From the NCBI GenBank assembly GCA_963819655.1, contig CAWFXA010000002.1, positions 1,216,001 through 1,280,000 on the forward strand: a DNA stretch of 64,000 nucleotides. The letters are read 5' to 3'. The position numbers and the translations under genes are program-made. Source of the DNA: an uncultured Chloroflexia bacterium. Its GTDB lineage: Bacteria; Chloroflexota; Limnocylindria; Limnocylindrales; CSP1-4. The notes beneath the pieces are model-generated. The model was given only the letters and a program-made list of their open reading frames with translations. It was not told the origin of the DNA and did not search any database. Position 1 is the stretch's first letter. Each line of letters opens with the position of its first letter. Positions 1 to 64,000 of this stretch are shown in pieces.

Positions 1-313
1 CGCCGAGGTGGTGACGCTGGCCGGTGCCGAGACCATCACGACGGGTGACCCCAACACGTATGAGATCTCGTTGGAGACATTGATCGGCAAGGACCCGCAG
101 ATCATCGTGCTCGGGACGAATCCCTTCTACGCGCCGACGCCCGACGCGGTCGCGAAGCGACCGGGCTGGGACGCGATGACCGCCGTCCGCAACGGCGACG
201 TCCGGCCGGTGCGGGACATCGAGATCACCCGTCCGGGGCCGCGGTTGCCGCTCGGTCTGCGAAATCTGGTCGGCGCCATCTGGCCCGACCTCACGCTGCC
301 GGCCGCGTCGTAG
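1..313 (+). CDS. btuF: Cobalamin/iron ABC transporter substrate-binding protein, C-terminal part (truncated by window edge)
   Basis: Class III SBP C-terminal signature (ISLETLIGKDPQII...W..MTAVRNG.V...ITRPGPRL); directly upstream of a FecCD permease and cob genes. Confidence 0.8.
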   Translation, partial: AEVVTLAGAETITTGDPNTYEISLETLIGKDPQIIVLGTNPFYAPTPDAVAKRPGWDAMTAVRNGDVRPVRDIEITRPGPRLPLGLRNLVGAIWPDLTLPAAS

Positions 314-321
314 CCGTCGAC

Positions 322-1398
322 ATGTCGGCGGGAGCGCTGTCTCGCGACCTCGAATCGGGTGGGTTCGCCGCCTGGGTCCGGGCACGGCCGATCGCGGTGG
401 GGCTCGCCGCGGGCGTGTCGCTCGCGGCGATCCTCGTCCTGGGGGTCGGTCTCGGCTCCGTCACGATCCCACCCGACGAGGTCGTCGGCGTGATCCTGTC
501 GAAGACGCTCGGGCTCGACATCGGGGTCACCTGGTCGCCGGCGACCGAGGCGATCGTCTGGGAACTCCGGTTGCCGCGCGTCCTCACATCGATGGTCATC
601 GGCTGCGCTCTCGCGATCGCCGGCGCCACCTTCCAGGGGCTGCTCCGTAACCCTCTGGCCGACCCGTACGTGCTGGGCACGGCGTCGGGCGCCGCTCTCG
701 GCGCAGCGATCGCCGTGCTCCTGCCGATCCAGCTCATGGTCATCGAGTTCGGCCTGCTCCACGGCTTCGCGTTTGCCGGGGCGCTCATCTCCGCCTGGCT
801 GGTCTTCCGTCTCGGGGGAACCGGCGGCGCGGGAGGCATCACCCGCCTGCTGCTCACGGGCTATGCGGTCGGTTCCGTCCTCGCGGCCATGCTCACGATG
901 GCGATGTACGTCTCGGGCGTCGAGCTACGTCAGATCTTCTCGTTTCTGCTCGGGGGTCTCGGCGGGGCGTCGTGGGTGCGTCTGCTCGTCGCGGCGCCCC
1001 TGATCTTTGGCGCGTCCGCGTTGATCATCGCGCGGGGCAGGACGCTCGACGCGTTGATGCTTGGGGACGCCGCCGCGCGCCATCTCGGCGTGGACGTCGG
1101 CCGCGAACGAGGGATCCTGCTCGCTCTCGCGTCGATGGCGACGGCGGCCGCGGTGGCGATCAGCGGTCTGATCGGGTTCGCGGGTCTCGTCGTGCCCCAC
1201 TTCGTCCGTCTGCTGGTCGGCCCGTCGGCGAACCGTGTCCTGCCGATCTCCGCGGTCGTCGGGGCAGCGCTGGTATCGGCGGCGGACCTCGTCGCGCGAC
1301 TCATAGGCGACGTCCCGGTCGGTGTCGTGATGGCGCTGCTGGGCGCCCCATTCTTCCTGTTCCTGCTGCAGCGCTCGCGCTCCGGGTACCAGTTGTGA
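322..1398 (+). CDS. btuC: Cobalamin ABC transporter permease (BtuC/FecCD family)
   Basis: LRLPR, QGLLRNPLADPYVLG and GLIGFAGLVVPH motifs; highly hydrophobic. Confidence 0.9.
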   Translation: MSAGALSRDLESGGFAAWVRARPIAVGLAAGVSLAAILVLGVGLGSVTIPPDEVVGVILSKTLGLDIGVTWSPATEAIVWELRLPRVLTSMVIGCALAIAGATFQGLLRNPLADPYVLGTASGAALGAAIAVLLPIQLMVIEFGLLHGFAFAGALISAWLVFRLGGTGGAGGITRLLLTGYAVGSVLAAMLTMAMYVSGVELRQIFSFLLGGLGGASWVRLLVAAPLIFGASALIIARGRTLDALMLGDAAARHLGVDVGRERGILLALASMATAAAVAISGLIGFAGLVVPHFVRLLVGPSANRVLPISAVVGAALVSAADLVARLIGDVPVGVVMALLGAPFFLFLLQRSRSGYQL

Positions 1399-2162
1399 CG
1401 GACGCCTCCCCGATCCTCCAGGCGTCCGGCGTGACGATCACGTACGGTGAGCGGACCGTCGTTGACCGCGCGACGCTGGCCGTCGCGCGAGGAGAGCGGG
1501 TGGCGCTCGTCGGGCCGAACGGCGCCGGCAAATCGACCTTGCTGCGCGCGCTGACCGGCGTGCTCGTGCCGAAGAGTGGGTCGGTCGGTCTCGCCGGCGA
1601 GGCGATCGAGCACGTCGGGCGGGCCACCCTGGCGCGCACGGTCGCGGTCGTGCCGGAAGTCGCGGACCTCCCGTTCGCGATGCCGGTCGTGGAGGTCGTC
1701 GCGTTGGGCCGGCTGCCACACGACCCACCGTTCAGCGGGCTTCGGAGCAGCGACGTCACGGCGATCGACCGAGCGATCGAACGCGTCGGCATCCAGCATC
1801 TTCGGACGCGCGATGTCCGCGAGCTGTCGATGGGTGAGCGGCAGCTGGTCTTCATCGCGGTGGCCCTCGCTCAGGCCGCCCCGATCCTCGTGGTCGATGA
1901 GCCGACCGCGCACCTCGATATCCGCCACCAGGTCGAGGTGATGCAGCTGCTCGTCGAGTTGAACGTTCGGGACGGCGCGACGATCGTCGCGGTCCTCCAC
2001 GATCTCGCGCTCGCCGCCCACTTCTTCCCACGCGTCGTCGTCATGGATGGCGGGCGGATCGTGGCGGACGGCTCGCCGGCCGAGACGCTCGGCGAAACGA
2101 CGATCCGGACGGTCTTCGGGGTCGATCCGGGACTGGTCCGTTTGCCCGTGGCGGCTGGCTGA
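1395..2162 (+). CDS. btuD: Cobalamin ABC transporter ATP-binding protein
   Basis: Walker A GPNGAGKST, LSMGERQ signature, Walker B VVDEPT, H-loop LHDL; GTG start overlaps the upstream TGA. Confidence 0.9.
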   Translation: MTDASPILQASGVTITYGERTVVDRATLAVARGERVALVGPNGAGKSTLLRALTGVLVPKSGSVGLAGEAIEHVGRATLARTVAVVPEVADLPFAMPVVEVVALGRLPHDPPFSGLRSSDVTAIDRAIERVGIQHLRTRDVRELSMGERQLVFIAVALAQAAPILVVDEPTAHLDIRHQVEVMQLLVELNVRDGATIVAVLHDLALAAHFFPRVVVMDGGRIVADGSPAETLGETTIRTVFGVDPGLVRLPVAAG

Positions 2163-2164
2163 CG

Positions 2165-2914
2165 ATGGACACGATGCGGGACGCGATCGGCCTCCTCACC
2201 CGCCTGCCGGTCGCGGTGGCCGGCACGGATCGGTCTGGAGCGGCGGCGTTCGCCATCGTCGGCGCGCTCGTCGGCGCAGTGGGTGCCGTGCCGCTGGCCG
2301 TGCTCGCCGGACCGGCCGGTGAGCCCGTGCTGGGTGCGATCGCGGCCATCGCGACCGTTGCGATCGTCACCGGTGCGCTCCACCTCGACGGTCTGGCAGA
2401 CACCGCCGACGCGCTGCTCGCTCGTGACCCGGCGGCGGCCGAGCGGGCGCGGACAGACCCGCATCTGGGGACCGGCGGAGCCATCGCGCTGGTGCTCGCG
2501 ATCGGCGCCGAGATCGCCGCGCTGGCGAACATCGCCGGGTCCGCTGGGGTCGTGCTCAGCGCATCGGCGCTTGTCGTCGTCACCGCGTTCTCGCGGGTGG
2601 TCCCGGTCGTGGCGGTGCAGACGGCGCTCGTGCGAACGGCCTCGTCCGGGCTCGGGTCGTGGTTCGGCGCGACCGTCTCGCGCACGGACGCGATCCTTGC
2701 GGCCGGGACGGCGGCCCTGGTGCTGGGTGCCGCGATGGCCATCTCCGGCGCGAGCTGGACGCTCCCTGTGGCGGCCGTCGTCGAGCTCGGCGTCGGCCTC
2801 GCAACGGTCGCCGCCCTCGTCCGCGTGCGTGGAAGCCTTGACGGGGATGGGATGGGCGCGTCGATCGAGATCTCGATGGTCGCCGGCCTGGCCGCCGTCG
2901 CGGTCGCATCGTGA
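2165..2914 (+). CDS. cobS: Adenosylcobinamide-GDP ribazoletransferase
   Basis: LTRLP N-terminus, TGALHLDGLADTAD motif, C-terminal GSLDGDGMGA.IE; membrane protein. Confidence 0.9.
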   Translation: MDTMRDAIGLLTRLPVAVAGTDRSGAAAFAIVGALVGAVGAVPLAVLAGPAGEPVLGAIAAIATVAIVTGALHLDGLADTADALLARDPAAAERARTDPHLGTGGAIALVLAIGAEIAALANIAGSAGVVLSASALVVVTAFSRVVPVVAVQTALVRTASSGLGSWFGATVSRTDAILAAGTAALVLGAAMAISGASWTLPVAAVVELGVGLATVAALVRVRGSLDGDGMGASIEISMVAGLAAVAVAS

Positions 2915-2926
2915 CGGTCTGAGCAC

Positions 2927-3466
2927 GTGGCGTCCCCACTCATCCTCGCACTCGGCGGGACCCGCAGCGGCAAAAGCCGATTCGGTCTCGCGACGACCCG
3001 CCGACTGGCCGGCGATGGGCGGGCCTGGTTCCTCGGCACCGCCTGGAGTGGCGACCCCGAGCTCGACGAGCGCATCAGGCGCCATCGTCTCGAGCGCCCC
3101 GCGGACTGGCCGACGGTCGATGTCGGGGTCGATCTGGCGGCATCGATCGCGTCCACCGCGCCCGCCGAGCCGATCCTCCTCGACGGCCTGACCCTGTGGC
3201 TCAGCAGCCTGCTCGGCGACGACGTCCCGGCGATCGATCCGATCCTCGACGGACCGGTTGCCGCGGCCTTCGACGCTCTCGCCGCTCGACCCGGTCCAGC
3301 GGTCGTCGTGAGCGACGAGGTCGGTCTTGGCATCGTCCCCATGCACCCGAACGCGCGGGTGTATCGCGACCTCGTCGGGATCGCCCATCAGCGGCTCGCC
3401 GCGATGGCCGACGAGGCGTATCTCTTCGTCGCCGGCATGCCGGTCACCCTGAAAGGACCGCGATGA
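2927..3466 (+). CDS. cobU: Bifunctional adenosylcobinamide kinase / cobinamide-phosphate guanylyltransferase
   Basis: GGTRSGKS, ERIRRHR..RP..W.T, LLDGLTLWLS, VSDEVGLGIVP, YRDLVG motifs. Confidence 0.93.
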   Translation: MASPLILALGGTRSGKSRFGLATTRRLAGDGRAWFLGTAWSGDPELDERIRRHRLERPADWPTVDVGVDLAASIASTAPAEPILLDGLTLWLSSLLGDDVPAIDPILDGPVAAAFDALAARPGPAVVVSDEVGLGIVPMHPNARVYRDLVGIAHQRLAAMADEAYLFVAGMPVTLKGPR

Positions 3467-4584
3467 GTCCGGACGAAGCGGCGCTCGCGGCCGGCATCGA
3501 TGCGGTCGAGACACTGGGCCCACTCGATCCGGTGGCTATGGCCGACGCGGCGGCGATCCTCGATGCGCTGACGAAGCCGCCCGGAAGCCTCGGTCGGCTC
3601 GAAGACCTGGTCATCCAGCTCGCCGGGATCACCGCGACCACCCGACCGACCCTGCGCGATCGAGCGATCGTCGTCGCCGCGGCCGATCATGGCGTCGCCC
3701 GACAGGGCGTTTCGGCCTATCCCGCCGAGGTCACGGCGCAGATGGTCGGCAACTTCTTGGCCGGCGGCGCGGCGATCAATACGCTCGGTGCGACTGTCGG
3801 AGCGAGCCTCACCGTGATCGACGTCGGCGTTGCGGGGTCGATCCCGGACGCGGCTGCCGTGGGTGGGCACGGCGCACGCCTCCTCCGTGCTCGAGTCCGC
3901 CCGGGCACCGCCGACATGACGATCGGCGCCGCCATGTCCCGCGAGGAGGCGCTCCGCGCCGTGGCTGTCGGCCTGGCGGCGAGTCGCTCGCTGCGGGCGG
4001 ACGGCGTGGAGCTCATCGCGGTCGGCGAGATGGGCATCGGCAACACGACCGCCGCCAGCGCGATCACAGCCGCGATGACCGGTCTCGCCCCGGAGCGCGT
4101 CACGGGCCACGGGACCGGGATCGACGACGCGAGACACGCCCACAAGGTCGAGATCGTCACGGGCGCACTCGATCGACACCGACCCGACCCCGCGGATCCG
4201 ATCGGCGTCCTCGCAGCGGTCGGCGGGCTCGAGATCGGTGCTCTGGTCGGGGTTCTGATCGGCGCCGTCGCGGGCCGCACCCCGGTCGTGCTCGACGGTT
4301 TCATCACGGGCGCGGCGGCCCTGCTGGCGGCGGCCCTGGCGCCGGGGATCGCACCTCGGCTGATCGCCGGCCATCGCAGCGTGGAGCCGGGCCACGCGAT
4401 CGTCCTGGAGCGGCTCGGCCTGCGGCCCGTCCTGGAGCTCGACCTTCGGCTGGGAGAGGGGACCGGCGCCGCCCTCGCGATCACCGTCATCGACGCCGCG
4501 ATCGCCTTGCGCGACGGCATGGCGACGTTCGGATCCGCGCGGGTCTCCGGCCCTCTCGAACGCATCACCCCCGCCGACCGGTGA
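3463..4584 (+). CDS. cobT: Nicotinate-nucleotide--dimethylbenzimidazole phosphoribosyltransferase
   Basis: LTKPPGSLGRLE, AADHGV, GEMGIGNTT, GGLEI, LDGFI, LRLGEGTGA; ATG at 3463 overlaps the cobU stop. Confidence 0.95.
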   Translation: MSPDEAALAAGIDAVETLGPLDPVAMADAAAILDALTKPPGSLGRLEDLVIQLAGITATTRPTLRDRAIVVAAADHGVARQGVSAYPAEVTAQMVGNFLAGGAAINTLGATVGASLTVIDVGVAGSIPDAAAVGGHGARLLRARVRPGTADMTIGAAMSREEALRAVAVGLAASRSLRADGVELIAVGEMGIGNTTAASAITAAMTGLAPERVTGHGTGIDDARHAHKVEIVTGALDRHRPDPADPIGVLAAVGGLEIGALVGVLIGAVAGRTPVVLDGFITGAAALLAAALAPGIAPRLIAGHRSVEPGHAIVLERLGLRPVLELDLRLGEGTGAALAITVIDAAIALRDGMATFGSARVSGPLERITPADR

Positions 4585-5174
4585 CCGAGATCGTGCTCGT
4601 CCGTCACGCGGCGACGACGTGGTCGGGCAGCCGATATTGCGGGCGGAGTGACCCGCCGTTGTCCGACACCGGCCGGGCGGAGGCAGTGCGACTCGCCGCG
4701 GACCTCGCGCCGCTCATCGTGACCCGGACGCTCCTGATCTCGAGCCCGTCGATCCGGGCACGCGAGACGGCCAAGGCGATCGCCTCGGCCGCTGGGATCG
4801 ACCATGTGGAAACTGACGACCGCTGGCTCGAAGCCGATGTCGGTATCGCCGAAGGGCGGACCTTCGACGAGGTGGCAGAACAGGCCCCGGCACTCGCCGA
4901 AATGCTCGCCGCCGGCACGCTCGAGATCGACTGGCCCGGTGGGGAGACGCATCTCGCCCTGGCTGGTCGGGTCGCCGGCGCCTGGCAAGACCTCGTGGAC
5001 CTTCGGCGCCCGTTCATCGTCGTGACCCATGCCGGTCCGTTGATGCACGCCCTCGCGTTCGCGGAGCGGCGGCCACCCCGGAGCGACGACCTCCTGGCAC
5101 CGGCGGCGTACGTGCGGGTGCGACTCCCCGGCGAGGGGCTAACGTCACCCACCGTGCTACCCTCCCGGGCGTGA
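4581..5174 (+). CDS. cobC: Histidine phosphatase, probable alpha-ribazole/adenosylcobalamin phosphatase
   Basis: LVRHA (RHG-like), D.PLS..G, SSP..RA.ETA, PGGET, VVTHAG; follows cobT. Confidence 0.75.
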   Translation: MTEIVLVRHAATTWSGSRYCGRSDPPLSDTGRAEAVRLAADLAPLIVTRTLLISSPSIRARETAKAIASAAGIDHVETDDRWLEADVGIAEGRTFDEVAEQAPALAEMLAAGTLEIDWPGGETHLALAGRVAGAWQDLVDLRRPFIVVTHAGPLMHALAFAERRPPRSDDLLAPAAYVRVRLPGEGLTSPTVLPSRA

Positions 5175-5860
5175 CGCCACCCCGACCGGTCTCGACGGGA
5201 CGTCCTGCCGCCGTCCGTCATCGGCCGACCCTCGTGCTCCTTGCAACCGCCGCGATCGCCGTGCTCGCGGCTGGCTGCATCGGTGGCGAGACGGCGTCGA
5301 CGACCACGCCGAGTGCGAGCCTCGCGCCGTTCACCGCGCCTCCGTCAGCGACCATGTCGAGCGCTCCGAGTGCGTTGCCGACAGAAACCCCCACGGTCGC
5401 GCCGACCCCGAGCGGATCGCCGGCCGAGTCGCCGGCGGCGGATGCGGTCGCTGGCTGCACCGGCACCGACGACAACCGCGCTTTCTACACCGAGGCCGCG
5501 GCAAACCTCGACTGGCCGGTGTACTGCGCCGTTCTGCCGGCTCGCTGGTCGGTCAACACGGGCAGCTACAGCGGACAGGGCGTCGGGCGGCTCGTCATCT
5601 CCTACAGGGGCCCCGGCGGCGCCAGCCTGTCCCTGCACCAAGGTGCGTTCTGCGACGACGGCGACGGCTGCGTCGCGGCCGGAACTGACTCCGGCGACGC
5701 ACCCTTCGGCGATCAGACCGGCACGCTGGTCGTCCTCGATGGCGGCGGCTACGCGATCGTCGTCGATCGCGGCGGACAGCCGAGCTGGCTCGTCACGGGC
5801 CAGGGCCTCGACGAAGCCACGTTCCGGGCATTCGCCGCCGACTTCATCCGCCTCGACTGA
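5171..5860 (+). CDS. Hypothetical lipoprotein with Pro/Ser/Thr linker and Cys-containing globular domain
   Basis: Basic then hydrophobic signal with lipobox LAAG-C; PST-rich linker; 4 further Cys; GTGA overlap with cobC. Confidence 0.7.
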   Translation: MTPPRPVSTGRPAAVRHRPTLVLLATAAIAVLAAGCIGGETASTTTPSASLAPFTAPPSATMSSAPSALPTETPTVAPTPSGSPAESPAADAVAGCTGTDDNRAFYTEAAANLDWPVYCAVLPARWSVNTGSYSGQGVGRLVISYRGPGGASLSLHQGAFCDDGDGCVAAGTDSGDAPFGDQTGTLVVLDGGGYAIVVDRGGQPSWLVTGQGLDEATFRAFAADFIRLD

Positions 5861-6808
5861 TCAGTCGGGACGCGGTTCCGCCGGTCCGGCCTCGGCGAGC
5901 GCGGCCTCGGCAACCCCCGCGACCGCGTCGACCGTGGATTCCATGTCCGCGTCGTCGCCTGCCATCACGGCCGTCGCCCCGAAGCCGATGACCGGCGCGC
6001 CGCTCGTCGCGATCGTCCGCACCGTGGCGATCGCCGTCCCGAGCGTGAGGCCCCCGGGCTCGGGCGTCGCCACAGCCCAGCCGCCGGCGGCATCGAGCGC
6101 ATCCATGTCGAACGCGATGTACCAGGCGTCGATCCGCTCTGCGACCGTGGCGCTCCACGATTCGACGGCGGCCTGACCGGCGGCGTCCGCCAGCATCCCA
6201 GGCCCGAACTGCGCCACCCCGTTCGCGGCGAGCAGCCTCAATTCGGTCTCATCGAGCACCTGGCCGCCAAACAGCCCGGCATCGAGCTCACGCACGGTCG
6301 GGCCCTCTGCCGCCGCGACCAGGGCCGGGTCGCCGCGACCACAGGCCATCGCGAACGGCATGCCCCACACGTTGCCCGACGGCGTCGTGTCCGGCGTGTT
6401 GAAGTCGCCGTGGGCGTCGAACCAGGCCAGCCCGAGGCGCATCCCCGGCCGGGCCCTGCGGATGCCGGCCATGGCTCCCGCATGGGTCGTGCAGTCGCCC
6501 CCGAGGACGAGCAGGCGCGCGTCATCACCGCCCTGGACGAGGCCGGTCTGGACATGGGTCGCGAGGCGACCGAGATAGGCCACGATGCGGTCGCGGTTTT
6601 TCGCGCGCGGATCGTCGTCGGCGACCCAGCCCGGATCGTTGGCGGCGTCGCCATGGTCGAGCCACGTGATGCCCGACAGCGACGACCTCGCCGCGAGCCG
6701 GTCGCGCAGGCCAAGCCTGCGGAGCTCGGTCGGGGTCCGCTCCATACCGCCGAAGTGGCCGCCGAGCGCCGTCGGGGAGCCGGCGATCACGATGGTGGGA
6801 TCGGTCAC
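5861..6808 (-). CDS. Arginase/ureohydrolase family protein with non-canonical residues
   Basis: GGDCT, WFDAHGDFNTPDTTPSGN and FDMDALD motifs; GTG at 6808 is preceded 7 nt upstream by TATCCT. Confidence 0.85.
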   Translation of the reverse strand: MTDPTIVIAGSPTALGGHFGGMERTPTELRRLGLRDRLAARSSLSGITWLDHGDAANDPGWVADDDPRAKNRDRIVAYLGRLATHVQTGLVQGGDDARLLVLGGDCTTHAGAMAGIRRARPGMRLGLAWFDAHGDFNTPDTTPSGNVWGMPFAMACGRGDPALVAAAEGPTVRELDAGLFGGQVLDETELRLLAANGVAQFGPGMLADAAGQAAVESWSATVAERIDAWYIAFDMDALDAAGGWAVATPEPGGLTLGTAIATVRTIATSGAPVIGFGATAVMAGDDADMESTVDAVAGVAEAALAEAGPAEPRPD

Positions 6809-6860
6809 GTCGCTCAGGATACCCGTGCGGCGGCGATCGACCTTCGGCATGATGGCCGTG

Positions 6861-7985
6861 ATGCGGATCGCCGACTTCGCGCTCGAGCGCTATTTCGCTC
6901 GCTGGGAGTTCGCCGTGGAGCACCTGCTCTGCGCGTCCGACCTGCAGGGCTACCCGATGGCCGAGCTAATCGCCCTGGCTGATCCCGAGACGCGTGCGAT
7001 GTGGGATGGGCTGACTCTGGGCTACACCGAATCGACCGGTCATCCGCTCCTGCGCCGCGAGATCGCGGCGCTCTACGACGGGATCGACCCCGACGACGTC
7101 CTCGTGTTCGCCGGGGCGGAGGAAGGGATCTTCTGCCTGGCGAATGTGGCCCTCGGTCCCGGCGACCACGCGATCGTGACCTGGCCCGGGTACCAGAGCC
7201 TGTACGAGGTCGCGCGCGCGACCGGTGCGGACGTCACTCTCCACGAGCTTCGCGAGGACGCCGGCTGGGCGATCGACATCGACCTGCTTCGACGCCAGCT
7301 CACGACGGCGACGCGGCTTATCGTCGTCAATGCCCCGCACAACCCGACCGGGATGCTGCCCGATCGCGCGACGTTCGACGCCGTCGTTGCGCTTGCCGAG
7401 GAGAGCGGCGCCCACCTTCTCCTCGACGAGGTCTACCGCTTCCTGGAGTTCGATGCGGCGGATCGCCTGCCGGCCGGTGCCGACGCGACGGCGCGCGGGA
7501 TCTCGCTCGGCGTCATGTCGAAGTCGTTCGCGATGGCCGGCCTGCGGATCGGGTGGCTGGCGACACGCGATCGCGACCTGCTGGCCAGGTGCGCCAGATT
7601 CAAGGACTACACGACGATCTGCTCCGCGGCGCCGTCCGAGGTGCTGGCTCTCATCGGTCTGCGTGCTCGTGACGCGGTCCTTGCCCGGTCGCGCGAGATC
7701 GTCGGCGCGAACCTCGAACGTCTCGATGCGTTCTTCGACGATTGGGCGGACCGTTTCACGTGGATCCGCCCGCGGGCCGGGTCGGTCGGCTTCCCGCGGC
7801 TGACCGTTCCCGGTGTCACGATCGACGAGTGGGCGGCGAGCCTGATCGAGGCCGAGGGCGTCCTCCTACTACCCGGATCCCAGTTCGGCTACGGCGGCAA
7901 TCATTTCCGGCTTGGGTTCGGACGGACCGATCTGCCCGCCGCTTTGGACCGTCTGGAGGCGCACGCACGCCGCACTCTTCGCTGA
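6861..7985 (+). CDS. Class I/II PLP-dependent aminotransferase
   Basis: NAPHNPTG, LDEVY, MSKSFAMAGLRIGW (PLP lysine), FRLGFG. Confidence 0.9.
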   Translation: MRIADFALERYFARWEFAVEHLLCASDLQGYPMAELIALADPETRAMWDGLTLGYTESTGHPLLRREIAALYDGIDPDDVLVFAGAEEGIFCLANVALGPGDHAIVTWPGYQSLYEVARATGADVTLHELREDAGWAIDIDLLRRQLTTATRLIVVNAPHNPTGMLPDRATFDAVVALAEESGAHLLLDEVYRFLEFDAADRLPAGADATARGISLGVMSKSFAMAGLRIGWLATRDRDLLARCARFKDYTTICSAAPSEVLALIGLRARDAVLARSREIVGANLERLDAFFDDWADRFTWIRPRAGSVGFPRLTVPGVTIDEWAASLIEAEGVLLLPGSQFGYGGNHFRLGFGRTDLPAALDRLEAHARRTLR

Positions 7986-8245
7986 TCGCGGGCGGCCGAC
8001 GACCGGTGCCGACCGCCCCGTGCCGCTCCGGACGGCCCCACGACCGGTACCTTCGGCCCTCCCCGGATCTGGGACGTGCGTCGACGCACCGGTGCACCGC
8101 CGCACGGTCCTACACGAAGGGTCCTACGCCGGGTACCAGTTTCTCCCTTAGCCGATCGTCGTCCACCACCTAGCGTTCGGAGTCCATCGGGGGATGGGCC
8201 TCGCGTCCCTGGACGCGGGGCCCATGGATCGAAAGGACAGCCGGG

Positions 8246-9714
8246 GTGGTCCGAACGAGGCGACATCAGCGTGCCGATCGACTCGCTGCCGCGTGGCTGG
8301 TGGCGCTTCTGTCGATCGCGGTCGCGCCCGCCGCGCCGTTCGCGTCACAGGTTGCCGTCGCGGCGTCGGCAACGACCGTCGACGTCTCGCCGGAGCACGG
8401 CGCAGGCCCCACGGGCGGGGTGGTCGTCCTCACCGCGAGGGTCTACGACGAGAACGGCGACCTCTATGCGGGAACCGGCACTTCCACGCACGTGCGGTTC
8501 TTCTTTCACCCGAGCAGCCCCAACGACCTCGATAGCCCCGGGAACAGCTCCGATCTAGACTGCGCGACCGGCGACGACGGGATGTGTACGGTCTCGTACA
8601 CGGCGGCGGTCGTCGGGACCGACATCATCTGTGCGCTGATCGGCGGTCCGAGCTCGCAATGCGACGACGAGGGCGTCGGAGATCCCGAGCGCAACGATCG
8701 CGTGGACGCGGTCGAGCACGTCAACCCTGGAACGCCCAGCCCGACACCGACCCCCACCCCGACCCCCACCCCGACGCCCAGCCCGACACCGACGCCCAGC
8801 CCGACACCGACCCCCACCCCGACCCCCACCCCGACGCCCAGCCCGACACCGACGCCCAGCCCGACGCCGACCCCGACCCCCACGCCGACGCCGACCCCCA
8901 CGCCGACGCCCAGCCCGACGCCCAGCCCCACCCCGACGCCCAGCCCGACGCCGACGCCCAGCCCGACGCCGACGCCCAGCCCGACGCCGACCCCGACCCC
9001 CACGCCGACGCCGACCCCGACGCCGACGCCCAGCCCGACGCCGACCCCGACCCCCACCCCGACGCCCAACCCGACGCCGACGCCCAGCCCGACGCCGACC
9101 CCGACCCCGACGCCCACGCCCGACGCCCGACGCCGACCCCCACGCCGACGCCGACCCCCACCCCGACCGCCACGCCGACGCCGACCGCCACGCCGACGCC
9201 GACGCCCAGCCCGACCCTGACCCCCGCCCCGACCCCGACGCCTGAGGCGTCGCCCGATACGGATCCGACCCCGTCGGCGACACCTTCACCGACGATGGAA
9301 CCGACGCCGTCGCCGGCGACGACCGGGCCGATCCCGTCGATGACGCCCGACAACCCCGGGCCTGGTGGGCCTGGCGGATCCGGCGGTGAGACGACACCCG
9401 TCGGCTCAGGCAGTCAGGCCACACCTGGTCCGGCGCCCACCACGCCGCCTGCGATGAGTCCGCTCGCGGCCTTGCCCGAGGCAGGCATGTTCGTCCAGGG
9501 GATCGTCGAAGGCGTTCGCGAGCGAGTCGCGGCGACCGTCCGACCGCAGGCCATCGTGGCGGTCGCTGAAGCGTTCAGCTTCCCGCTCGTCCTGATGGTC
9601 GTGGTCCTGGTATTCCTGATCGGTCAGTGGCGGATGGACGATCCGAAATTCCGACTGGCGCCACTGAGCCGGGCCGACACAACGATCGTGTTCGAGGAAG
9701 AGGGGGCGATCTGA
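8246..9714 (+). CDS. Secreted/membrane-anchored protein: Ig-like Cys domain, long Pro-Thr stalk, C-terminal TM; frameshift near 9115-9130
   Basis: ORF 8246-9220 gives signal peptide, beta-rich domain and PT repeats; ORF ending 9714 resumes PT repeats and ends in a TM helix plus DDPKFRLAP. Confidence 0.75.
8730..9245 (+). repeat. Intragenic tandem repeat encoding (PT/PS)n
   Basis: Near-perfect CCGACG/CCCACC/CCCAGC hexamer array with higher-order ~60-bp duplications (lines starting 8761 and 8821 nearly identical). Confidence 0.95.
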
Positions 9715-12182
9715 TGCACGCAGCGGTCCGCCACGATTACACGCCGCTCAGCGACCGGATGAATGCCCTCCTGGGGCTGCGCGTCGTGATGGCCGGGTTC
9801 GTCCTTGTGTGGGCGTGGGTCCGCCCCGATGTCAGCGCTGTCCCGCTCGATGCGGTCGCGGCGCTCAGCTTCGGCTACGTGGCCGCGAGTCTCGTCCTCG
9901 AGGCAAGCCGGCGCCGCTCTGGTCGGCGCGGGCTGTCAGTCATCACAGGGCTGCTGCTCGCGGATGGCGTCTACCTGATCGGTGCCATGTACCTGACAGG
10001 TGGGATGGGCAGTCCGATCCGCTTCCTTGTCTATCTGCACCTCGTCGCCGTGTCCCTCCTGGCCTCGTACCGAACCGGCCTGAAGCTGGCGTTCTGGGAC
10101 TCATTGCTGCTCCTCGTCGTCCTCTACGCTCAGGCGGCGCAGCTGATGCCGGCGGTCGATGTCGCGCCCGGCCAGGCCATCGAGTTCGAGCAGATGCCGA
10201 TCGCCAACCTCATCTCGTTCTGGCTGTTCGCTCTCGCGACGTCCGTGTTCTCGGCGATGAACGAGCGCGAGCTTCGCCAGCGTCGCGCCGACCTGCAGGC
10301 GCTGGTCGACGTCGGCGCTCGCCTCGACGACGTGACCGACCCTGTCCGTCAGTCGAACCTTGTGCTCGCGGGCCTCGTCGATCGGTTCGCCTTCCCGCGC
10401 GGCGTCGTGCTCGGATCGGTCGACGATCGGATGGTCATCCTCGCCTCCAGCGGGGTCGATGCGCCGCCCACGGCAACGGCCGTTCCGGACGCGATCGTCG
10501 CTCGTGCGTTGTCGGGTCGGAAAACCATCGCCGTGCGGTCCATGGACCCGGCGCTCGATCCGTTTCTGACCTCCGTCATGCCGGATGCGGTGAACCTCCT
10601 GGTCGCGCCGATGGTGGCCGATGGCCGGGCCGTCGGCGCGATCGTCGTGGAACATCCGTCGCGCGTCCTTCGGCGCGTCGACCGACGCGTCACCACCGTG
10701 CTCGAGCAGATGTGCGCGATGGCCGCCCTCAACCTGCGCAATGCCGTCCTGCTGCGACACGTCCAGGACCTCGCCGAGCGCGACGCCCTGACCGGAGCCG
10801 CTAACCGCCGCACCTTCCAGATGCACCTCGAGAACGTCCTCGACGGTCCCGAGCTCCGAGACCGGGAGTCGATCACGGCGGTCCTGTTCATCGACCTCGA
10901 CGACTTCAAGGTCGTCAACGACACGTTGGGTCACGCGGCCGGCGACGGGCTGTTGCAGGCTGTGACCGAACGGCTCACGGACTCGGTGAGGGACGGCGAC
11001 CTCGTCGCGCGCCTCGGTGGTGATGAGTTCGCGATCCTCACAAGTGACGCGCCGGACCTGAAGCGCTCCCTTGCGATGGCCGAGCGGCTCACCCGTGAAC
11101 TCCGGGCGCCGTACATGATCGGCGAGAAGACTGTCACGATTTCGGCCAGCATCGGCATCGCGAGCGCTCGCGACACGACTGAGAGTGCCGCCGACGTCGT
11201 CCGGAACGCCGATGTCGCGATGTACATGGCCAAGGCCAACGGCAAGGCCGGCTTCGCGGTCTTCGACCCGGGCATGCACGCCGCGATCCGCGAGCGCCAC
11301 GAGATGGGTGTCCAGCTCCAGCACGCCGTCGAGCTCGGCCAGCTGCGACTCGCCTATCAGCCGATCGTCGATCTCGCCGACGGCAACCTGGTCGGCATCG
11401 AGGCGCTCGTCCGCTGGCAGCACCCCGAACGTGGCGTGGTCTCGCCGGGCGAGTTTATCGAGATCGCGGAGGAGAACGGTGCGATCCTGCCGATCGGCCG
11501 CTGGATCCTGCGGGAAGCCTGCCGCGAGGCGATGTCCTGGCCGAACATGGATCGGTCGGCATTCCTGTGCGTGAACGTGTCCGCTCGCGAGATCCAGCAA
11601 CCGGGCTTCGTCACCGCCGTCCGCGAGGCGCTCGGCGAGGCGGGGATGGCCGCCTCGCGGCTCAGCCTCGAGATCACCGAGACCGCCCTGCTGCGGGCCA
11701 CGCCAAAGACGATCGCGACGCTCGAGTCACTGCGCCAGCTCGGCGTCCACATCGTCATCGACGATTTCGGGACTGGCTACTTCTCGTTGAGCCACCTCCG
11801 CCAATTCCCGGTCGACGTCCTCAAGATCGCCAGTGAGTTCGTGCAGGTCCCCGCCAGCGATGCCAAGACGGCCGCCCTCGCTGGAGCCATCGTGGCGATG
11901 GGTCGCTCACTCGACATCCGGACCGTCGCCGAGGGGATCGAGACCGCCGAGCAAGCCGAGCGGATGCGGGCTCTGGGCTGCGCATACGGGCAGGGCTTCC
12001 ACTTCGCCCAGCCGATCTCGGGCAGCGAGGTGGCCGCCGGCGCCTTTGACGCACTGATGGACGCCGATCGACTAGCGACTGACACGATCGCCGAGGCGCC
12101 GCCGGCTCCCATGTTCCGCTCCCCGTTCGGCGGTTTCAGCCGTCGCCGGGCCGCCGCCCCCACCGACGCGATCTCCGCCTGA
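9714..12182 (+). CDS. Membrane-bound GAF-GGDEF-EAL c-di-GMP cyclase/phosphodiesterase
   Basis: About 5-6 N-terminal TM helices, GAF-like segment, D.LTG..NRR, RLGGDEF, IEALVRW, DDFGTG, AEGIE, GQGF; ATG overlaps the upstream TGA. Confidence 0.93.
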   Translation: MHAAVRHDYTPLSDRMNALLGLRVVMAGFVLVWAWVRPDVSAVPLDAVAALSFGYVAASLVLEASRRRSGRRGLSVITGLLLADGVYLIGAMYLTGGMGSPIRFLVYLHLVAVSLLASYRTGLKLAFWDSLLLLVVLYAQAAQLMPAVDVAPGQAIEFEQMPIANLISFWLFALATSVFSAMNERELRQRRADLQALVDVGARLDDVTDPVRQSNLVLAGLVDRFAFPRGVVLGSVDDRMVILASSGVDAPPTATAVPDAIVARALSGRKTIAVRSMDPALDPFLTSVMPDAVNLLVAPMVADGRAVGAIVVEHPSRVLRRVDRRVTTVLEQMCAMAALNLRNAVLLRHVQDLAERDALTGAANRRTFQMHLENVLDGPELRDRESITAVLFIDLDDFKVVNDTLGHAAGDGLLQAVTERLTDSVRDGDLVARLGGDEFAILTSDAPDLKRSLAMAERLTRELRAPYMIGEKTVTISASIGIASARDTTESAADVVRNADVAMYMAKANGKAGFAVFDPGMHAAIRERHEMGVQLQHAVELGQLRLAYQPIVDLADGNLVGIEALVRWQHPERGVVSPGEFIEIAEENGAILPIGRWILREACREAMSWPNMDRSAFLCVNVSAREIQQPGFVTAVREALGEAGMAASRLSLEITETALLRATPKTIATLESLRQLGVHIVIDDFGTGYFSLSHLRQFPVDVLKIASEFVQVPASDAKTAALAGAIVAMGRSLDIRTVAEGIETAEQAERMRALGCAYGQGFHFAQPISGSEVAAGAFDALMDADRLATDTIAEAPPAPMFRSPFGGFSRRRAAAPTDAISA

Positions 12183-12238
12183 CCCCATCGCGGGCGGGCG
12201 CCCGTCAATGACCGGGATGGATATCCGTCGCACTCGAG

Positions 12239-12742
12239 TCAGCGACCCTTGTCGCCGCCGAGATTCCCGCCGAGGCCGCTAAGCAGGTCGTCCAGAGTGC
12301 CCGTGCCGGGCCCGCCGGCCGTGCCGCCCATGAGGCCGCCGAGCAGGCCGCCAAGGTCGCCGAGTCCGCCGCTGCCCAGGGCGCTATCCAGACCGCCGTC
12401 TGGGGTCTGGCCGTTGGGGGTGAGCATGTTGATGAGCTGCGGCAGGAATGCGGCGAGCAGCGGGAGGAGCGCCTGGATGTCGAGGCCGGTGCCGTTCGAC
12501 AGTCGCTGGACGGTCTCGGGCCCGAGCGCGTCGCCCAACCGTTGCGGATCGACTGGTCGGTTCTCGCCTGTGGACACCCACGAGTCGACCTCGTCGTCGA
12601 GACCGCCCTCCCGCAGCCGAACGACCAACCCGTCGAGGCCGCCGGTGTCGTCGATCGCGCCGGCAAGGTCGCCCATCGTGGCGCCGACATCGGCACCGCC
12701 GGTCGGGCCGAGCCCACGGCTCAGGTTGGAGAGATCGTCCAT
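12239..12742 (-). CDS. YidB (DUF937) family protein
   Basis: GGLDGLV..LREGGL...VDSWVSTGEN.PV...LPQLINMLTPNGQ signature; Gly-rich tail. Confidence 0.85.
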   Translation of the reverse strand: MDDLSNLSRGLGPTGGADVGATMGDLAGAIDDTGGLDGLVVRLREGGLDDEVDSWVSTGENRPVDPQRLGDALGPETVQRLSNGTGLDIQALLPLLAAFLPQLINMLTPNGQTPDGGLDSALGSGGLGDLGGLLGGLMGGTAGGPGTGTLDDLLSGLGGNLGGDKGR

Positions 12743-12873
12743 GAGGGCCTCCGTCACGTCGCGTGTCGCCTGGGACGGGGAAGATGGTACCCGCGCCCCT
12801 GCCATCGGGACGTTGCTGTCGGCGATGCCGACCCGACGCGCGCATGCCGGATGGATCGTGCCCGGACCCCCGA

Positions 12874-13953
12874 TCAGCCCCGCTTTCGGCGCCGCTGCGG
12901 CTTGGCGACGGGCTTGGCGTCTTGCTTCGCGACGCCGGTCGAGTCCCGCTTCGCGCCCTTCTTCGGCAGGTCCCACGACCAGGTCTTGAGGCGGCGCAGC
13001 AGGCGACGGCCGGTGAGGTCGAGGTGGATCGGCGTGACCGCGATCCGCCGATTGACCACGGCATGGAAGTCCGTGCCCGGGACCGCGAGGCCGGACGGCG
13101 GCGGGCCACCGATCCAGAAGTACGGGATGCCACGCGGGTCGAGTCGCTCGACGAGCTGGTCGGAATAGACCCGCCGACCGAGTCGTGTGACCTCGATGCC
13201 CTCGCATTCCTCGAGCGTGACGGCCGGAACGTTGACATTGATGAGTTCGCCGCGCGACAGACCCTCGGTCAGGATGTTGCGGGCGACGATCGTCGCCGCG
13301 TACCCGGCCAGCGCGAAATCGGGGTGCTCGTAGTACTCCTGCGAGATCGCGAAGGCCGGGCAGCTGTTGATGACCGCCTCCATCGCCGCGCTGACCGTTC
13401 CCGAATACGTGATGTCGTCGCCGAGATTGGCGCCGTAGTTGATGCCGGCGGCGACAAGATCGAAGCCGTGACCGAAGTAGCCGAGGAAGGCCAGGCTGAC
13501 CGCGTCGGTCGGAGAGCCGTCGACCGAATACGCGGTCGAGCCGTCGGCCAGCACGCGCTCCCGCACGCGCAGCGGCCGCATCAACGTCTTCTGGTGGCCG
13601 ACCGCACTCTGATTGGTGTCGGGTGCGACGACCGTGACCTCGCCCATCGGCTCGAGCGCCTGCTTGAGCGCGAGCAGGCCGCGTGATTCGACGCCGTCGT
13701 CGTTCGTGACAAGGATCCGCGGCTTGCTCGTCCACTCGGGGACGGGCCGGCTCGGAGTCCGGAGGGCACGCGGTCCGCCGCGCGCCGCGCCACCGGCCAG
13801 GGGCTCGCCACGCTCCTTGTCGAGGTCGCGCCGTTCCGTTCGCGCCCGCTCGCGGGTCATGTCGGGGACCTCGTCGCGGATCGCCTTCGTCTCGCGCGCG
13901 GTCGAGACGTCGTCCGGTGGCGTGTCGTCGTCCGATGGCGTGTCGTCGGTCAT
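12874..13953 (-). CDS. surE: 5'/3'-nucleotidase SurE with N-terminal extension
   Basis: RILVTNDDG, VVAP..NQSA, GSPTDAV, GINYGANLG..YSGTV.AA.E, LINVNVP; start uncertain. Confidence 0.92.
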   Translation of the reverse strand: MTDDTPSDDDTPPDDVSTARETKAIRDEVPDMTRERARTERRDLDKERGEPLAGGAARGGPRALRTPSRPVPEWTSKPRILVTNDDGVESRGLLALKQALEPMGEVTVVAPDTNQSAVGHQKTLMRPLRVRERVLADGSTAYSVDGSPTDAVSLAFLGYFGHGFDLVAAGINYGANLGDDITYSGTVSAAMEAVINSCPAFAISQEYYEHPDFALAGYAATIVARNILTEGLSRGELINVNVPAVTLEECEGIEVTRLGRRVYSDQLVERLDPRGIPYFWIGGPPPSGLAVPGTDFHAVVNRRIAVTPIHLDLTGRRLLRRLKTWSWDLPKKGAKRDSTGVAKQDAKPVAKPQRRRKRG

Positions 13954-15140
13954 GGATCTGGGACGTCGACAGCCTGGCCCGGTGTCGGCTCGCGTGGGAC
14001 GGTGACCGGCCGGCCCTCCCGCTCGCTCAGCCTCTTCGCCGCTCGCCCGGCCACGCTCCGATCGCCCGCGGTCAGGTGCAGGAAGTGGAAGAAGAACGAC
14101 GATACGACCGCCGCGATCGGGATGCCGAAGATGGCGCCCGGAATGCCCGCGATCCTCGAGCCGATGATCACCGATCCGAGCACGACGATCGGGTGGATGC
14201 CGACCGAACCCTGCATGATCCGCGGCTGGATCACGTTCATGACGACCAGCCAGCCGGCTCCCATGATCGCGATGGTCGGCAGCAGGACGTCGGGCTTGGT
14301 GACAAGAGCGACCAGGACCGGCGGCGCCCACGCCAGGAACGGGCCGAAGAAGGGGATCGCCATCAGGACCCCGGCGCTCACTGATGACAGGGCGGTCAGC
14401 TCGAGTCCCAACGCGAGGTGGGTCAGCAGCGCGATCGCGAAATAGATGATGCCCATGAGCGCCTGGCCGCGCAGGAAGCCACCGAACGAGCGCGCCACCG
14501 AGGTCTGCAGCAGCCTCGCCTCTTCCGCATACGACGGTGGCACCAGCCGGAAGAGGAAGGCCATGATCTGGTCACGGTCGATGACCATGTAGATCGAGAG
14601 GATGAACACGATCAGCATCGTCCCGATCGCACCGACGCTCGCGACGGCGATCGCCTGGAGCGGGACGATCAGCTGGGCCGCGAACACATCGAGGTTGTCG
14701 AGGATCGCGAGAGCTTGCGTGGCCAGATCCACCTGGCCGAGGCCGATCGTGTCGAACCAGGCCTGCATCGGCGCCAGGATCGTGCCGATGTTCGCGCGGA
14801 TGTTCGGCAGCGACGCGACGAACTGGGTGATCGACGTCGACAGGGCCTGCGCCACGACGAGGATCAGGAAGACGAGCAGGATGACGATCGCGGTGTAGAC
14901 CAGGACGGTCGCCAGCACCCGCGGCAAGCGCGGGATGAGGTCGACGATGCGTGTGACGACCGGGCTGATGATGAACGCGAGCAGCCAGGCCAGGAAGAAG
15001 GCGAGCAGGGCGTCGCCGAAGTAGCCGATGGCAGACGCGGCCAGATTGACCGCCACGAAGAACAGCACGATCGTGCCGAGCACGAGGATCGCGCTGACGA
15101 GCCGACGCTCGCGACCTCCCGGTGCGATCGCGTCGAGCAT
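13950..15140 (-). CDS. AI-2E family transporter
   Basis: Multi-TM; AFIISPVV, FLRGQ, IPFFGP, NVIQPRI, GIHPIVV, GAIFGIP. Confidence 0.9.
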   Translation of the reverse strand: MLDAIAPGGRERRLVSAILVLGTIVLFFVAVNLAASAIGYFGDALLAFFLAWLLAFIISPVVTRIVDLIPRLPRVLATVLVYTAIVILLVFLILVVAQALSTSITQFVASLPNIRANIGTILAPMQAWFDTIGLGQVDLATQALAILDNLDVFAAQLIVPLQAIAVASVGAIGTMLIVFILSIYMVIDRDQIMAFLFRLVPPSYAEEARLLQTSVARSFGGFLRGQALMGIIYFAIALLTHLALGLELTALSSVSAGVLMAIPFFGPFLAWAPPVLVALVTKPDVLLPTIAIMGAGWLVVMNVIQPRIMQGSVGIHPIVVLGSVIIGSRIAGIPGAIFGIPIAAVVSSFFFHFLHLTAGDRSVAGRAAKRLSEREGRPVTVPREPTPGQAVDVPDP

Positions 15141-15145
15141 GCCGC

Positions 15146-16165
15146 CTACCGCAGACCCATCTTGTGACGGACCTCGTCCATCGTCGCCTCGGCGATGGGG
15201 CGGACCCGTTCGGCGCCCTCGTCGAGGATCGTCTCGATCCGGACGGGATCGGCCATCAGCTCTCGATAGCGTTCACGGGCCTCGGCATAGTGCGCGAGGA
15301 CCCGCTCGGCAAGCAGCTTTTTGGTGTCGACACAGCCAGTGCGCGCCGTCCGCTCGCCGTCCCAGATCTCCTCGTAGTCGTCGCCGAATGACCGATGGAG
15401 CTGGCACACGTTGCACACCTCGGGCCGGCCAGGATCGGTCCGCAGGATCCGCTTCGTGTCGGTGACCATGCTCATGATCTGCTTCCGGATGACGTCCTCG
15501 GGGGCGAAGATGTCGATCGTGTTGCCAAGCGACTTGCTCATCTTCCGCACACCGTCGGTGCCAAGGATGATCGGTGACGCCGTCAGCACGGCCTCCGGTT
15601 CCGGGAATGTGTCGCCGTAGGTGCGGTTGAAGGCACGGACGATCTCCCGGGACAGCTCGAGGTGTGCGACCTGGTCCTTGCCGACCGGCACCAGCGACGC
15701 CTTGTAGATGACGATGTCGGCCGCCTGCAGGACCGGGTACGTCAGCAACCCGTGGTTGACGTCATCGGGCTGGAACTGGCGCTTTTCCTTGTAGGTCGGC
15801 GTGCGCTCGAGCCAGCTGACCGGCGTGACGGTCATGAGCAGCCACGCGAGCTCGGTGTGCTCCGGCCGGTGGCTCTGGACGAACAACGTGCAGCGTTCCG
15901 GATCGAGCCCGAGCGCCAGCAGGCCGGCTGCCATCTCGCGCGTCTGACGCCGCAGCAGGTCGGGGTCGTGGAGGCTCGTCAGGGCGTGGTAGTCGACGAT
16001 GCAGTAGATCGCCTCGTACTCCCATTGGAGCTTCACGTAGTTCCGGATGGCGCCGAGATCGTTGCCGATGTGGGGGACCCCCGTGGGCTGGATCCCGGAG
16101 AAGATGCGGGGTCTCGGGGCGGCCTCAGCCACCGGCGACGGAGCGGGCAGGATCTCGGTCGTCAT
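15146..16165 (-). CDS. trpS: Tryptophan--tRNA ligase
   Basis: FSGIQPTG..HIGN, YPVLQAADI, VPVGKDQ, KMSKS. Confidence 0.97.
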   Translation of the reverse strand: MTTEILPAPSPVAEAAPRPRIFSGIQPTGVPHIGNDLGAIRNYVKLQWEYEAIYCIVDYHALTSLHDPDLLRRQTREMAAGLLALGLDPERCTLFVQSHRPEHTELAWLLMTVTPVSWLERTPTYKEKRQFQPDDVNHGLLTYPVLQAADIVIYKASLVPVGKDQVAHLELSREIVRAFNRTYGDTFPEPEAVLTASPIILGTDGVRKMSKSLGNTIDIFAPEDVIRKQIMSMVTDTKRILRTDPGRPEVCNVCQLHRSFGDDYEEIWDGERTARTGCVDTKKLLAERVLAHYAEARERYRELMADPVRIETILDEGAERVRPIAEATMDEVRHKMGLR

Positions 16166-16231
16166 CGTGCCGGAGTGTAATCGACGGGTCCTTGGCCGCC
16201 GATCATCGGTGGCGTCCGCCGTGGCCTGTCC

Positions 16232-16679
16232 TCAGCCCTCGCCGATGTCCTCGTTCCAGATCTCGGGATGGGTCGCGATGAACTCGTTCATCAGCGCGAC
16301 GCATTCGGCCGAGTCGAGGTTCACGACCTCGACGCCGCGCGAGCGCAGGTAGGTCCTCGCCGCCGACGAATGTCCGGTTCTCACCGATGACGACGCGCGG
16401 GATCCCGTACAGCAGGATCGCGCCGGTGCACATGTCGCACGGCGAGAGCGTCGTGTACATCGTCGCGCGCCGGTAGACCGAAGCCGGCAGCCGGCCGGCT
16501 TTCTCGAGCGCATCGGTCTCGCCGTGTCGGATGGCGCTGCCCTGCTGGACGCGCCGGTTGTGGCCCGCGCCGAGGACGCGGCCGTCGACGACGAGCGCGG
16601 CGCCGATCGGCACGCCGCCCTCGTCACGCCCGATCCGGGCCTGCTCGATGGCGACGGCGAGGAACTCCTGGTCGGTCAT
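16232..16679 (-). CDS. Zn-dependent nucleobase (cytosine-type) deaminase; one frameshift near 16350
   Basis: EGGVPIGA, HGE, TTLSPCDMC; C-terminus PEIWNEDIGE is in another frame. Confidence 0.85.
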
Positions 16680-16685
16680 ATCGGT

Positions 16686-17606
16686 TCAGCTCCGACGATA
16701 CGGCTTGAGGTAGGCCCCTGGATACGCCACGTTGCGACCCGAGACGGCGAGCGCCGCGATGACGACGAGGTACGGCAGCGCGAGCAGGAGCTCGAACGGG
16801 ACGTCGCCCCAGCCGGGCAGGATCCGGAGGCGAAACTGGAGCGAGTACACGGCCGCGAAGATCAGGGCGCCTGCGACCACCCGCACGATCCGCCAGCGCC
16901 CGAAGATGACGAGGGCGATGGCACACCCAGCCGCGGCCGGCGATGATGTCGAGCGTGAAGCTGCCGAGCAGCGCGAGCGTGATGAATGCGCCGCCGATCG
17001 CCATCAGCGCGCCCCCGAGCATCAGCGCGAGGTAGCGGGTCCGGCCGACGCTGACGCCGGCGGCGTCGGCCGCCTCGGGGTTCTCGCCGACAGCGCGGAT
17101 CTCCAGCCCGAATGACGACCGGTCGAGGAGCCACCAGGCGCCCGGGACGACGACCAGGAAGGCGAGCCACGTCAGGCCGTATTGCGTGAAGAGCGGCGCC
17201 GAGCGGGCCGAGCGGCAACGGGTGCCTCGAGTTGGCGGGAACGGCTCGATCCGCTGGACCTCGGTGCCGCCGAAGATCAAGCCGGTTCGTGAACTCGGAC
17301 AGGCCGATCAGCAGCGATCGTCAGTCCGATGCCCGATACGTGCTGGTTCGCGCCCAGCGTGACCGTCAGCAGTGCCATCAGTGCGCCGGCCAGGAGCCCG
17401 ACCGCGATCGCGGCGGCCAGCCCGAGCAGCAACGATCCCGTCGAGTACGCCACCGCGAAGCCAACGAAGGCTCCGGCGTACATCGTGCCCTCGATGCCGA
17501 GGTTGAGGACGCCCGACCGCTCGGCATACGTCTCACCGACCGTGCCGTACACGAGCGGGGTGGCGTTGCGCAACGTCGCCGCCAGCAGGTCGACGAGGAA
17601 GATCAC
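16686..17606 (-). CDS. Nucleoside ABC transporter permease (frameshifted)
   Basis: ERSGVLNLGIEG, GLEIRAVGENPEAA, AGRGW, LPYL fragments across frames. Confidence 0.8.
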
Positions 17607-18760
17607 GCGCGAGCCTCCTCGTCATCCTGGATCGCGTCGCCGACGACGTCCGACGCCACGCTGTCCGTCACCTCGCCGGCTGCCTCGGGGCTGATCGCGC
17701 CAGCCGCGCGGTTGCGACGGACCGCGAGCAGCGCGACCGTGGTGAGCAGCAGCGTGCCCTGTACGACAGCCCCGAGCTGCGACGGGATGCCGAGCGCGCG
17801 CCCCGCGGAGCTCGCCCCGACGGCCAGGTCGCCCAGGAACAGGGCCGCGAGGCCGACGCCCGGCATCGTCAGCGCGCCCAGCGTCGCGACGACGATGCCC
17901 GTGTAGCCGTAGCCGGGCGAGAGCCCCGACGTGAGTCGGTACTGGATGCCCGCCACCTCGCTGACGCCCGCGATCCCCGCGATGGCACCGCTCACCAGTG
18001 CTGCGACGAGCAGCGTCCGGGAGACGTCGATGCCGGCGAACCGGGCACCGTGCGGGCTCAGCCCGACCGCCCGCAGCCGCAGGCCTGCCGGCGTCCGCGC
18101 AGACGACGTACCACGACTGCGACCAAGACGAGGACCGCCACGAGGAAGCCGAGGTGGAGCCGGGAGCGATCGAGGAGCTGCGGGAACTCGGCGGTCTCGA
18201 CGATGCGCGGCGACTCGGGAAACCCAGTGACGGGGTCGCGCCACGGGCCGTGGAGCGAGCGCGTTGACGACCAGCAGCGCGACGGGGTTGAGGAGCAGTG
18301 TCGTGACGACCTCGTCGATGCCGAAGCGGACGCGCAGCAGCGCCGGGCACGAGCGCCCACAGCGCGCCGGCGAGCGCTCCACCGACGATCATCAGCGGGA
18401 CGGCGACGAGCGGCGGCAGCCCCCGACGAGCTGGCCGATCGCCCGCGGCGGCGATCGCGCCGACGAGCAGCTGGCCCTCGGCGCCGATGTTCCAGTAGCC
18501 GGCGCGGAAGGCGATGGCCACCGCGGCGCCGGTGAACAGGATCGGCGTGGCGCGACGAGGACCTCGAGCAGGCGGAAGCGCGAGGTCAGGGGCACGATGA
18601 GGAACTCGGCGTACGCCTCGATCGGGTTCGCGCCCGCCAACGCGATCGGGCCCGCGGTGAGAGCGAACGTGATGAGGATCGCCAGGACGACCAGACCCGG
18701 CGTCGACCACGGTGACGCCGATGACGCGGCCCGCGGCATCGAACGACGGGATCCCGTCAC
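17603..18760 (-). CDS. Nucleoside ABC transporter permease (frameshifted)
   Basis: [32 protein letters not shown] fragments; GTGA overlap at 18757-18760. Confidence 0.8.
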
Positions 18761-20300
18761 GCGGCTTGCCCGTCGGGCGCCGCGTCCCGTCCGGCCATGA
18801 GCATGCCCAAGGCGCTCCGGGTCGGCCTCGGCCGCGCGCATCTCGCCGACGATCTGCGCCCTCGTACAGGACGACGAGCCGGTCGGACAGCGCCAGGAGC
18901 TCGTCGAGGTCCTCCGAGACGAGCAGGATCGCGGCTCCCCGCGGCGCGTCGGGCGAGGAGCTCGCGAGCGCACGTACTCGGTCGCCCCGACATCGAGCCC
19001 TCGCGTGGGCTGCGACACGACGATGACACGCGGGTCGCGCGACAGGACGCGCGCCAGGAGCACCTTCTGGATGTTGCCGCCCGACAGCGTCGCGACGGCG
19101 GTCGTTGGGCCGGGCACGGATGGCGAAGCGATCGATGAGCTCCGCGCGCATGCGCGTCGATCCGTCGCTCGTCGAGTCGCGGCCGCAGCCGCCGAAATCG
19201 TCGATCTGCTCCAGGACGAGGTTGAGCGCGACCGACAGGTCCGGGACGAGGCTCGCATGTCGGTCCTCCGGGATGCGCCCGACACCGGCCGCCATCGACG
19301 CGGCCGGGGATCGCGCCGGCCAGCTCGACGCCGTCGACGAGGATGCGACCCGTCCGTCGGGCCGGCGCATCCCGGACAGCACCTCGACGAGCTCGGTCTG
19401 GCCGTTGCCCGAGACGCCGGCGACGCCAAGGATCTCGCCCGCGGCGACATCGAGCGAGACGCCTCGGACGGCGCCGGCAGCCCGCGCCCCGAAGCGCGCA
19501 GGTCGCGAACGCGGAGCACCGCGTCCCCGGTCGTGGTCTCGTCGTCGTCTGTCCGGTGAACGCCGAACGTCGGCCGCCCGACCATCATCCGGGCGAGCTC
19601 GCGCTCGTCGGTCGTCGCCCGGGGCGGTCCCGACCAGCGATCCCGTCGCGCAGGACGCTGACGCGGTCGCTGATGGCCCGCACCTCCGCCAGCTTGTGGC
19701 TGATGAAGACGACCGCGAGGCCATCGGCGACGAGTCGCCGCAGCGTCGCGAACAGGGCGTCGACCTCGTGCGGCACGAGCACCGCGGTGGGCTCGTCGAG
19801 GATGAGCACCCGGCAGTCTCGCGCCAGCGCCTTGAGGATCTCGACACGCTGCTGCTCGCCCGACCGACAGGTCTCCGACGCGGGCCGCCGGATCGACGCT
19901 GATTCCGAATCGCTCCGAGGCGTCGGCGACCATGCCTCCGCGCGGCGTCCAGGTCGAGTCGGATGCCGCTCGCCGCCCGAGCGCGAGGTTCTCGGCGACC
20001 GTCATCGGGCGCGACGAGCGAGAAGTGCTGGGTGACCATCCCGATCCCGGCCGCGATCGCGTCGCGCGGCGAGCGCATCGCGACTGGCCTGCCGTCGATG
20101 CGGATCTCGCCGGCGTCGGCAGCGGTCAGCCCGTACAGGATGCGCATCAGCGTCGTCTTGCCCGCGCCGTTCTCGCCGAGCAGGGCATGGACCTCGCCGC
20201 GGCCGACGTCGAGGTCGACGCTCGTCGTTGGCGACGAGGTCCCCGAACCGCTTGGTGATCCCCGCGCGGAGCTCGACGATCGGCGTCCGAGGGCGCCGGG
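18757..20300 (-). CDS. Tandem-domain nucleoside/sugar ABC ATPase (multiple frameshifts; start approximate)
   Basis: [59 protein letters not shown] fragments. Confidence 0.8.
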
Positions 20301-20319
20301 ATCCGACCGGTCGGCCGTC

Positions 20320-21408
20320 GAGCCGGCGCCGGCAACGGTCGCGACCCGGGCGGCTCGCCTCGTTGATGTCGACCCGGAACGTCCCGGACTTGATCGCCTG
20401 CTCTTTCTCCTGGACCTTCGTCAGGAGGTCCGGTGGCACGCCGCCGGCGACGGCCGCGTTGACCTCGGCGAGGGCGGCCCCACCCTTGGCGACCATGCTG
20501 AAGTCCTTGAGGTCCTGGGCGGTGTATGACCCGGCCAGGACCTGGTCGATGACGTACTCGACCGTCGGAGTCATGTTCCAGGTCACGCTGGTCACGACGT
20601 TCTGTGGCGCGAGCTCCTTCTGGTCGCTCATGTTGCCGATCGCGACCAGGTCGTTCTCGGCCGCGGCCTCGATGACCCCGAAGCGCTCGGCGAACAGGAC
20701 GTCGGCCCCTGCACCGATCTGCGCGAGGGCAGCCTCCTTCGCGGTCGCCGGATCGAACCAGCTGTTGAGGAACGTGACCTTGACCTCGACGTTCGGGTTG
20801 GTCTCCCTGCGCGCCCTGCGATGAAGGCGTTGATGATGCGGTTGACCTCGGGGACCGGGTATCCGCCGACGACGCCGAGCGTGTTCGATTTCGTCAGACC
20901 GCCGGCGAGCATCCCCGCGAGGTAGGCCGGCTCATGGATCCAGTTGTCGAACACCGAGAAGTTCGGTTCTGCCGGGCCGCCGCCCGACCCGAAGACGAAG
21001 GCGATGTCCGGATAGTCGGCGGCCACGCGACGCGCGGCTTCCTCGTTGCCGAAGGCGTCGCCGAAGATGATGTCCGGCTGATCTCGTCTCTGCGACCTCC
21101 CGCAGGACGCGCTCCATGTCGCCGGAGTAGCCGATCGCGTCCGTGAACGAGTACTCGATCCGACCATCTGCCTTCTCGCCCTCGAGGGCCGTATGGATGA
21201 CGCCGTCCCATGGCTCCTCGATCTCGGTGGCGAACGCACCGAAGACCTTGATCGACCCGGCGGCGGCGCTTGGTGCCGCGCTTGCCACCTGGCTCGCCGC
21301 CTCACTTGCGGGCGGCGTGGTCGCACTGGGCGACGCCCCACCACAGGCGACGACGATCGTGGCCGACACGATGGCGAGCACGAGAGAGCGACGACGATGA
21401 CCGATCAT
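20320..21408 (-). CDS. BMP-family (nucleoside-binding) ABC substrate-binding lipoprotein (frameshifted; 3' end approximate)
   Basis: Lipobox VVAC; [21 protein letters not shown]...PEV.R; strong RBS AGGAGGAGG before ATG 21408. Confidence 0.82.
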
Positions 21409-21593
21409 GGCCTCCTCCTGCCTCCAGCTCACCGCCGTCCACACCCATCCGACGGTCCGGCTGCTGGCCTTCTCGGGTCGCGTCGCCTCCGGATCGGGCG
21501 CTCCGGCTCGGAGTGACCGCCGCGACCCTTCGTCAGCAGATCGCGAACGGAAAGCTGCGAGCCGCGCGGTGTCCCGGCGCAACGGCTGGCCGA

Positions 21594-21622
21594 AGTGTCG
21601 GTCTCGGTCCGGGTAGTGTCAA
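21594..21622 (-). promoter_or_regulatory. Sigma70-type promoter for the nucleoside ABC operon
   Basis: Minus strand TTGACA (21617-21622), 17-nt spacer, GACACT (21594-21599). Confidence 0.6.
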
Positions 21623-21712
21623 ACCGCCGATCCTCTTGCTCGACCCGGACCGTCCACGTTCCCGCGGGCTACCATGCGAGGCGATGCGCGTCCCCCGTCA
21701 CGAGCCCGGCCG

Positions 21713-22984
21713 ATGAGCCATCCGCCGCTGCGCGTCGCGGTCCTCGGGGCCGGGACGGTCGGCGGTGCCGTGCTCGAGGGACTGACCCACCACACCGAGC
21801 GACTGGCGACCGCTGACGGTCGGTCGATCACGCTGACCGCGGTCGCCGTGCGCGATCTCGACAAGGCGCGCGGGAACGGGTTTCCCGCCGACCTCCTGAC
21901 CGACGCGCCCGCGCATCTCGTTGCCGATCCCGAAACCGACGTCATCGTCGAGCTGATGGGTGGCATCGAGCCTGCCCGGACGCTCATCGCGGCCGCGCTC
22001 TCCGCCGGGAAGCCGGTGGTCACCGCCAACAAGTCGTTGATCGCTCATCACGGGCCGGAGCTGGAGTCGGCGGCGCGCCGGAACGGTACCGCGTTTCGGT
22101 TCGAGGCCGCCGTCGCCGGTGGGATCCCAGTGCTCGGGCCGCTCGCCGCGGACCTGGCCGCCAACGAGATCGTCCGAGTCCGCGGCATCGTCAACGGGAC
22201 GACGAACTACATCCTGACCGCGATGGCCGATGACGGCCGGCCGTACGACGAAGTCCTCGCCGATGCGCAGGAACTGGGCTACGCGGAGGCCGACCCGGCC
22301 GGCGACGTCGAGGGCGACGACGCGGTCAACAAGCTCGTGATCCTTGCGCGGCTCGCATTCGGCCGATGGCTCGATCCGTCGACTGTCGGGCGGCGACCCC
22401 CGACCGCTCGTGGCATGGGAAGGCCGGGGATCACCGGCGTGACCGATCACGAGTCGGAGGGAGCGGCGGCGCTCGGGCTGACGATCAAGCTCCTCGCGAG
22501 CGCATCGCGTCGCGGCGACGCGATCGAGGCGGCCGTGATCCCGACCGCCGTCCCGGCCGACAGCCCATTCGGCTGGACGGACGGCGTCACCAACCGCATC
22601 GAGGTCGAGGCCTTGCCGCTCGGCACTGTCGGTCTCGCCGGTCCCGGCGCCGGCGGAGCCGCCACGAGCAGCGCGGTCCTCGGCGACCTCATCGCGGTCG
22701 CGCGCGGACAAGGTTCCACCTGGGCTGGGCTCCTTCCCGCCACGGGCGCCGCGATCCCGGCTGTCGACCCGCTCGACGCGCCCCGTCGCTGGTTCGCCTT
22801 CCTGGGCGCCGTCCGATCGAGCGACGGAGAGCTGCCAGCCGCCATCGGCCGAGCAGCGTCGGTCGACTTCGACGACGGCACGGCGATCCGGACCGATGTC
22901 GTGACGTTGGCCGATGCGCAGGTTGCGTTCGATGCCGTCCTGCCGGACGGTGCGGACGTAACGCTGTATCCGGTCGATGACTGA
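21713..22984 (+). CDS. hom: Homoserine dehydrogenase
   Basis: [50 protein letters not shown]. Confidence 0.95.
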
Positions 22985-24068
22985 GGCGGCGATGGCGGCA
23001 GACTCCGGCTTGCGGCCGCGGCTCATGGACCGCTATCGCCGATTCCTGCCGATCACCGACGCGACGCCCTCCCTCAGCCTCGGCGAGGGCGCGACTCCTC
23101 TGGTCCGGGCAGGGCGGTTGGCGCGGTCGATCGGCCTGCGGAACCTGTACCTGAAGGTCGAAGGCCAGAACCCGACGGGGTCGTTCAAGGACCGCGGCAT
23201 GGTCGTGGCCGTCGCCAAGGCGATCGAGAGCGGCGCGCGGGCCATCGTCTGTGCGTCGACCGGGAATACCTCCGCGTCGGCCGCTGCGTACGGCGCCGCC
23301 GCCGGCCTCGAGGTCATCGTCGTGTTGCCGCGTGGCCAGATCGCGCTCGGCAAGCTGCTGCAGGCGCTCGCAGCCGGCGCACGCGTCATCGCGGTCGACG
23401 GCAACTTCGACGACGCCCTGCGCATCGTGCGCGCCCTGGCCGAGCAGGACGAGCATCCCGTGACGCTGGTCAACTCGGTCAACCCGTTCCGCCTCGACGG
23501 GCAGAAGACCGCCGCGTTCGAGGTCTGCGACGACCTGGGCCGGGCACCCGACATCCTGGCCATCCCGGTCGGCAACGCCGGCAACATCAGCGCGTACTGG
23601 GCAGGCTTTCGCGAGTACGCCGATGCCGGGCTGACGCGCTCGACGCCCGCGATGTGGGGCTTCCAGGCAGCCGGCGCCGCGCCGCTCGTGTACGGGCGCC
23701 GCGTCGAGCGTCCGGAGACCGTCGCGACGGCGATCCGGATCGGCGCGCCTGCGTCGTGGGACAAGGCCATCGCGGCCCGCGACGAGAGCGGTGGTCGCAT
23801 CGAAGCGGTCACCGATGACGAGATCCTCAGCGCGTATCGCGACCTTGCGACCCTCGAAGGCGTGTTCTGCGAGCCCGCCTCGGCGGCGAGCATCGCCGGA
23901 CTGCGCAAGATGGCCGCGGCCGCCAAGCTCGACCCTGACGCGACCGTCGTGGCGGTCCTCACCGGTCACGGTCTCAAGGACCCGCAGACCGCCGAGCGCC
24001 AGGTGCCTGGAGTGATCGAGACCGCCCCGACGCTCGGGGCCGTGGCCGTCGCGCTGGGCTGGAGCTGA
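22977..24068 (+). CDS. thrC: Threonine synthase
   Basis: [41 protein letters not shown]. Confidence 0.95.
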
Positions 24069-24071
24069 TCG

Positions 24072-25037
24072 ATGGTCGCCCACTGGCTCGCCGAGCTCGA
24101 CGGTCGCCGCGTCACGGTCGAAGTCCCGGCGTCATCGGCCAACCTGGGCGCGGGCTACGACTGCCTCGGCGTGGCGCTGGCACTGACGAACCAGATCGAG
24201 GTCGAGGTCCGCGGCTGGAGTCGCGGCCTGATCGAGCTCACCATCGAGGGCGAGGGCCGCGAGGAGCTGACCGAGGACCGGGACAACCGCTTCGTCCGGG
24301 GGCTCGAGGCGGCGATGGGCGCTGCCCGCGGCGAGCTGCCGGAGGGCGTCGGCTGGCGGATCGCGATGCGCAACGGCATCCCGTTCGCGCGTGGGCTCGG
24401 GTCTTCGGCCGCCGCGACCGTGGCCGGCATCGTGGCCGCGAATGCGCTTCTCGGCGAGCCGCTGGACATGGCGGCGCAGCTCCGGATCGCGGCCGGCATC
24501 GAGGGCCACCCGGACAACGCGGCCGCGGCTCTGCTCGGCGGCTTCGTGGCCTCCGCCGCGACGGCCGACGGTGTCGAGGCGATCCGCGTCGATACCACCC
24601 GCGACCTGCGGGCCGTGCTGTTCATCCCGGAGCGCCGCCTGCCGACCGAGGCGATGCGCAAGGCCCTGCCCGCGACGATCCCGCTCGAGGACGCGGTCGC
24701 GAACCTGGGAGCCGTGGCCCTCGGCGTGGCGGGGCTCGCCACCGGTCGGACCGACATGCTTGCCCGGCTCACCGTGGACCGGATCCACGAGCCATATCGG
24801 GCCAAGGTCTACCCCGAAATGCCGCGGATGGTGGCGGCCGCCCGCGAGGCCGGCGCCCTCGGCGCCTGTCTGTCCGGCGCGGGCTCGACGATCATCGCCT
24901 TCGCGGACTCCATGTCGCAGATCTCGCGGATCGAGGCGGCATTCGTTGCTGTCGCGGCGGACAGCGACCTCGATGGTCAAGTCGTCGTCGTCCAGCCGCG
25001 CAACGCGGGTGCCAAGGTCATCGACACGGGCCGCTGA
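24072..25037 (+). CDS. thrB: Homoserine kinase
   Basis: VPASSANLGAGYD, IPFARGLGSSAA, EGHPDN, LSGAG. Confidence 0.95.
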   Translation: MVAHWLAELDGRRVTVEVPASSANLGAGYDCLGVALALTNQIEVEVRGWSRGLIELTIEGEGREELTEDRDNRFVRGLEAAMGAARGELPEGVGWRIAMRNGIPFARGLGSSAAATVAGIVAANALLGEPLDMAAQLRIAAGIEGHPDNAAAALLGGFVASAATADGVEAIRVDTTRDLRAVLFIPERRLPTEAMRKALPATIPLEDAVANLGAVALGVAGLATGRTDMLARLTVDRIHEPYRAKVYPEMPRMVAAAREAGALGACLSGAGSTIIAFADSMSQISRIEAAFVAVAADSDLDGQVVVVQPRNAGAKVIDTGR

Positions 25038-25222
25038 TGGACGACCTCGGCTCGACGGTCGGCAACGGCATCACGGGCCTCGTCGGCGGGGCGTTCGAGG
25101 CCATCGGCTCGGCGTTGCGCGGCATCGTGGCCGCGGGTGAAAGAGCTCTCCCCAACGGCCTGCTGTGGGCCGTGGTGTTCGTGGTGCTCGTGATCGCAGC
25201 GTGGACCCTGGCCAAGCGCTAA
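25037..25222 (+). CDS. Small hypothetical membrane protein (61 aa)
   Basis: TGATG coupling to thrB; amphipathic N-terminal part plus one C-terminal TM helix; typical codon usage. Confidence 0.65.
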   Translation: MDDLGSTVGNGITGLVGGAFEAIGSALRGIVAAGERALPNGLLWAVVFVVLVIAAWTLAKR

Positions 25223-25229
25223 GGCCCGA

Positions 25230-25991
25230 TCACCCGCCGGTCTGCGCCTCGATGAACGCCAGGACCTCGTCCCACGCGGCGGCGCTCTGCGGCGCGAACT
25301 CCTTCGCCTTCCGGTCGAAGAAGCTGTGTGGCGCTCCGGGATACGTCACGATCCGGCGGTCGATGCCGCGCTCGGCCAGGCCCCGATCGAATCCCTCGAT
25401 CGCCTCGGCCGAGATGCCCTGGTCGGCACCGCCGAACAGCCCGAGGACAGGAGACGCGATGTCGTCGATCCGGTCGAGCGGAGCCGGCGCGTCATTCCGC
25501 CACGGCCCTGCCAATGTGCCGTAGAAGCCCATCACCCCCACGAGGTCGAGGCCGAGCGTCGCCGCCAGGAACGACATCCGGCCACCCATGCAGAAACCGA
25601 GCGTGAAGCGCGCCGCGATGCCATCACTGCGAAGCGCCTCGACGCCAGCGGTGATGTCGGCTGAGATGCCGGCCCAGGTGGTCATCTTGACCTGGGGCAT
25701 GTGGTCGAACGCCTCGCCACGGGGCTCATCGCCGGCCGTCCGGCCGAACCAGTCGATCGCGACCGCGTCGATGCCGCGCTCCGCGAACCGCAGCGCGAGC
25801 TCCTCATAGAACGGATGGAGGCCGCGAACGTCGGGCAGGAGGACGACGCCGGCTCCGCCAGGCTCCGCTGGCCGGGCCCGAAAGGCCGTGAACCGGTTGT
25901 CGTCGGCTGCAGTCAGCTCGATGCGTGAGCCGTCGAGGGCGCCTCCGGCGATCGGTGCGATCGGCGGTCGGCTGTCATGGTCGAAGCACAT
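25230..25991 (-). CDS. Dienelactone hydrolase family protein
   Basis: Nucleophile motif GFCMGG, FGGAD, YPGAPHSF; RBS GGAG before ATG 25991. Confidence 0.9.
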   Translation of the reverse strand: MCFDHDSRPPIAPIAGGALDGSRIELTAADDNRFTAFRARPAEPGGAGVVLLPDVRGLHPFYEELALRFAERGIDAVAIDWFGRTAGDEPRGEAFDHMPQVKMTTWAGISADITAGVEALRSDGIAARFTLGFCMGGRMSFLAATLGLDLVGVMGFYGTLAGPWRNDAPAPLDRIDDIASPVLGLFGGADQGISAEAIEGFDRGLAERGIDRRIVTYPGAPHSFFDRKAKEFAPQSAAAWDEVLAFIEAQTGG

Positions 25992-26039
25992 GAGGCGTCT
26001 CTCCTTCGGCTCCGCGGCGGGGCCGGCTCGTCGCGGCTC

Positions 26040-26177
26040 GATACGACGAAATCGTCGCATCTCCCGCCGAGACGGGGGACGTTCGTGCACGGAATGAATA
26101 CCGTGTTCGCCCTGCGCGATCTCGCCCAGGCCCGAATCGCCCGATCTCGACGCAAGATGCGACGAAATCGGCGCATC
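26040..26177. repeat. Pair of 22-bp imperfect palindromes (GATRCGACG-AAAT-CGKCGCATC)
   Basis: 26040-26061 GATACGACGAAATCGTCGCATC and 26156-26177 GATGCGACGAAATCGGCGCATC. Confidence 0.8.
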
Positions 26178-26244
26178 CCGTAGCGGAGGGCTGCGCCTGG
26201 CCCCGCTCGCGGAGATCACGGAATCCGGCAGTAGAATGCCCCGC

Positions 26245-27507
26245 ATGCCCGGCCCCCTCGTCGTCCAGAAGTACGGCGGCTCATCGGTCGCCGGGGCGGA
26301 CCGGATCAAGCGGGTCGCCCGGCGCATCGCGCGTGAGCGTGCGGCCGGCCATGACCTCGTGATCGTGGTGTCCGCGATGGGCGACACCACCGACGAGCTG
26401 CTCGGTCTCGCAGCGGCCATCACGGATGACCCCGATCCCCGCGAGCTCGACGTCCTCCTCGCAACGGGCGAGCATCAGAGCGCCACGCTCGTGTCGATGG
26501 CGCTTCATGGCATCGGTATCCCGGCCATCAGCCTGACCGGGCCACAGGCGGGCATCACCACCGACGGCACGTACGGCCGGGCACGCATCGCCGGGATCGA
26601 GCCGCGCCGGGTGCGCGCGGAGCTCGAGGGCGGCAAGGTCGTGATCGTCGCCGGCTTCCAGGGGCAGAGCGCGGCCCAGGCCGACGACCAGGAGATGACG
26701 ACGCTCGGCCGTGGCGGCAGCGACACCACCGCGGTGGCCCTCGCGGCGGCGCTGCGCGCCGATCGCTGCCAGATCTTCACCGACGTGCGCGGCATCTTCA
26801 CCGCCGACCCCCGCCTGGTCCCCCAAGCGCGCCAGCTGCCGCTCATCGGCTACGAGGAGATGCTCGAGCTTGCCCACCAGGGCGCCCAGGTCATGCAGGT
26901 CCGGGCAGTCGAGCTGGGCTGGATCAACGAGGTCGTCATCGAGGTCCTGAGCTCGTTCGAGGACGCGCCGGGCACTCTCATCAAGGAGGATCCGCTCGTG
27001 GAACAGCGCAACAAGGTCCGCGGGCTCGCCCACGACCGGAACGTCGCCAAGGTCACTGTCGTGGCGGTCCCGGACCGGCCGGGCATCGCGCGGGCGATCT
27101 TCGATCCGCTGGCCGCGGCCGGGGTCAACATCGACATGATCGTGCAGAACGTCGGCCACGGCGGCGAGACCGACCTGTCATTCACTGTCCCGGAGGTCGA
27201 GCTGGGGAAGGCGAAGAAGACCCTCGAGCCGGTCGTCCGCGAGCTGGGCGCCCGCGAGCTGACGACCGATGCATCCGTCGCCAAGGTGAGCATCGTCGGG
27301 GCCGGGCTGCACAACTCCCCGGGCTACGCCGCCCGGATGTTCGGCACTCTGGCCGACGCCAAGGTCAACATCGAGATGATCTCGACGTCCGAGGTGCGGA
27401 TCACCTGCATGATCGCCGAGGACGAGCTCGAGATCGCATTACGCGCGCTGCACGAGGCGTTCGAGCTCGAGCGGCCGGAGCCCGTCGAGGTCGCGGCGGC
27501 CGGCTGA
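26245..27507 (+). CDS. lysC: Aspartate kinase with two ACT domains
   Basis: VQKYGGSSV, VVSAMG.TTD, TLGRGGSD, TDV.GIFTADPR, STSEVRI. Confidence 0.96.
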   Translation: MPGPLVVQKYGGSSVAGADRIKRVARRIARERAAGHDLVIVVSAMGDTTDELLGLAAAITDDPDPRELDVLLATGEHQSATLVSMALHGIGIPAISLTGPQAGITTDGTYGRARIAGIEPRRVRAELEGGKVVIVAGFQGQSAAQADDQEMTTLGRGGSDTTAVALAAALRADRCQIFTDVRGIFTADPRLVPQARQLPLIGYEEMLELAHQGAQVMQVRAVELGWINEVVIEVLSSFEDAPGTLIKEDPLVEQRNKVRGLAHDRNVAKVTVVAVPDRPGIARAIFDPLAAAGVNIDMIVQNVGHGGETDLSFTVPEVELGKAKKTLEPVVRELGARELTTDASVAKVSIVGAGLHNSPGYAARMFGTLADAKVNIEMISTSEVRITCMIAEDELEIALRALHEAFELERPEPVEVAAAG

Positions 27508-27531
27508 CCGCCGTCCCCTCGCTTGCCCACG

Positions 27532-28371
27532 ATGGCCCAGTTCATCGCCCGCCTCGAGCGCTTCGACCTCGTCGGATCGACGAATGACGTCGTCCGGAGC
27601 TGGCTGGCGGACGGCACGCCCGAGGTCTGCCTGGCGATCGCCGACGAACAATCGGCGGGGCGTGGGCGAGATGGCCGGACGTGGTCGGCTCCGGCGGGGG
27701 CCGCGCTCCTTCTGTCGGCTGGTTTCCGGCCGTCGTGGCTCGCTGCAGCTCAGCTGTGGCGGTTGGCGGCTTCGGTGTCGCTGGCGATGGCCGAGGCAGG
27801 CGAGTCGATCGTGGGGCTCCCCGCTGGCTCGATCCGTCTCAAGTGGCCGAACGACCTGGTGGTCGAAGCGGAGGCCGGCGTTCGCAAGCTGGCTGGAGTC
27901 CTCGGAGAATCGACGGGCATCGGGACCGACGATCCGCGTGCCGTCATCGGCATCGGCGTGAACGGCGATTGGCCGACGGATGCGTTCCCGGCGGACCTCG
28001 CCGGCACGATGACGTCACTCCGCGCCCTTGCAGCCGGCCGGCCGATCGACCACGCAGCCCTTCTGGACGCGTTCGTCGAACGCCTTGAAGGACGGGTTGT
28101 CGCGTTGCGCGACGGCCGGTTCGACGTAGACGACTGGGCGGACCGGCAGGTCACGACAGGCCGCGCTGTCGTGCTGATCTCACCGGGCGGGGATGCCACG
28201 ACGGTCAGGGCGCTCGGCGTCGACCCGTCGAGCGGCGTGCTCGTCGTTGCGGATCCGACTGTCGATGGCGGCCAGCGCACGGTCGTCGTGGGCGAGATCC
28301 GTCATGTCCGGGTGCCGGCGATCCCGGAGACCGCCGCGACGTCGGCGGCTGCGGCGCAGGCACGGGTGTAA
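27532..28371 (+). CDS. birA: Biotin--[acetyl-CoA carboxylase] ligase (no N-terminal HTH)
   Basis: STND, EQSAGRGR.GR.W, LKWPND, KLAGVL.E, GIGVN. Confidence 0.93.
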   Translation: MAQFIARLERFDLVGSTNDVVRSWLADGTPEVCLAIADEQSAGRGRDGRTWSAPAGAALLLSAGFRPSWLAAAQLWRLAASVSLAMAEAGESIVGLPAGSIRLKWPNDLVVEAEAGVRKLAGVLGESTGIGTDDPRAVIGIGVNGDWPTDAFPADLAGTMTSLRALAAGRPIDHAALLDAFVERLEGRVVALRDGRFDVDDWADRQVTTGRAVVLISPGGDATTVRALGVDPSSGVLVVADPTVDGGQRTVVVGEIRHVRVPAIPETAATSAAAAQARV

Positions 28372-28375
28372 CGCG

Positions 28376-29014
28376 ATGGCCCGTCCGGCATTGAGGAAGA
28401 CGACGCGGTCCCAGCAGTCCGCTCGCCCACGTCTTGCCCACCTCGATCTTGATCGGTCGCTCGTGGATGCGGCACGGGCCGACCCCGCGCGGTTCGACGC
28501 GCTGTACCGGAAGTACGTTGCCCAGGTGTACAACTACGCGGTCTACGAGCTCGGCGACCATCACGAGGCAGAGGACGCCACGGAGCGGACGTTCCTGTCC
28601 GCCCTGGCTGGCCTGCCGCGGTTCGAGGAGCGCGCCCTCCCGAGGGACGGCGAGGGCGCGTCGACGTTCCGCATCTGGCTGTTCCGGATCGCCCGGAACG
28701 TCGTCAACGAGCGACGCCGTCGCTGGCGCCGCCGGCCCGAAGCACCGCTCGACCTGGCGCTCAGCGCCCCCGACCCGACCGACATCGAGCACGCCGTCGT
28801 CGCGCGCGAATCGGCGCTGTCGGCGTGGCGCGCGGTCGATCGTCTGAGCGGGGATCGCCGGCGCGCTGTCATCCTGCGTTTCGTCCACGAGATGTCGACC
28901 GCCGAGATCGCCGCCATCCTCGGCCGGTCGGAGGGAGCGGTCCGGGTCCTGATCCATCGCGGCCTGCGCGGCGTCGCACGCGACCTGCGCGACCGTCGCG
29001 AGGGGAGTGCGTGA
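28376..29014 (+). CDS. ECF sigma-70 factor
   Basis: Region 2 (FDALYRKY...AEDAT..TF...FRIWLFRIARN) and region 4 (LS...RRAVILRF..EMS.AEIA.ILGRSEGAVRV..HRG). Confidence 0.92.
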   Translation: MARPALRKTTRSQQSARPRLAHLDLDRSLVDAARADPARFDALYRKYVAQVYNYAVYELGDHHEAEDATERTFLSALAGLPRFEERALPRDGEGASTFRIWLFRIARNVVNERRRRWRRRPEAPLDLALSAPDPTDIEHAVVARESALSAWRAVDRLSGDRRRAVILRFVHEMSTAEIAAILGRSEGAVRVLIHRGLRGVARDLRDRREGSA

Positions 29015-29457
29015 CCGTCGGGTCGTCCGCGCGTGACGGGGAGATCGAGGCGCTCGTGGTCGATCGATATCTCGAATCGCTGCTCGCGCGCGCGCCGCGC
29101 GACACGGCGGACGTGCCCGAGGACCTGCGGGTGACCGCCGAGCGGCTGGCGACCGGCCTGCCGCGCTATCACCCGTCCTTCCGCTTCGAGGATGAGCTGG
29201 CCGCGCGCCTCGCGCTGGCCGCGGGTTCGGCGACCGGCACGATCGGCGAGGTGATCGACTTCCGCGCGCCGCGGCCGCGCGACCGCGGCGCGACCGATGA
29301 CGGCCGTGGCCAGGTTCGCCCGGTGGTGATCGGCGGCGTGGTCACATCGGCGGCGATCTCGCTCGCGGCCGCGTGGATGGCGTGGCGGCGCGGCCGGCCG
29401 CCCGCCGACGCGATGACGCGCGCCATGCGCGCCGTGGCCCGGACGAGGATCGTCTGA
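29011..29457 (+). CDS. Putative single-pass membrane anti-sigma factor
   Basis: Coupled to the ECF gene (GTGA) and to accD (TGATG); P..RF...L.ARL helix; one C-terminal TM. Confidence 0.55.
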   Translation: MTVGSSARDGEIEALVVDRYLESLLARAPRDTADVPEDLRVTAERLATGLPRYHPSFRFEDELAARLALAAGSATGTIGEVIDFRAPRPRDRGATDDGRGQVRPVVIGGVVTSAAISLAAAWMAWRRGRPPADAMTRAMRAVARTRIV

Positions 29458-31433
29458 TGCCGCTCAAGCTGCCCTCGTTCCGCGCCCGGCGCGATGTCTA
29501 CCCGCCGGACCTGTGGACCAAGTGCCCGACGTGCTCGACGATGCTGTTCAACAAGCAGCTCGAGAAGAACCTCAGGGTCTGCACCACGTGCGGCCACCAC
29601 TTCCGCCTGTCGGCCGAGGCACGCCTGGACCACCTGCTCGATCCGGGCACCTGGTCGGAGCGCGACCCCGGGCTGCAATCGGTCGACGCGCTCGGGTTCG
29701 TCGACCAGAAGCCCTACCCGGACCGGCTCGCTGCGGCCCAGCTCGCCACCGGCATGCGCGACGCGGCCGTTTGGGGCACAGGGTCGATCGGCGGCCACGA
29801 GATCGCGATCTGCGTGATGGATTTCGGGTTCATGGGCGGGTCGATGGGCGCGGTCGTCGGGGAGAAGGTCACACGGGCAGCCGAGCACGCGCTCGCCGCG
29901 CGGGTGCCGTTGGTCGTCGTGAGTGCGTCGGGCGGTGCCCGGATGCAGGAGGGCACGCTCGCGCTCATGCAGCTCGCCAAGACGCTTGCTGCGCTCGAGC
30001 GACTGCGGGCGAGCGGCGTGCCGTTCTTCTCGGTCCTGTCCGACCCCACGACCGGCGGCGTCTTCGCGTCGTTCGCCGCGGTCGGCGACGTCAATATCGC
30101 GGAGCCCGACGCGCTGATCGGATTCGCGGGGGCACGCGTGACGGCCGGGACGATCGCGGCGGAGCTGCCGCCTGGGTTCCAGCGGGCCGAGTTCCTGTTC
30201 AGCCACGGCTTCGTCGACCGGGTCGTCGCGCGGTCGGAGCTGCACGATGAGCTCGCTAGCCTGCTCCGACTGCTCCCGTCGCGCGGCGCGTTCGTCGAGC
30301 CGGAACCCGACGAGGATGTGCCGGCTTTCCGGCCATTCTCGTTCCTGACGACGATCGCCGACCGGGTGGGTGAGCTCGCGAACGGCGACGGCGCGACCGA
30401 CGACGACGAGGCCGCAGCTCCGACGCCGCCCGTCACGGTGCCCGCCGTGGATCCGGACGGTGCCGTGGCGATCGCGCCCTTGAACGACAAGGCACGCGAC
30501 GACGTGTGGGCCCGCGTCCAGCTCGCTCGCAGCCTGCGCAGGCCCCGGACGCTCGAATTCCTCGACGCGATGGCCGACGAGTTCGTCGAGCTGCACGGCG
30601 ATCGCCTGTTCGGCGACGACGCCGCGATCGTGGCCGGTCTGGCACGCATCGGTGGCAGGCGCCTAGCGGTGATCGGCCAGCAGAAGGGCGCGGACACCGA
30701 CGAGAACATCCGGCGCAACTTCGGCATGCCCCATCCCGAGGGCTATCGCAAGGCCATGCGGGTCATGGAGCTCGCCGAGCGTGCCGGCCTGCCGGTCGTC
30801 ACGTTCGTTGACGTCCCCGGCGCCCACCCGGGTCCAGAGTCGGAGGAGCGCGGCATCGCCGAGGCCATCGCCCGCTCGATCGGCCTGATGAGCCGCCTCC
30901 GGACGCCGATCGTGACGGTCATCACGGGGGAAGGCGGCTCCGGCGGGGCGTTGGCCATCGCGGTCGGCGACGTCGTGATCGCCCTCGAGAACGCGGTGTA
31001 TTCCGTCATCAGTCCCGAAGGCTGTGCGTCGATCCTGTGGCGGACGTCGGACGAAGCCGCGACCGCGGCCGCCGCGATGCGGATGTCGGCGGCCGACCAA
31101 CACGCGCTCGGCGTGATCGACATCGTGGTGCCGGAGCCAGGCGAGGGCGCACACGCAGAGCCCGAGGCGACAGCCGATCGGCTCCGCTCGATCATCCTCG
31201 ACAGGCTCGACGCGCTCGCTCCGCTGCCGATCGACACGCTTCTCGAGCAGCGCTACCGACGCTACCGTGCTCTGGGCGCCTACACTGAGGTCGCTCGACC
31301 CGAGGTGCCCGGGCGCGTGGACCGGAGTCTCGCCGATCGCCTGCGCGATCTGCTCGATCCGGCCCGGCGGGGACTCGTCGGGTTCGAAGGCTGGTCCCGT
31401 GACGACGATCCACCGGCTCGCGAGGAGGTATAG
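29457..31433 (+). CDS. accDA: Fused acetyl-CoA carboxylase carboxyltransferase beta-alpha
   Basis: Zn finger LWTKCPTC...VCTTC, FMGGSMG, SGGARMQEG (AccD); acidic linker; HGDR, RNFGM..PEGYRKA, GEGGSGGALA, YSVISPEGC (AccA). Confidence 0.95.
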   Translation: MPLKLPSFRARRDVYPPDLWTKCPTCSTMLFNKQLEKNLRVCTTCGHHFRLSAEARLDHLLDPGTWSERDPGLQSVDALGFVDQKPYPDRLAAAQLATGMRDAAVWGTGSIGGHEIAICVMDFGFMGGSMGAVVGEKVTRAAEHALAARVPLVVVSASGGARMQEGTLALMQLAKTLAALERLRASGVPFFSVLSDPTTGGVFASFAAVGDVNIAEPDALIGFAGARVTAGTIAAELPPGFQRAEFLFSHGFVDRVVARSELHDELASLLRLLPSRGAFVEPEPDEDVPAFRPFSFLTTIADRVGELANGDGATDDDEAAAPTPPVTVPAVDPDGAVAIAPLNDKARDDVWARVQLARSLRRPRTLEFLDAMADEFVELHGDRLFGDDAAIVAGLARIGGRRLAVIGQQKGADTDENIRRNFGMPHPEGYRKAMRVMELAERAGLPVVTFVDVPGAHPGPESEERGIAEAIARSIGLMSRLRTPIVTVITGEGGSGGALAIAVGDVVIALENAVYSVISPEGCASILWRTSDEAATAAAAMRMSAADQHALGVIDIVVPEPGEGAHAEPEATADRLRSIILDRLDALAPLPIDTLLEQRYRRYRALGAYTEVARPEVPGRVDRSLADRLRDLLDPARRGLVGFEGWSRDDDPPAREEV

Positions 31434-31436
31434 CGC

Positions 31437-32027
31437 GTGCCAGATCAGGTACCGGCCGACGCCCGACGATCGCGTGATGACGGCGAGCGTGCCGCCGACC
31501 ACGCAGCGATCGATCGCCTCACCGGCGAGCTCCTGCCCGCGCTGATCGCGAAGCTCGGGGCGACGGGCCTCGGCGAGCTCGAGGTGCGAGAGGGAGCCTG
31601 GCGCGTGAGGCTCCGGCGTCCCGCAGGTCCGCCAGTCGGCACCCGCGAGCGTCGTGCCAGCGATCGTGGCGGCGCCGCCGACCGGCTGACGGAGCGGTTG
31701 CCCGAGCGGCCGCCCCGCGCCCAGCACCTGCATCCCCACCCGGAACCCCCGGCCACAGCCCGTTCGGATTCGCGGAGCGTGGCCACGTCACCGGCGGTCG
31801 GCATCTACCAGCCGCGCAAGGACCTGACGATCGGCTCGCGCGTGCGCGCCGGAGATCGATTGGGTGCTGTCGACATGCTCGGCGTCGCGCAGGAGGTGGT
31901 CGCCCCGATCGACGGCGTCGTGGGCACCAGCCTGGTCGAGCCTGGCGAGGCCGTCGAGTACGGCCAGGAGCTGATCGTCGTCGAGCTCGCCGTCCCGATG
32001 TCGACCAACGGCACCGGCGGCGCCTGA
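31437..32027 (+). CDS. BCCP-like protein lacking the biotinylation lysine (BADC-like)
   Basis: BCCP-type N-terminus (GLGELEVREG) and biotinyl/lipoyl fold (SPAVG...GSRV.AGD.LG.V...V.APIDG.V...LVE.GE.VEYGQ.L), but DMLG replaces EAMK. Confidence 0.85.
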   Translation: MPDQVPADARRSRDDGERAADHAAIDRLTGELLPALIAKLGATGLGELEVREGAWRVRLRRPAGPPVGTRERRASDRGGAADRLTERLPERPPRAQHLHPHPEPPATARSDSRSVATSPAVGIYQPRKDLTIGSRVRAGDRLGAVDMLGVAQEVVAPIDGVVGTSLVEPGEAVEYGQELIVVELAVPMSTNGTGGA

Positions 32028-33397
32028 TGTTCAAGAAGGTCCTTATCGCGAACCGGGGGGAGATCGCCCTCCGCGTGTTGCGCGCGTGCCGCACGCTCGG
32101 CGCCGAGGCGGTGGTTGCCTACAGCGAGGCTGACCGCGAATCGCTCCCGGTCGGGCTCGCCGACGAGGCGATCTGCATCGGCCCGCCCGACGCTCAACGG
32201 TCGTACCTGTCCGCGCCTGCCGTGATCTCGGCCGCGCTGGTCACCGGCTGCGACGCGATCCATCCGGGCTACGGGTTCCTGTCCGAGGACGAGGGCTTCG
32301 CCGAGGTCGTGGCGGCTCACGGCATGACCTTCATCGGCCCACCGGCCAACGTCCTGGAGCGCTTCGCCAGCAAGGCCGGGACCCGCGAGCTCCTGGGTGC
32401 GCATGGGCTGCCGACGATCCCCGGTTCGGAAGGGATGTTGCGCGACGACATGCACGCCCTGGCCGAGGCCGAGCGCATCGGCTACCCGGTCCTGGTCAAG
32501 CCGTCCGCCGGTGGTGGTGGCAAGGGCATGCGCATGGTCCGCACGTCGCGCGAGCTCGAGTCCGTGCTCAAGGTCTGCCGGAGCGAGGCGAAGGCCGCGT
32601 TCGGCGACGACTCCCTGTATCTCGAGAAGTGGCTCGACGAGAACCGCCACATCGAAGTCCAGATCGCCGTCGACCGGTACGGCCACGGCGTCCACCTCGG
32701 GGAACGCGACTGCTCGGTCCAGCGGCGCCACCAGAAGATCCTCGAGGAGGCCCCGACACCGGCGCTGTCCGATGCCGTTCGTGCCGACCTGGCGGAGCGG
32801 GCGATCCGGGCGGTCGTCGCAGCCGGCTACGAGAACGTCGGCACCCTGGAGTTCCTGGTCGATCGCACCGGCAACTTCTACTTCATCGAGATCAACTGCC
32901 GGATCCAGGTCGAGCATCCCGTCACCGAGAGCCTGACCGGCGTCGACCTCGTCGCGATGCAGATGCGCATCGCCGCCGGCGAGCCGCTCGGCATCAGCCA
33001 GGCCGATATCAGGTTCTCCGGGCATGCGATCGAGTTCCGGATCAACGCCGAGGACCCCGCGCACGATTTCCGCCCGGGGGCCGGGGTGGTCGAGCGCTAT
33101 CACGCGCCGGGCGGGCCGGGCGTGCGTATGGACTCGCACCTGTTCACGGGCTACGAGGTCCCGCCCTTCTACGACTCGCTGCTCGGCAAGCTGATCGTGT
33201 GGGGTCCGGACCGCGAGACCGCCATCGCCCGCGGTCGAGTGGCGCTCGAGGAGCTCGTCATCGACGGCATCACGACCAACGTCGATATCCACCAGGCGCT
33301 CCTCGCCTCGGAGACGTTCCTCGAGGGACGGATGACGACGAACCTGCTCGATCGGGTGGGCAGCGCGGCCTTCCTCGCGGCGGCCGCCCGGGTATGA
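32027..33397 (+). CDS. accC: Biotin carboxylase
   Basis: KVLIANRGEIA, AIHPGYGFLSE, GGGGKGM, ERDCS.QRRHQK, RIQVEHPVTE, YDSLLGKLI. Confidence 0.97.
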   Translation: MFKKVLIANRGEIALRVLRACRTLGAEAVVAYSEADRESLPVGLADEAICIGPPDAQRSYLSAPAVISAALVTGCDAIHPGYGFLSEDEGFAEVVAAHGMTFIGPPANVLERFASKAGTRELLGAHGLPTIPGSEGMLRDDMHALAEAERIGYPVLVKPSAGGGGKGMRMVRTSRELESVLKVCRSEAKAAFGDDSLYLEKWLDENRHIEVQIAVDRYGHGVHLGERDCSVQRRHQKILEEAPTPALSDAVRADLAERAIRAVVAAGYENVGTLEFLVDRTGNFYFIEINCRIQVEHPVTESLTGVDLVAMQMRIAAGEPLGISQADIRFSGHAIEFRINAEDPAHDFRPGAGVVERYHAPGGPGVRMDSHLFTGYEVPPFYDSLLGKLIVWGPDRETAIARGRVALEELVIDGITTNVDIHQALLASETFLEGRMTTNLLDRVGSAAFLAAAARV

Positions 33398-33483
33398 CCG
33401 TCGTGCAGACCTGCACACGCCGACCCGTTGCCGCCGGCCGCCACCGGCCAGACTGAACCAGCACACCGCCGTTGGAGTCGCCC

Positions 33484-33939
33484 GTGACCGAGACCGTCCA
33501 CACGACCGCCGAGATCGAACGTCTGATCCCGCATCGCCACCCGTTCCTTCTGGTCGACCGCATCGTCGAGTACGACCCGGACGCGAAGCGGATCGTGGGG
33601 CTCAAGGGCGTCACGGCGACCGAGTGGTTCTTCGCCGGGCATTTCCCGGGTCTGCCGGTCATGCCGGGCGTCCTCCAGGTCGAGGCGCTCGCCCAGACGA
33701 TGGCGGTCTACGTCGCCAAGCAACCAGGCTTCGGCGACCGGATCGGCCTGTTCGCGGGCATCGACGATGTGCGCTTCAAGCGGATCGTCGCTCCGGGCGA
33801 CACGCTCCGACTCGAGGTCACGATGGAGAAGCTCGGCTCGCGCTTCGGCAAGGGTCGTGGCGTCGCGTCGGTCGCCGGCGAGGTGGCCTGCGAGGGGCTG
33901 TTGAGCTTCATCATCCCGCCCGAGGGTGCGCTCCGATGA
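33484..33939 (+). CDS. fabZ: 3-hydroxyacyl-ACP dehydratase
   Basis: IPHRHPFLLVDRI, FFAGHFP..PVMPGVL.VEALAQ, RFK..V.PGD.L. Confidence 0.96.
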   Translation: MTETVHTTAEIERLIPHRHPFLLVDRIVEYDPDAKRIVGLKGVTATEWFFAGHFPGLPVMPGVLQVEALAQTMAVYVAKQPGFGDRIGLFAGIDDVRFKRIVAPGDTLRLEVTMEKLGSRFGKGRGVASVAGEVACEGLLSFIIPPEGALR

Positions 33940-34682
33940 GCCGGATCGCTGCCCTCTCGGACGTACACGGCAATGCGGCCGCCCTCGAAGCCGTCCTCGC
34001 GGACATCGCACGCGAGAAGCCCGACGCGCTCATGGTCGCCGGCGATCTCGTGCTCAACGGCCCCGAACCTGCGCTCGTCATCGACGTTCTGCGCAGCCTC
34101 GCCGGCGACGGCGCCCTGATCATCGGTGGCAATACAGACATCGCGGTGGCCGACTTCGACTACGCGGCGGCCTTTCCGTGGATGATCGACGGCGTCCCGG
34201 ATGCCATCGTCGATGCTGCGGAATGGGCCCACGAGGCGATCGGGGACGAGCGTCTCGATTGGCTTCGGCGACTGCCGGCCGAACGCCGCTGGCGGACCGA
34301 CGACGACACGCTCGTCCTGGCCTGCCACGGATCGCCAGGTTCTCAGACCTCGGGCTTCGACCAGCATCTCGACCCGTCGGTCACGATCGAGCGAGTCGCC
34401 CGGACCGATGCTCGCGTCATCGTCTGTGGCCACACGCATCTGCCCGAAGTGCGCGACCTCGGCTGGAAGGTGATCGTCAACGACGGCTCCGCGGGCTACG
34501 TGTTCGATGGCGACCCGACCGCCTCCTGGGCGCTCATCGACATCGAGGACGACGAGGTCCGCGCCGAGATCCGACGCACGACGTTCGACACGCTGGCCGT
34601 CGCCAACGCCATCTCGGCCCGCGGCCTGGCGGGCGACGTCTACCGCGCCGCGACGGTCCGCACCGGGAAGTTGGTGCGATGA
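33936..34682 (+). CDS. Calcineurin-like metallophosphoesterase (YfcE/MJ0936-like)
   Basis: SDVHGN, AGDLV..GP, GGNTD, CHGSP, CGHTH, N.GS.G. Confidence 0.88.
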   Translation: MSRIAALSDVHGNAAALEAVLADIAREKPDALMVAGDLVLNGPEPALVIDVLRSLAGDGALIIGGNTDIAVADFDYAAAFPWMIDGVPDAIVDAAEWAHEAIGDERLDWLRRLPAERRWRTDDDTLVLACHGSPGSQTSGFDQHLDPSVTIERVARTDARVIVCGHTHLPEVRDLGWKVIVNDGSAGYVFDGDPTASWALIDIEDDEVRAEIRRTTFDTLAVANAISARGLAGDVYRAATVRTGKLVR

Positions 34683-34698
34683 GCCGGCGGGTCGCGTG

Positions 34699-35952
34699 AT
34701 GGGTAGTCGGCGGGTCGTCGTGACCGGGATGGGGCTCGTGACGCCGCTCGGAAACGACCTCGAGACCACATGGGCGGGCATGGTCGCCGGGCGCTCCGGG
34801 ATCACGACGATCGACGCGTTCGACCCGTCACGGCTGACCGTCCGCATCGCCGGCCAGGTCCGCGACTTCGACGCGAGCCACGTCCTCGACCGGAAGGACC
34901 AGCGCCGGACCGACCGCTACATCCAGTTCGGGCTGGTCGCGGCGCGCGAGGCGATGGACCAGGCCGGCCTGCCCGATCGCCTGGAGGGAGAGCTGGCGGA
35001 GCGCACCGGCGCGATCCTGGGCACCGGGCTCGGCGGCGTCGGGACCCTCAACGAAGGCATCAGCACGAACGTGACGCGCGGCCCGGACCGGATCAGCCCG
35101 TTCCTCATCCCGATGGGCATCCCCAACGTCGGATCCGGGCAGATCGCGATCAACTACGGGATGACCGGGCCGAACTTTGCGACCGTCTCGGCATGTGCCA
35201 CCGGCGGACACGCCGTCGGCGAGTCGTTCGAGACGATCCGGCGCGACGACGCCGACGTGATGGTCTCGGGCGGCACGGAGGCCGGGATCTACGAGTTCCT
35301 CATCGGCGGGTTCGCCGCGATGCGCGCGCTGTCCACCCGCAACGACGACCCGGCAGCCGCGTCGCGCCCGTTCGACTCCGGTCGCGACGGCTTCATCTGC
35401 GGCGAGGGAGCGGGTGTCCTGGTCCTCGAAGAGCTCGACCACGCCCGGGCGCGCGGGGCGACGCCTCTCGCGGAGATCGTCGGGTACGGCGCGACCGCCG
35501 ACGCGTCACACATCACCCTGCCGGCGCCCGGTGGCATCGGAGCGGTCCGCGCCGCGCGACGTGCGCTCGAGAAGGCCGGCCTGGCGCCCGACGACGTCGA
35601 TCACGTGAACGCCCACGCGACATCGACCCCGGAAGGCGACAAGTCGGAGCTCCAGGCGATCAAGACGATCCTCGGAGAGCACGCCGCCGGGACCCCGATC
35701 ACCGCCAACAAGTCGATGATCGGCCACACGCTCGGGGCGGCCGGCGCGATCGAGTCGATCGTCTCGGTCATGACCATCCGCGAGGGCTGCATCCCGCCGA
35801 CGATCAATCTGACCGACCCGGATCCCGAGGCCCAGGGACTGACGATCGTGGCGAACGAAGCGGCCCGCCACGACGTCCGCGTGGTGCTGTCGAACTCGTT
35901 CGGGTTCGGTGGCCAGAACACGGCCCTGATCTTCCAGCGGTGGGACGCGTGA
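34699..35952 (+). CDS. fabF: Beta-ketoacyl-ACP synthase II
   Basis: RRVVVTGMG, SACATG, SRPFD, NAHATST, KSMIGH.LGAAG, SNSFGFGG. Confidence 0.96.
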   Translation: MGSRRVVVTGMGLVTPLGNDLETTWAGMVAGRSGITTIDAFDPSRLTVRIAGQVRDFDASHVLDRKDQRRTDRYIQFGLVAAREAMDQAGLPDRLEGELAERTGAILGTGLGGVGTLNEGISTNVTRGPDRISPFLIPMGIPNVGSGQIAINYGMTGPNFATVSACATGGHAVGESFETIRRDDADVMVSGGTEAGIYEFLIGGFAAMRALSTRNDDPAAASRPFDSGRDGFICGEGAGVLVLEELDHARARGATPLAEIVGYGATADASHITLPAPGGIGAVRAARRALEKAGLAPDDVDHVNAHATSTPEGDKSELQAIKTILGEHAAGTPITANKSMIGHTLGAAGAIESIVSVMTIREGCIPPTINLTDPDPEAQGLTIVANEAARHDVRVVLSNSFGFGGQNTALIFQRWDA

Positions 35953-36569
35953 CCGACGACCTCGAACCGATGGCCGTGGGTCCCGGCGCAGAGCCGCTGC
36001 CGGACGGCGTCGTCGACGCGCTCGAAGCACAGGCGACATCGGTGGAGTCGGCGGCCGAGCCGCAGGGGGCAGACCCGGCCGCGCTTCGCGATGACGGCGA
36101 TCTCGAGCTGCTCGGCCTCATCGATCGCCTTGCAGCCCTGCTCGATCGCTCCGACCTGACAGAGCTCGAGGTGGAGTCTGGCGGCACCGGCCTCGTCCTG
36201 CGCAAGCCATCAGCCCTTGCTCCCATCACCGTCGCGAGCGTGGCGGCGACGTCGCCCGCGGCGACGGCCGTAGCCATGCCGGCCTCGGGCGGGGCAGGGC
36301 CGAGCGACCGCGAGCCGGTGGCGCCTGCCAAGCCGTCGATCAAGGCGCCGCTCACGGGCATCTTCTATGCATCGCCGGCTCCTGGGACGGCGCCATACGT
36401 GGCGGTCGGCGGCGAGGTCGCGGTCGGCCAGATCATCGGTCTCATCGAGGCCATGAAGCTGTTCAACGAGATCAAGTCGGACCTGGCTGGGCGCGTCGTC
36501 CGGGTCGTGGCCGAGAGCGGCGCCCTGGTCAAGGCCAAGCAGCCGCTCATCGAGGTGGAGCCGCTGTGA
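35949..36569 (+). CDS. accB: Biotin carboxyl carrier protein (canonical)
   Basis: LTELEVE N-terminal domain, APLTGIFY, thumb SPAPG, intact IEAMKLFNEI. Confidence 0.93.
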   Translation: MTDDLEPMAVGPGAEPLPDGVVDALEAQATSVESAAEPQGADPAALRDDGDLELLGLIDRLAALLDRSDLTELEVESGGTGLVLRKPSALAPITVASVAATSPAATAVAMPASGGAGPSDREPVAPAKPSIKAPLTGIFYASPAPGTAPYVAVGGEVAVGQIIGLIEAMKLFNEIKSDLAGRVVRVVAESGALVKAKQPLIEVEPL

Positions 36570-37768
36570 ACGACGTCGCTCGGCAGCCGCGGGCCCACGT
36601 CACCGGATGGGGTCGCTACGCACCAGCCCAGGTGCTCACGAACAAGGACCTCGAGCGGATGGTCGACACGTCCGACGAGTGGATCGTCTCGCGGACCGGC
36701 ATCCGCGAGCGTCGGGTCGCGGCCGCCAACGAGACCACCGCGTCGATGGCCGCCGTGGCCTCCCTGCGGGCGATCAGGACTGCCGGCATCGACCCCGACG
36801 ACATCGACCTCATCCTGCTCGCGACGCTGACTCCCGACTACTGGATGCCGTCGACCGCGGCGCTCGTCAAGGAGGCGATCGGCAACACGCGTGCGGCGGC
36901 GATGGACGTCGCGGCCGCCTGTTCGGGGTTCGTCTACGCGTTCGCTACGGCCCAGGCTTACATCACCAGCGGGATCGCCAAGCACGTCCTGGTGATCGGC
37001 GCGGAGCTGCTGACCCGCTTCCTCGACTATACCGATCGGAGCACGTGCATCCTGTTCGGGGACGGCGCGGGTGCGGTGGTCCTGTCGGCCAGCGATGAGC
37101 CGGGTGGCGCGCTCGGGATCGAGCTCACGACGGCTCCCCAGGGCGCCTACATGATCTGGCTGCCGGCCGGCGGCGCCAAGAGCCCGCCATCGGCGGAGAC
37201 GATCGCGCGCGGCGAGCACTTCATCCGGATGGAGGGCAAGGAGACGTACCGGTTCGCCACCAAGACGATGGCGACGACCGCCCTCGAATCGGTCAGCAAG
37301 TCCGGGCTCCAGCCGTCGGACATCGACCTGTTCATCCCGCACCAGGCGAACATCCGCATCGTCGAGGCGGTCGCCAAGGGGCTCGACCTGCCGATGGACA
37401 AGATGTACGTGAACCTCGACCGCTACGGCAATACCTCCGCGGCGTCCGTGCCGATCGCCTTGGCCGAAGCCGTGAACGAGGGCCGCGTCAAGATCGGCGA
37501 CCGGATCGTGATGGTCGCATTCGGGGCGGGCTTCACCTCGGGGGCCGTGACGGTCGAGTGGACGGCCGATCCGGCGCGCGGCCGGGCCGGTGACGCGGCC
37601 GTGAACGCCGACGACGTCAATGTCCGGTTGCCGGTCGACTGGGACTCGGTCGACCCGATCCCGCCGGCGCTGGTCGAGCTGATGGCCCGACCCGGCACGG
37701 TCGATGTCCCGTTGGACGACGTCGTCCCAGGCGAACCCGAATCGGCCCACTCGGAGGTCCATGCGTGA
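36566..37768 (+). CDS. fabH: Beta-ketoacyl-ACP synthase III with ~65-aa C-terminal extension
   Basis: DTSDEWI.SRTGI, AACSGF, LFGDGA, PHQAN, YGNTSAAS, FGAG. Confidence 0.95.
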   Translation: MNDVARQPRAHVTGWGRYAPAQVLTNKDLERMVDTSDEWIVSRTGIRERRVAAANETTASMAAVASLRAIRTAGIDPDDIDLILLATLTPDYWMPSTAALVKEAIGNTRAAAMDVAAACSGFVYAFATAQAYITSGIAKHVLVIGAELLTRFLDYTDRSTCILFGDGAGAVVLSASDEPGGALGIELTTAPQGAYMIWLPAGGAKSPPSAETIARGEHFIRMEGKETYRFATKTMATTALESVSKSGLQPSDIDLFIPHQANIRIVEAVAKGLDLPMDKMYVNLDRYGNTSAASVPIALAEAVNEGRVKIGDRIVMVAFGAGFTSGAVTVEWTADPARGRAGDAAVNADDVNVRLPVDWDSVDPIPPALVELMARPGTVDVPLDDVVPGEPESAHSEVHA

Positions 37769-38514
37769 TCGATCTGACCGGCAAGGCGGCCCTCGTGACC
37801 GGTGGCTCGCGCGGGATCGGCAAGGCGATCGGTCTGCGGCTCGCCCGCCAGGGCGCCGACGTCGCATTCAGCTACAAGGGCAACACGGATGCCGCTAACG
37901 CGACGGCCGCCGAGATCGAGTCGATCGGGACGCGCGCGTTGGCGATCCAGGGTGACGTCCGGGATCCCGAGTCGGCCGAGGCCGTGGTCAAGACCGCGCT
38001 CGAAGCCTTCGGCAAGATCGACATCCTGGTGAACAACGCCGGGGTGACCCGCGACGACCTGATCATGCGGATGAGCGCCGAGGCCTGGCGCGAGGTGCTC
38101 GAGACCAACCTCTTCGGGGCGTTTTGGATGACCAAGGCCGTCACCCGGCCGATGCTCAAGGCGCGTGCCGGCCGGATCGTGAACATCACGTCGGTATCCG
38201 GGCAGGCCGGCCAGATGGGGCAGGCCAACTACAGCTCGGCCAAGGCTGGGCTGATCGGCCTGACGAAGGCCACCGCGCGTGAACTGGCATCGCGCGGGAT
38301 CACCGTCAACGCCGTGGCCCCGGGCTTCGTCCTGACCGAGCTCACCCAGGGATTGCCCGACGCCCTGAAAGAGGAGATCACGGCGCGCACTCCGCTGGGA
38401 CGGTTCGGCACGACCGAGGAGGTCGCCGATGCCGTGGCGTTCCTCGCCTCTGACGAGGCCGGCTACGTCACCGGCCAGGTCCTGGCCGTCGACGGCGGCC
38501 TGGTCATGATGTAG
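37765..38514 (+). CDS. fabG: 3-oxoacyl-ACP reductase
   Basis: TGGSRGIG, NNAG.TRD, YSSAK, NAVAPGF, VDGG. Confidence 0.96.
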   Translation: MIDLTGKAALVTGGSRGIGKAIGLRLARQGADVAFSYKGNTDAANATAAEIESIGTRALAIQGDVRDPESAEAVVKTALEAFGKIDILVNNAGVTRDDLIMRMSAEAWREVLETNLFGAFWMTKAVTRPMLKARAGRIVNITSVSGQAGQMGQANYSSAKAGLIGLTKATARELASRGITVNAVAPGFVLTELTQGLPDALKEEITARTPLGRFGTTEEVADAVAFLASDEAGYVTGQVLAVDGGLVMM

Positions 38515-38527
38515 TGCGAACACCCTA

Positions 38528-38567
38528 GGACCCTTACCGGACCCGCCCCGTACCGCTGGCGAGGACC
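38528..38567. promoter_or_regulatory. Phased G(G/T)ACC direct-repeat array upstream of a diguanylate cyclase
   Basis: G(G/T)ACC at 38528, 38539, 38550, 38563 (spacing 11, 11, 13). Confidence 0.5.
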
Positions 38568-38583
38568 AACTCGGGCACCCCTG

Positions 38584-40806
38584 ATGGGACGATACGACGG
38601 TATGACTGCGCGCCTCCGACACCGCGTCGTTGCTGAAACGCGCCCGGAGCGGGCTCCCGGCCAAGGGCGCCCGTCGGTCTTTCGGCGCCTGCTCGCCGCG
38701 CCCGACGCGGCGCGGCAGCTGGAGGAGGAGCCGGACCGCCTGATCGGCCTCGAATCGGAGCTAGCTGAGCGGCTCGACAGCGTCCTCGGCATCGCCGAGC
38801 GTCTCGCCGCGTCTCACGATCGGGAGGACCTGTTCCGCACGATCGTGGACGAGACGAAACGGGCGCTCCGCGTCGACTACGTCACGATCAGGATCCTCCG
38901 CGACGACCAGCTGCACGTCGCCGCGTGGGCGGGTCTGCCCGACGACATCGCCGCCGCCCTGCCGGCGTTCGGCGTCGGTGAGGGCTGGGTCGGCGAAGTG
39001 CTGCGGACCGGTCGATTCGCAGCCTGGACGGACACGCGCACCGATCGGCGCTACGGCTCGAGCAGATACGACGGCATCCTCGAGTTCGCGGGCGATCTCA
39101 TCGCGCCGCTCGTGCATCACGACCGCGTGATCGGGGCGCTGTCGGCGGTGACGCGCGAGCCGCGCGAGTGGACCGACGGCGACGTGGCCTTCCTCACGAC
39201 GCTTGCGACCCATGCCGCGATCGCACTGACCAACGCCGAGCTGTTCGAGCAGACCGAGGCGAAGGCCGCGCAGCTGACCGTTCTCCAGGCGGCCTCCGGT
39301 CGACTCAACCGAGCGACATCGGTCGAGGCGGTCGGGCGAGCACTCGTCGAGGAGACCCGCCGGATCATCGACTACCACAACGCGCGCGTGTACCTCATCG
39401 AGTTGCCCGATCAGGTCGTGCCCATCGCCTTCGAGGGTCGGGTCGGCGCCTACGAGCATGTCGATCTCGACCTGCTGCGCTGCCGTCTCGGCGAGGGCTT
39501 CACCGGCTGGGTCGCGCAGTACGGCGAGCCGCTCCTGATCAACGACGCGAACCGAGATCCGCGAGGGGTGACGATCACCGGCACTGAGGACATCGACGAA
39601 TCGATGCTCGTGGTCCCGATGCTGTACGACGAGGAAACCGTCGGTGTGATCACTCTTTCGAAGCTTGGCCTGGACGGCTTCGACGGCGACGACCTGCGGC
39701 TGCTGGCGATCCTTGCGGACCACGCTGCGACCGCGCTCGAGACCGCGCGCCTTCTGACCCGGAGCCAGGAGCTCGCACTGGAGCTGCGCCGGATGCTCGA
39801 CATGAGCGGCGAGCTCTCGGAGAGCCTCGACCCGCGCCAGGTGGCGAACCTGATGGCGGGCCACCTCGCGCGCGCGATGGGCGTCGATGAATGCGCGATC
39901 AGCTACTGGGATCGACCGTCCGGGCGCGTCGAATCGCTCGGCTATCACCCGCCGCTGCACGAGATCGAGCCCTATTTCGAAGTCGACGGCTTCCCAGAGA
40001 CGCTGCGCGTCCTCGAGCGGCAGGTCACGGTCATCATCGACGCCGAGGACCCACGTGCCGATCCGGCCGAGGTCGCCCTCCTGCGGAGCGACGGGATCCG
40101 CATGCTGGTGATGCTGCCGTTGGTCGCCAAGGGCCAGTCGATCGGCCTCGTCGAACTGTTCTCACGGACGGAGGCGCGCTGGGACGCCCAGCGCCTCGAG
40201 GTCGCGCGGACGATGGCCAACGAAGCGGCCATGGCGCTCGAGAATGCGCGTCTGTACGAGGACGCGCGCAAGCGCGCGGACCGCGACCCGTTGACCGGGT
40301 TCTTCAACCACCGCTATATGCACGAGCGGATGGGGGAGGAGGTCGTCCGCTCCCAGCGCGGCAAGCGCCCGCTGAGCGTGATGATGCTCGACCTCGACGA
40401 CTTCAAACTCGTGAACGACACGTTCGGTCACCTGTTCGGCGACCGAGTCCTGACCTGGGCGGCCGAGCTGATCAAGGCGACGCTTCGTGCGTCGGACGTG
40501 CCGGCCCGGTACGGCGGGGACGAGTTCGCCGTGATCCTGCCCGATACCGATGCTGCCGATGCGGCCCACGCCGCCGAGCGGATCCTCGAGACCTTCCGCG
40601 ATCGGCCCTTCATCGGCGAGCAGCGCGGGCCGGTCCCGATCGCGGCCTCGATCGGCGTGGCAACGTTCCCGACCGACGGCCGGACTGCGACCGAGCTGAT
40701 CGCCTGCGCCGACCTGAGGCTCTACCAGGTCAAGCGCGACGGCGGTCATGGCCGCGCGGCAGGCACGGACGGGTCGACCGAGGATCCGGGCGGGGCATCG
40801 GCGTAA
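38584..40806 (+). CDS. Triple-GAF diguanylate cyclase
   Basis: Three GAF repeats each ending in A.A..(N)A.L; DPLTG..N.R; I-site RASD and GGDEF; start may be 38602. Confidence 0.92.
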   Translation: MGRYDGMTARLRHRVVAETRPERAPGQGRPSVFRRLLAAPDAARQLEEEPDRLIGLESELAERLDSVLGIAERLAASHDREDLFRTIVDETKRALRVDYVTIRILRDDQLHVAAWAGLPDDIAAALPAFGVGEGWVGEVLRTGRFAAWTDTRTDRRYGSSRYDGILEFAGDLIAPLVHHDRVIGALSAVTREPREWTDGDVAFLTTLATHAAIALTNAELFEQTEAKAAQLTVLQAASGRLNRATSVEAVGRALVEETRRIIDYHNARVYLIELPDQVVPIAFEGRVGAYEHVDLDLLRCRLGEGFTGWVAQYGEPLLINDANRDPRGVTITGTEDIDESMLVVPMLYDEETVGVITLSKLGLDGFDGDDLRLLAILADHAATALETARLLTRSQELALELRRMLDMSGELSESLDPRQVANLMAGHLARAMGVDECAISYWDRPSGRVESLGYHPPLHEIEPYFEVDGFPETLRVLERQVTVIIDAEDPRADPAEVALLRSDGIRMLVMLPLVAKGQSIGLVELFSRTEARWDAQRLEVARTMANEAAMALENARLYEDARKRADRDPLTGFFNHRYMHERMGEEVVRSQRGKRPLSVMMLDLDDFKLVNDTFGHLFGDRVLTWAAELIKATLRASDVPARYGGDEFAVILPDTDAADAAHAAERILETFRDRPFIGEQRGPVPIAASIGVATFPTDGRTATELIACADLRLYQVKRDGGHGRAAGTDGSTEDPGGASA

Positions 40807-40902
40807 CCCGACCAGGACGGAAGTACCGGGTCGCATCCGCCATCGGTACCATCCGCCAGTAGTGGACGCGGAGGCGTCTGGGCCGCATCCTTAACTCCCG
40901 AG

Positions 40903-42105
40903 TTGACCCCATCCCCCCCGCGCCCCGCGCGCCCCGTGGACCCTTCGGATCGCCGGATCCGCCGGTCCTGGTGGACCTTCTCCCTCGCGTTCCTACTTGT
41001 CGCCGTCGTGGTTCTCCTCCGCGCGCTCGCGGTGGATGCGACGCTCGCCGACCGGCTCCTGCTTGTCGTCGCCCTGGTCGCCGGTTTCGCGGCGTTCATC
41101 CACGGCTCCGCCGTCTCGGATCTCGGTGCCCGGCGGCGTGACGAGGCCGAGTCGTTCGCGCGGATCCTGAGTGGCCTGTCGCGCTCGGTGTCGCCCGACG
41201 CCATCGTCGACGCGATCGCCGAGGATCTCGGCCAGGCCACGGCCGCGGACCACGTTGGGGTGGTGCGGCGAGCCGAGGACGACCGGGAGCTCGCCGCGCA
41301 CCTCGTGAGCCTCCGCCCCGGCGTCCCGGACCACTCGACGCCGCTCCCGCTCGGCGACCTGGAGGACGAGATCCGGGGGCGACCGGCCACGCCGTCCGAG
41401 GCTGCCGACCGGATCGCCCGCCGCGTGCGCGACGTGTATGGGCTCGGCCAGGTCATGGCGGCCCCGCTGATGACCGCCGACGGCATCGTCGGTGCGCTCG
41501 TCATCTCGCGGCGGGTCGGCTCGACATGGCCGGAGTCCACGCGCCGGATCCTCGGTGGTGCGGCGGTGGAGGCGTCGGCCGCCCTCGCCCGGGCCTACTC
41601 CCACCGCGATGCTGAGGCGCGCGCCTCGACCGATTCGCTCACCGGCCTGCCCAACCGGCGCTACTTCGACGAGTTCGTCGGGCTGCTGGCACAACGCCGC
41701 CGCGCCGGCGACGCGGTCGGCATCCTCATGGTGGATATCGACCGCTTCAAGGCCCTCAACGACAAGCACGGGCATGCGACCGGCGACGACGTCCTGCGCG
41801 CCGTGGCCGGAGCGATCGTGTCCGCAGTGCGCGAGGACGACGTGCCGGCGCGCTTCGGCGGGGAGGAATTCGTCGTCCTGTTGCGCAACCCAGGGCCGGG
41901 GGTCGCGGTGGAGGTCGGCGAGCGGATCCGTGCCGCGGTCCGCGGGCTCGACCTGCGACGGCTCGGGGTTCCGGCGCCGAGCGTCTCGGTCGGCGTCGCG
42001 GTGGCGACGAGCCCGGACGAGGCCATCGCGTCCCTCATCGACGTCGCCGACCAGGCGCTCTATCGTGCGAAGCGCGCCGGTCGCGATCGCGTGGTCGCCG
42101 CGTAG
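40903..42105 (+). CDS. Membrane-anchored GAF-GGDEF diguanylate cyclase
   Basis: Two TM helices, GAF-like segment, DSLTGLPNRR, I-site REDD and GGEEF, ALYRAK.AGR; start uncertain. Confidence 0.9.
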   Translation: MTPSPPRPARPVDPSDRRIRRSWWTFSLAFLLVAVVVLLRALAVDATLADRLLLVVALVAGFAAFIHGSAVSDLGARRRDEAESFARILSGLSRSVSPDAIVDAIAEDLGQATAADHVGVVRRAEDDRELAAHLVSLRPGVPDHSTPLPLGDLEDEIRGRPATPSEAADRIARRVRDVYGLGQVMAAPLMTADGIVGALVISRRVGSTWPESTRRILGGAAVEASAALARAYSHRDAEARASTDSLTGLPNRRYFDEFVGLLAQRRRAGDAVGILMVDIDRFKALNDKHGHATGDDVLRAVAGAIVSAVREDDVPARFGGEEFVVLLRNPGPGVAVEVGERIRAAVRGLDLRRLGVPAPSVSVGVAVATSPDEAIASLIDVADQALYRAKRAGRDRVVAA

Positions 42106-42143
42106 GCCGCGTCGCAGGCCGGGAGCGTCGCCACGGCTGACGC

Positions 42144-42263
42144 GTCGCTCACACGCACACCTTTTCGACGAACGAGCACGGGCCGTCGGCCCAGGCGCAG
42201 GTCAGCCGTCGACTGGGCGGATGGCCATGATCGTTTCGCTCGTCACGGGTGTGCTACAGCGAC
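42144..42263. repeat. 120-bp palindromic dispersed element, copy A
   Basis: Ends GTCGCT/AGCGAC; inner inverted pairs GCACACC/GGTGTGC and GCCCAG/CTGGGC; homologous to 56810-56929. Confidence 0.75.
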
Positions 42264-42323
42264 ATCGCGGGCGCGCTGACTGCCCGGTGTCGGCCACTGC
42301 GCGTCCCGCGTACCATCGCGGCC

Positions 42324-44340
42324 ATGCCCCGCCGCGCCGCCCGCACCGATCCGCCGCCCGACGCCCGCCGCGAGGCCGAGCTGGCCGTCGAGGAGCCGGA
42401 CATCGAGGGGCCGGCGACGGGCGCCGACGACCCCGACCTCGAACCCGCCGACCTCGAACCCGCCGACCTTGACCTTGCCGACGCTGACCTGCGGCCGGAC
42501 GACGAGGACGACGAGCCCGACCGCCAGCTGACGAACGGCGACCTCGCGCGGATCTTCCACGACATCGGCGACATGCTCGAGGTCAAGGGCGAGCTGTCGT
42601 TCAAGACCGTCGCCTATCACCGCGCCGCGGACGCGATCGGGCGCAGCCCGGTCGACCTCGTCGCGGCCTACCGCGACGGCCAGGCACCCAAGATCCCCGG
42701 CGTCGGGCCGCGATCAGCGACAAGATCGCCGAGTTCGCCACGACCGGCCGGATGGCCTACTACGACAAGCTCGTCGCTGAGGTGCCGCCGAGCCTCGTCG
42801 ATCTGCTCCGCATCCCGGGTCTCGGTCCGAAGACCGTCCGCCAGATCTGGAAGGACCTCGGGATCGTGACGATCGACGACCTCCGCAGGGCCGCCGAAGC
42901 CGGCACGCTGCGCGAGCTGCGGGGCCTCTCCGAGCGGACCGAGCAGCTCATCCTCGAGGGGATCGCGCGTCTCGAATCCACGCCCGCGGCGCATGCTCCT
43001 CCACCGGGCGGAAGTCATCGATCCTCGGCCTGATGGAGGCCCTGACGGAGGCACCCGGCCTGCGCTCGATCGAGCCCGCCGGCTCGTTCCGGCGCCGTCG
43101 CGAGACGATCGGCGACCTCGACCTGCTCGCCGAGACCGACGACGGCCCCGGGCTCGATCGAGCGGTTCACGACGCTCGGGCATCGTGGACCAGGTCGCTC
43201 AACAAGGGCGGCTACAAGGCGGCCGTCCAGCTGCTGCGCGGCCCGCAGGTCGACCTGATGGTCATGCCGCCCGGCGAGGCCGGCACGTACCTCATCCACT
43301 TCACCGGCTCGAAGGAGCACAACGTCCGGCTCCGCGAGCGCGCCCGCGACCAGGGCTGGAGCCTGTCGGAGAAGGGCTTCCTGCGGATCGGCGAGGACGG
43401 CGAGCCGCTGACCGGCGACGCCGCCGAGCTGCGGACGTTCGCCACGGAGGAGGAGGCGTACGCGTTCCTCGACCTGCCGTTCATCGAGCCCGAGCTGCGC
43501 GAGGACGAGGGCGAGATCGAGGCGGCGCTCGCCGGCACGCTCCCGCACGCTCATCACGCTCGCCGACCTGCGCGGCGACCTCCACAGCCACTCGGACTGG
43601 TCCGACGGCGACGCACGCGATCGAGGTCATGGCCGAGACCGCGCGCCGTCGCGGCTACGCCTACCAGGTCCTGACCGACCACTCGCCAGTCGCTGGCCAT
43701 CGCCCGCGGCCTGGCGCCCGATCGGGTCGAGCAGCAGCGGGCGATCATCGCCGCGCTCAACGCGCGCTTCGCGGCGGAGGAGGCGGACGGCACCGCGCCG
43801 CCCGAGACGCCGCCCGAGGGCTTCCGACTGCTCCACGGCTGCGAGCTCGAGGTCCGCGCCGATGGCGCCCTCGACTACGACGACGAGCTGCTCGCGCGGT
43901 TCGACCTCGTCGTCGCGTCGGTCCACGTCGTCGCGCCGCCAGCCGCGCGCCGAGCTGACGCGGCGGACGCTCAACGCGATCCGCAGCCCCGCACGTCGAC
44001 GTCATCGCCCACCCGTCCGGCCGGATGATCGGGACGCGCGACGACCTCGACCTCGACTGGGACGCGGTCTACGCCGAGGCGGCGCGGACCGGCACGGCGC
44101 TCGAGATGAACGGGTCGCCCCACCGGCTCGACCTCGCGGTCGAGCGCGCGCGGCGGGCGGTCGAGGCTGGGCTGCGTGCTGTCGATCGACTCCGACGCGC
44201 ACAAGATCGCCGAGCTCGACTACCTGCGCTGGGGCATCACCCAGGCACGCCGGGCGTGGGTCGAGCCGGCACGCGTCCTCAACACGCGCTCCCGGGCCGA
44301 CCTCCTCGCCTGGGTCGCGGACAAGCCGGAGCGGGTGTGA
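42324..44340 (+). CDS. polX: DNA polymerase X / PHP 3'-5' exonuclease (multiple frameshifts)
   Basis: AYHRAA, IPG.G HhH motifs, AGSFRR.RETIGDLD, VDL, HFTGSKEHN, IEPELRED; PHP motifs DLHSHS.WSDG, TDHS, GCE, IAHP, EMN, DSDAH. Confidence 0.9.
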
Positions 44341-44369
44341 GCGCGATCGCCTCGCGTACCATCGCGGCG

Positions 44370-45207
44370 ATGCAGGACGACCGAGCCGGCCGCCGCGACC
44401 TCGCGCTCGCCGCGGTCACGATCGTCGGGCTGTCGCGCCTGATCGAGCCGCCGGGCGTCTGGTTCGTCGCGATCTTCCTGCTCGGCGCGATGCTCCTCGG
44501 CACGCTGCAGGTCCTCGGCGACGAGGCCGCGCGACACGGACAGCCACGCGCTCGGCGTCCCGATCGAGTCGCTCATCCTGCCCGCCGTGGCCGCCGTCGC
44601 CTGCCTCGGCGCGATCCGTCTCGTGCCGTTCGGGCTCGGACTGGTCCCGGCGCTCGCGCGTGACCGGCTTCATCGTGGAGCGCTGACCTCGCGCTCGAGG
44701 CGCGCATCCTCGCCTCGCCGGCCGGCCTCGACGACGACGGTCGCACCGCGGTCCTGGTCACGACGCTGGTCGTCGCGTTCCTCGCGTTCGTCGGCGTCGC
44801 CGCGACCGTGCCGGGCGGGCTCGCCCAGCCCGGGCGCGAGCGGCGCGGCCGGTCTGCCGCTGCCGCGACGCGAGCTGCTGGTCCTCGCCGCCGGCGATGC
44901 CGTCGTCGCGTTCCTGCTCGGGTACCGGGCGGCCGCGCTCCGCGTGACGAGCCTGCGCGACGCGCTGTGGTCCGCGGCGACGTACGCGATCGCGATCGCG
45001 ATCGGCGGCCGCGGCGCTCCGGGCGATCGCAGATCCCGCGGCTGATCGGCCCGGCCCTGCTGACGCTGACGTTCTACCTGTGGGACGCGTTCCACGCGGC
45101 GACGCCGTCCCGCCGGCGGGACGTCCGCTGGCTCTGGCAGACGTCGCTGCTCGGCGGTCCTCGGGCTCGTCGTGATCGGCTGGAACCTGCATGCATCCGG
45201 GACGTAG
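44370..45207 (+). CDS. Hypothetical polytopic membrane protein (frameshifted)
   Basis: Successive hydrophobic helices spread over several frames (e.g. IPRLIGPALLTLTFYLWD); TACCAT 7 nt before the ATG. Confidence 0.6.
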
Positions 45208-45231
45208 GCGGCGGCCGCAGTCGCCGGCCGT

Positions 45232-45261
45232 TTGACGGCACGGCCATCGCGGTGCTAGAAA
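45232..45261 (+). promoter_or_regulatory. Sigma70-type promoter for the TPR gene
   Basis: TTGACG, 18 nt, then TAGAAA with an extended -10 TG. Confidence 0.45.
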
Positions 45262-45358
45262 GCGATGCCCGCAGCACCGTGCACCGCCGCCGGACTCCGA
45301 TCGGAGCCTGCCCCTGACGCCGCACGGCTCATCGCGCCCCCGAAAGGACGACCCGCCC

Positions 45359-46218
45359 GTGACCTTCCCCGACGTCGAGACGACCGCCCAGAGTCCCGTC
45401 AACCTGACCCGGACCAAGCGCCAGCTGGCCGAGCAGGCCATCGCCCAGGCCACCGCCGCGCAGTGGGCGGAGGCGGCCGACGACCAACCGCAAGCTGCTC
45501 GAGCTCGGCCCGGACGCCGAGGCGGAGAACCGCCTGGCCAAGGCGCTCTGGGAGCTCGGCCTGCTCGCCGAGGCGCGCGAGCACTACCAGACGGCGCTCG
45601 CGCTCGATCCGACGAACCGGATCGCCGAGCGCAACATCGACCGGCTCAAGGTCCTCCTCATCGCCGCCGGCGAGCAAGACCGTCCCGGCGCAGGAGGGCA
45701 GCAAGGCCCCGGTCAGCATCTTCGTCGAGGAGACCGGCAAGACCGGGTTCGCCTTCCTGACCGACCTCGCCACCCCCAAGGAGCTGGCCCAGGTCAACCC
45801 GGGCGACGCCGTCGAGCTGACGCCCGAGGGCAACCGGCTCATCGCGTTCAGCAACGGGATGCGCATCGGCGTCGTCGAGCCGCGCGTCGCGGCCCGCCTG
45901 CTCAAGCTCATCGCCGACGGCAACAAGTACGCGGCCGGCGTCACGAGCCTCGGCGACAAGGACGTCCGGCTGATCATCCGCGAGATCTTCCAGGACCCGC
46001 GCAACTACGGCAAGGTCAGCTTCCCGACCGCGGCCAAGTCGACCGACCTGCGGCCGTACACGAAGGGCACCCTCGTCCGCGAGGAGATGGAGCTCGAGGA
46101 GGACCTCGAGGACGACGAGGAGGACGAGGAGATCGAGGACCTCGATCGCGTCCTGCCGCCGGAGTCGACCACGGACGAGGCGTTCGAAGAGGAGCCGGAC
46201 GAGCTCGACGAGGCCTGA
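45359..46218 (+). CDS. TPR protein with HIRAN-like C-terminal domain and acidic tail (frameshifted)
   Basis: TPR-like AENRLAKALWELG...A..HY..AL.LDP.N.IA.RN; FVEETGKT; PGDAVEL.PE...G.RIG.VEP..A.RL..LI..G.KY; Glu/Asp-rich tail. Confidence 0.75.
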
Positions 46219-46298
46219 TCCTCGTCGCCGGGACCGGCGGGCGGGAATGTCCGCCCCCGGTCAGCGGCTCTTCCCATGTGGTCTAGCATCGTGCCGAG

Positions 46299-49112
46299 AT
46301 GACGGTCCGCGTCCACACCTCGCGCGCCGATGTCGGCGGGAACCTGCCCGTCTTCGAGCGCCTCGCACCGGCGCCGCCGCCCGCCCTGCTCGCCGCCCGG
46401 ATCGAGGCCCACACCGGGCCCGGTGACGTCGTCGCCGACCTCGCGGGCCGCGGCGGCTGGGTGGCCCGGGCGGCCGTCGATCGCCAGCGCCGCGCCGTCT
46501 CGATCGAGTCGAGCCCGCTGACGCGGATGCTCGCCGAGGTCGTCCTGCGCCCGCCGGACGTGCGTCACCTCGACGCCGCGTTCCAGGGGATGTCCGCGTC
46601 GCCGCGCGGCGAGTCGAGCCTCAAGGTCTCGATCGGCGACCTGTTCTCGACGCGCTGTTCGACCTGCGGCCGGATCCTCGTCGCCGACGAGTTCACCTGG
46701 TCGAACGAGGCCGACGGCCCGCCCCGACCGATCGCGCGCCACTATCGCTGCACGGTCTGTCGCGACATGCGCGGCGGGACGGAGGCGCGCCACGGCGAGC
46801 TCGAGCCCGACGACCTCGCGCGAGCGCTGAACGACACGGAGGGCGCCACGGCGCGCGCCTGGGCACGCGACCGCTTCCCCGTGGTCGACGGCGCGCCCGA
46901 CCTCGTCGACGAGCTGCTCGACCTCCACACGCCCCGCCAGCTCGTGGCACTGACCGCGATCATGGATCGGATCGAGGCCGACCTGCGGGCCGCCCCGGTG
47001 CTCGCGGCGCTCCGCCTCGCGCTCCTCCATACGCTCATCCCGTCGAGCCGGCTCGCGACCGGCGCCGGCCGCGGTGGCGCGTTGCGGGTCGCGGGCGGAC
47101 ACGTCCGGCTGCCGGCCGCGACCCAGTGGCGCGAGCGCAACCCGTGGCTGGCGTTCGAGGAAGGGTTCCGGACAGTCCGCGGCTTCGTCCAGCATCTCGA
47201 GGGCGGTGCGCTGGGTCCGCTCCAGGCGCGGCTCGGCGAGGACCTGCAGGCGCTCGCCGAGGGATCCGCGACCGCCGTCCTGACGATCGCCAGCCCGTCC
47301 GCTGTGCGTGCGCTCAGCGACGGCGACGGCTTTGGCCGGGCAGCCGGATCCACACCGTCCGTCCGTCTGGTCCTCGGCCAACCGCCGATGCGTCCGAGCC
47401 TGGACCGCCTCGCCGTCGCCTACCACGGGACGGCATGGACGCTGGGCCGCGAGGCCGCTGCCCTGCTTCCGATCGACGCTCTCGCCGACGCGTCGCTGCG
47501 TGCCCCGTGGTCGTGGCAGGCTGTCACGATCGGCCGCGCGCTGGCGGCGGTGGAACCGTCGATGGCCAGGGACGGGCGGGTCGTCCAGCTGGTCGACGGC
47601 GGGGCCGAGTCGCTCGCGGCGGTGGCGATCGGCGCGGCGTCGGCAGGCTACCGCGTGGTCGTCGCGCGACAGTCCGACCCGGATGACGTCGGTGCCGGCG
47701 TCATCGAGATGGTGCCACCCGGCGTCGCCGTGCCGACGGGGCCCCGGACGCGTGCGAACGTCGCCCTGCCGTACCCGTCCGCTGCGGCGCCCGATGTGGA
47801 CGTTGCCCCCGGACGCGGCCTGTTCGCACCGCCGGAGCGGTTCGATCAGCGACCGTTCTCGGCGAGCGATGCCGCCAAGGTCGTGACCGAGGCCGCCGTC
47901 GAGACGCTGCGGGCCCGCGGCGAACCCGCTCGCACCGAGCGGCTGTTCGGCGAGATCCTCGTCGGTCTCGACCGGTCGGGACACCTGCGCAGGCTGTCGA
48001 CCGGCGCCCGGCCCACGGAGACGCCGTCTCGCGCGGACGACGGCCGAGCACCGACGCCGCCCGCCCAGCTGGACCCGCCCGCCCGGCCGGAGTCGCCTGT
48101 CGAGCCCGACGCCCCACCCTCCGGCCCGGTCAATGGCCCGGTCGCGGGCGCGACCGCAGAGCAGGCCGAAGGCGCTGGCGGTCCGCCGGTCGCGACGCGG
48201 CGCGCGACGGCTGTGCCCGACGCCGCCCCGGACCCCGTCGAGCGCCTGCTGGCACTCATCCGCGACGAGCTCGCCCGACCCGACCAGCGCCGACTGACGG
48301 AGATCGAACCCGGTCGCTGGTGGCTGGCGGAACAATCCGATCGCGCTGCCGCCGCCCCGCCGCTCGCGGACCGCGTCGAGTGGGCGGTCTTCAGCCTCCT
48401 GTCGACGGCCGGGCCGCTGTCCGAGGCCGCGTTCTACGACCGCATCGCCACGCTGTTCACCGGGCACGACCTGCCAGACGAGACGCTCGTGCGAGCGTGT
48501 CTCGAGAGCTACCGCAGCCTGGCCAGCACTCCCGACCACCTCGTCACCGGCGACGACCTGCTCCGCCGCAGTCACGAGCACACCGAGCTGCTGGCAGCCA
48601 TCACCGAGGCGGGCCACCGGCTCGGGCTCCGGGTCTGGCTGGCCGAGCGCGAGCAGGCGCGCCGGCTGGGCCGAGGCCACCTCGGCGACATGCTCGACGA
48701 ACGCGAGCGCGGCGCCTACCTCGGGAGCATCGGCCGCGCCGTCGACGCGCTCGCGGAGGTCGATGCGATCTGGTACATCCGCGGCAAGGCCGCCCTGCTG
48801 TTCGAGGTGGAATGGACCGCGATGCTCGGCGAGCCGCTGCTGCGGCGGCACGCCCGGATCGGTGCGGACGAGCGCTTCGTCCGGTTCCTCGTGGTCGCCC
48901 CCGAGCGGACCGACCTGATCCGCCACAAGCTCGAACGGTCGCCGCTCCTCCGCGCCGCGATGGACGAGCACGGCTGGAACCTGATCAAGTGGGACCACCT
49001 GCGCACGTTCCTCTCGGCCGAGCGCCCCGACCTCGACGACCTCGAGCCGTTGCTCGGGCTCGATCCGGTGGTCGAGCGCGGCGGCGAGCAGATGCCGCTG
49101 TTCGGCGGCTGA
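46299..49112 (+). CDS. Degenerate N6-adenine MTase-like / Zn-ribbon / winged-helix / PD-(D/E)XK-like fusion protein
   Basis: GDVVADLAGRGG...RRAVSIESSP (motif I-like), CSTC...CTVC, VLGQPP (motif IV-like), C-terminal H..L...G..LG..VW...VDAIW...LFEVE. Confidence 0.7.
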   Translation: MTVRVHTSRADVGGNLPVFERLAPAPPPALLAARIEAHTGPGDVVADLAGRGGWVARAAVDRQRRAVSIESSPLTRMLAEVVLRPPDVRHLDAAFQGMSASPRGESSLKVSIGDLFSTRCSTCGRILVADEFTWSNEADGPPRPIARHYRCTVCRDMRGGTEARHGELEPDDLARALNDTEGATARAWARDRFPVVDGAPDLVDELLDLHTPRQLVALTAIMDRIEADLRAAPVLAALRLALLHTLIPSSRLATGAGRGGALRVAGGHVRLPAATQWRERNPWLAFEEGFRTVRGFVQHLEGGALGPLQARLGEDLQALAEGSATAVLTIASPSAVRALSDGDGFGRAAGSTPSVRLVLGQPPMRPSLDRLAVAYHGTAWTLGREAAALLPIDALADASLRAPWSWQAVTIGRALAAVEPSMARDGRVVQLVDGGAESLAAVAIGAASAGYRVVVARQSDPDDVGAGVIEMVPPGVAVPTGPRTRANVALPYPSAAAPDVDVAPGRGLFAPPERFDQRPFSASDAAKVVTEAAVETLRARGEPARTERLFGEILVGLDRSGHLRRLSTGARPTETPSRADDGRAPTPPAQLDPPARPESPVEPDAPPSGPVNGPVAGATAEQAEGAGGPPVATRRATAVPDAAPDPVERLLALIRDELARPDQRRLTEIEPGRWWLAEQSDRAAAAPPLADRVEWAVFSLLSTAGPLSEAAFYDRIATLFTGHDLPDETLVRACLESYRSLASTPDHLVTGDDLLRRSHEHTELLAAITEAGHRLGLRVWLAEREQARRLGRGHLGDMLDERERGAYLGSIGRAVDALAEVDAIWYIRGKAALLFEVEWTAMLGEPLLRRHARIGADERFVRFLVVAPERTDLIRHKLERSPLLRAAMDEHGWNLIKWDHLRTFLSAERPDLDDLEPLLGLDPVVERGGEQMPLFGG

Positions 49113-49172
49113 CCCGCGCGCCCGCTACCGTTTCCGCCATCCCCGATCGATCGCATCCGTGAGGCTCCTTTC

Positions 49173-50852
49173 GTGACCGACACGCCGTCCGCCGTGAACG
49201 ACCTAGCTCACCGGTTCTGGGAGGGCGTCCTCGAGCTCAACCCGACCACGGCAACCTTCTATGGCGATACGCGCTACGCCGACCGGCTCGAGGACCCGTC
49301 GCCAGAGGGGCGCGCCCGGACACGCGCGCTCATGGAGAGGACGGCGGCCGAGGCGGCAGCTATCCCGGTCGATGGGCTGTCGACCGAGGAGCGCATCACC
49401 CGCGACATGCTCCAGGTCATCGGTGAGCTCGGGGTCGAGGAGGACGACCACGGCCTCCACCAGCTGCGGGTCGTGGACCAGATGGGTGGTCCCCAGCAGC
49501 TGCTGCCGCAACTGACGGCCTTCCAGCCGGTCGACACCCCGGAGCACCTCGAGGCGTTCATCGGGCGGTTGCACGCGTATCCCGCGTTCATGGCCGCCAA
49601 CACCGACATCCTGCGCGAGGCGTTGGCCAGCGGGCTGACAGCGCCGTCGATCGTGACCGAGCGCGTCATCGCCCAGCTCGAACGGATGCTGGCGATCCCG
49701 ATCGAGTCGGCCATCGTGCCGGGCTCGGTCCAGGGCGCCAGCGATGCCGATCGCGAACGGATCCGCGAGATCGTCCGTGACGAGATCTATCCGGCGGATG
49801 CGGCGTTCCTGGAGGCCATCCGCGGGGAGTACCGGCACGCGAGTCGCGAGGAGCCGGGCATCTGGTCTGCCCCGAACGGCGACGCCATCTATCGGACCGC
49901 GATCCGGGGCTGGACGACGCTCGAGATGGACCCGACGGAGATCCACAGCATCGGGCTGGATGAGCTCGCCGGGATCGACGACGAGCGCCGCACGATCGCC
50001 CGCTCCGCCGGGTTCGGCGACGACGTCGTCGCCTATCGCGCATCGCTCGACGACGCGCCGGGCAATACGCCGCGCTCGAAGGACGAGCTGGTCGCGCGCG
50101 CTCGCGAGGACATCGATCGCGCGATGGCCGAGGCGCCACGGTACTTCGGCAGATTGCCAATGGCCGGCCTCCAGGTGCGGCCGGTCGAGGAATACAAGGA
50201 GAAGGACGCCCCGTTCGCGTACTACTACCCGCCCTCGGCGACGGGCGACCGGGACGGCATCTACTACGCGAACGGCTACGACCTTCCTTCGCGCAAGTAC
50301 ACGAAGCTCGCCTCGACGACGTACCACGAGGCCGCCCCCGGCCACCACTTCCAGATCGCTCTCGAGATGGAGAACCCCGACCTGATCACGTTCCGGCGCC
50401 TCGGCGCGCGGATGGTCGGTGGGGCGTATGTCGAGGGCTGGGGCCTGTACAGCGAGCGCCTCGCGGATGAGATGGGGCTGTACCGATCGGAGGCGGAGCG
50501 GTTCGGCATGCTCGACGCGCAGGCCTGGCGCGCGGCGCGGCTCGTCGTCGACACGGGCATGCATGCGCTTCGTTGGGAGCGCCAACGCTCGATCGACTTC
50601 CTGCGCAACGACGCCGGCCTGTCCGAGACGGACGCGGTCATCGAGACCGACCGCTACATCTGCTGGCCGGGTCAGGCGCTCACGTACATGCTCGGCCAGC
50701 GCCAGATCCAGGCACTGCGGCGCCAGATCGCGGCCCGCGACGGGTCGCGCTTCGACCTGCGCGAGTTCCACGACCAGGTGCTCGGGCACGGGTCATTGCC
50801 ACTGGCGACTCTCGCTCGCGAGCTGCCGACCTGGGTCACCGCGCCGGCCTGA
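49173..50852 (+). CDS. DUF885 family putative metallopeptidase
   Basis: YHEAAPGHH.Q, EGWGLYSE, WRA.RLVVDTGMH, E.DRY..WPGQAL.Y..G, FH..VL..GSLPL. Confidence 0.93.
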   Translation: MTDTPSAVNDLAHRFWEGVLELNPTTATFYGDTRYADRLEDPSPEGRARTRALMERTAAEAAAIPVDGLSTEERITRDMLQVIGELGVEEDDHGLHQLRVVDQMGGPQQLLPQLTAFQPVDTPEHLEAFIGRLHAYPAFMAANTDILREALASGLTAPSIVTERVIAQLERMLAIPIESAIVPGSVQGASDADRERIREIVRDEIYPADAAFLEAIRGEYRHASREEPGIWSAPNGDAIYRTAIRGWTTLEMDPTEIHSIGLDELAGIDDERRTIARSAGFGDDVVAYRASLDDAPGNTPRSKDELVARAREDIDRAMAEAPRYFGRLPMAGLQVRPVEEYKEKDAPFAYYYPPSATGDRDGIYYANGYDLPSRKYTKLASTTYHEAAPGHHFQIALEMENPDLITFRRLGARMVGGAYVEGWGLYSERLADEMGLYRSEAERFGMLDAQAWRAARLVVDTGMHALRWERQRSIDFLRNDAGLSETDAVIETDRYICWPGQALTYMLGQRQIQALRRQIAARDGSRFDLREFHDQVLGHGSLPLATLARELPTWVTAPA

Positions 50853-51035
50853 CCCGGGCGCAGGCATCGCCGCCCTTCGCGGCGATCCTCGCGACATCCG
50901 ATTCCGTTGCGGCAGGGCACCACCTCGTGCGTCGTCCGGGCGGTTGCCGTTTGCGCTGCCGCCGGAGGGGCGGCACCATGGCAGACCCCAGCAGACCGCC
51001 CCTCATCGCCCCGCATCGCCAGGAGGAGGCCCGCC

Positions 51036-52808
51036 ATGCGCCCTGCCGCGACCTTCGCTCGAGCCGTCCCCGTCCGAGCTCTCGCGCTCGGCGCGATCGC
51101 GGCCCTGCTCCTCGGGACGGTCCCGGCAAGCGCCGCGGGTGGCGGGGTCAAGACCAGCCAAACAGCGATGCTGACCGCGGTCGGCGCCGGCATCACGGTC
51201 GAAGCGCTCATCACCGTCGGCGAGCCGGCCGGCGATGAGGGCTATATCTTCGAGTCGATCCCCGACGGGATCTCGATCGCAACCCGCGGCAAGGGCACGG
51301 TCGAGGTGTACGTCAACCATGAGACGTCACGCGTGCCCTTCCCGTATCCGCTCCCCCCTGGCACGCCGACCGCGACGAACGCTCAGAACGACTTCGACAA
51401 CGCGCAGATGAGCCGGCTGATCCTCAACCAGAAGAGCGCAGGCGTGCAGACGGGCAAGCTCGTCATCACGAGCGCCGAGAATTACCAGCGGTTCTGCTCG
51501 AACTACCTGGCCACCGCGGCCGAGGGATTTGACCGCGAACTCCTATTCACGAACGAGGAGACCCCGGACTGGGTCAATCGCAACGGGAATGCGTGGCCGA
51601 CCACGGTCGGTGCCTCCACCGCCCGCGAAGCCGGCGTGGTCGTTGCCTACGACCCCAAGACCGGCAAGAACCGGCCGATCTGGGGTATGGGTCGACACAA
51701 CCACGAGAACGCCGTGCCGATCCCCGGGTTCGACGACCTCGTCCTGCTGTCCGGCGACGACACGTTCACCAACAACCCGTCCCAGTCACAGCTCTATTCG
51801 TACATCGCCCCCAACGCCGACGCAGTGTGGAATGACGAGGGCACGCTCTGGGCGTTCGTGTCGGACAACGCCGACTACCAGATCTACGAGGACTTCGAGC
51901 CGGGCGATACGACCTCGATCAAGGGCCACTTCGTCGAAGTGCCGCGCCTGATCGCAACGGGTCGCAAGGCCGATGGGACCGAGCTGATGTCGGCCGACGT
52001 CCCGGCCAGCCTCGGCGGGCCGTTCCCGACGCCGCCCACGAGCAGCGCCTGGCAGCGCGATCCGGTCACCGGCGTCGGCGTCGACGGTCCACAGTGGGTG
52101 CTCGAATACTGGTCGCAACAGCACGACGTCTTCGATTTCGTGCGGGTGGAAGACATCGCCTACGACAAGCGAACCGGACAGTCGAACGTCGTCTACGTGG
52201 TCGACTCCGGTCGCGGCTTCACACCGGCGCCTCCGCCCGCCCCGCCGTCGCCGGCGTTCGGCCCCGGGCTCTCGACCAACGGTCGGGTCTGGAAGATGGT
52301 CCTGGATCCGGCCGATCCCAAGAAGGTGACCTCGCTGTCGATCCTGATCGAGGGCGATGACAAGGCCGTCAAGGCCGTCGACGAGATCCACCAGCCCGAC
52401 AACATCGAGTCGACCGTCAACGGTCTGTACTTCACGGAGGACCCGGGTTCGAGCCAGCAGTTCCCGGTCACGTCGACCGATCCCGCCGCGACCTCGGCGC
52501 GCGTCTGGCAGTACCGGTTCGACGCGGAGGCGGCGACGGTCGCCGCCGAGGTTGACCAGTCGCTCGACGAAGGAGGCACCGATGTCGACCTCGCGACGAC
52601 CAAGGGCAACCTCGGTGCATGGGAGGCAACCGGCATCGTCGATGCCTCGGCCGCCTTTGGCCCCGGTGCGTTCCTGGTGAACGTCCAGGCCCACTCTCTC
52701 TGGATCGATAAGCGAACGGGTGACGACAACTTCCCGCCAGCCGGCCCCGAGGTCACCGACAAGAAGGAGGGCGGGCAGCTGTTGCTCGTTCGCATCCCGA
52801 ACGGCTGA
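51036..52808 (+). CDS. Secreted PhoX-like (DUF839) beta-propeller phosphatase
   Basis: RBS AGGAGGAGG; signal peptide; PDG, VNHE, RFCS, MGRHNHENA, F.RVED, PDNI, TED, WE.TG, VNVQAH. Confidence 0.8.
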   Translation: MRPAATFARAVPVRALALGAIAALLLGTVPASAAGGGVKTSQTAMLTAVGAGITVEALITVGEPAGDEGYIFESIPDGISIATRGKGTVEVYVNHETSRVPFPYPLPPGTPTATNAQNDFDNAQMSRLILNQKSAGVQTGKLVITSAENYQRFCSNYLATAAEGFDRELLFTNEETPDWVNRNGNAWPTTVGASTAREAGVVVAYDPKTGKNRPIWGMGRHNHENAVPIPGFDDLVLLSGDDTFTNNPSQSQLYSYIAPNADAVWNDEGTLWAFVSDNADYQIYEDFEPGDTTSIKGHFVEVPRLIATGRKADGTELMSADVPASLGGPFPTPPTSSAWQRDPVTGVGVDGPQWVLEYWSQQHDVFDFVRVEDIAYDKRTGQSNVVYVVDSGRGFTPAPPPAPPSPAFGPGLSTNGRVWKMVLDPADPKKVTSLSILIEGDDKAVKAVDEIHQPDNIESTVNGLYFTEDPGSSQQFPVTSTDPAATSARVWQYRFDAEAATVAAEVDQSLDEGGTDVDLATTKGNLGAWEATGIVDASAAFGPGAFLVNVQAHSLWIDKRTGDDNFPPAGPEVTDKKEGGQLLLVRIPNG

Positions 52809-52828
52809 ACCACGCCCCCAGCGCCGCT

Positions 52829-52855
52829 CGAGGCCCCGCCATCGGCGGGGCCTCG
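52829..52855. terminator. Hairpin between convergent genes (probable bidirectional terminator)
   Basis: Perfect 12-bp stem CGAGGCCCCGCC-ATC-GGCGGGGCCTCG; no U-tract. Confidence 0.65.
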
Positions 52856-52891
52856 GCGCGTCAACCGCCCGTGGCAGCCGCTAGACGACGC

Positions 52892-54301
52892 TCACGAATC
52901 GAAGCCGATCCCGGCGGCATCGAGCGTGCGCAGGATCAAGCCCCGGCGGCCCTCGTTTCGGTCCGCACGATCGAGCTCGTGGCGGACGGTCTCGACCGCG
53001 AAGGAGCGGAGCGGTTCGGGCGGGAACGGGACGGGCGGGCTCGTCACGAGCCGTAGCCGCAGGCGATCCTCGCCGGGACGCAGGATGAAGTCGCGGACGA
53101 CGCCCGCCGCCCACCTGCTCGCGCCGACGCCGAGCCCGGTGTACCCGAGTGCGTATGTCACGCGTCCGCCGAGGATCTGGCCGAACGTCACGGTGAACCG
53201 CGAGGTCGTATCGATCGCCCCGCCCCAGCGATAGGGGAAGCCGAGTCCCGCGAGCTGCGGGAACGCCCGGAAGAACTGCGCCTCGAGCTTGTCGAATGTC
53301 TGCGGGCGCCGGTCGAGATCAGGGCCGACCCGGCTGCCACGGTGGTGGACGGCGTCGTAGCCGCCCCACAGGATCCGATCGTCGGCGGTCAGCCTGAAGT
53401 AGTGGAACTGGTTGTTGGCGTCCGACAGTCCCTGGCGCCGTCGCCAGCCGATCGCGTCGCGCTGGTCGGGCGTCAAGGGCTCCGACACCAGGGCATAGTC
53501 GTAGACCGGGACGAACGTCGACGCCAGGCGGGCCAGCCAGCCCGAATAGGCCGATGTGGCGACGACGACGTGGTCCGCGACGACCAGGCCGGCCCCAGCC
53601 GTCCGAACCTCCACGCGTCCGGCCCGGCGCTCAAGGCTCGTCACACGCGTGCCCTCGTGGATCCGGACACCCCGTTCGCGCGCCACCCGCGCGATGCCCC
53701 GACACAGCTTCGCCGGGTCGACGAGGATGTCGCGCCCCGGTGGGCGATAGACACCGGCATGCCACAGCGGCGAGTGGACCTCCTCACGAGCCGCGTCCCG
53801 GTCGAGGAACTCGAGGCGCTCGCCGTGCTCGGCGGCCTCGTCGACCCACGCGCGGAACTCGTCGACCTGGTAGGGCTGGTCGGCGAGTGCCAGTATCCCG
53901 GTCTCCTCGAGATCACAGTCGATGCCGTGCTCGCGCGTGAACGCGACGAGCGCCTCGAGGTTGTCGATGCCTTCGCGCTCGAGGCGTTCCAGCTCATCGG
54001 GGAAGTGCTTGATGCCGTTGGCCAGACCATGCGTGAGGCTGGCTTCGCAGAACCCGCCGTTGCGGCCGCTCGCACCGAACGCGATCGTCTCCATCTCGAG
54101 CACGACGACGCGGAGGCTCGGGTCCGAATCGGTCAAGGCGATCGCGGTCCACAGGCCTGTGAACCCGCCACCGATGATGGCCACATCGACCGCGACGCGC
54201 TCACCCGGTGCCAGAGGCGGGTCGGCGACGCCGTCCGGCGCCGGATCGCGCAGCCAGAACGACACGGGTTCGTGGATCGGGTCAGGACGCGGGTTCGTCA
54301 C
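52892..54301 (-). CDS. FAD-dependent oxidoreductase (PuuB/DAO-like amine oxidase)
   Basis: IIGGGFTGLW.A, GASGRNGG, P.KL..G, YFRLT.D.RILWGG, WGG, GYTG.GV. Confidence 0.88.
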   Translation of the reverse strand: MTNPRPDPIHEPVSFWLRDPAPDGVADPPLAPGERVAVDVAIIGGGFTGLWTAIALTDSDPSLRVVVLEMETIAFGASGRNGGFCEASLTHGLANGIKHFPDELERLEREGIDNLEALVAFTREHGIDCDLEETGILALADQPYQVDEFRAWVDEAAEHGERLEFLDRDAAREEVHSPLWHAGVYRPPGRDILVDPAKLCRGIARVARERGVRIHEGTRVTSLERRAGRVEVRTAGAGLVVADHVVVATSAYSGWLARLASTFVPVYDYALVSEPLTPDQRDAIGWRRRQGLSDANNQFHYFRLTADDRILWGGYDAVHHRGSRVGPDLDRRPQTFDKLEAQFFRAFPQLAGLGFPYRWGGAIDTTSRFTVTFGQILGGRVTYALGYTGLGVGASRWAAGVVRDFILRPGEDRLRLRLVTSPPVPFPPEPLRSFAVETVRHELDRADRNEGRRGLILRTLDAAGIGFDS

Positions 54302-54522
54302 GCGGTCATGGTGGCACGTCCGGCTGACGCGCCACGCAGACCTGCGGTATTCGTGGTACCCCCGTCAGCTGCCGCGCGATTCGTGGCATCCGCGGCGCGA
54401 CCGGACGAATGTCGCGTTGACGGCCCCTTTGACCGTATGGCACGATGAGCGCCCGCGCGTCCCGTATCGCGCAACGCCCGTCCCACGCTTCGGGCCGTCC
54501 AACGCCGCCACCTGAGGAGCTC

Positions 54523-55926
54523 ATGGCCACCGAGCCCGCCGCCGCCCGCGTCACCCCACGCCTCCGCCGCGATCGCCAGCTGGCGTTGTTCCGGCGCGCC
54601 TCGCAGCGGATGCCCGGCGGAGCCGACTCGAACTTCCGCGCGTGGGGCGAGAGCACGATCTATGTCGATCGCGGCAAGGGTGGCCTCGTCTGGGATGCCG
54701 ATGGCAACGAGTTCGTCGACCTTCGGATGGGTTACGGGCCGGTCATCCTCGGACATGGCGACCCGCGCGTCGACGACTACGTCAACGAGCGCATGCGCCA
54801 GGGCGTCAGCTTCAGCCTGACCAGCGCGGACGAGATCCAGGCGATCGAGCTCCTGTGCGATCTGACGGGCTGGGTCGACATGGCGCGGCTGACCGTGTCC
54901 GGGACCGAGGCGACGATGCACGCGATGCGTCTCGCCCGCGCGTTCACCGGTCGCGAGCGCATCGTGAAGTTCGAAGGCCAGTACCACGGTGTCCACGACT
55001 ACGCTCTGATCAGCGTCGGCCCGGACGACATGTCCGAGCTCGGCGACCCGGACGCTCCGGTCGCGCTGGCTTGGGGTCGCGGGATCCCCGGCGCGGTCGC
55101 GGAGACGATGATCCCCGCCCGCTACAACCGGATCGACCGGCTGCGCACCCTCTTCGAGCAGCGCGGCGAGGAGATCGCCGCGATCATCGTCGAGCCGGTC
55201 CTCGGCAACGCCCAGGCGATCATGCCCGAGCCTGGCTTCCACAAGGAGATGCGCGCGCTCACCGAGGAGTTCGGGATCCTGCTGATCTTCGACGAGGTCA
55301 AGACCGGCTTCCGCTTCGCGCGGGGCGGCGCCGCGGAGTTCTTCGGCGTAACGCCCGACCTCGCGACCTACGCCAAGGCGATGGGCAACGGCTACCCGGC
55401 CGCGGCGTTCGGCGGCCGGCGCGACATCATGGAGCTGCTTCCAGACAAGGTGAGCCACGGCGGGACGTACGCCGGGAACCGGGTCGCCGCCGCGGCCGCC
55501 GTCGCGACGCTCCAGATCCTGCGGGACACAAACGCGCTCGAGACGATCCACGCGACCGGCCGGACGATCCAGGACGGCCTGAGGGAGATCCTGGATCCTG
55601 TCGGGCTGCCGTATCACTTCACCGGCCATCCGGCGATGTTCGGGATCATGTTCCGCGAGGAGGTCGCGACGGAGTACCGCGACTGGGCCACCAGCGATCA
55701 CGAGCTGTACGACGCGATCGCGATCGGTATGCACGCGCGCGGGGCGATGCCGGAGCCCGACTCGCGCGAGCCGTGGTTCATGTGCGAGGCGCACGCCGAT
55801 GCCGACATCATCGATCGGGTGCTGACCGCGTTCCAGGAGTCGCTCGACGCCGCGCTCGACGAGCGCGCCCATGGCGGACCTGCCCCGACGCCGCACGGCG
55901 GCATGGCCTCCCCGGCAGCCGGCTGA
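54523..55926 (+). CDS. Class III aminotransferase (GSA-aminomutase-like)
   Basis: WDADGNEF.D, GYGP.ILGH, SGTEATM, KFEG.YHG, IVEP, LIFDEVKTGFR, PDL.TYAKAMG.G, HGGTY.GN. Confidence 0.88.
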   Translation: MATEPAAARVTPRLRRDRQLALFRRASQRMPGGADSNFRAWGESTIYVDRGKGGLVWDADGNEFVDLRMGYGPVILGHGDPRVDDYVNERMRQGVSFSLTSADEIQAIELLCDLTGWVDMARLTVSGTEATMHAMRLARAFTGRERIVKFEGQYHGVHDYALISVGPDDMSELGDPDAPVALAWGRGIPGAVAETMIPARYNRIDRLRTLFEQRGEEIAAIIVEPVLGNAQAIMPEPGFHKEMRALTEEFGILLIFDEVKTGFRFARGGAAEFFGVTPDLATYAKAMGNGYPAAAFGGRRDIMELLPDKVSHGGTYAGNRVAAAAAVATLQILRDTNALETIHATGRTIQDGLREILDPVGLPYHFTGHPAMFGIMFREEVATEYRDWATSDHELYDAIAIGMHARGAMPEPDSREPWFMCEAHADADIIDRVLTAFQESLDAALDERAHGGPAPTPHGGMASPAAG

Positions 55927-55939
55927 GCGCGGACGGCCG

Positions 55940-57025
55940 ATGGTCCTCGACGGCAACGCGGTCCGCTCGGTCGACCGGGCCGCCGCGCTCCTTCTGGCCC
56001 TCGGCGAGTCCCAGGGCGAGGCAGGCGTGACCGAGCTGGCCCGGCGGTTGGGACTCCACAAGTCGACGGCCTCGCGTCTGCTGGCGACCCTCCAGCGGCG
56101 GGGCCTGGTCGAGCAGGACGACGAGACCGGGAAGTACCGGCTCGGGCTGGTCGTCATCCGGCTGGCCGAGCGCGCCGAGCGCACCCTCGACCTCAGAGGG
56201 ATCGCGATGCCGGAGCTGGAGCGACTCGCGCGGCTCACGCATGAGACGACCGGTGTCGGCATCCTCGACGGGGAGTCGCTGCTGACCGTCGCGCAGGTCG
56301 ACGGTCCGAACCTCATCGCCGTCGGCGACTGGACAGGGCGGTCGACTCCGCTCCATTGCGTCGCATCGGGCAAGGTGCTGATGTCCTCCCTGGCCGAGCG
56401 CGAGGTGTTGCGCATCGTCCGGCGCGGTCTCATCCAGTACACGGAGCGGACGATCGTCGAGCTCGAGCCCCTGCTCGAGGAGCTCGCGCGGATCCGGCGG
56501 CGCGGTTACGCGACCGCGATCGGCGAGTACGAGCTGGGCCTGAACGCCGTGAGCGCCCCGATCCACGATGCGCGGGGCAATGTCATCGCCGCGGTCGACA
56601 TCTGGGGCCCGGCGTTCCGGCTGACGCCGCGGCGCATCCCCGAACTGGCCGCCCAGGCCCGCGAGGCCGCGGCGGCGATCTCCGTCCGCCTCGGCGGCAC
56701 GGTCCCCGAGCGGCAGGCCGACGCCCCCGGTCCACGCGACGGCCTGAGCCGGCCAGGGGCGCCCTACCGGCCCCCGAGCGAAAGGGCCGCTGGCGGTCGC
56801 CATGTGATTGTTGCTCACACGCACGTCATTCGAACAAAACGTTCATGGCCATCAGCTCAGGCCGCGCGAATCCCCAGCTGGAGCGCATGGCGCACGCTCA
56901 TTCATGCGGATCGCGTGGGCAGGAGCGACACGCCGCCGAGTCGCCGGGCCGCATCGGCTGATGAGTCAAGCAGGACCCTCTTAGCCTGCGACTCACTCGC
57001 TAGGCTGTATCGATGCTCGAGCTGA
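55940..57025 (+). CDS. IclR family regulator (true stop probably near 56747; last ~90 codons likely read-through)
   Basis: RSVDRA...GVTELA..LGLHKST.SRLL.TL, HETT, PLHC.ASGK, IRRRGYA, VSAPI, ISVRLG. Confidence 0.9.
   Translation: MVLDGNAVRSVDRAAALLLALGESQGEAGVTELARRLGLHKSTASRLLATLQRRGLVEQDDETGKYRLGLVVIRLAERAERTLDLRGIAMPELERLARLTHETTGVGILDGESLLTVAQVDGPNLIAVGDWTGRSTPLHCVASGKVLMSSLAEREVLRIVRRGLIQYTERTIVELEPLLEELARIRRRGYATAIGEYELGLNAVSAPIHDARGNVIAAVDIWGPAFRLTPRRIPELAAQAREAAAAISVRLGGTVPERQADAPGPRDGLSRPGAPYRPPSERAAGGRHVIVAHTHVIRTKRSWPSAQAARIPSWSAWRTLIHADRVGRSDTPPSRRAASADESSRTLLACDSLARLYRCSS
56810..56929. repeat. 120-bp palindromic dispersed element, copy B
   Basis: Starts GTTGCTCACACGCAC, ends AGCGAC; same length and colinear motifs as 42144-42263. 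Confidence 0.75.
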
Positions 57026-57963
57026 CGTCCGCCGAGGTCGCCGACCTCGTCCGTACCACGCTGCTGCCGATCCTCCTCGTCCTCGTTTTCGCGGTGATCG
57101 CGACACGCCTGGCGAGCTCGTTCGTGCACGGCATCGTCAAGGCCCTCTTCGACCGCGAGGCGACCGAGGGGACGGCGCAGGAGCTGAGCGCCGTCGAGCT
57201 CAAGAAGCGGATGGACACGCTCGAGGGCCTGGGTGCCCGCGCGATCCAGTTCTTCATCGTGGTCATCGCGGCGCTGATGATCCTCGGCCGGCTCGGGCTC
57301 GATATCGGCCCGGCGGTGGCAGGACTCGGCGTCATCGGGATCGCCGTGGGCTTCGGCGCCCAGACGCTCGTCCGCGACTACCTGAACGGCTCCCTCATCC
57401 TCATCGAGAACCAGTTCAGTGTCGGCGACGTCGTCCGGCTGGCTGGCGTGGCCGGCACCGTCGAGGACTTCAACCTGCGACGCACGACCGTCCGCGACAT
57501 CGATGGCGTCGTTCACACCATCCCCAACGGCGAGATCAAAGTGGCGTCCAACCTGACCCGTGTCTGGGCCAGGATCAACCAGGACGTCACCGTCGCCTAC
57601 GGCACCGACATCGACAAGGCGATCGACGTCGTCGACAGCCTCGGCAAGGCGATGGCCGAGGACCCCATCTGGAAGCGCCGCATCCTCGAGCCGCCGCGAG
57701 TCGAGCGGGTCGAGGCTCTCGGCGAATACGGCGTCACGCTCAAGATCCTCGGCTCGGTGCGCGCACCGGAGCAATGGGCCGCCGCCGGCGAGTTCCGCAA
57801 GCGGCTCCTCGCCGCGCTCGAAGCGAACGGCATCGAGATCCCCCGGCCCCAGCGCGTGGTGCTCTCCCGCGACCCGGACGATCCGAGCGTCCTGACTGCC
57901 TCGGGCTTGGGAGCCACCGGCGCCGACGACACGTCCGGCAGCCAGCCTGGGTCGCGGGGCTGA
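57013..57963 (+). CDS. MscS-family mechanosensitive channel
   Basis: AG.G..GIA.GFGAQ.LV.D...G..IL.ENQF.VGD, G.VE...LR.T..RD.DG.VH.IPNG. Confidence 0.92.
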   Translation: MLELTSAEVADLVRTTLLPILLVLVFAVIATRLASSFVHGIVKALFDREATEGTAQELSAVELKKRMDTLEGLGARAIQFFIVVIAALMILGRLGLDIGPAVAGLGVIGIAVGFGAQTLVRDYLNGSLILIENQFSVGDVVRLAGVAGTVEDFNLRRTTVRDIDGVVHTIPNGEIKVASNLTRVWARINQDVTVAYGTDIDKAIDVVDSLGKAMAEDPIWKRRILEPPRVERVEALGEYGVTLKILGSVRAPEQWAAAGEFRKRLLAALEANGIEIPRPQRVVLSRDPDDPSVLTASGLGATGADDTSGSQPGSRG

Positions 57964-58001
57964 CAAGGTAGGATGACCCGGCCAACCGACTCCGGAGGTG
58001 T

Positions 58002-59988
58002 GTGTCCGTGAGCCTCGACCAGTCCTCCACGCCGACCGCCGAGATCGAGAACCTCCTTGCCGAGGACCGGACGTTCCCGCCCGATCCGGCGTTCACCGCG
58101 CAGGCCAACGCGACGGCGGCGCTCTACGAGGAGGCCGAGGCCGACCCGGAGGCCTTCTGGGCACGACTCGCCCGCGAGCGGATCGACTGGGTCGAGGACT
58201 TCCACACGACCCTCGAGTGGGACCTGCCGTTCGCAAAGTGGTTCGTCGGTGGCAAGCTGAACCTGGCGTACAACTGCATCGACCGCCACGTCGAGCGCGG
58301 TCTCGGGGACAAGGTCGCATATCACTGGATCGGCGAACCCGGCGACACCCGGACGATCACCTTTGCGGACCTCCAGCGCGAGGTCAGCAAGGCGGCCAAC
58401 GCCCTCCTCGAGCTCGGGGTGACCACCGGCGACCGCGTTGCGATCTACATGCCGATGATCCCGGAGCTGCCGATCGCGATGCTGGCCTGCGCGCGGATCG
58501 GCGCGCCCCACACGGTTGTGTTCGGTGGCTTCTCCGCGGAGGCGCTGAGCGGGCGCATCAACGACGCCGAGGCCAAGCTGGTCATCACGGCCGACGGTGG
58601 CTGGCGGCGCGGCAAGCCCGCGCCGCTGAAGCCGGCCGTCGACGACGCACTGACCCAGACCCCGTCGGTCGAGCACACGATCGTCGTCCGTCGCCTCGGC
58701 GACGAGGTCGAGGGCGGGACCTCGATGTCGGATGGCCGCGACGTGTGGTGGCACGACATCGTCGATCGCCAGCCGGAGACGAACAAGCCGGTCGCGCTCG
58801 ACAGCGAGCACATGCTGTACCTGCTGTACACCTCGGGCACCACCGCCAAGCCCAAGGGCATCATCCACACGAGCGCCGGCTATCTCCTCGGCGCGAGCTT
58901 CACCCACGAGATGGTCTTCGACGTGAAGCCCGACGACGTGTACTGGTGTGCGGCGGACGTCGGCTGGGTGACCGGCCACAGCTACATCGTCTACGGCCCG
59001 CTCGCCAACGCCACGACCAGCGTGCTCTACGAGGGCACTCCGGACACCCCGGATTGGGGCCGCTGGTGGCAGATCATCGAGGACTACAAGGTCAACATCC
59101 TGTACTGCGCACCAACGGCCATTCGCGCCCACATGAAGCAGGGGGCCGAGTGGGCCCACGCGCACGACCTCTCGAGCCTGCGCGTCCTGGGCTCGGTCGG
59201 CGAGCCGATCAACCCGGTCGCCTGGCTCTGGTACGACAAGCACATCGGCCGCGGTCGCACGCCGATCGTCGACACGTGGTGGCAGACCGAGACCGGCATG
59301 ATCATGATCACGCCGCTCCCCGGGGTGACCGTCACGAAGCCCGGCAGTGCCACTTTCCCGTTCCCGGGCATCGAGGTCGACGTCATCGACCGCGCCGGCA
59401 ACTCGGTGCCGCTGGGCGGTGGTGGGCTGCTCGTCCTGAAGCGGCCGTGGCCGGCGATGCTGCGCGGCATCTATGGCGATCCGGAGCGATACAAGGAGAC
59501 GTACTGGAGCCGATTCCCCGGCCTGTACTTCGCCGGCGACGGGGCGAAACGGGACAAGGACGGCTATCTGTGGCTGCTCGGTCGCGTCGATGACGTCATG
59601 AACGTGTCAGGTCATCGACTCTCGACGACCGAGATCGAGAGCGCGCTCGTGTCGCCACCCGGCCGTGGCCGAGGCGGCGGTCGTCGGCGGCCCCGACCCG
59701 ATCACGGGCGAGGCCATCAACGCCTTCGTGATCCTGCGCCTCGGCAACGAGGCCAACCCGGCGCTCGGCGAGGAGCTGCGCAATCACGTCTCGACCAAGA
59801 TCAGCCCGATCGCCAAGCCGAAGACGTTGATGTTCGTGCCCGACCTGCCGAAGACCCGGTCGGGCAAGATCATGCGCCGGCTCCTGCGCGATATCGCCCA
59901 GGGCCGCACGCTGGGCGACACCACGACCCTGGCCGACGCGAATGTCGTCGACCTGATCCGGTCGAATTCCGGCGCCGCGGAGGAATGA
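58002..59988 (+). CDS. acs: Acetyl-CoA synthetase (one +1 frameshift near 59655)
   Basis: [53 protein letters not shown]; [12 protein letters not shown] is in the next frame. Confidence 0.95.
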
Positions 59989-59989
59989 T

Positions 59990-60637
59990 GTGCCGTTCGA
60001 CTTCCTGAGACGGAAGAAGGTCGGGGGAGCGGCGAAGGCATCGAGCGCGGCCGCCGCCGGGCGTCCGGGCGGGTATGGCATCCCGTTCGATGGTCTGACC
60101 GAGGAGTGGCGGATCGTCGGCAACATGCAGATCGAGACCCGCCTGTCCGATGCACTCAACAAGCGCGAGTCGGTGACGATCTCGGACGTCCAATGGGCGC
60201 CCGCCGACGGCTCAGCGCCTCTGGCGCCCGCGCCCGGGCTCAAGGCGGTCGACCCCTACGACCTGATCATCGTGCTCGCCGGCGAGGCGACGCTGCCCCC
60301 GCTGACGGACGCGGAGCGGGCCGCCCACAAGGTCCACAAGGTCGCATACGACGTAGCCCTCGAGGTCCCGCCGTTCAAGGTCGTCGGGACAGTGCACCTG
60401 CACCCAGGATCGGAGCCCGAGCGGCTGCTGGACCGCGCGACGGAGATGTTCGTGCCGGTCGTCGGGGCCGTGGCGTATCTGGGCGACCAGCCGATCGGGC
60501 CCGAGATGGACGCGGTCCTCGTCAACCGCTTCTACCTGCGTGGGATCGAGCAGGTCGACCGGCGGACCGGCGAGCGCCACCAGAGACTGCCGGGCGCGCC
60601 GATGGGCGGCATCTCCTGGCAGGATCGCACCCGCTAG
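59990..60637 (+). CDS. Hypothetical protein with internal duplication of a small beta domain (DUF6812-like)
   Basis: [15 protein letters not shown] and [13 protein letters not shown]...FVPV...VLVNR halves; family assignment is from memory only. Confidence 0.6.
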
Positions 60638-60697
60638 GACGGCCTCGACCGAGCGCCGATGCGGGCCGATGCCGTCGGGCCGCCAGGAACCCGGCGG

Positions 60698-61924
60698 CTA
60701 GGCGCGCGCGGTCGTCTTGGCGCGGTTGAAGAGGGCGAACGGAACCTTGACGGGCGGAGGGGCGATCGGGGTACCGAGGACCCGGTCGGCCAGCGCGTCG
60801 AAGTCATCGGTGATGCGTTCCTTGGGGAACATCTCGATCACCGTGCGGCCCTCGTTGGCCGCGCGGACGAACAGCAGCCCGCCCGACCGGATCAGGGCGA
60901 TCGACGGCATCCCGACGGTCCGCTCCATGTCCGCGACGCCGACGCCGCTGTTGGCCCGGTTGATCACCAGGGCCAGCCGCTCGCGCACACCGATCTCCGT
61001 CGCGAAGTCGGTCAGCTGGACGGCAGCGCGGATCGCCGGCACGTCCGGGGTGACGGGGACGAGGATCCGGTCGGCGATCGCGAAGACCGCCTGGTTGAGA
61101 TGGCTGTACGACGGATGCAGGTCGACCACGATGAAGTCGAAGCCGCGCCGCGCGCTCGTGATGGCCTCGGCCACGCGCTCCGGGTCGAGGATCTCGGTAT
61201 CGAGCGGCGACGTGGTGAGCGACGCGACGCGCATGCCCGACGAGTGCGCCGAGGCGATCTCGGCGAGGGTCTCCCGCGGCCCGCCCTCCTGCTGGTCGCG
61301 CCAGCTGTCGGCGAGGGTGCGGACGCCATCGATCCCGAGCGACGTCGAGACGTGGCCCGTGACGGTATCCGCGTCCACGAGGAGCACGCTGTGGCCGCGT
61401 CGCGACTGGAGGACCGAGGCGAGGTTCGTCGCGATGGTCGTCTTGCCGACACCGCCCTTGGGATTGAAGACGGCCAGGATCGTGGCGCGCTGGGCCCAGC
61501 CGTCGGCTTCGATCGGTCCGCTCTGGAGGACCGGACCCGATCCGTCGTCGACGGTCTGGCTGCGGATGCACATCGCTTCGACGCGCCACCGCAGCGACTC
61601 GGCGGAATACGGGCGGGTGAAGTATTCGTCCTCGACGTCACCCGAACTTGGATCGAGCCGCGCGAGGGCGCGCTCCGAGACGACCATCAGGGCCGGGATC
61701 GCTCGCCCGCCGTCACGGAGCAGCGAGTAATACTCGAGCGACTGGTCGAGGTCGGTCTCGCCGTCGAGGATCGCGACGGCCACGTCGCGCCGGCTGGCGA
61801 GGAAAGCCTCGAGCTCGTCAGGATGGGCGATGGTCGCGACCGTGAACCCGGCAGCTCGCAGCTCGGCGGAGACCGGAGCGGATTCCTCGGCTGGAAGGGC
61901 GACAGCGATGGCCGGTCGGGCCAC
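60698..61924 (-). CDS. Receiver-domain MinD/ParA ATPase (CpaE/TadZ-like)
   Basis: N-terminal REC-like (AILD..., EYFTRP), deviant Walker A PKGGVGKTT, LVDAD, FDFIVVD, LVINR. Confidence 0.85.
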   Translation of the reverse strand: MARPAIAVALPAEESAPVSAELRAAGFTVATIAHPDELEAFLASRRDVAVAILDGETDLDQSLEYYSLLRDGGRAIPALMVVSERALARLDPSSGDVEDEYFTRPYSAESLRWRVEAMCIRSQTVDDGSGPVLQSGPIEADGWAQRATILAVFNPKGGVGKTTIATNLASVLQSRRGHSVLLVDADTVTGHVSTSLGIDGVRTLADSWRDQQEGGPRETLAEIASAHSSGMRVASLTTSPLDTEILDPERVAEAITSARRGFDFIVVDLHPSYSHLNQAVFAIADRILVPVTPDVPAIRAAVQLTDFATEIGVRERLALVINRANSGVGVADMERTVGMPSIALIRSGGLLFVRAANEGRTVIEMFPKERITDDFDALADRVLGTPIAPPPVKVPFALFNRAKTTARA

Positions 61925-61928
61925 GATC

Positions 61929-63332
61929 TCAGCCCTCCGATTCGGGGTCGCGCGCAGCCACGGTGAGCTCGCCTGGAGCTTCGTTCGTCACGCGTGCGCT
62001 GAAGCCAGGCAACGTGGCGATGCCGTCGGCAAGCCCGAGATCGGGTTCGTGGGTGACCGCGAAGACGAACTCACCGTCCGGGCCAGACGACACGCCGACC
62101 GAACGGACGCCGTTCACGCGGGCCAGGTTGCGCTTGAAGCCTGCGATGCTCGCCACGCTGACGAGGCCGGTCACGACCACACGGGTCGTCGCGACGTCGG
62201 CGGTCGTGGAGTGGTCCTCGGCGACGAGTCCGGCCAGCCGGGCCGCCAGGGCGTCCTCGGCGATCGTCGGGATCTCGTCATCTGGGTTGGCCGTCTCGGC
62301 CGGGAAGGCGGCGGCCTCGGCCTCCGCGGCAGCGAAGTCCTGCTCGATGCCCAGCGCGGTGAGCCGCGGGTCGGCTTCGGCGGCCGGCGCCTGCTCCTCG
62401 GCGGAGATGCCGAACAGGTCTCCGCTGTCGGGCTGTCCCCATTCGTTGTTCGTCTCGACCGGAGCCTCAGGCATGGCCTCGACCGGCCCCGGCTCGGCGA
62501 CGACTTCCGCGGCCGGTGCGTCGGCGGGTGCCGCGACGACCTCGGTCGACTCGGCCGGCACCTCTGCCACCGGAACCTCGAAGACCGGCGGTTCCACGGC
62601 GGCCGTCGTCTCCTGGATGGCGCTCGTCCCCGTCCACGCCTCATCGGCATCGAAGGGCGGGGGCTCGGGGAGGGTCTCGGCCATCGACGCGAAACGCGTC
62701 GGGTCGTCCTCGGCCAAGAGGCGCTCGAAGAACCTGGCCATGTCGGCCTCGAAGGACGCGACGCGCGCCTGCACTCGCTCGATGCGGCCCTCGATCTCGG
62801 CGGCGTGCGCCTCGATCTCGCGCTCGAGCTTTTCCTTGCGATGGGTCACGCGCTCGTCGGTCTCCTCGCGGATCCGCGCGATCTCGGCCTTGGACCACTC
62901 GCGGATCGCGGCGATGTCGTCATCGGCCTTCTTGCGCAGCCCGGTCGCCTCGTCAGACGTGCTGGCGTGGATGCTCTCGATGTGCGCCTTCGCCTCGGCC
63001 GAGAACCGCTCGAGCGTGTCGGCGCGCGCCGCCTCGGCCGCGACCTGCATGGCCTTGGTGAGGTCGGCCATGAACTTGTTGGCCTTGCGCGTCGGGGCCG
63101 CAGCCGGGGTCGCGCCGGTGGCCTGGTTCGGCACGGCCGGATCCTCGTGGACCGCCTCGTTGGACGGGGTCGGCGCGGTCTCGATCATCGTCGGTGTCTC
63201 GCTCTCGCTCTGCGGCTGGGACTGATCCACGGCGGGCTGATCGGCCTGGGATGCGTCAGCCTGCTCGTCGGACTCGGTCCGGTCCGTGCTCCATGGGAGG
63301 CGGAAGCCGCTCTTCGCGTCGGTCGATGCCAT
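61929..63332 (-). CDS. Hypothetical acidic coiled-coil protein with small C-terminal alpha/beta domain
   Basis: FRLPW N-terminus, ~120-aa charged heptad region, Glu/Ala/Pro-rich linker, C-terminal VVVTGL.SVA....FKR.L.RV.GV.SV.V; RBS GAGGA. Confidence 0.8.
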   Translation of the reverse strand: MASTDAKSGFRLPWSTDRTESDEQADASQADQPAVDQSQPQSESETPTMIETAPTPSNEAVHEDPAVPNQATGATPAAAPTRKANKFMADLTKAMQVAAEAARADTLERFSAEAKAHIESIHASTSDEATGLRKKADDDIAAIREWSKAEIARIREETDERVTHRKEKLEREIEAHAAEIEGRIERVQARVASFEADMARFFERLLAEDDPTRFASMAETLPEPPPFDADEAWTGTSAIQETTAAVEPPVFEVPVAEVPAESTEVVAAPADAPAAEVVAEPGPVEAMPEAPVETNNEWGQPDSGDLFGISAEEQAPAAEADPRLTALGIEQDFAAAEAEAAAFPAETANPDDEIPTIAEDALAARLAGLVAEDHSTTADVATTRVVVTGLVSVASIAGFKRNLARVNGVRSVGVSSGPDGEFVFAVTHEPDLGLADGIATLPGFSARVTNEAPGELTVAARDPESEG

Positions 63333-63418
63333 GCGTGGATCCTCGTCGGGATAGGTAGGCGCTTCGGGGCGTGGAGGCATCGTGCCAGCGGGGTTTGGTG
63401 CGGTGGAGTCCGCTAGTG

Positions 63419-63461
63419 GTACCAGCGGTGTACGCCGGTGGTACCGCCGGAGCGCCCGTAC
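63419..63461. promoter_or_regulatory. Phased GTAC repeat array in a divergent promoter region
   Basis: GTAC at 63419, 63430, 63441, 63458 (spacing 11, 11, 17). Confidence 0.5.
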
Positions 63462-63512
63462 CTCGTGCCGGTGTGCTGGTGCAACGCAGTTCGGCGCTAC
63501 GATGGGCGCTCG

Positions 63513-64000
63513 ATGAATGCCCCTGAGACCGCTCTCCCAGCCGCCCAGCCGCTCGATCTCCTGGGCCGGCCGCTGCACGACCTGCGCATCTCGGTCACCG
63601 ACCGGTGCAACTTCCGTTGCACATACTGCATGCCGAAGGAGATCTTCGGGCGCGACTATGCGTTCCTTCCCAAGGACCAGGTCCTGACGTTCGAGGAGAT
63701 CCACCGGGCAGCCGGCGCGTTCGTGGGTCTGGGCGTCGAGAAGCTCCGGATCACGGGCGGCGAGCCACTCGTTCGGCGTGGGCTGCCGGAGCTGATCCGA
63801 ATGCTGGCGGGCCTGCGCACCCCGGATGGTCGCGAGCTCGACCTCACGCTGACGACGAACGGTGCCGCTTTGCGGGCGCTCGCTCGACCGCTGCGCGACG
63901 CGGGTCTGCGACGCGTGACGGTCAGCCTGGACTCCCTCGACGACGCAGTGTTCGGCGCGATGAACGGTGTGGAGTTCCCGGTCGCGAAGGTGCTCGACGG
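63513..64000 (+). CDS. moaA: GTP 3',8-cyclase (partial, runs off the window)
   Basis: Read manually (not in ORF track): [18 protein letters not shown] radical-SAM motif, [21 protein letters not shown]. Confidence 0.96.

Follow-up and report, generated by a model that had tools for sequence, protein, structure and literature searches.

The window, by which we mean the whole 64,000-nucleotide stretch of DNA that was analyzed, comes from a 3.49-Mb genome (91% complete) whose close homologues are named Ca. Limnocylindrales (Chloroflexota). It carries a run of genes in the order aspartate kinase-like gene, birA, ECF sigma factor gene, 148-aa open reading frame (ORF), fused accD-accA, Lys-less accB paralogue, accC, fabZ, metallophosphoesterase gene, fabF, carrier accB, fabH, and fabG (Table 1). 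[quoted passage not shown] The ORF of the Lys-less paralogue is clean, as was also claimed, and its end overlaps accC by one base (TGATG, positions 32025 to 32029). A promoter scan found no sigma-70-like site (0.4 expected), and terminators were at chance level. In contigs of three metatranscriptome runs from one study, the Lys-less gene was covered at about 96% identity with a word share of 0.07 to 0.11; such contigs cannot show transcription.

Several other features of the region were noted. The accD-accA gene is a single ORF with an acidic Ala/Pro linker; elsewhere in the class, accD and accA appear either fused or side by side, depending on the family. The ECF sigma gene and the 148-aa ORF, the latter without a Pfam or NCBIfam match, lie inside the birA-acc run (28385 to 29457), and both are absent from the loci of family f2 that were examined. 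The metallophosphoesterase is YfcE-like (33936 to 34682) and is conserved between fabZ and fabF in families f1 and f2, including the streamlined genomes; none was seen at this place at the f3 and f4 loci. Farther downstream, at 42249 to 44700, a gene that we take to be of the PolX/PHP type is broken across several frames, which suggests assembly frameshifts in that region.

Table 1. Features of the acc-fab gene run in the window (aa, amino acids of the respective protein)
Feature	Position	Strand	Remark
birA, biotin ligase	27523..28371	+	Profile match; same gene run
accD-accA, fused carboxyltransferase	29373..31433	+	Likely start ATG 29457
Shine-Dalgarno-like GAGGAGG	31422..31428	+	8 nt before GTG start of the Lys-less gene
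Lys-less AccB paralogue (candidate "anchor" copy)	31437..32027	+	196 aa, GTG start, no internal stop
N-terminal helix + beta-hairpin module, aa 15-62, corresponding to the AccB oligomerization module	31479..31622	+	AF2, dN/dS
Linker, disordered and variable, aa 63-112	31623..31772	+	Low pLDDT, variable in alignments
Biotinyl-fold domain without thumb, aa 113-184	31773..31988	+	Alignment, AF2, Foldseek
V121-G122, equivalent to E. coli V88-G89	31797..31802	+	V88 is a biotin carboxylase contact of the non-catalytic dock
DMLG in place of EAMK, aa 146-149	31872..31883	+	G149 at the biotin-Lys position; alignment
VEYG, aa 173-176, equivalent to E. coli V146-E147-F148-D149	31953..31964	+	E147 and F148 are dock contacts; alignment
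accC, biotin carboxylase	32027..33397	+	Dock-side residues I49, I51, P53, P64, A65, V72, R16 present
fabZ, metallophosphoesterase, fabF	33472..35952	+	Separate accC from carrier accB
Carrier accB, Lys-bearing, full thumb	35949..36569	+	TIGR00531, 110 bits
T136 of carrier, replacing dock residue V88	36354..36356	+	Alignment
EAMK of carrier, aa 167-170	36447..36458	+	Alignment
LVKA of carrier, replacing PVEF (P145-F148)	36525..36536	+	E147 charge-reversed to K; alignment
fabH and fabG	36566..38514	+	Profile matches

When the Lys-less protein was aligned with E. coli BCCP, its D146, M147, L148, and G149 stood opposite E119, A120, M121, and K122, leaving it without the E-x-M-K biotinylation motif. 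Over the stretch equal to E. coli residues 90 to 105 it has 10 residues instead of 16, and the thumb is therefore absent. It scores 38.9 bits against TIGR00531, the AccB/BCCP equivalog, below the curated cutoff of 115.2. The AF2 model (mean pLDDT of 80) shows a helix at residues 15 to 43, strands at 47 to 52 and 55 to 60, a disordered linker, and a biotinyl domain at 113 to 184, and its best Foldseek match is E. coli BCCP (1BDO; TM-score of 0.80 by target). The first-pass annotation had thus been right about the replaced motif, the missing thumb, and the retention of both the BCCP N-terminal segment and the biotinyl fold. Its term "lysine-less" is correct for the biotin Lys only. Two lysines occur elsewhere in the protein, K39 in the helix and K128, but they are present in just 21 and 15 of 97 aligned homologues, respectively. 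Lipoyl domains carry their acceptor Lys in a DKA motif; this Lys too is absent from the hairpin tip of the protein, where a Gly is found.

The loss of the Lys is conserved among orthologues. DMLG did not vary in the 120 top homologues, and the site was without Lys in the 144 class-profile representatives (of 150) that had a readable frame. In six within-genus pairs, dN/dS was 0.02 to 0.14 for the N-terminal module of the Lys-less protein and 0.10 to 0.19 for its biotinyl domain. The gene is under strong purifying selection. We considered whether the protein could be a duplicate in decay or an artifact of sequencing, or else a carrier that is modified at a different Lys or by lipoate. In favor of this, its biotinyl domain does diverge faster than that of the carrier AccB (dN/dS of 0.02 to 0.10), but the invariant DMLG, the Gly at this position in all 80 tabulated genomes of the class (see below), and the dN/dS values rule out strain decay and sequencing error; the first two also argue that the loss is not due to chance. 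Together with the lack of a Lys at the site in any representative and of a conserved Lys elsewhere, this makes the whole explanation barely credible. We also looked for natural fusions of the Lys-less protein to AccA or AccC. Ten matches to longer proteins were examined and none was a clean, repeated fusion; they are read as frameshift artifacts because they are single sequences with gapped joins to either neighbor and mostly partial domains.

We then monitored the distribution of the gene in Limnocylindria. A profile of the Lys-less protein matched in all 151 genomes of the class, three of them unpublished and used for no other result, although any biotinyl domain can match such a profile. 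The gene itself was matched in 56 of 61 genomes, and the five without a match are 59 to 90% complete. Eighty genomes from five families were tabulated. Every one of them carries Gly where the biotin Lys would be, and the thumb is shortened throughout, to 10 residues in 78 genomes and to 8 in 2. Family f2 contributes 19 of the 80, with genome sizes of 1.0 to 1.4 Mb, and retains the gene. The Lys-bearing partner was retrieved in 64 genomes; for the remaining 16, the retrieved sequence did not reach that far. The coupling to accC noted in the first-pass annotation holds in families f1 and f2, whereas in f3 and f4 fabD often intervenes (fabD directly follows the Lys-less gene in 25 of the 80 genomes). 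The constant neighbor is instead accA, which lies directly upstream in 79 of 80 genomes; in the remaining one, the gene stands at a contig end.

To look beyond the class, we searched 301 genomes of the phylum, inspected the 40 top non-class loci, and added six further genomes. Since these genomes were picked by score and not at random, the survey gives no frequency for the phylum. A Lys-less AccB-like gene was found in 36 non-class Chloroflexota genomes belonging to 17 families, and 33 of these genes occupy the slot X in the arrangement pepQ/efp-X-xseA. A separate Lys-bearing AccB is present in all 36 genomes, directly after fabF in 34 and before fabH in 2. The residue at the Lys position was N in 12 copies, G in 9, Q in 6, R in 5, D in 2, A in 1, and M in 1, and 26 of the 36 copies keep a 16-residue loop and hence the length of the thumb. 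Because seven different residues are found at the Lys position outside the class and most of those copies keep the loop, the Gly and the loss of the thumb appear, from these alignments, to be later, lineage-specific changes. In contrast to these divided pairs, 15 genomes from eight families have an undivided, intact AccB in the efp-xseA slot, and a second full-length AccB was not found in 13 of them. The remaining two, from family f51 (genomes G340 and G396), have a second AccB that is Lys-bearing and dock-less, and no Lys-less gene was retrieved from them, a combination that counts against the anchor model proposed below. This second AccB (L380:5007-5561 and L381:4999-5553) carries EVMK and K88/D147/R148 beside an intact efp-slot AccB; it could be a halfway state or the carrier of another enzyme.

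A pattern scan of metagenomes pointed to a still wider range. Among the 80 loci shown, we read a related Lys-less protein in 75, and accC lay beside the match in 71; the pattern required VE[YF]G, and these loci cannot test the dock residues discussed below. Source names indicate that homologues occur in Ca. Rubrimentiphilum (Vulcanimicrobiota) and Ca. Baltobacteraceae. These contigs (L406-L485) encode a Vulcanimicrobiota-type Lys-less, short-thumb BCCP just upstream of accC. EALG is found in 105 of 120 homologues of this type, and in several gene calls a PF01288 domain is attached upstream. One Atlas cluster pointed to Armatimonadota. Further loci stood apart: in family f10 (L275, L276, and L292) the Lys-less copy has left the efp slot and precedes an unknown ORF of about 270 aa that these loci share, and the AccB of L285, on a 3-kb contig of a Chloroflexota bin (G434:C32), groups with E. 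coli in the tree and is probably contamination.

We next wanted to know which residues distinguish the two copies. In the E. coli tube, the non-catalytic dock of BCCP places V88 and F148 against biotin carboxylase (BC), while P145 clusters with AccD and BC and E147 forms a salt bridge with K8 of AccD; M121 and M123 are listed as dock residues as well (PMC11160672, supplement). In E. coli numbering, V88, E147, and F/Y148 occur together in 115 of 116 Lys-less copies, in none of 100 Lys-bearing partners, and in 15 of 15 undivided AccBs; the first of these counts is biased, since most of the Lys-less copies came from a search with a VEYG-containing profile, while the carriers were found via TIGR00531 or by position. 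Two false matches in fabH frames had been dropped beforehand, and three thumb-less carriers of other carboxylases were listed separately, as were four Lys-bearing copies located outside both slots. The V88 equivalent is V in all 116 Lys-less copies, and L121 is kept in 109. In the Lys-bearing partners within the class, position 88 is instead T, position 147 is K or R, and position 148 is A, R, or S; these partners keep the biotin Lys and the thumb.

A family-weighted scan over the 63 positions conserved in undivided AccB gave the same picture. Among the positions retained in the Lys-less copy but not in the carrier, F148, V88, E147, and P145 ranked highest, three of them being neighbors (145 to 148). 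Conversely, the positions kept by the carrier and lost by the Lys-less copy were F102, K122, P97, I117, Y92, D130, and N125, which belong to the thumb and the hairpin. On the enzyme side, the dock-side residues of AccC are kept in most of 86 loci, which carries little weight because they are conserved in biotin carboxylases generally, and the equivalent of AccD Lys8, the partner of E147, was ambiguous in the alignment. Judged from these residues, the two copies appear to have lost complementary surfaces, and the match to the published list of dock contacts is our main argument. With the dock residues in one paralogue and the biotin residues in the other, the two functions of BCCP would be separated.

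The history of the pair was addressed with a tree of 110 rows and 89 columns from which the trait columns had been removed, built by a quick method and with long branches. The Lys-less protein of the window falls in a 35-row group with the Chloroflexota efp-slot Lys-less copies and the Vulcanimicrobiota proteins (SH-aLRT of 98), and all 40 carrier rows lie on one side of a branch with a support of 79. A single clade of all Lys-less rows was not rejected (p-AU of 0.74), a result that does not show that there is one. Since a single Lys-less origin is not rejected and the carriers lie on one side of a branch, the counts given above are not independent and may reflect one event. The simplest reading is that the old efp-linked accB became the Lys-less copy, that the carrier derives from a second copy beside fabF, and that the Lys-less gene later moved next to accA in Limnocylindria.

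We propose, with a probability of roughly 0.6, that the Lys-less protein is an obligate anchor subunit of acetyl-CoA carboxylase (ACC), docking on AccC while its N-terminal module holds the true carrier in place. The ancestral AccB would have had two jobs, carrying biotin with the Lys hairpin and the thumb, and holding the enzyme through the non-catalytic dock on the AccC/AccD interface and the oligomerizing N-terminal module. In much of Chloroflexota these jobs would have been split between two paralogues, the Lys-less protein of the window being the anchor. Its biotinyl-fold domain would occupy the non-catalytic dock on AccC/AccD, its N-terminal helix-hairpin would co-assemble with that of the Lys-bearing AccB, and it would in this way tether a carrier that can no longer dock alone. 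The anchor would thus be a stoichiometric, probably essential, non-catalytic subunit that works as plant BADC does in its "glue" role. What we observed is the reciprocal loss of residues, the co-occurrence and synteny of the genes, the purifying selection, and the fold; from these we infer AccC binding, formation of a heteromer, and essentiality of the anchor.

This proposal is in line with that of Xu et al., according to whom BCCP is held by the dock and by an N-terminal beta-barrel; against it speaks that the same authors regard the dock as being of moderate stability only and as occupied in part (PMC11160672). In our sequences, the hydrophobic pattern of the N-terminal module is kept in both the Lys-less copy and the carrier. 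A 2+2 model of the two N-terminal modules reached an ipSAE of 0.48, compared to 0.02 for the best of three controls, with contacts agreeing to at least 94% and a partner pLDDT of at least 78; it supports a heteromer weakly. The mark applied to such models let through 116 of 157 solved pairs and 2 of 215 mismatched ones; among those at or below 0.60 were 18 of the solved pairs and both mismatches. Furthermore, paralogues of a self-associating module can reach the mark by their likeness, and such passes are wrong more often than not unless the pairing was likely beforehand.

The protein could instead be a regulatory decoy. By competing with the biotinylated AccB or diluting it, such a decoy would reduce flux, depending on how much of it is present or on a signal. 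The first-pass annotation had suggested a BADC-like decoy or scaffold that controls fatty acid flux. The initial description of BADC was that of an inhibitor, and it has been said to play a dynamic role (PMC12706156). Outside the class, the two genes lie at different loci and could be expressed separately, and in families f1 and f4 an ECF sigma gene is found in the same run. Within the class, however, the Lys-less gene shares its run with accA and accC, and it is retained in the streamlined genomes. The dock residues are absent from 100 of 100 carriers, so there would be little to compete for at this site. Moreover, unlike plant BADC, which has PII as a partner, the Lys-less protein occurs in genomes where the PII family (PF00543) was found in none of five (G000 and G037-G040; 90 to 93% complete), against 13 of 14 in the control. 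We thus regard a decoy as unlikely. Because the partner is dock-less, the gene is kept in genomes of 1 to 1.4 Mb, and PII was not found in those five genomes, an obligate structural subunit fits better. Of the earlier suggestion, the conserved non-biotinylatable BCCP paralogue and, probably, the scaffold stand, while a role in regulating flux is hypothetical.

A second way in which the protein might act other than as an anchor is on biotin ligase, either by unproductive binding of BirA or as a biotin sensor whose N-terminal module represses the operon. It would fit with the presence of birA in the same run within the class and with the finding that the N terminus of E. coli AccB (residues 1 to 68) negatively regulates accBC (PMC11160672). 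Yet across the phylum the protein varies in the hairpin that holds the Lys position, while conservation peaks at the AccC/AccD dock, no birA match was found beside the Lys-less gene at the non-class loci examined, and the loss of the dock residues from the carrier would be left unexplained. We consider this explanation quite improbable.

The proposed anchor was then compared with plant BADC, which lacks the biotinylation motif, has been called unique to the plant enzyme, and is described as the "glue" needed for BC-BCCP assembly that binds the N-terminal region of BCCP (PMC11926652). Whether BADC is an inhibitor or an assembler of ACC is disputed (PMC11926652, PMC12706156). Like BADC, the Lys-less protein has an N-terminal module, a disordered linker, and a biotinyl-fold domain, it has no acceptor Lys (116 of 116 copies), and it co-occurs with a biotinylatable BCCP, in 64 of 80 class genomes (judged from the stretch retrieved around each gene) and in 36 of 36 non-class genomes. 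While BADC is a nuclear-encoded plastid protein of plants and green algae, the gene in the window is bacterial and part of a chromosomal operon.

The residues of the dock were compared by eye in a handful of soybean sequences from the supplement of a paper in which BADC is not mentioned by name, so that the assignment rests on the missing Lys (PMC11432495, supplement). The two soybean BCCPs have SPMAG and SVSVD and are thus without V88, P145, E147, and F148. The three Lys-less BCCP-like proteins have SPTVG or SPKVG, PVGYG, and, at the Lys position, DQFG twice and EQLG once, which agrees with the motif given for BADC in the first-pass annotation. They keep the equivalents of V88, P145, and Y148 and have Gly at 147. 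As in the window protein, a Gly is found at the Lys position, and V88, P145, and Y148 are kept and lost from the true BCCP. In contrast, the window protein has DMLG, sharing the acidic residue and the Gly but not the Gln, has its thumb deleted where the soybean proteins keep a long basic loop in the thumb region, and keeps E147 where they have Gly. Going by residue numbering, Arabidopsis BCCP1 has S190 at the position of E147.

The likeness between DMLG and the BADC motif is probably convergent, because the Gly is lineage-specific and the soybean loop and Gln are missing here. A common origin of the Lys-less protein and plant BADC, by descent or transfer, would account for the Gly and for the V88/P145/Y148 shared by both. 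However, only some lineages have fixed the Gly, the tree places the window protein with the Chloroflexota efp-slot copies and the Vulcanimicrobiota proteins, the Atlas neighbors listed are all bacterial, and the carriers differ, with PLTG and LFNE here and PMAG and LMNE in the soybean sequences (PMC11432495, supplement). No BADC sequence was among 52 PDB sequence matches. A shared origin is therefore very improbable, and the Lys-less protein, while probably working like BADC as a scaffold, is probably not its orthologue.

We extended the comparison to other carboxylases. E. coli AccB (TIGR00531; 1BDO, 4HR7, and 8UXZ) has the same helix-hairpin module, linker, and biotinyl fold and the same V88/E147/F148, but the window protein is without K122 and thumb, and in E. 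coli one protein does both jobs. The epsilon-type subunits of actinobacterial acyl-CoA carboxylases are small, are not known to be related to BCCP, and bind the carboxyltransferase. As the anchor is proposed to be, they are a non-catalytic glue that assembles and activates the carboxylase (PMC11926652). In Chloroflexus aurantiacus, of the same phylum, ACC (8HZ4) consists of a BC1 fused to BCCP, a BC2, and a separate BCCP, and BCCP-derived hairpins build an eight-stranded barrel that joins the subunits (PMC11077971). Unlike in the window, its carrier is tethered by fusion and biotinylated, and no Lys-less paralogue is described in the available part of that paper (PMC11077971).

In the literature listings searched, neither a Lys-less BCCP from bacteria nor a split of this kind came up, although the primary BADC papers or their supplements might mention bacterial homologues. 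A carrier divided in this way, with one paralogue serving only as the dock and the other only bearing biotin, might be a recurrent design among multi-subunit biotin carboxylases, having occurred once or more in Chloroflexota and Vulcanimicrobiota, in an alphaproteobacterial pxpA-linked cluster, and in plants (BADC and BCCP); we would put this at slightly less than even odds. If it were true, the individual residues would account for the dependence of plant BCCP on BADC in binding BC, and the non-catalytic dock would be the essential tether of heteromeric ACC. The pair opens to direct test both the question of whether BADC is a glue or an inhibitor and the part played by the non-catalytic dock. 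Four genes from a single operon, together with birA, suffice to rebuild the system. The model predicts that exchanging residues 88, 145, 147, and 148 should free the carrier from its helper. The prediction extends to BCCP and BADC of plants, two proteins of relevance to seed-oil engineering. It would also follow that many "accB" annotations in Chloroflexota denote a non-carrier.

Finally, one Lys-less BCCP-like protein was seen outside these phyla. On plasmid pMESCI01 of Mesorhizobium ciceri (NC_014918.1, L526:150-3166), genes for an EAMK carrier with T88/Q147/S148, AccC, a Lys-less protein, and PxpA follow one another in this order. The Lys-less protein has 131 aa and V88/G147/Y148, and in this single case the same split is seen in an apparently different biotin-dependent carboxylase.

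Follow-up and report, generated by a model that had tools for sequence, protein, structure and literature searches.

A single-copy chromosomal protein of Limnocylindria with a degenerate DNA methylase module, a restriction-type nuclease fold and a clamp-binding-type tail

Type IIG/IIC enzymes and methylase-Mrr fusions serve in defence, have a patchy distribution and retain a methylase with active motifs; in the MmeI-type enzymes the nuclease comes first and the methylase is of the gamma class. The Zn-ribbon N6/N4 DNA methylases (DUF1156/COG1743-like; PF01555) are built in the order motif I, Cys-rich insertion and motif IV, with the motifs reading DPFMG(A/G)GT and TDPP(Y/F), and have no clamp-type tail. 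As far as the cited report describes it, R.NmeDI of Neisseria meningitidis is a stand-alone enzyme of 351 aa, part of a mobile restriction-modification system that includes methylases of its own (PMC2095814). NucS/EndoMS, according to the descriptions drawn on here, is a mismatch endonuclease that occurs in Actinobacteria and Archaea and is activated by the clamp (PMC6159521, PMC8228993); in it, a PD-(D/E)XK nuclease and a separate DNA-recognition domain act with the sliding clamp.

Here we describe a 937-aa protein that resembles each of these systems in part. It is encoded on the plus strand at 46299..49112 of the window, i.e., the whole stretch of 64,000 nucleotides of Chloroflexota DNA that was analyzed. 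Like the type IIG/IIC enzymes and the methylase-Mrr fusions, it unites a methylase and a restriction-type nuclease in a single chain, but it differs from them in an apparently dead catalytic loop, which is degenerate throughout the family, in its vertical inheritance and in its clamp-type tail. The term "type IIG-like", used in the first-pass annotation, proved loose: the order here is motif I, Zn-ribbon insertion and motif IV, with the nuclease at the C-terminus. This order is that of the Zn-ribbon methylases; in contrast to them, the protein reads DLAGRGG and GQPPM at the two motifs and ends in QMPLF. With the R.NmeDI-type nucleases it shares the PD-(D/E)XK fold and a PADLOC REase_II match, whereas the R.NmeDI of the cited account stands alone and the NmeDI-type domain is here the C-terminus of a chromosomal core protein. 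The likeness to NucS/EndoMS lies, on paper, in the general plan; the recognition part is the N-domain in NucS and, in the 937-aa protein, an apparently dead methylase of a different fold, and the protein as a whole is four times larger. Membership in the NucS family was rejected, as no NucS_C (PF01939) match was found in the genome.

The gene is real and vertically inherited in Chloroflexota. Its reading frame runs unbroken to the stop codon at 49110-49112, and its GC content by codon position (0.79/0.55/0.91) is of the coding type and similar to that of other genes in the window, with GC3 at 0.91. A 997-aa ORF that overlaps the gene on the minus strand was dismissed as an antisense artefact, since its product is R/G/A-rich and the region has 72% GC. 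The source genome contains one copy. All motifs named in the first-pass annotation were recovered at their places in the protein: DLAGRGG at residues 47-53, CSTC at 120-123, CTVC at 151-154, GQPPM at 360-364, ETLRARGEP at approximately 535-543, PLADRVE...VRACLESY at 688-738 and VDAIW...FEVEW at 821-839. Pfam and NCBIfam searches with the whole protein and with four pieces of it matched no family, a single-sequence search of the PDB returned only chance matches to gp41 coiled coils (E > 0.6), and Foldseek against the PDB gave no match at E <= 0.001 for the whole model or the C-terminal model. The predicted structure (pLDDT 87) and fold searches divide the protein into four parts, namely a methyltransferase core with an insertion, a disordered linker, a winged helix and a PD-(D/E)XK nuclease.

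The first part of the methyltransferase core (residues 14-85: beta1, helix, beta2; 46338..46553, +), identified by profile and fold match, contains the eroded motif I (46437-46457, +) and ends beta2 with a retained acidic residue, E70. The second part (residues 326-476; 47274..47726, +), delimited by the model and fold match, contains the degenerate motif IV (47376-47390, +). Between beta2 and beta3, an insertion of about 240 residues (86-325; 46554..47273, +), defined by secondary structure in the model and by invariant columns, splits the core and carries a Cys4 Zn ribbon (46647-46766, +) and a helical module with R192, R213, E279 and W283 invariant. The four Cys residues of CSTC/CTVC are likewise invariant in 23/23 full-length relatives. 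Within residues 11-476, VIA-align supports a class I Rossmann-type SAM-methyltransferase core, with Z scores of 14-17 over some 160-170 residues and the top matches at Z 16-17 over about 167. The motifs are thus no accidental resemblance, and at the profile level the family matches solved N6/N4 DNA methylases in the motif I region (1nw8, E 3.4e-6; 2zie, E 8.4e-6), among them M.RsrI (E 3e-6), TTHA0409, MboIIA, PvuII and CcrM. The query has no Pfam match at E up to 1, and thus none to PF01555 at its gathering threshold and none to DUF1156 (PF06634), while PF01555 matches 16 of 67 relatives (best E 5e-8).

The motifs themselves are degenerate over 23 full-length rows of the family, in line with the erosion first read from the window protein. 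Where motif I, (D/E)xFxGxG, has its canonical first Gly, these rows have R in 16, Q in 3, H in 3 and G in 1, and 9/23 retain the second Gly. Motif IV, (D/N/S)PP(Y/F/W), begins with Q in 9 rows, E in 5, S in 3, A in 3, V in 2 and R in 1, never with D or N, and its fourth residue is aromatic in a single row. Judged by its motifs, the methylase part is dead, and the orthologues do not appear to be ordinary active methyltransferases with DPPY, the outcome that had been set against the first proposal.

Downstream of the core lies a three-helix module (residues 520-570; 47856..48008, +) with a conserved RGEP motif (R540, E542, P543); this is the first of the two segments previously called winged-helix-like (about 522-568), which the model draws as three helices. 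A disordered Pro/Ala-rich linker follows (residues 571-640; 48009..48218, +; pLDDT < 50 over 589-638), which varies in length and is missing from distant relatives. The second segment, in turn, does belong to a winged-helix domain (residues 685-752; 48351..48554, +), whose VIA-align matches (Z 6-7.9) include the cullin WHB and the winged helices of Rpa2 and Hel308. The PD-(D/E)XK domain of the NmeDI type (residues 753-910; 48555..49028, +) was recognized with VIA-align, Foldseek and PADLOC. The VIA-align scores are all middling, and the list is consistent: 2p14 with Z 7.9 over 139 residues, 2ewf with 7.1, 9yhn with 7.0, 7e8r with 6.3 and NucS (2vld) with 6.0. These matches, which cover residues 751-928, agree with the PD-(D/E)XK-like pattern noted at the start. 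Foldseek with the C-terminal model gave MspJI (E 0.015), and PADLOC gave weak matches to REase_II (E 7.3e-5, residues 760-849) and to MTase_II. Close homologues (up to 96% identical) carry a precomputed annotation with PF27126, named NmeDI_C in the Atlas; a literature search found no paper containing the term PF27126.

The key residues of the nuclease domain are R757, H761, E803, D822, E836-V-E838, R870 and K897, and the 937-aa protein shares the motif H.E...D.xW...FE[VI]E with stand-alone nucleases of 363-375 aa. Over the 23 rows, D822 is present in 22, E836 in 16, E838 in 19 and R870 in 23. The acidic motif reads ExE rather than ExK, no Lys of the classic (D/E)XK type was identified in the domain, and K897 and R870 are candidate equivalents of this Lys. 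Families f3, f21, f34, f5 and f18 and the window lineage keep the D...ExE motif together with R757, E803 and R870, and in the window lineage the nuclease part still looks active by these residues. Three sister lineages differ: the core is lost or unalignable in f9 (3/3 loci) and f33 (2/2), two families that include closed genomes, and half-lost in f2 (2/2), although all three keep the protein, its Zn ribbon and mostly the tail. The proposed fusion of a methylase with a nuclease thus holds for the window protein, where the nuclease fold was found, and does not hold as a trait of the whole family.

The tail motif, QMPLF (49089..49103, +), sits two residues before the C-terminus in a low-confidence part of the model and conforms to the QL(S/D)LF-type pentapeptide of beta-clamp-binding proteins, which is often found at a terminus. 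The gene for the clamp itself, DnaN, was located in this genome at C2:467234-468349. It was singled out by rarity and conservation. Only one of the genome's 2154 ORFs, the 937-aa gene itself, has Q[LM]x[LM]F within its last 12 residues, against 0.18 expected; as no other ORF and thus none of this genome's known clamp partners carries the strict motif at its tail, its use in this phylum is uncalibrated. Among 178 relatives, 154 retain the motif, and the 24 that do not have it comprise one cluster of 16 ending in QQLAFRW, 6 frame-shifted records, 1 partial record and 1 in which the motif lies further from the end. Q931 is present in 22/23 rows. By its sequence the tail resembles the peptides with which proteins dock on the DNA replication clamp.

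The gene was found in 22/24 genomes of the same genus, in 16/16 high-quality genomes of relatives and in 15/16 genomes from a sister family in which genome size is about 1.1 Mb. Of the 301 Chloroflexota genomes sampled, 66 have a full-length orthologue, and all of these belong to nine families. Synteny is conserved and comprises a family X DNA polymerase (PolX) with a PHP domain, a TPR protein with an acidic tail and DUF885. This pattern is vertical rather than patchy, the distinction that the first-pass annotation had left to be checked. No relatives were found in plasmids, phages or viral contigs (IMG/VR), and the single copy and the synteny likewise suit the domesticated family proposed there. 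A profile of the N-terminal part of the family (positions 9-436) matches proteins of 778-949 aa from other Chloroflexota (E 1e-18 to 1e-35). Homology to intact Zn-ribbon methylases extends along most of the N-terminal module, the insertion included, the nuclease part has homologues among stand-alone nucleases, and the Atlas neighbours include proteins that combine a methylase with NmeDI_C or with Mrr. Literature searches for an inactive methyltransferase combined with a nuclease and a clamp-binding motif, or for mismatch repair in Limnocylindria, returned no description of the family. Sequencing runs were also considered as a source on habitat or transcription and were set aside, since all holders shared at most 20% of the sampled words and represent contigs of relatives.

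The methylase part that appears dead, the apparently active nuclease and the clamp-type tail together suggest that genome maintenance rather than phage defence is the most likely role of the protein. The earlier suggestion of a role in chromosome maintenance gains support from the clamp-binding-type motif and from DNA-repair neighbours. PolX lies upstream of the gene in Limnocylindria, and in f18 genes for an MrfA-type helicase and an MrfB-type exonuclease follow directly downstream on the same strand (2/2 loci); in the portion of a preprint consulted for this point, MrfB-linked YprA helicases are placed on the DNA-repair branch of their family (10.1101/2025.09.15.676423). Other lineages have unrelated neighbours (a CAP-domain protein, amylase, HD, HIT), i.e., the repair neighbours are lineage-specific.

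The explanation that we favor, and to which we give about an even chance, is that the protein is an endonuclease that binds DNA and is recruited by the clamp to take part in replication-coupled repair. It would descend by domestication from a fusion of a Zn-ribbon N6/N4-type DNA methylase with an NmeDI-type PD-(D/E)XK nuclease. QMPLF would dock it onto the beta sliding clamp; together with the Zn ribbon and the insertion, the dead methylase would form a DNA-recognition module, possibly flipping bases as the ancestors did; and the winged helix and the nuclease would next cut DNA at or near the recognized site. The first-pass idea that the dead methylase reads modified or damaged bases found no support in these analyses. 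The result would be a repair or DNA-processing endonuclease coupled to replication, analogous but unrelated to the clamp-tethered NucS/EndoMS and MutL. If this holds, a restriction-modification enzyme has taken on housekeeping work at the replisome, its dead methylase now serving to read DNA, which would be a clear case of domestication from defence to maintenance, and a new architecture joins the short list of clamp-tethered nucleases.

Loss of the nuclease core in sister lineages that keep the protein suggests that the common function of the family may not need cutting. It is conceivable, if rather doubtful, that the protein has no catalytic role, that it is associated with the clamp and binds DNA or acts as a scaffold at the replisome, and that both enzyme sites are relics; with a Zn ribbon, an insertion and a winged helix to bind DNA, such a factor could mark, organize or regulate newly replicated DNA. 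Among 15 lineage samples, all keep the Zn-ribbon Cys residues and most keep a C-terminal Q[LM]x[LM][FL], the methylase motifs are degenerate everywhere, and even the streamlined genomes of about 1.1 Mb retain the gene, all of which fits a scaffold as well. What speaks against it is the nuclease domain, as the window protein has all of the listed residues and those kept in its lineage and in five other families match the stand-alone nucleases, which argues for selection on catalysis there. The sister lineages that have the protein without the nuclease core provide a natural experiment that could show which part of it counts.

Far less probable is that the protein still works as a methyltransferase, or uses SAM or a nucleotide in some other reaction, through an unorthodox active site and perhaps on RNA or protein rather than DNA. 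In class I methyltransferases, the acidic residue that ends beta2 binds the ribose of SAM, and this residue is acidic in 20/23 rows; moreover, the core aligns best in structure with tRNA m2G and m1A methylases, RsmD, PrmA and PrmC (Z 14-17), and f3 keeps a canonical DPWAGTGW loop. However, R, Q or H replaces the first Gly of motif I in 22/23 rows, motif IV has neither its D/N nor, in all rows but one, its aromatic residue, the query reaches no methylase model in Pfam or NCBIfam, and f9, f33 and f2 have lost the beta2 acid too. The least probable reading, an active anti-phage restriction enzyme of a single-chain type II-like or modification-dependent type IV-like kind, would suit two modules from restriction-modification stock, the weak PADLOC matches, the fused proteins among the Atlas neighbours and stand-alone nuclease relatives whose N-terminal domain we take, by eye alone, to be EVE/PUA-like, but it sits poorly with a single-copy core gene that is syntenic across the class, retained in genomes of about 1.1 Mb and not found on mobile or viral contigs, with a conserved clamp-type tail and with the finding that no cognate active methylase adjoins the gene in the window.

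Returning to the repair endonuclease, its possible place in mismatch repair deserves separate consideration, as the host class is abundant in soil and freshwater and MutS1 and MutL were unseen in the sampled genomes. The MutS mismatch-binding domain was found in 0/61 and MutL in 0/35 sampled Limnocylindria genomes, the latter including that of the window, and NucS-like matches in sampled Limnocylindria were weak and partial. This permits a role in mismatch repair, though it does not show one, and because neither MutS1 nor MutL was seen the protein is a concrete candidate for a factor in replication fidelity in this class. That it is the missing nuclease of post-replicative error correction in Limnocylindria, working by the steps that follow, is a speculative proposal that we consider improbable. 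The dead methylase would flip and inspect bases or read the methylation state of the parental strand (cf. MutH, SeqA), and the clamp-tethered nuclease would make a mismatch or strand-discrimination incision, leaving a gap for PolX and the TPR/acidic partner to fill and process. A distribution of the family only where MutL is absent was considered and rejected, since f9, f33, f5, f14, f18 and f21 have both; complementarity with MutL is also contradicted by f11 and genus g26, which have neither.

The two upstream neighbours are both interrupted in the window. PolX (42528..44316, +), assigned by Pfam on intact homologues and on the window pieces, is split over three frames according to tblastn. 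The TPR/acidic gene (45486..46218, +), placed by tblastn with the intact L113 and L114 homologues, adjoins the 937-aa gene in 83/102 loci; a HIRAN-like reading of its C-terminal domain, an idea formed by eye, found no supporting Pfam match and was dropped. In the window this gene is split over two frames near 45660-45700, and contigs of relatives have one base fewer at 45675.

The 937-residue protein encoded at 46299..49112 (+) is likeliest to be a clamp-recruited, DNA-binding endonuclease, a mechanism in which we place about half of our confidence: its C-terminal tail would recruit it to the beta clamp and its dead methylase would act as the DNA reader for the endonuclease. The gene translates as an ordinary protein, and its GC content by codon position (0.79/0.55/0.91) follows the pattern of other genes in the window, where GC is ~70% over the entire length. 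The first-pass annotation described a degenerate DNA methyltransferase fused to a PD-(D/E)XK-like nuclease, and its observation is confirmed: every motif it quoted sits where it had been placed, namely DLAGRGG at the motif I position (residues 47-53), CSTC and CTVC of the Zn ribbon (120-123 and 151-154), GQPPM at the motif IV position (360-364), the RGEP helix segment, PLADRVE...VRACLESY (688-738) and VDAIW...FEVEW (821-839). An antisense open frame of 997 aa (46005-48998, -) has an Arg/Gly/Ala/Ser-rich translation; long antisense ORFs are a usual artefact of high-GC DNA, and this frame is best read as one rather than as a gene. Contigs 95-99% alike from two rhizosphere metatranscriptome libraries map onto the gene at 46254-48940 (e.g. 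19 differences over 47120-47656, 1 difference over 48742-48892), which hints weakly at transcription in close relatives, as DNA carry-over could also explain these contigs.

Local Pfam and NCBIfam libraries gave no family for the whole protein or for four pieces of it, and PADLOC gave weak matches to REase_II at residues 760-849 (E 7.3e-5) and to MTase_II at residues 27-71 and 35-98 (E 0.003-0.005). A profile built from 67 relatives, compared with the PDB, matched solved N6/N4 DNA methylases around motif I (M.RsrI 1nw8, E 3.4e-6; TTHA0409 2zie, E 8.4e-6; more weakly MboIIA, PvuII and CcrM) and, in a second weak stretch, aligned LVLGQPPv to LIICDPPY; PF01555 matched 16 of the 67. The full-length AlphaFold2 model built from the 67-relative alignment is confident (mean pLDDT 87.3, pTM 0.85) and has disordered segments at residues 482-511 and 589-638. 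A Foldseek-independent fold search placed residues 11-476 on class I SAM methyltransferases (CbiT, aTrm11, Trm14, TrmN, TrmI, RsmD, PrmA, PrmC) with Z 14-17 over ~160-170 aligned residues, which bears out the methyltransferase fold proposed earlier. According to the model's secondary structure, ~240 residues (86-325) containing the Zn ribbon and a helical module interrupt the methyltransferase core between beta2 and beta3.

Residues 640-937, modelled separately (pLDDT 93.4), form two domains: a winged helix (685-752) resembling those of cullin WHB, Rpa2 and Hel308 (Z 6-7.9), and a restriction-endonuclease-like domain (751-928). The latter matched the small subunit of R.BspD6I (2p14; Z 7.9, 139 residues aligned), N.BspD6I (Z 7.1), Hna (Z 7.0), EcoT38I (Z 6.3) and NucS (Z 6.0), followed by BstEII, HindIII, SdaI and BsaWI below NucS; the top Foldseek matches of the C-terminal model were MspJI, N.BspD6I and FokI, at E of only 0.015-0.03. 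These scores are middling, and the nuclease fold is assigned because the matches are consistent with one another and are joined by sequence evidence. Precomputed annotation of the close homologues listed includes PF27126, named NmeDI_C in the protein atlas (Pfam 38.1); R.NmeDI, from Neisseria meningitidis, is described as a type II restriction enzyme of 351 aa (PMC2095814).

Among 23 full-length representatives (alignment A3), R757, W825 and R870 of the nuclease half are each present in 23/23, E803 and D822 each in 22/23, E838 in 19/23, H761 and K897 each in 18/23 and E836 in 16/23. The domain also matches stand-alone 363-375-aa proteins of other Chloroflexota (E 1e-15 to 1e-16). Because the pattern H.E...D.xW...FE[VI]E is common to both, the nuclease motif in the window's protein appears functional, with ExE in place of the textbook ExK. 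Two such stand-alone relatives lie at L152:6308-7435 and L153:6850-7941, loci of other genomes; judged by eye only, their N-terminal domain resembles EVE/PUA, a reader type found in modification-dependent restriction enzymes.

The protein ends in ...GEQMPLFGG. Terminal peptides of the QL(S/D)LF type attach replication and repair proteins of bacteria to the beta clamp. Among the 2154 coding-like ORFs of at least 100 aa in the window's genome, Q[LM]x[LM]F occurs within the last 12 residues of this protein only; 0.18 such tails are expected from the frequency of the pattern inside proteins. The wider pattern Q[LMIV]x[LMI][FLW] falls in the last 14 residues of 154 of the 178 relatives longer than 700 aa. 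The other 24 comprise 16 from a single cluster with the ending QQLAFRW, 6 frame-shifted records, 1 partial record and 1 protein with the motif 14 residues from its end. We infer that the tail binds the beta clamp (DnaN), which was located in the window's genome and for which an alignment was built. NucS/EndoMS is described as a PD-(D/E)XK nuclease acting jointly with the clamp (PMC6159521, PMC8228993).

To compare lineages, we aligned 15 orthologues from nine Chloroflexota families and ran a profile search. The nuclease core is intact in f1 (the family of the window's genome), f3, f21, f34, f5 and f18, unalignable or lost in f9 (3/3) and f33 (2/2), and half-lost in the streamlined f2, where the D is retained, FEVEW has become FCEVI, R870 is L and K897 is A. 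The Zn ribbon is retained in all 15 orthologues and the tail motif in f1, f3, f9, f33, f21, f34 and f5; it is altered in f18 and internal (QLDLT) in f2. Since f9 and f33 lack an alignable core, cutting would be dispensable for the function common to the family. The main rival explanation rests on this: a non-catalytic DNA-binding factor bound to the clamp, which we hold to be possible but rather unlikely and which has to be weighed against the intact core of f1.

The endonuclease reading takes the methylase to be dead. In A3, the motif I Asp is retained in 20/23 and the acidic residue at the end of beta2 (E70 in the window's protein) in 20/23; the canonical first Gly of motif I is replaced by R (16), Q (3) or H (3) and kept once, and the second Gly is retained in 9/23. 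Just the two prolines of motif IV persist (18/23 and 22/23): its first residue is Q (9), E (5), S (3), A (3), V (2) or R (1), never D, and its fourth is aromatic in 1/23. On these counts, methylase chemistry is degenerate across the whole family, with the window's protein no exception. All four cysteines of the Zn ribbon, likewise reported as intact, are invariant (23/23). An unorthodox but active methyltransferase might find favour in the retained acidic residues and in the canonical DPWAGTGW loop of f3, yet f3 has SPPP/SPRV at motif IV, and we consider such activity very improbable.

The N-terminal family profile (positions 9-436 of 480) matches 778-949-aa methylases of other Chloroflexota (E 1e-18 to 1e-35), which carry DPFMG(A/G)GT, several CxxC pairs and TDPP(Y/F), in contrast to DLAGRGG and GQPPM in the window's protein. 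The closest atlas clusters outside the family are ~830-900-aa proteins with PF01555 and NmeDI_C (Bacteroidota, Methanobacteriota), together with methylase+Mrr fusions. The protein thus derives from restriction-modification-type modules, its parts being ordered motif I, Zn-ribbon insertion, motif IV and C-terminal nuclease. The earlier interpretation, a domesticated type IIG-like enzyme, is partly supported: the dead methylase and the restriction-modification-type descent stand, whereas the nuclease core is lost in some lineages (f9, f33). A defence enzyme would suit this descent but is very improbable; no plasmid (72,556 searched), phage record (50,697) or IMG/VR contig yielded a relative.

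Homologous records carry titles naming Candidatus Limnocylindria/Limnocylindrales and further Chloroflexota. The window's genome (3.49 Mb in 3 contigs, 91% complete) carries a single copy of the gene, and a single-protein search matched 38 of 41 related genomes (22/24 of the same genus; 15/16 of a sister family, with ~1.1 Mb genomes), including 16/16 high-quality ones; the three without a match are 59%, 69% and 88% complete. Some match, mostly a weak one to ordinary methylases, occurred in 242 of 301 sampled Chloroflexota genomes, among which there were 66 full-length orthologues (E < 1e-60): 17 in f1 (the window's genome counted), 15/15 in f3, 19/20 in f9, 7 in f33, 2 each in f5, f14 and f18, and 1 each in f21 and f34. 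The 301-genome, MutL_C and NucS_C samples include five unpublished genomes (G220, G078, G295, G201, G360), from which a full-length orthologue is absent; our conclusions are independent of these five taken alone. A pattern scan of genomes of 185,579 species yielded 480 stretches encoding a relative, the best 80 of which have Chloroflexota titles except for one Saccharimonadales contig. The representative library (E <= 0.001) holds 1145 clusters, with many fragments and frame-shifted records that were excluded from alignments. No description of the family was found in the literature searched.

MutL_C, MutS_I and a convincing NucS_C were not found in the window's genome; its one MutS_V match lies in a 784-aa frame, taken from its length to be MutS2-like. 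MutL_C is present in 258/301 Chloroflexota genomes and was not found in f1 (0/16), f2 (0/3) or f3 (0/15), together 0/34 sampled genomes. MutS_I was found in 0/61 sampled Limnocylindria genomes, and NucS_C gave weak, partial matches in small ORFs of the class, above the cut-off in 11/61 genomes, with one match in a 267-aa frame. These MutS, MutL and NucS absences mean "not found in the genomes searched", and nothing stronger. Complementarity between the gene family and MutL was ruled out, as both are present in f9, f33, f5, f14, f18 and f21, and family f11 and genus g26 have neither. Therefore the boldest reading that the data permit, that the protein is the missing mismatch-repair nuclease, keeps a low probability. 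According to a 2026 paper (PMC13212565), which makes no mention of MutS or MutL, streamlined Limnocylindraceae have lost base-excision glycosylases.

The gene order in Limnocylindria is GGDEF, GGDEF, PolX, membrane protein, TPR/acidic-tail protein, this gene and DUF885. Of 102 loci, many of which have short flanks, 83 show the TPR/acidic-tail partner near the gene, 91 show DUF885 and 56-58 show PolX pieces. Upstream of PolX come two consecutive GAF-GGDEF diguanylate-cyclase genes (38584-42105, +), and roughly half of the related loci share this synteny. The gene for the family X DNA polymerase (42528-44316, +; HHH_8, thumb and PHP in intact homologues) is split over three reading frames. Illumina-derived contigs of relatives have one base missing at 43613, 43687, 43984-43987 and 44532, and indel errors of the 3-contig long-read assembly are a more likely cause than decay of the gene. 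The partner (45486-46218, +) combines a TPR N-terminus with a conserved C-terminal domain without a family and an acidic tail; it carries a frame change near 45660-45700, and therefore the ORF caller's 317-aa product has a spurious N-terminus. One base is missing in this region at 45675 and 45482 in contigs of relatives.

In both f18 loci (L109:4402-10458 and L110:4457-10357), the orthologue is followed directly, head-to-tail on the same strand, by genes for an MrfA-type helicase (DEAD, WHD_HRQ1 and MrfA Zn-binding domain) and an MrfB-type exonuclease (RNase_H_2+TPR). In Bacillus subtilis, MrfAB is described as a mitomycin-C repair pair (PMC11194089), and YprA helicases linked to MrfB as the repair branch of their family (10.1101/2025.09.15.676423). 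The cluster looks like an operon tying the orthologue to a known DNA-repair pair. Neighbours in other lineages are unrelated (CAP-domain protein, amylase, HD, HIT and once a DUF1156 methylase), and the repair context is suggestive and non-universal. The DUF1156 case is from f5, where a 693-aa DUF1156 + N6_N4_Mtase protein (L108:10619-12700) adjoins the orthologue and is an intact representative of the methylases presumed to be ancestral.
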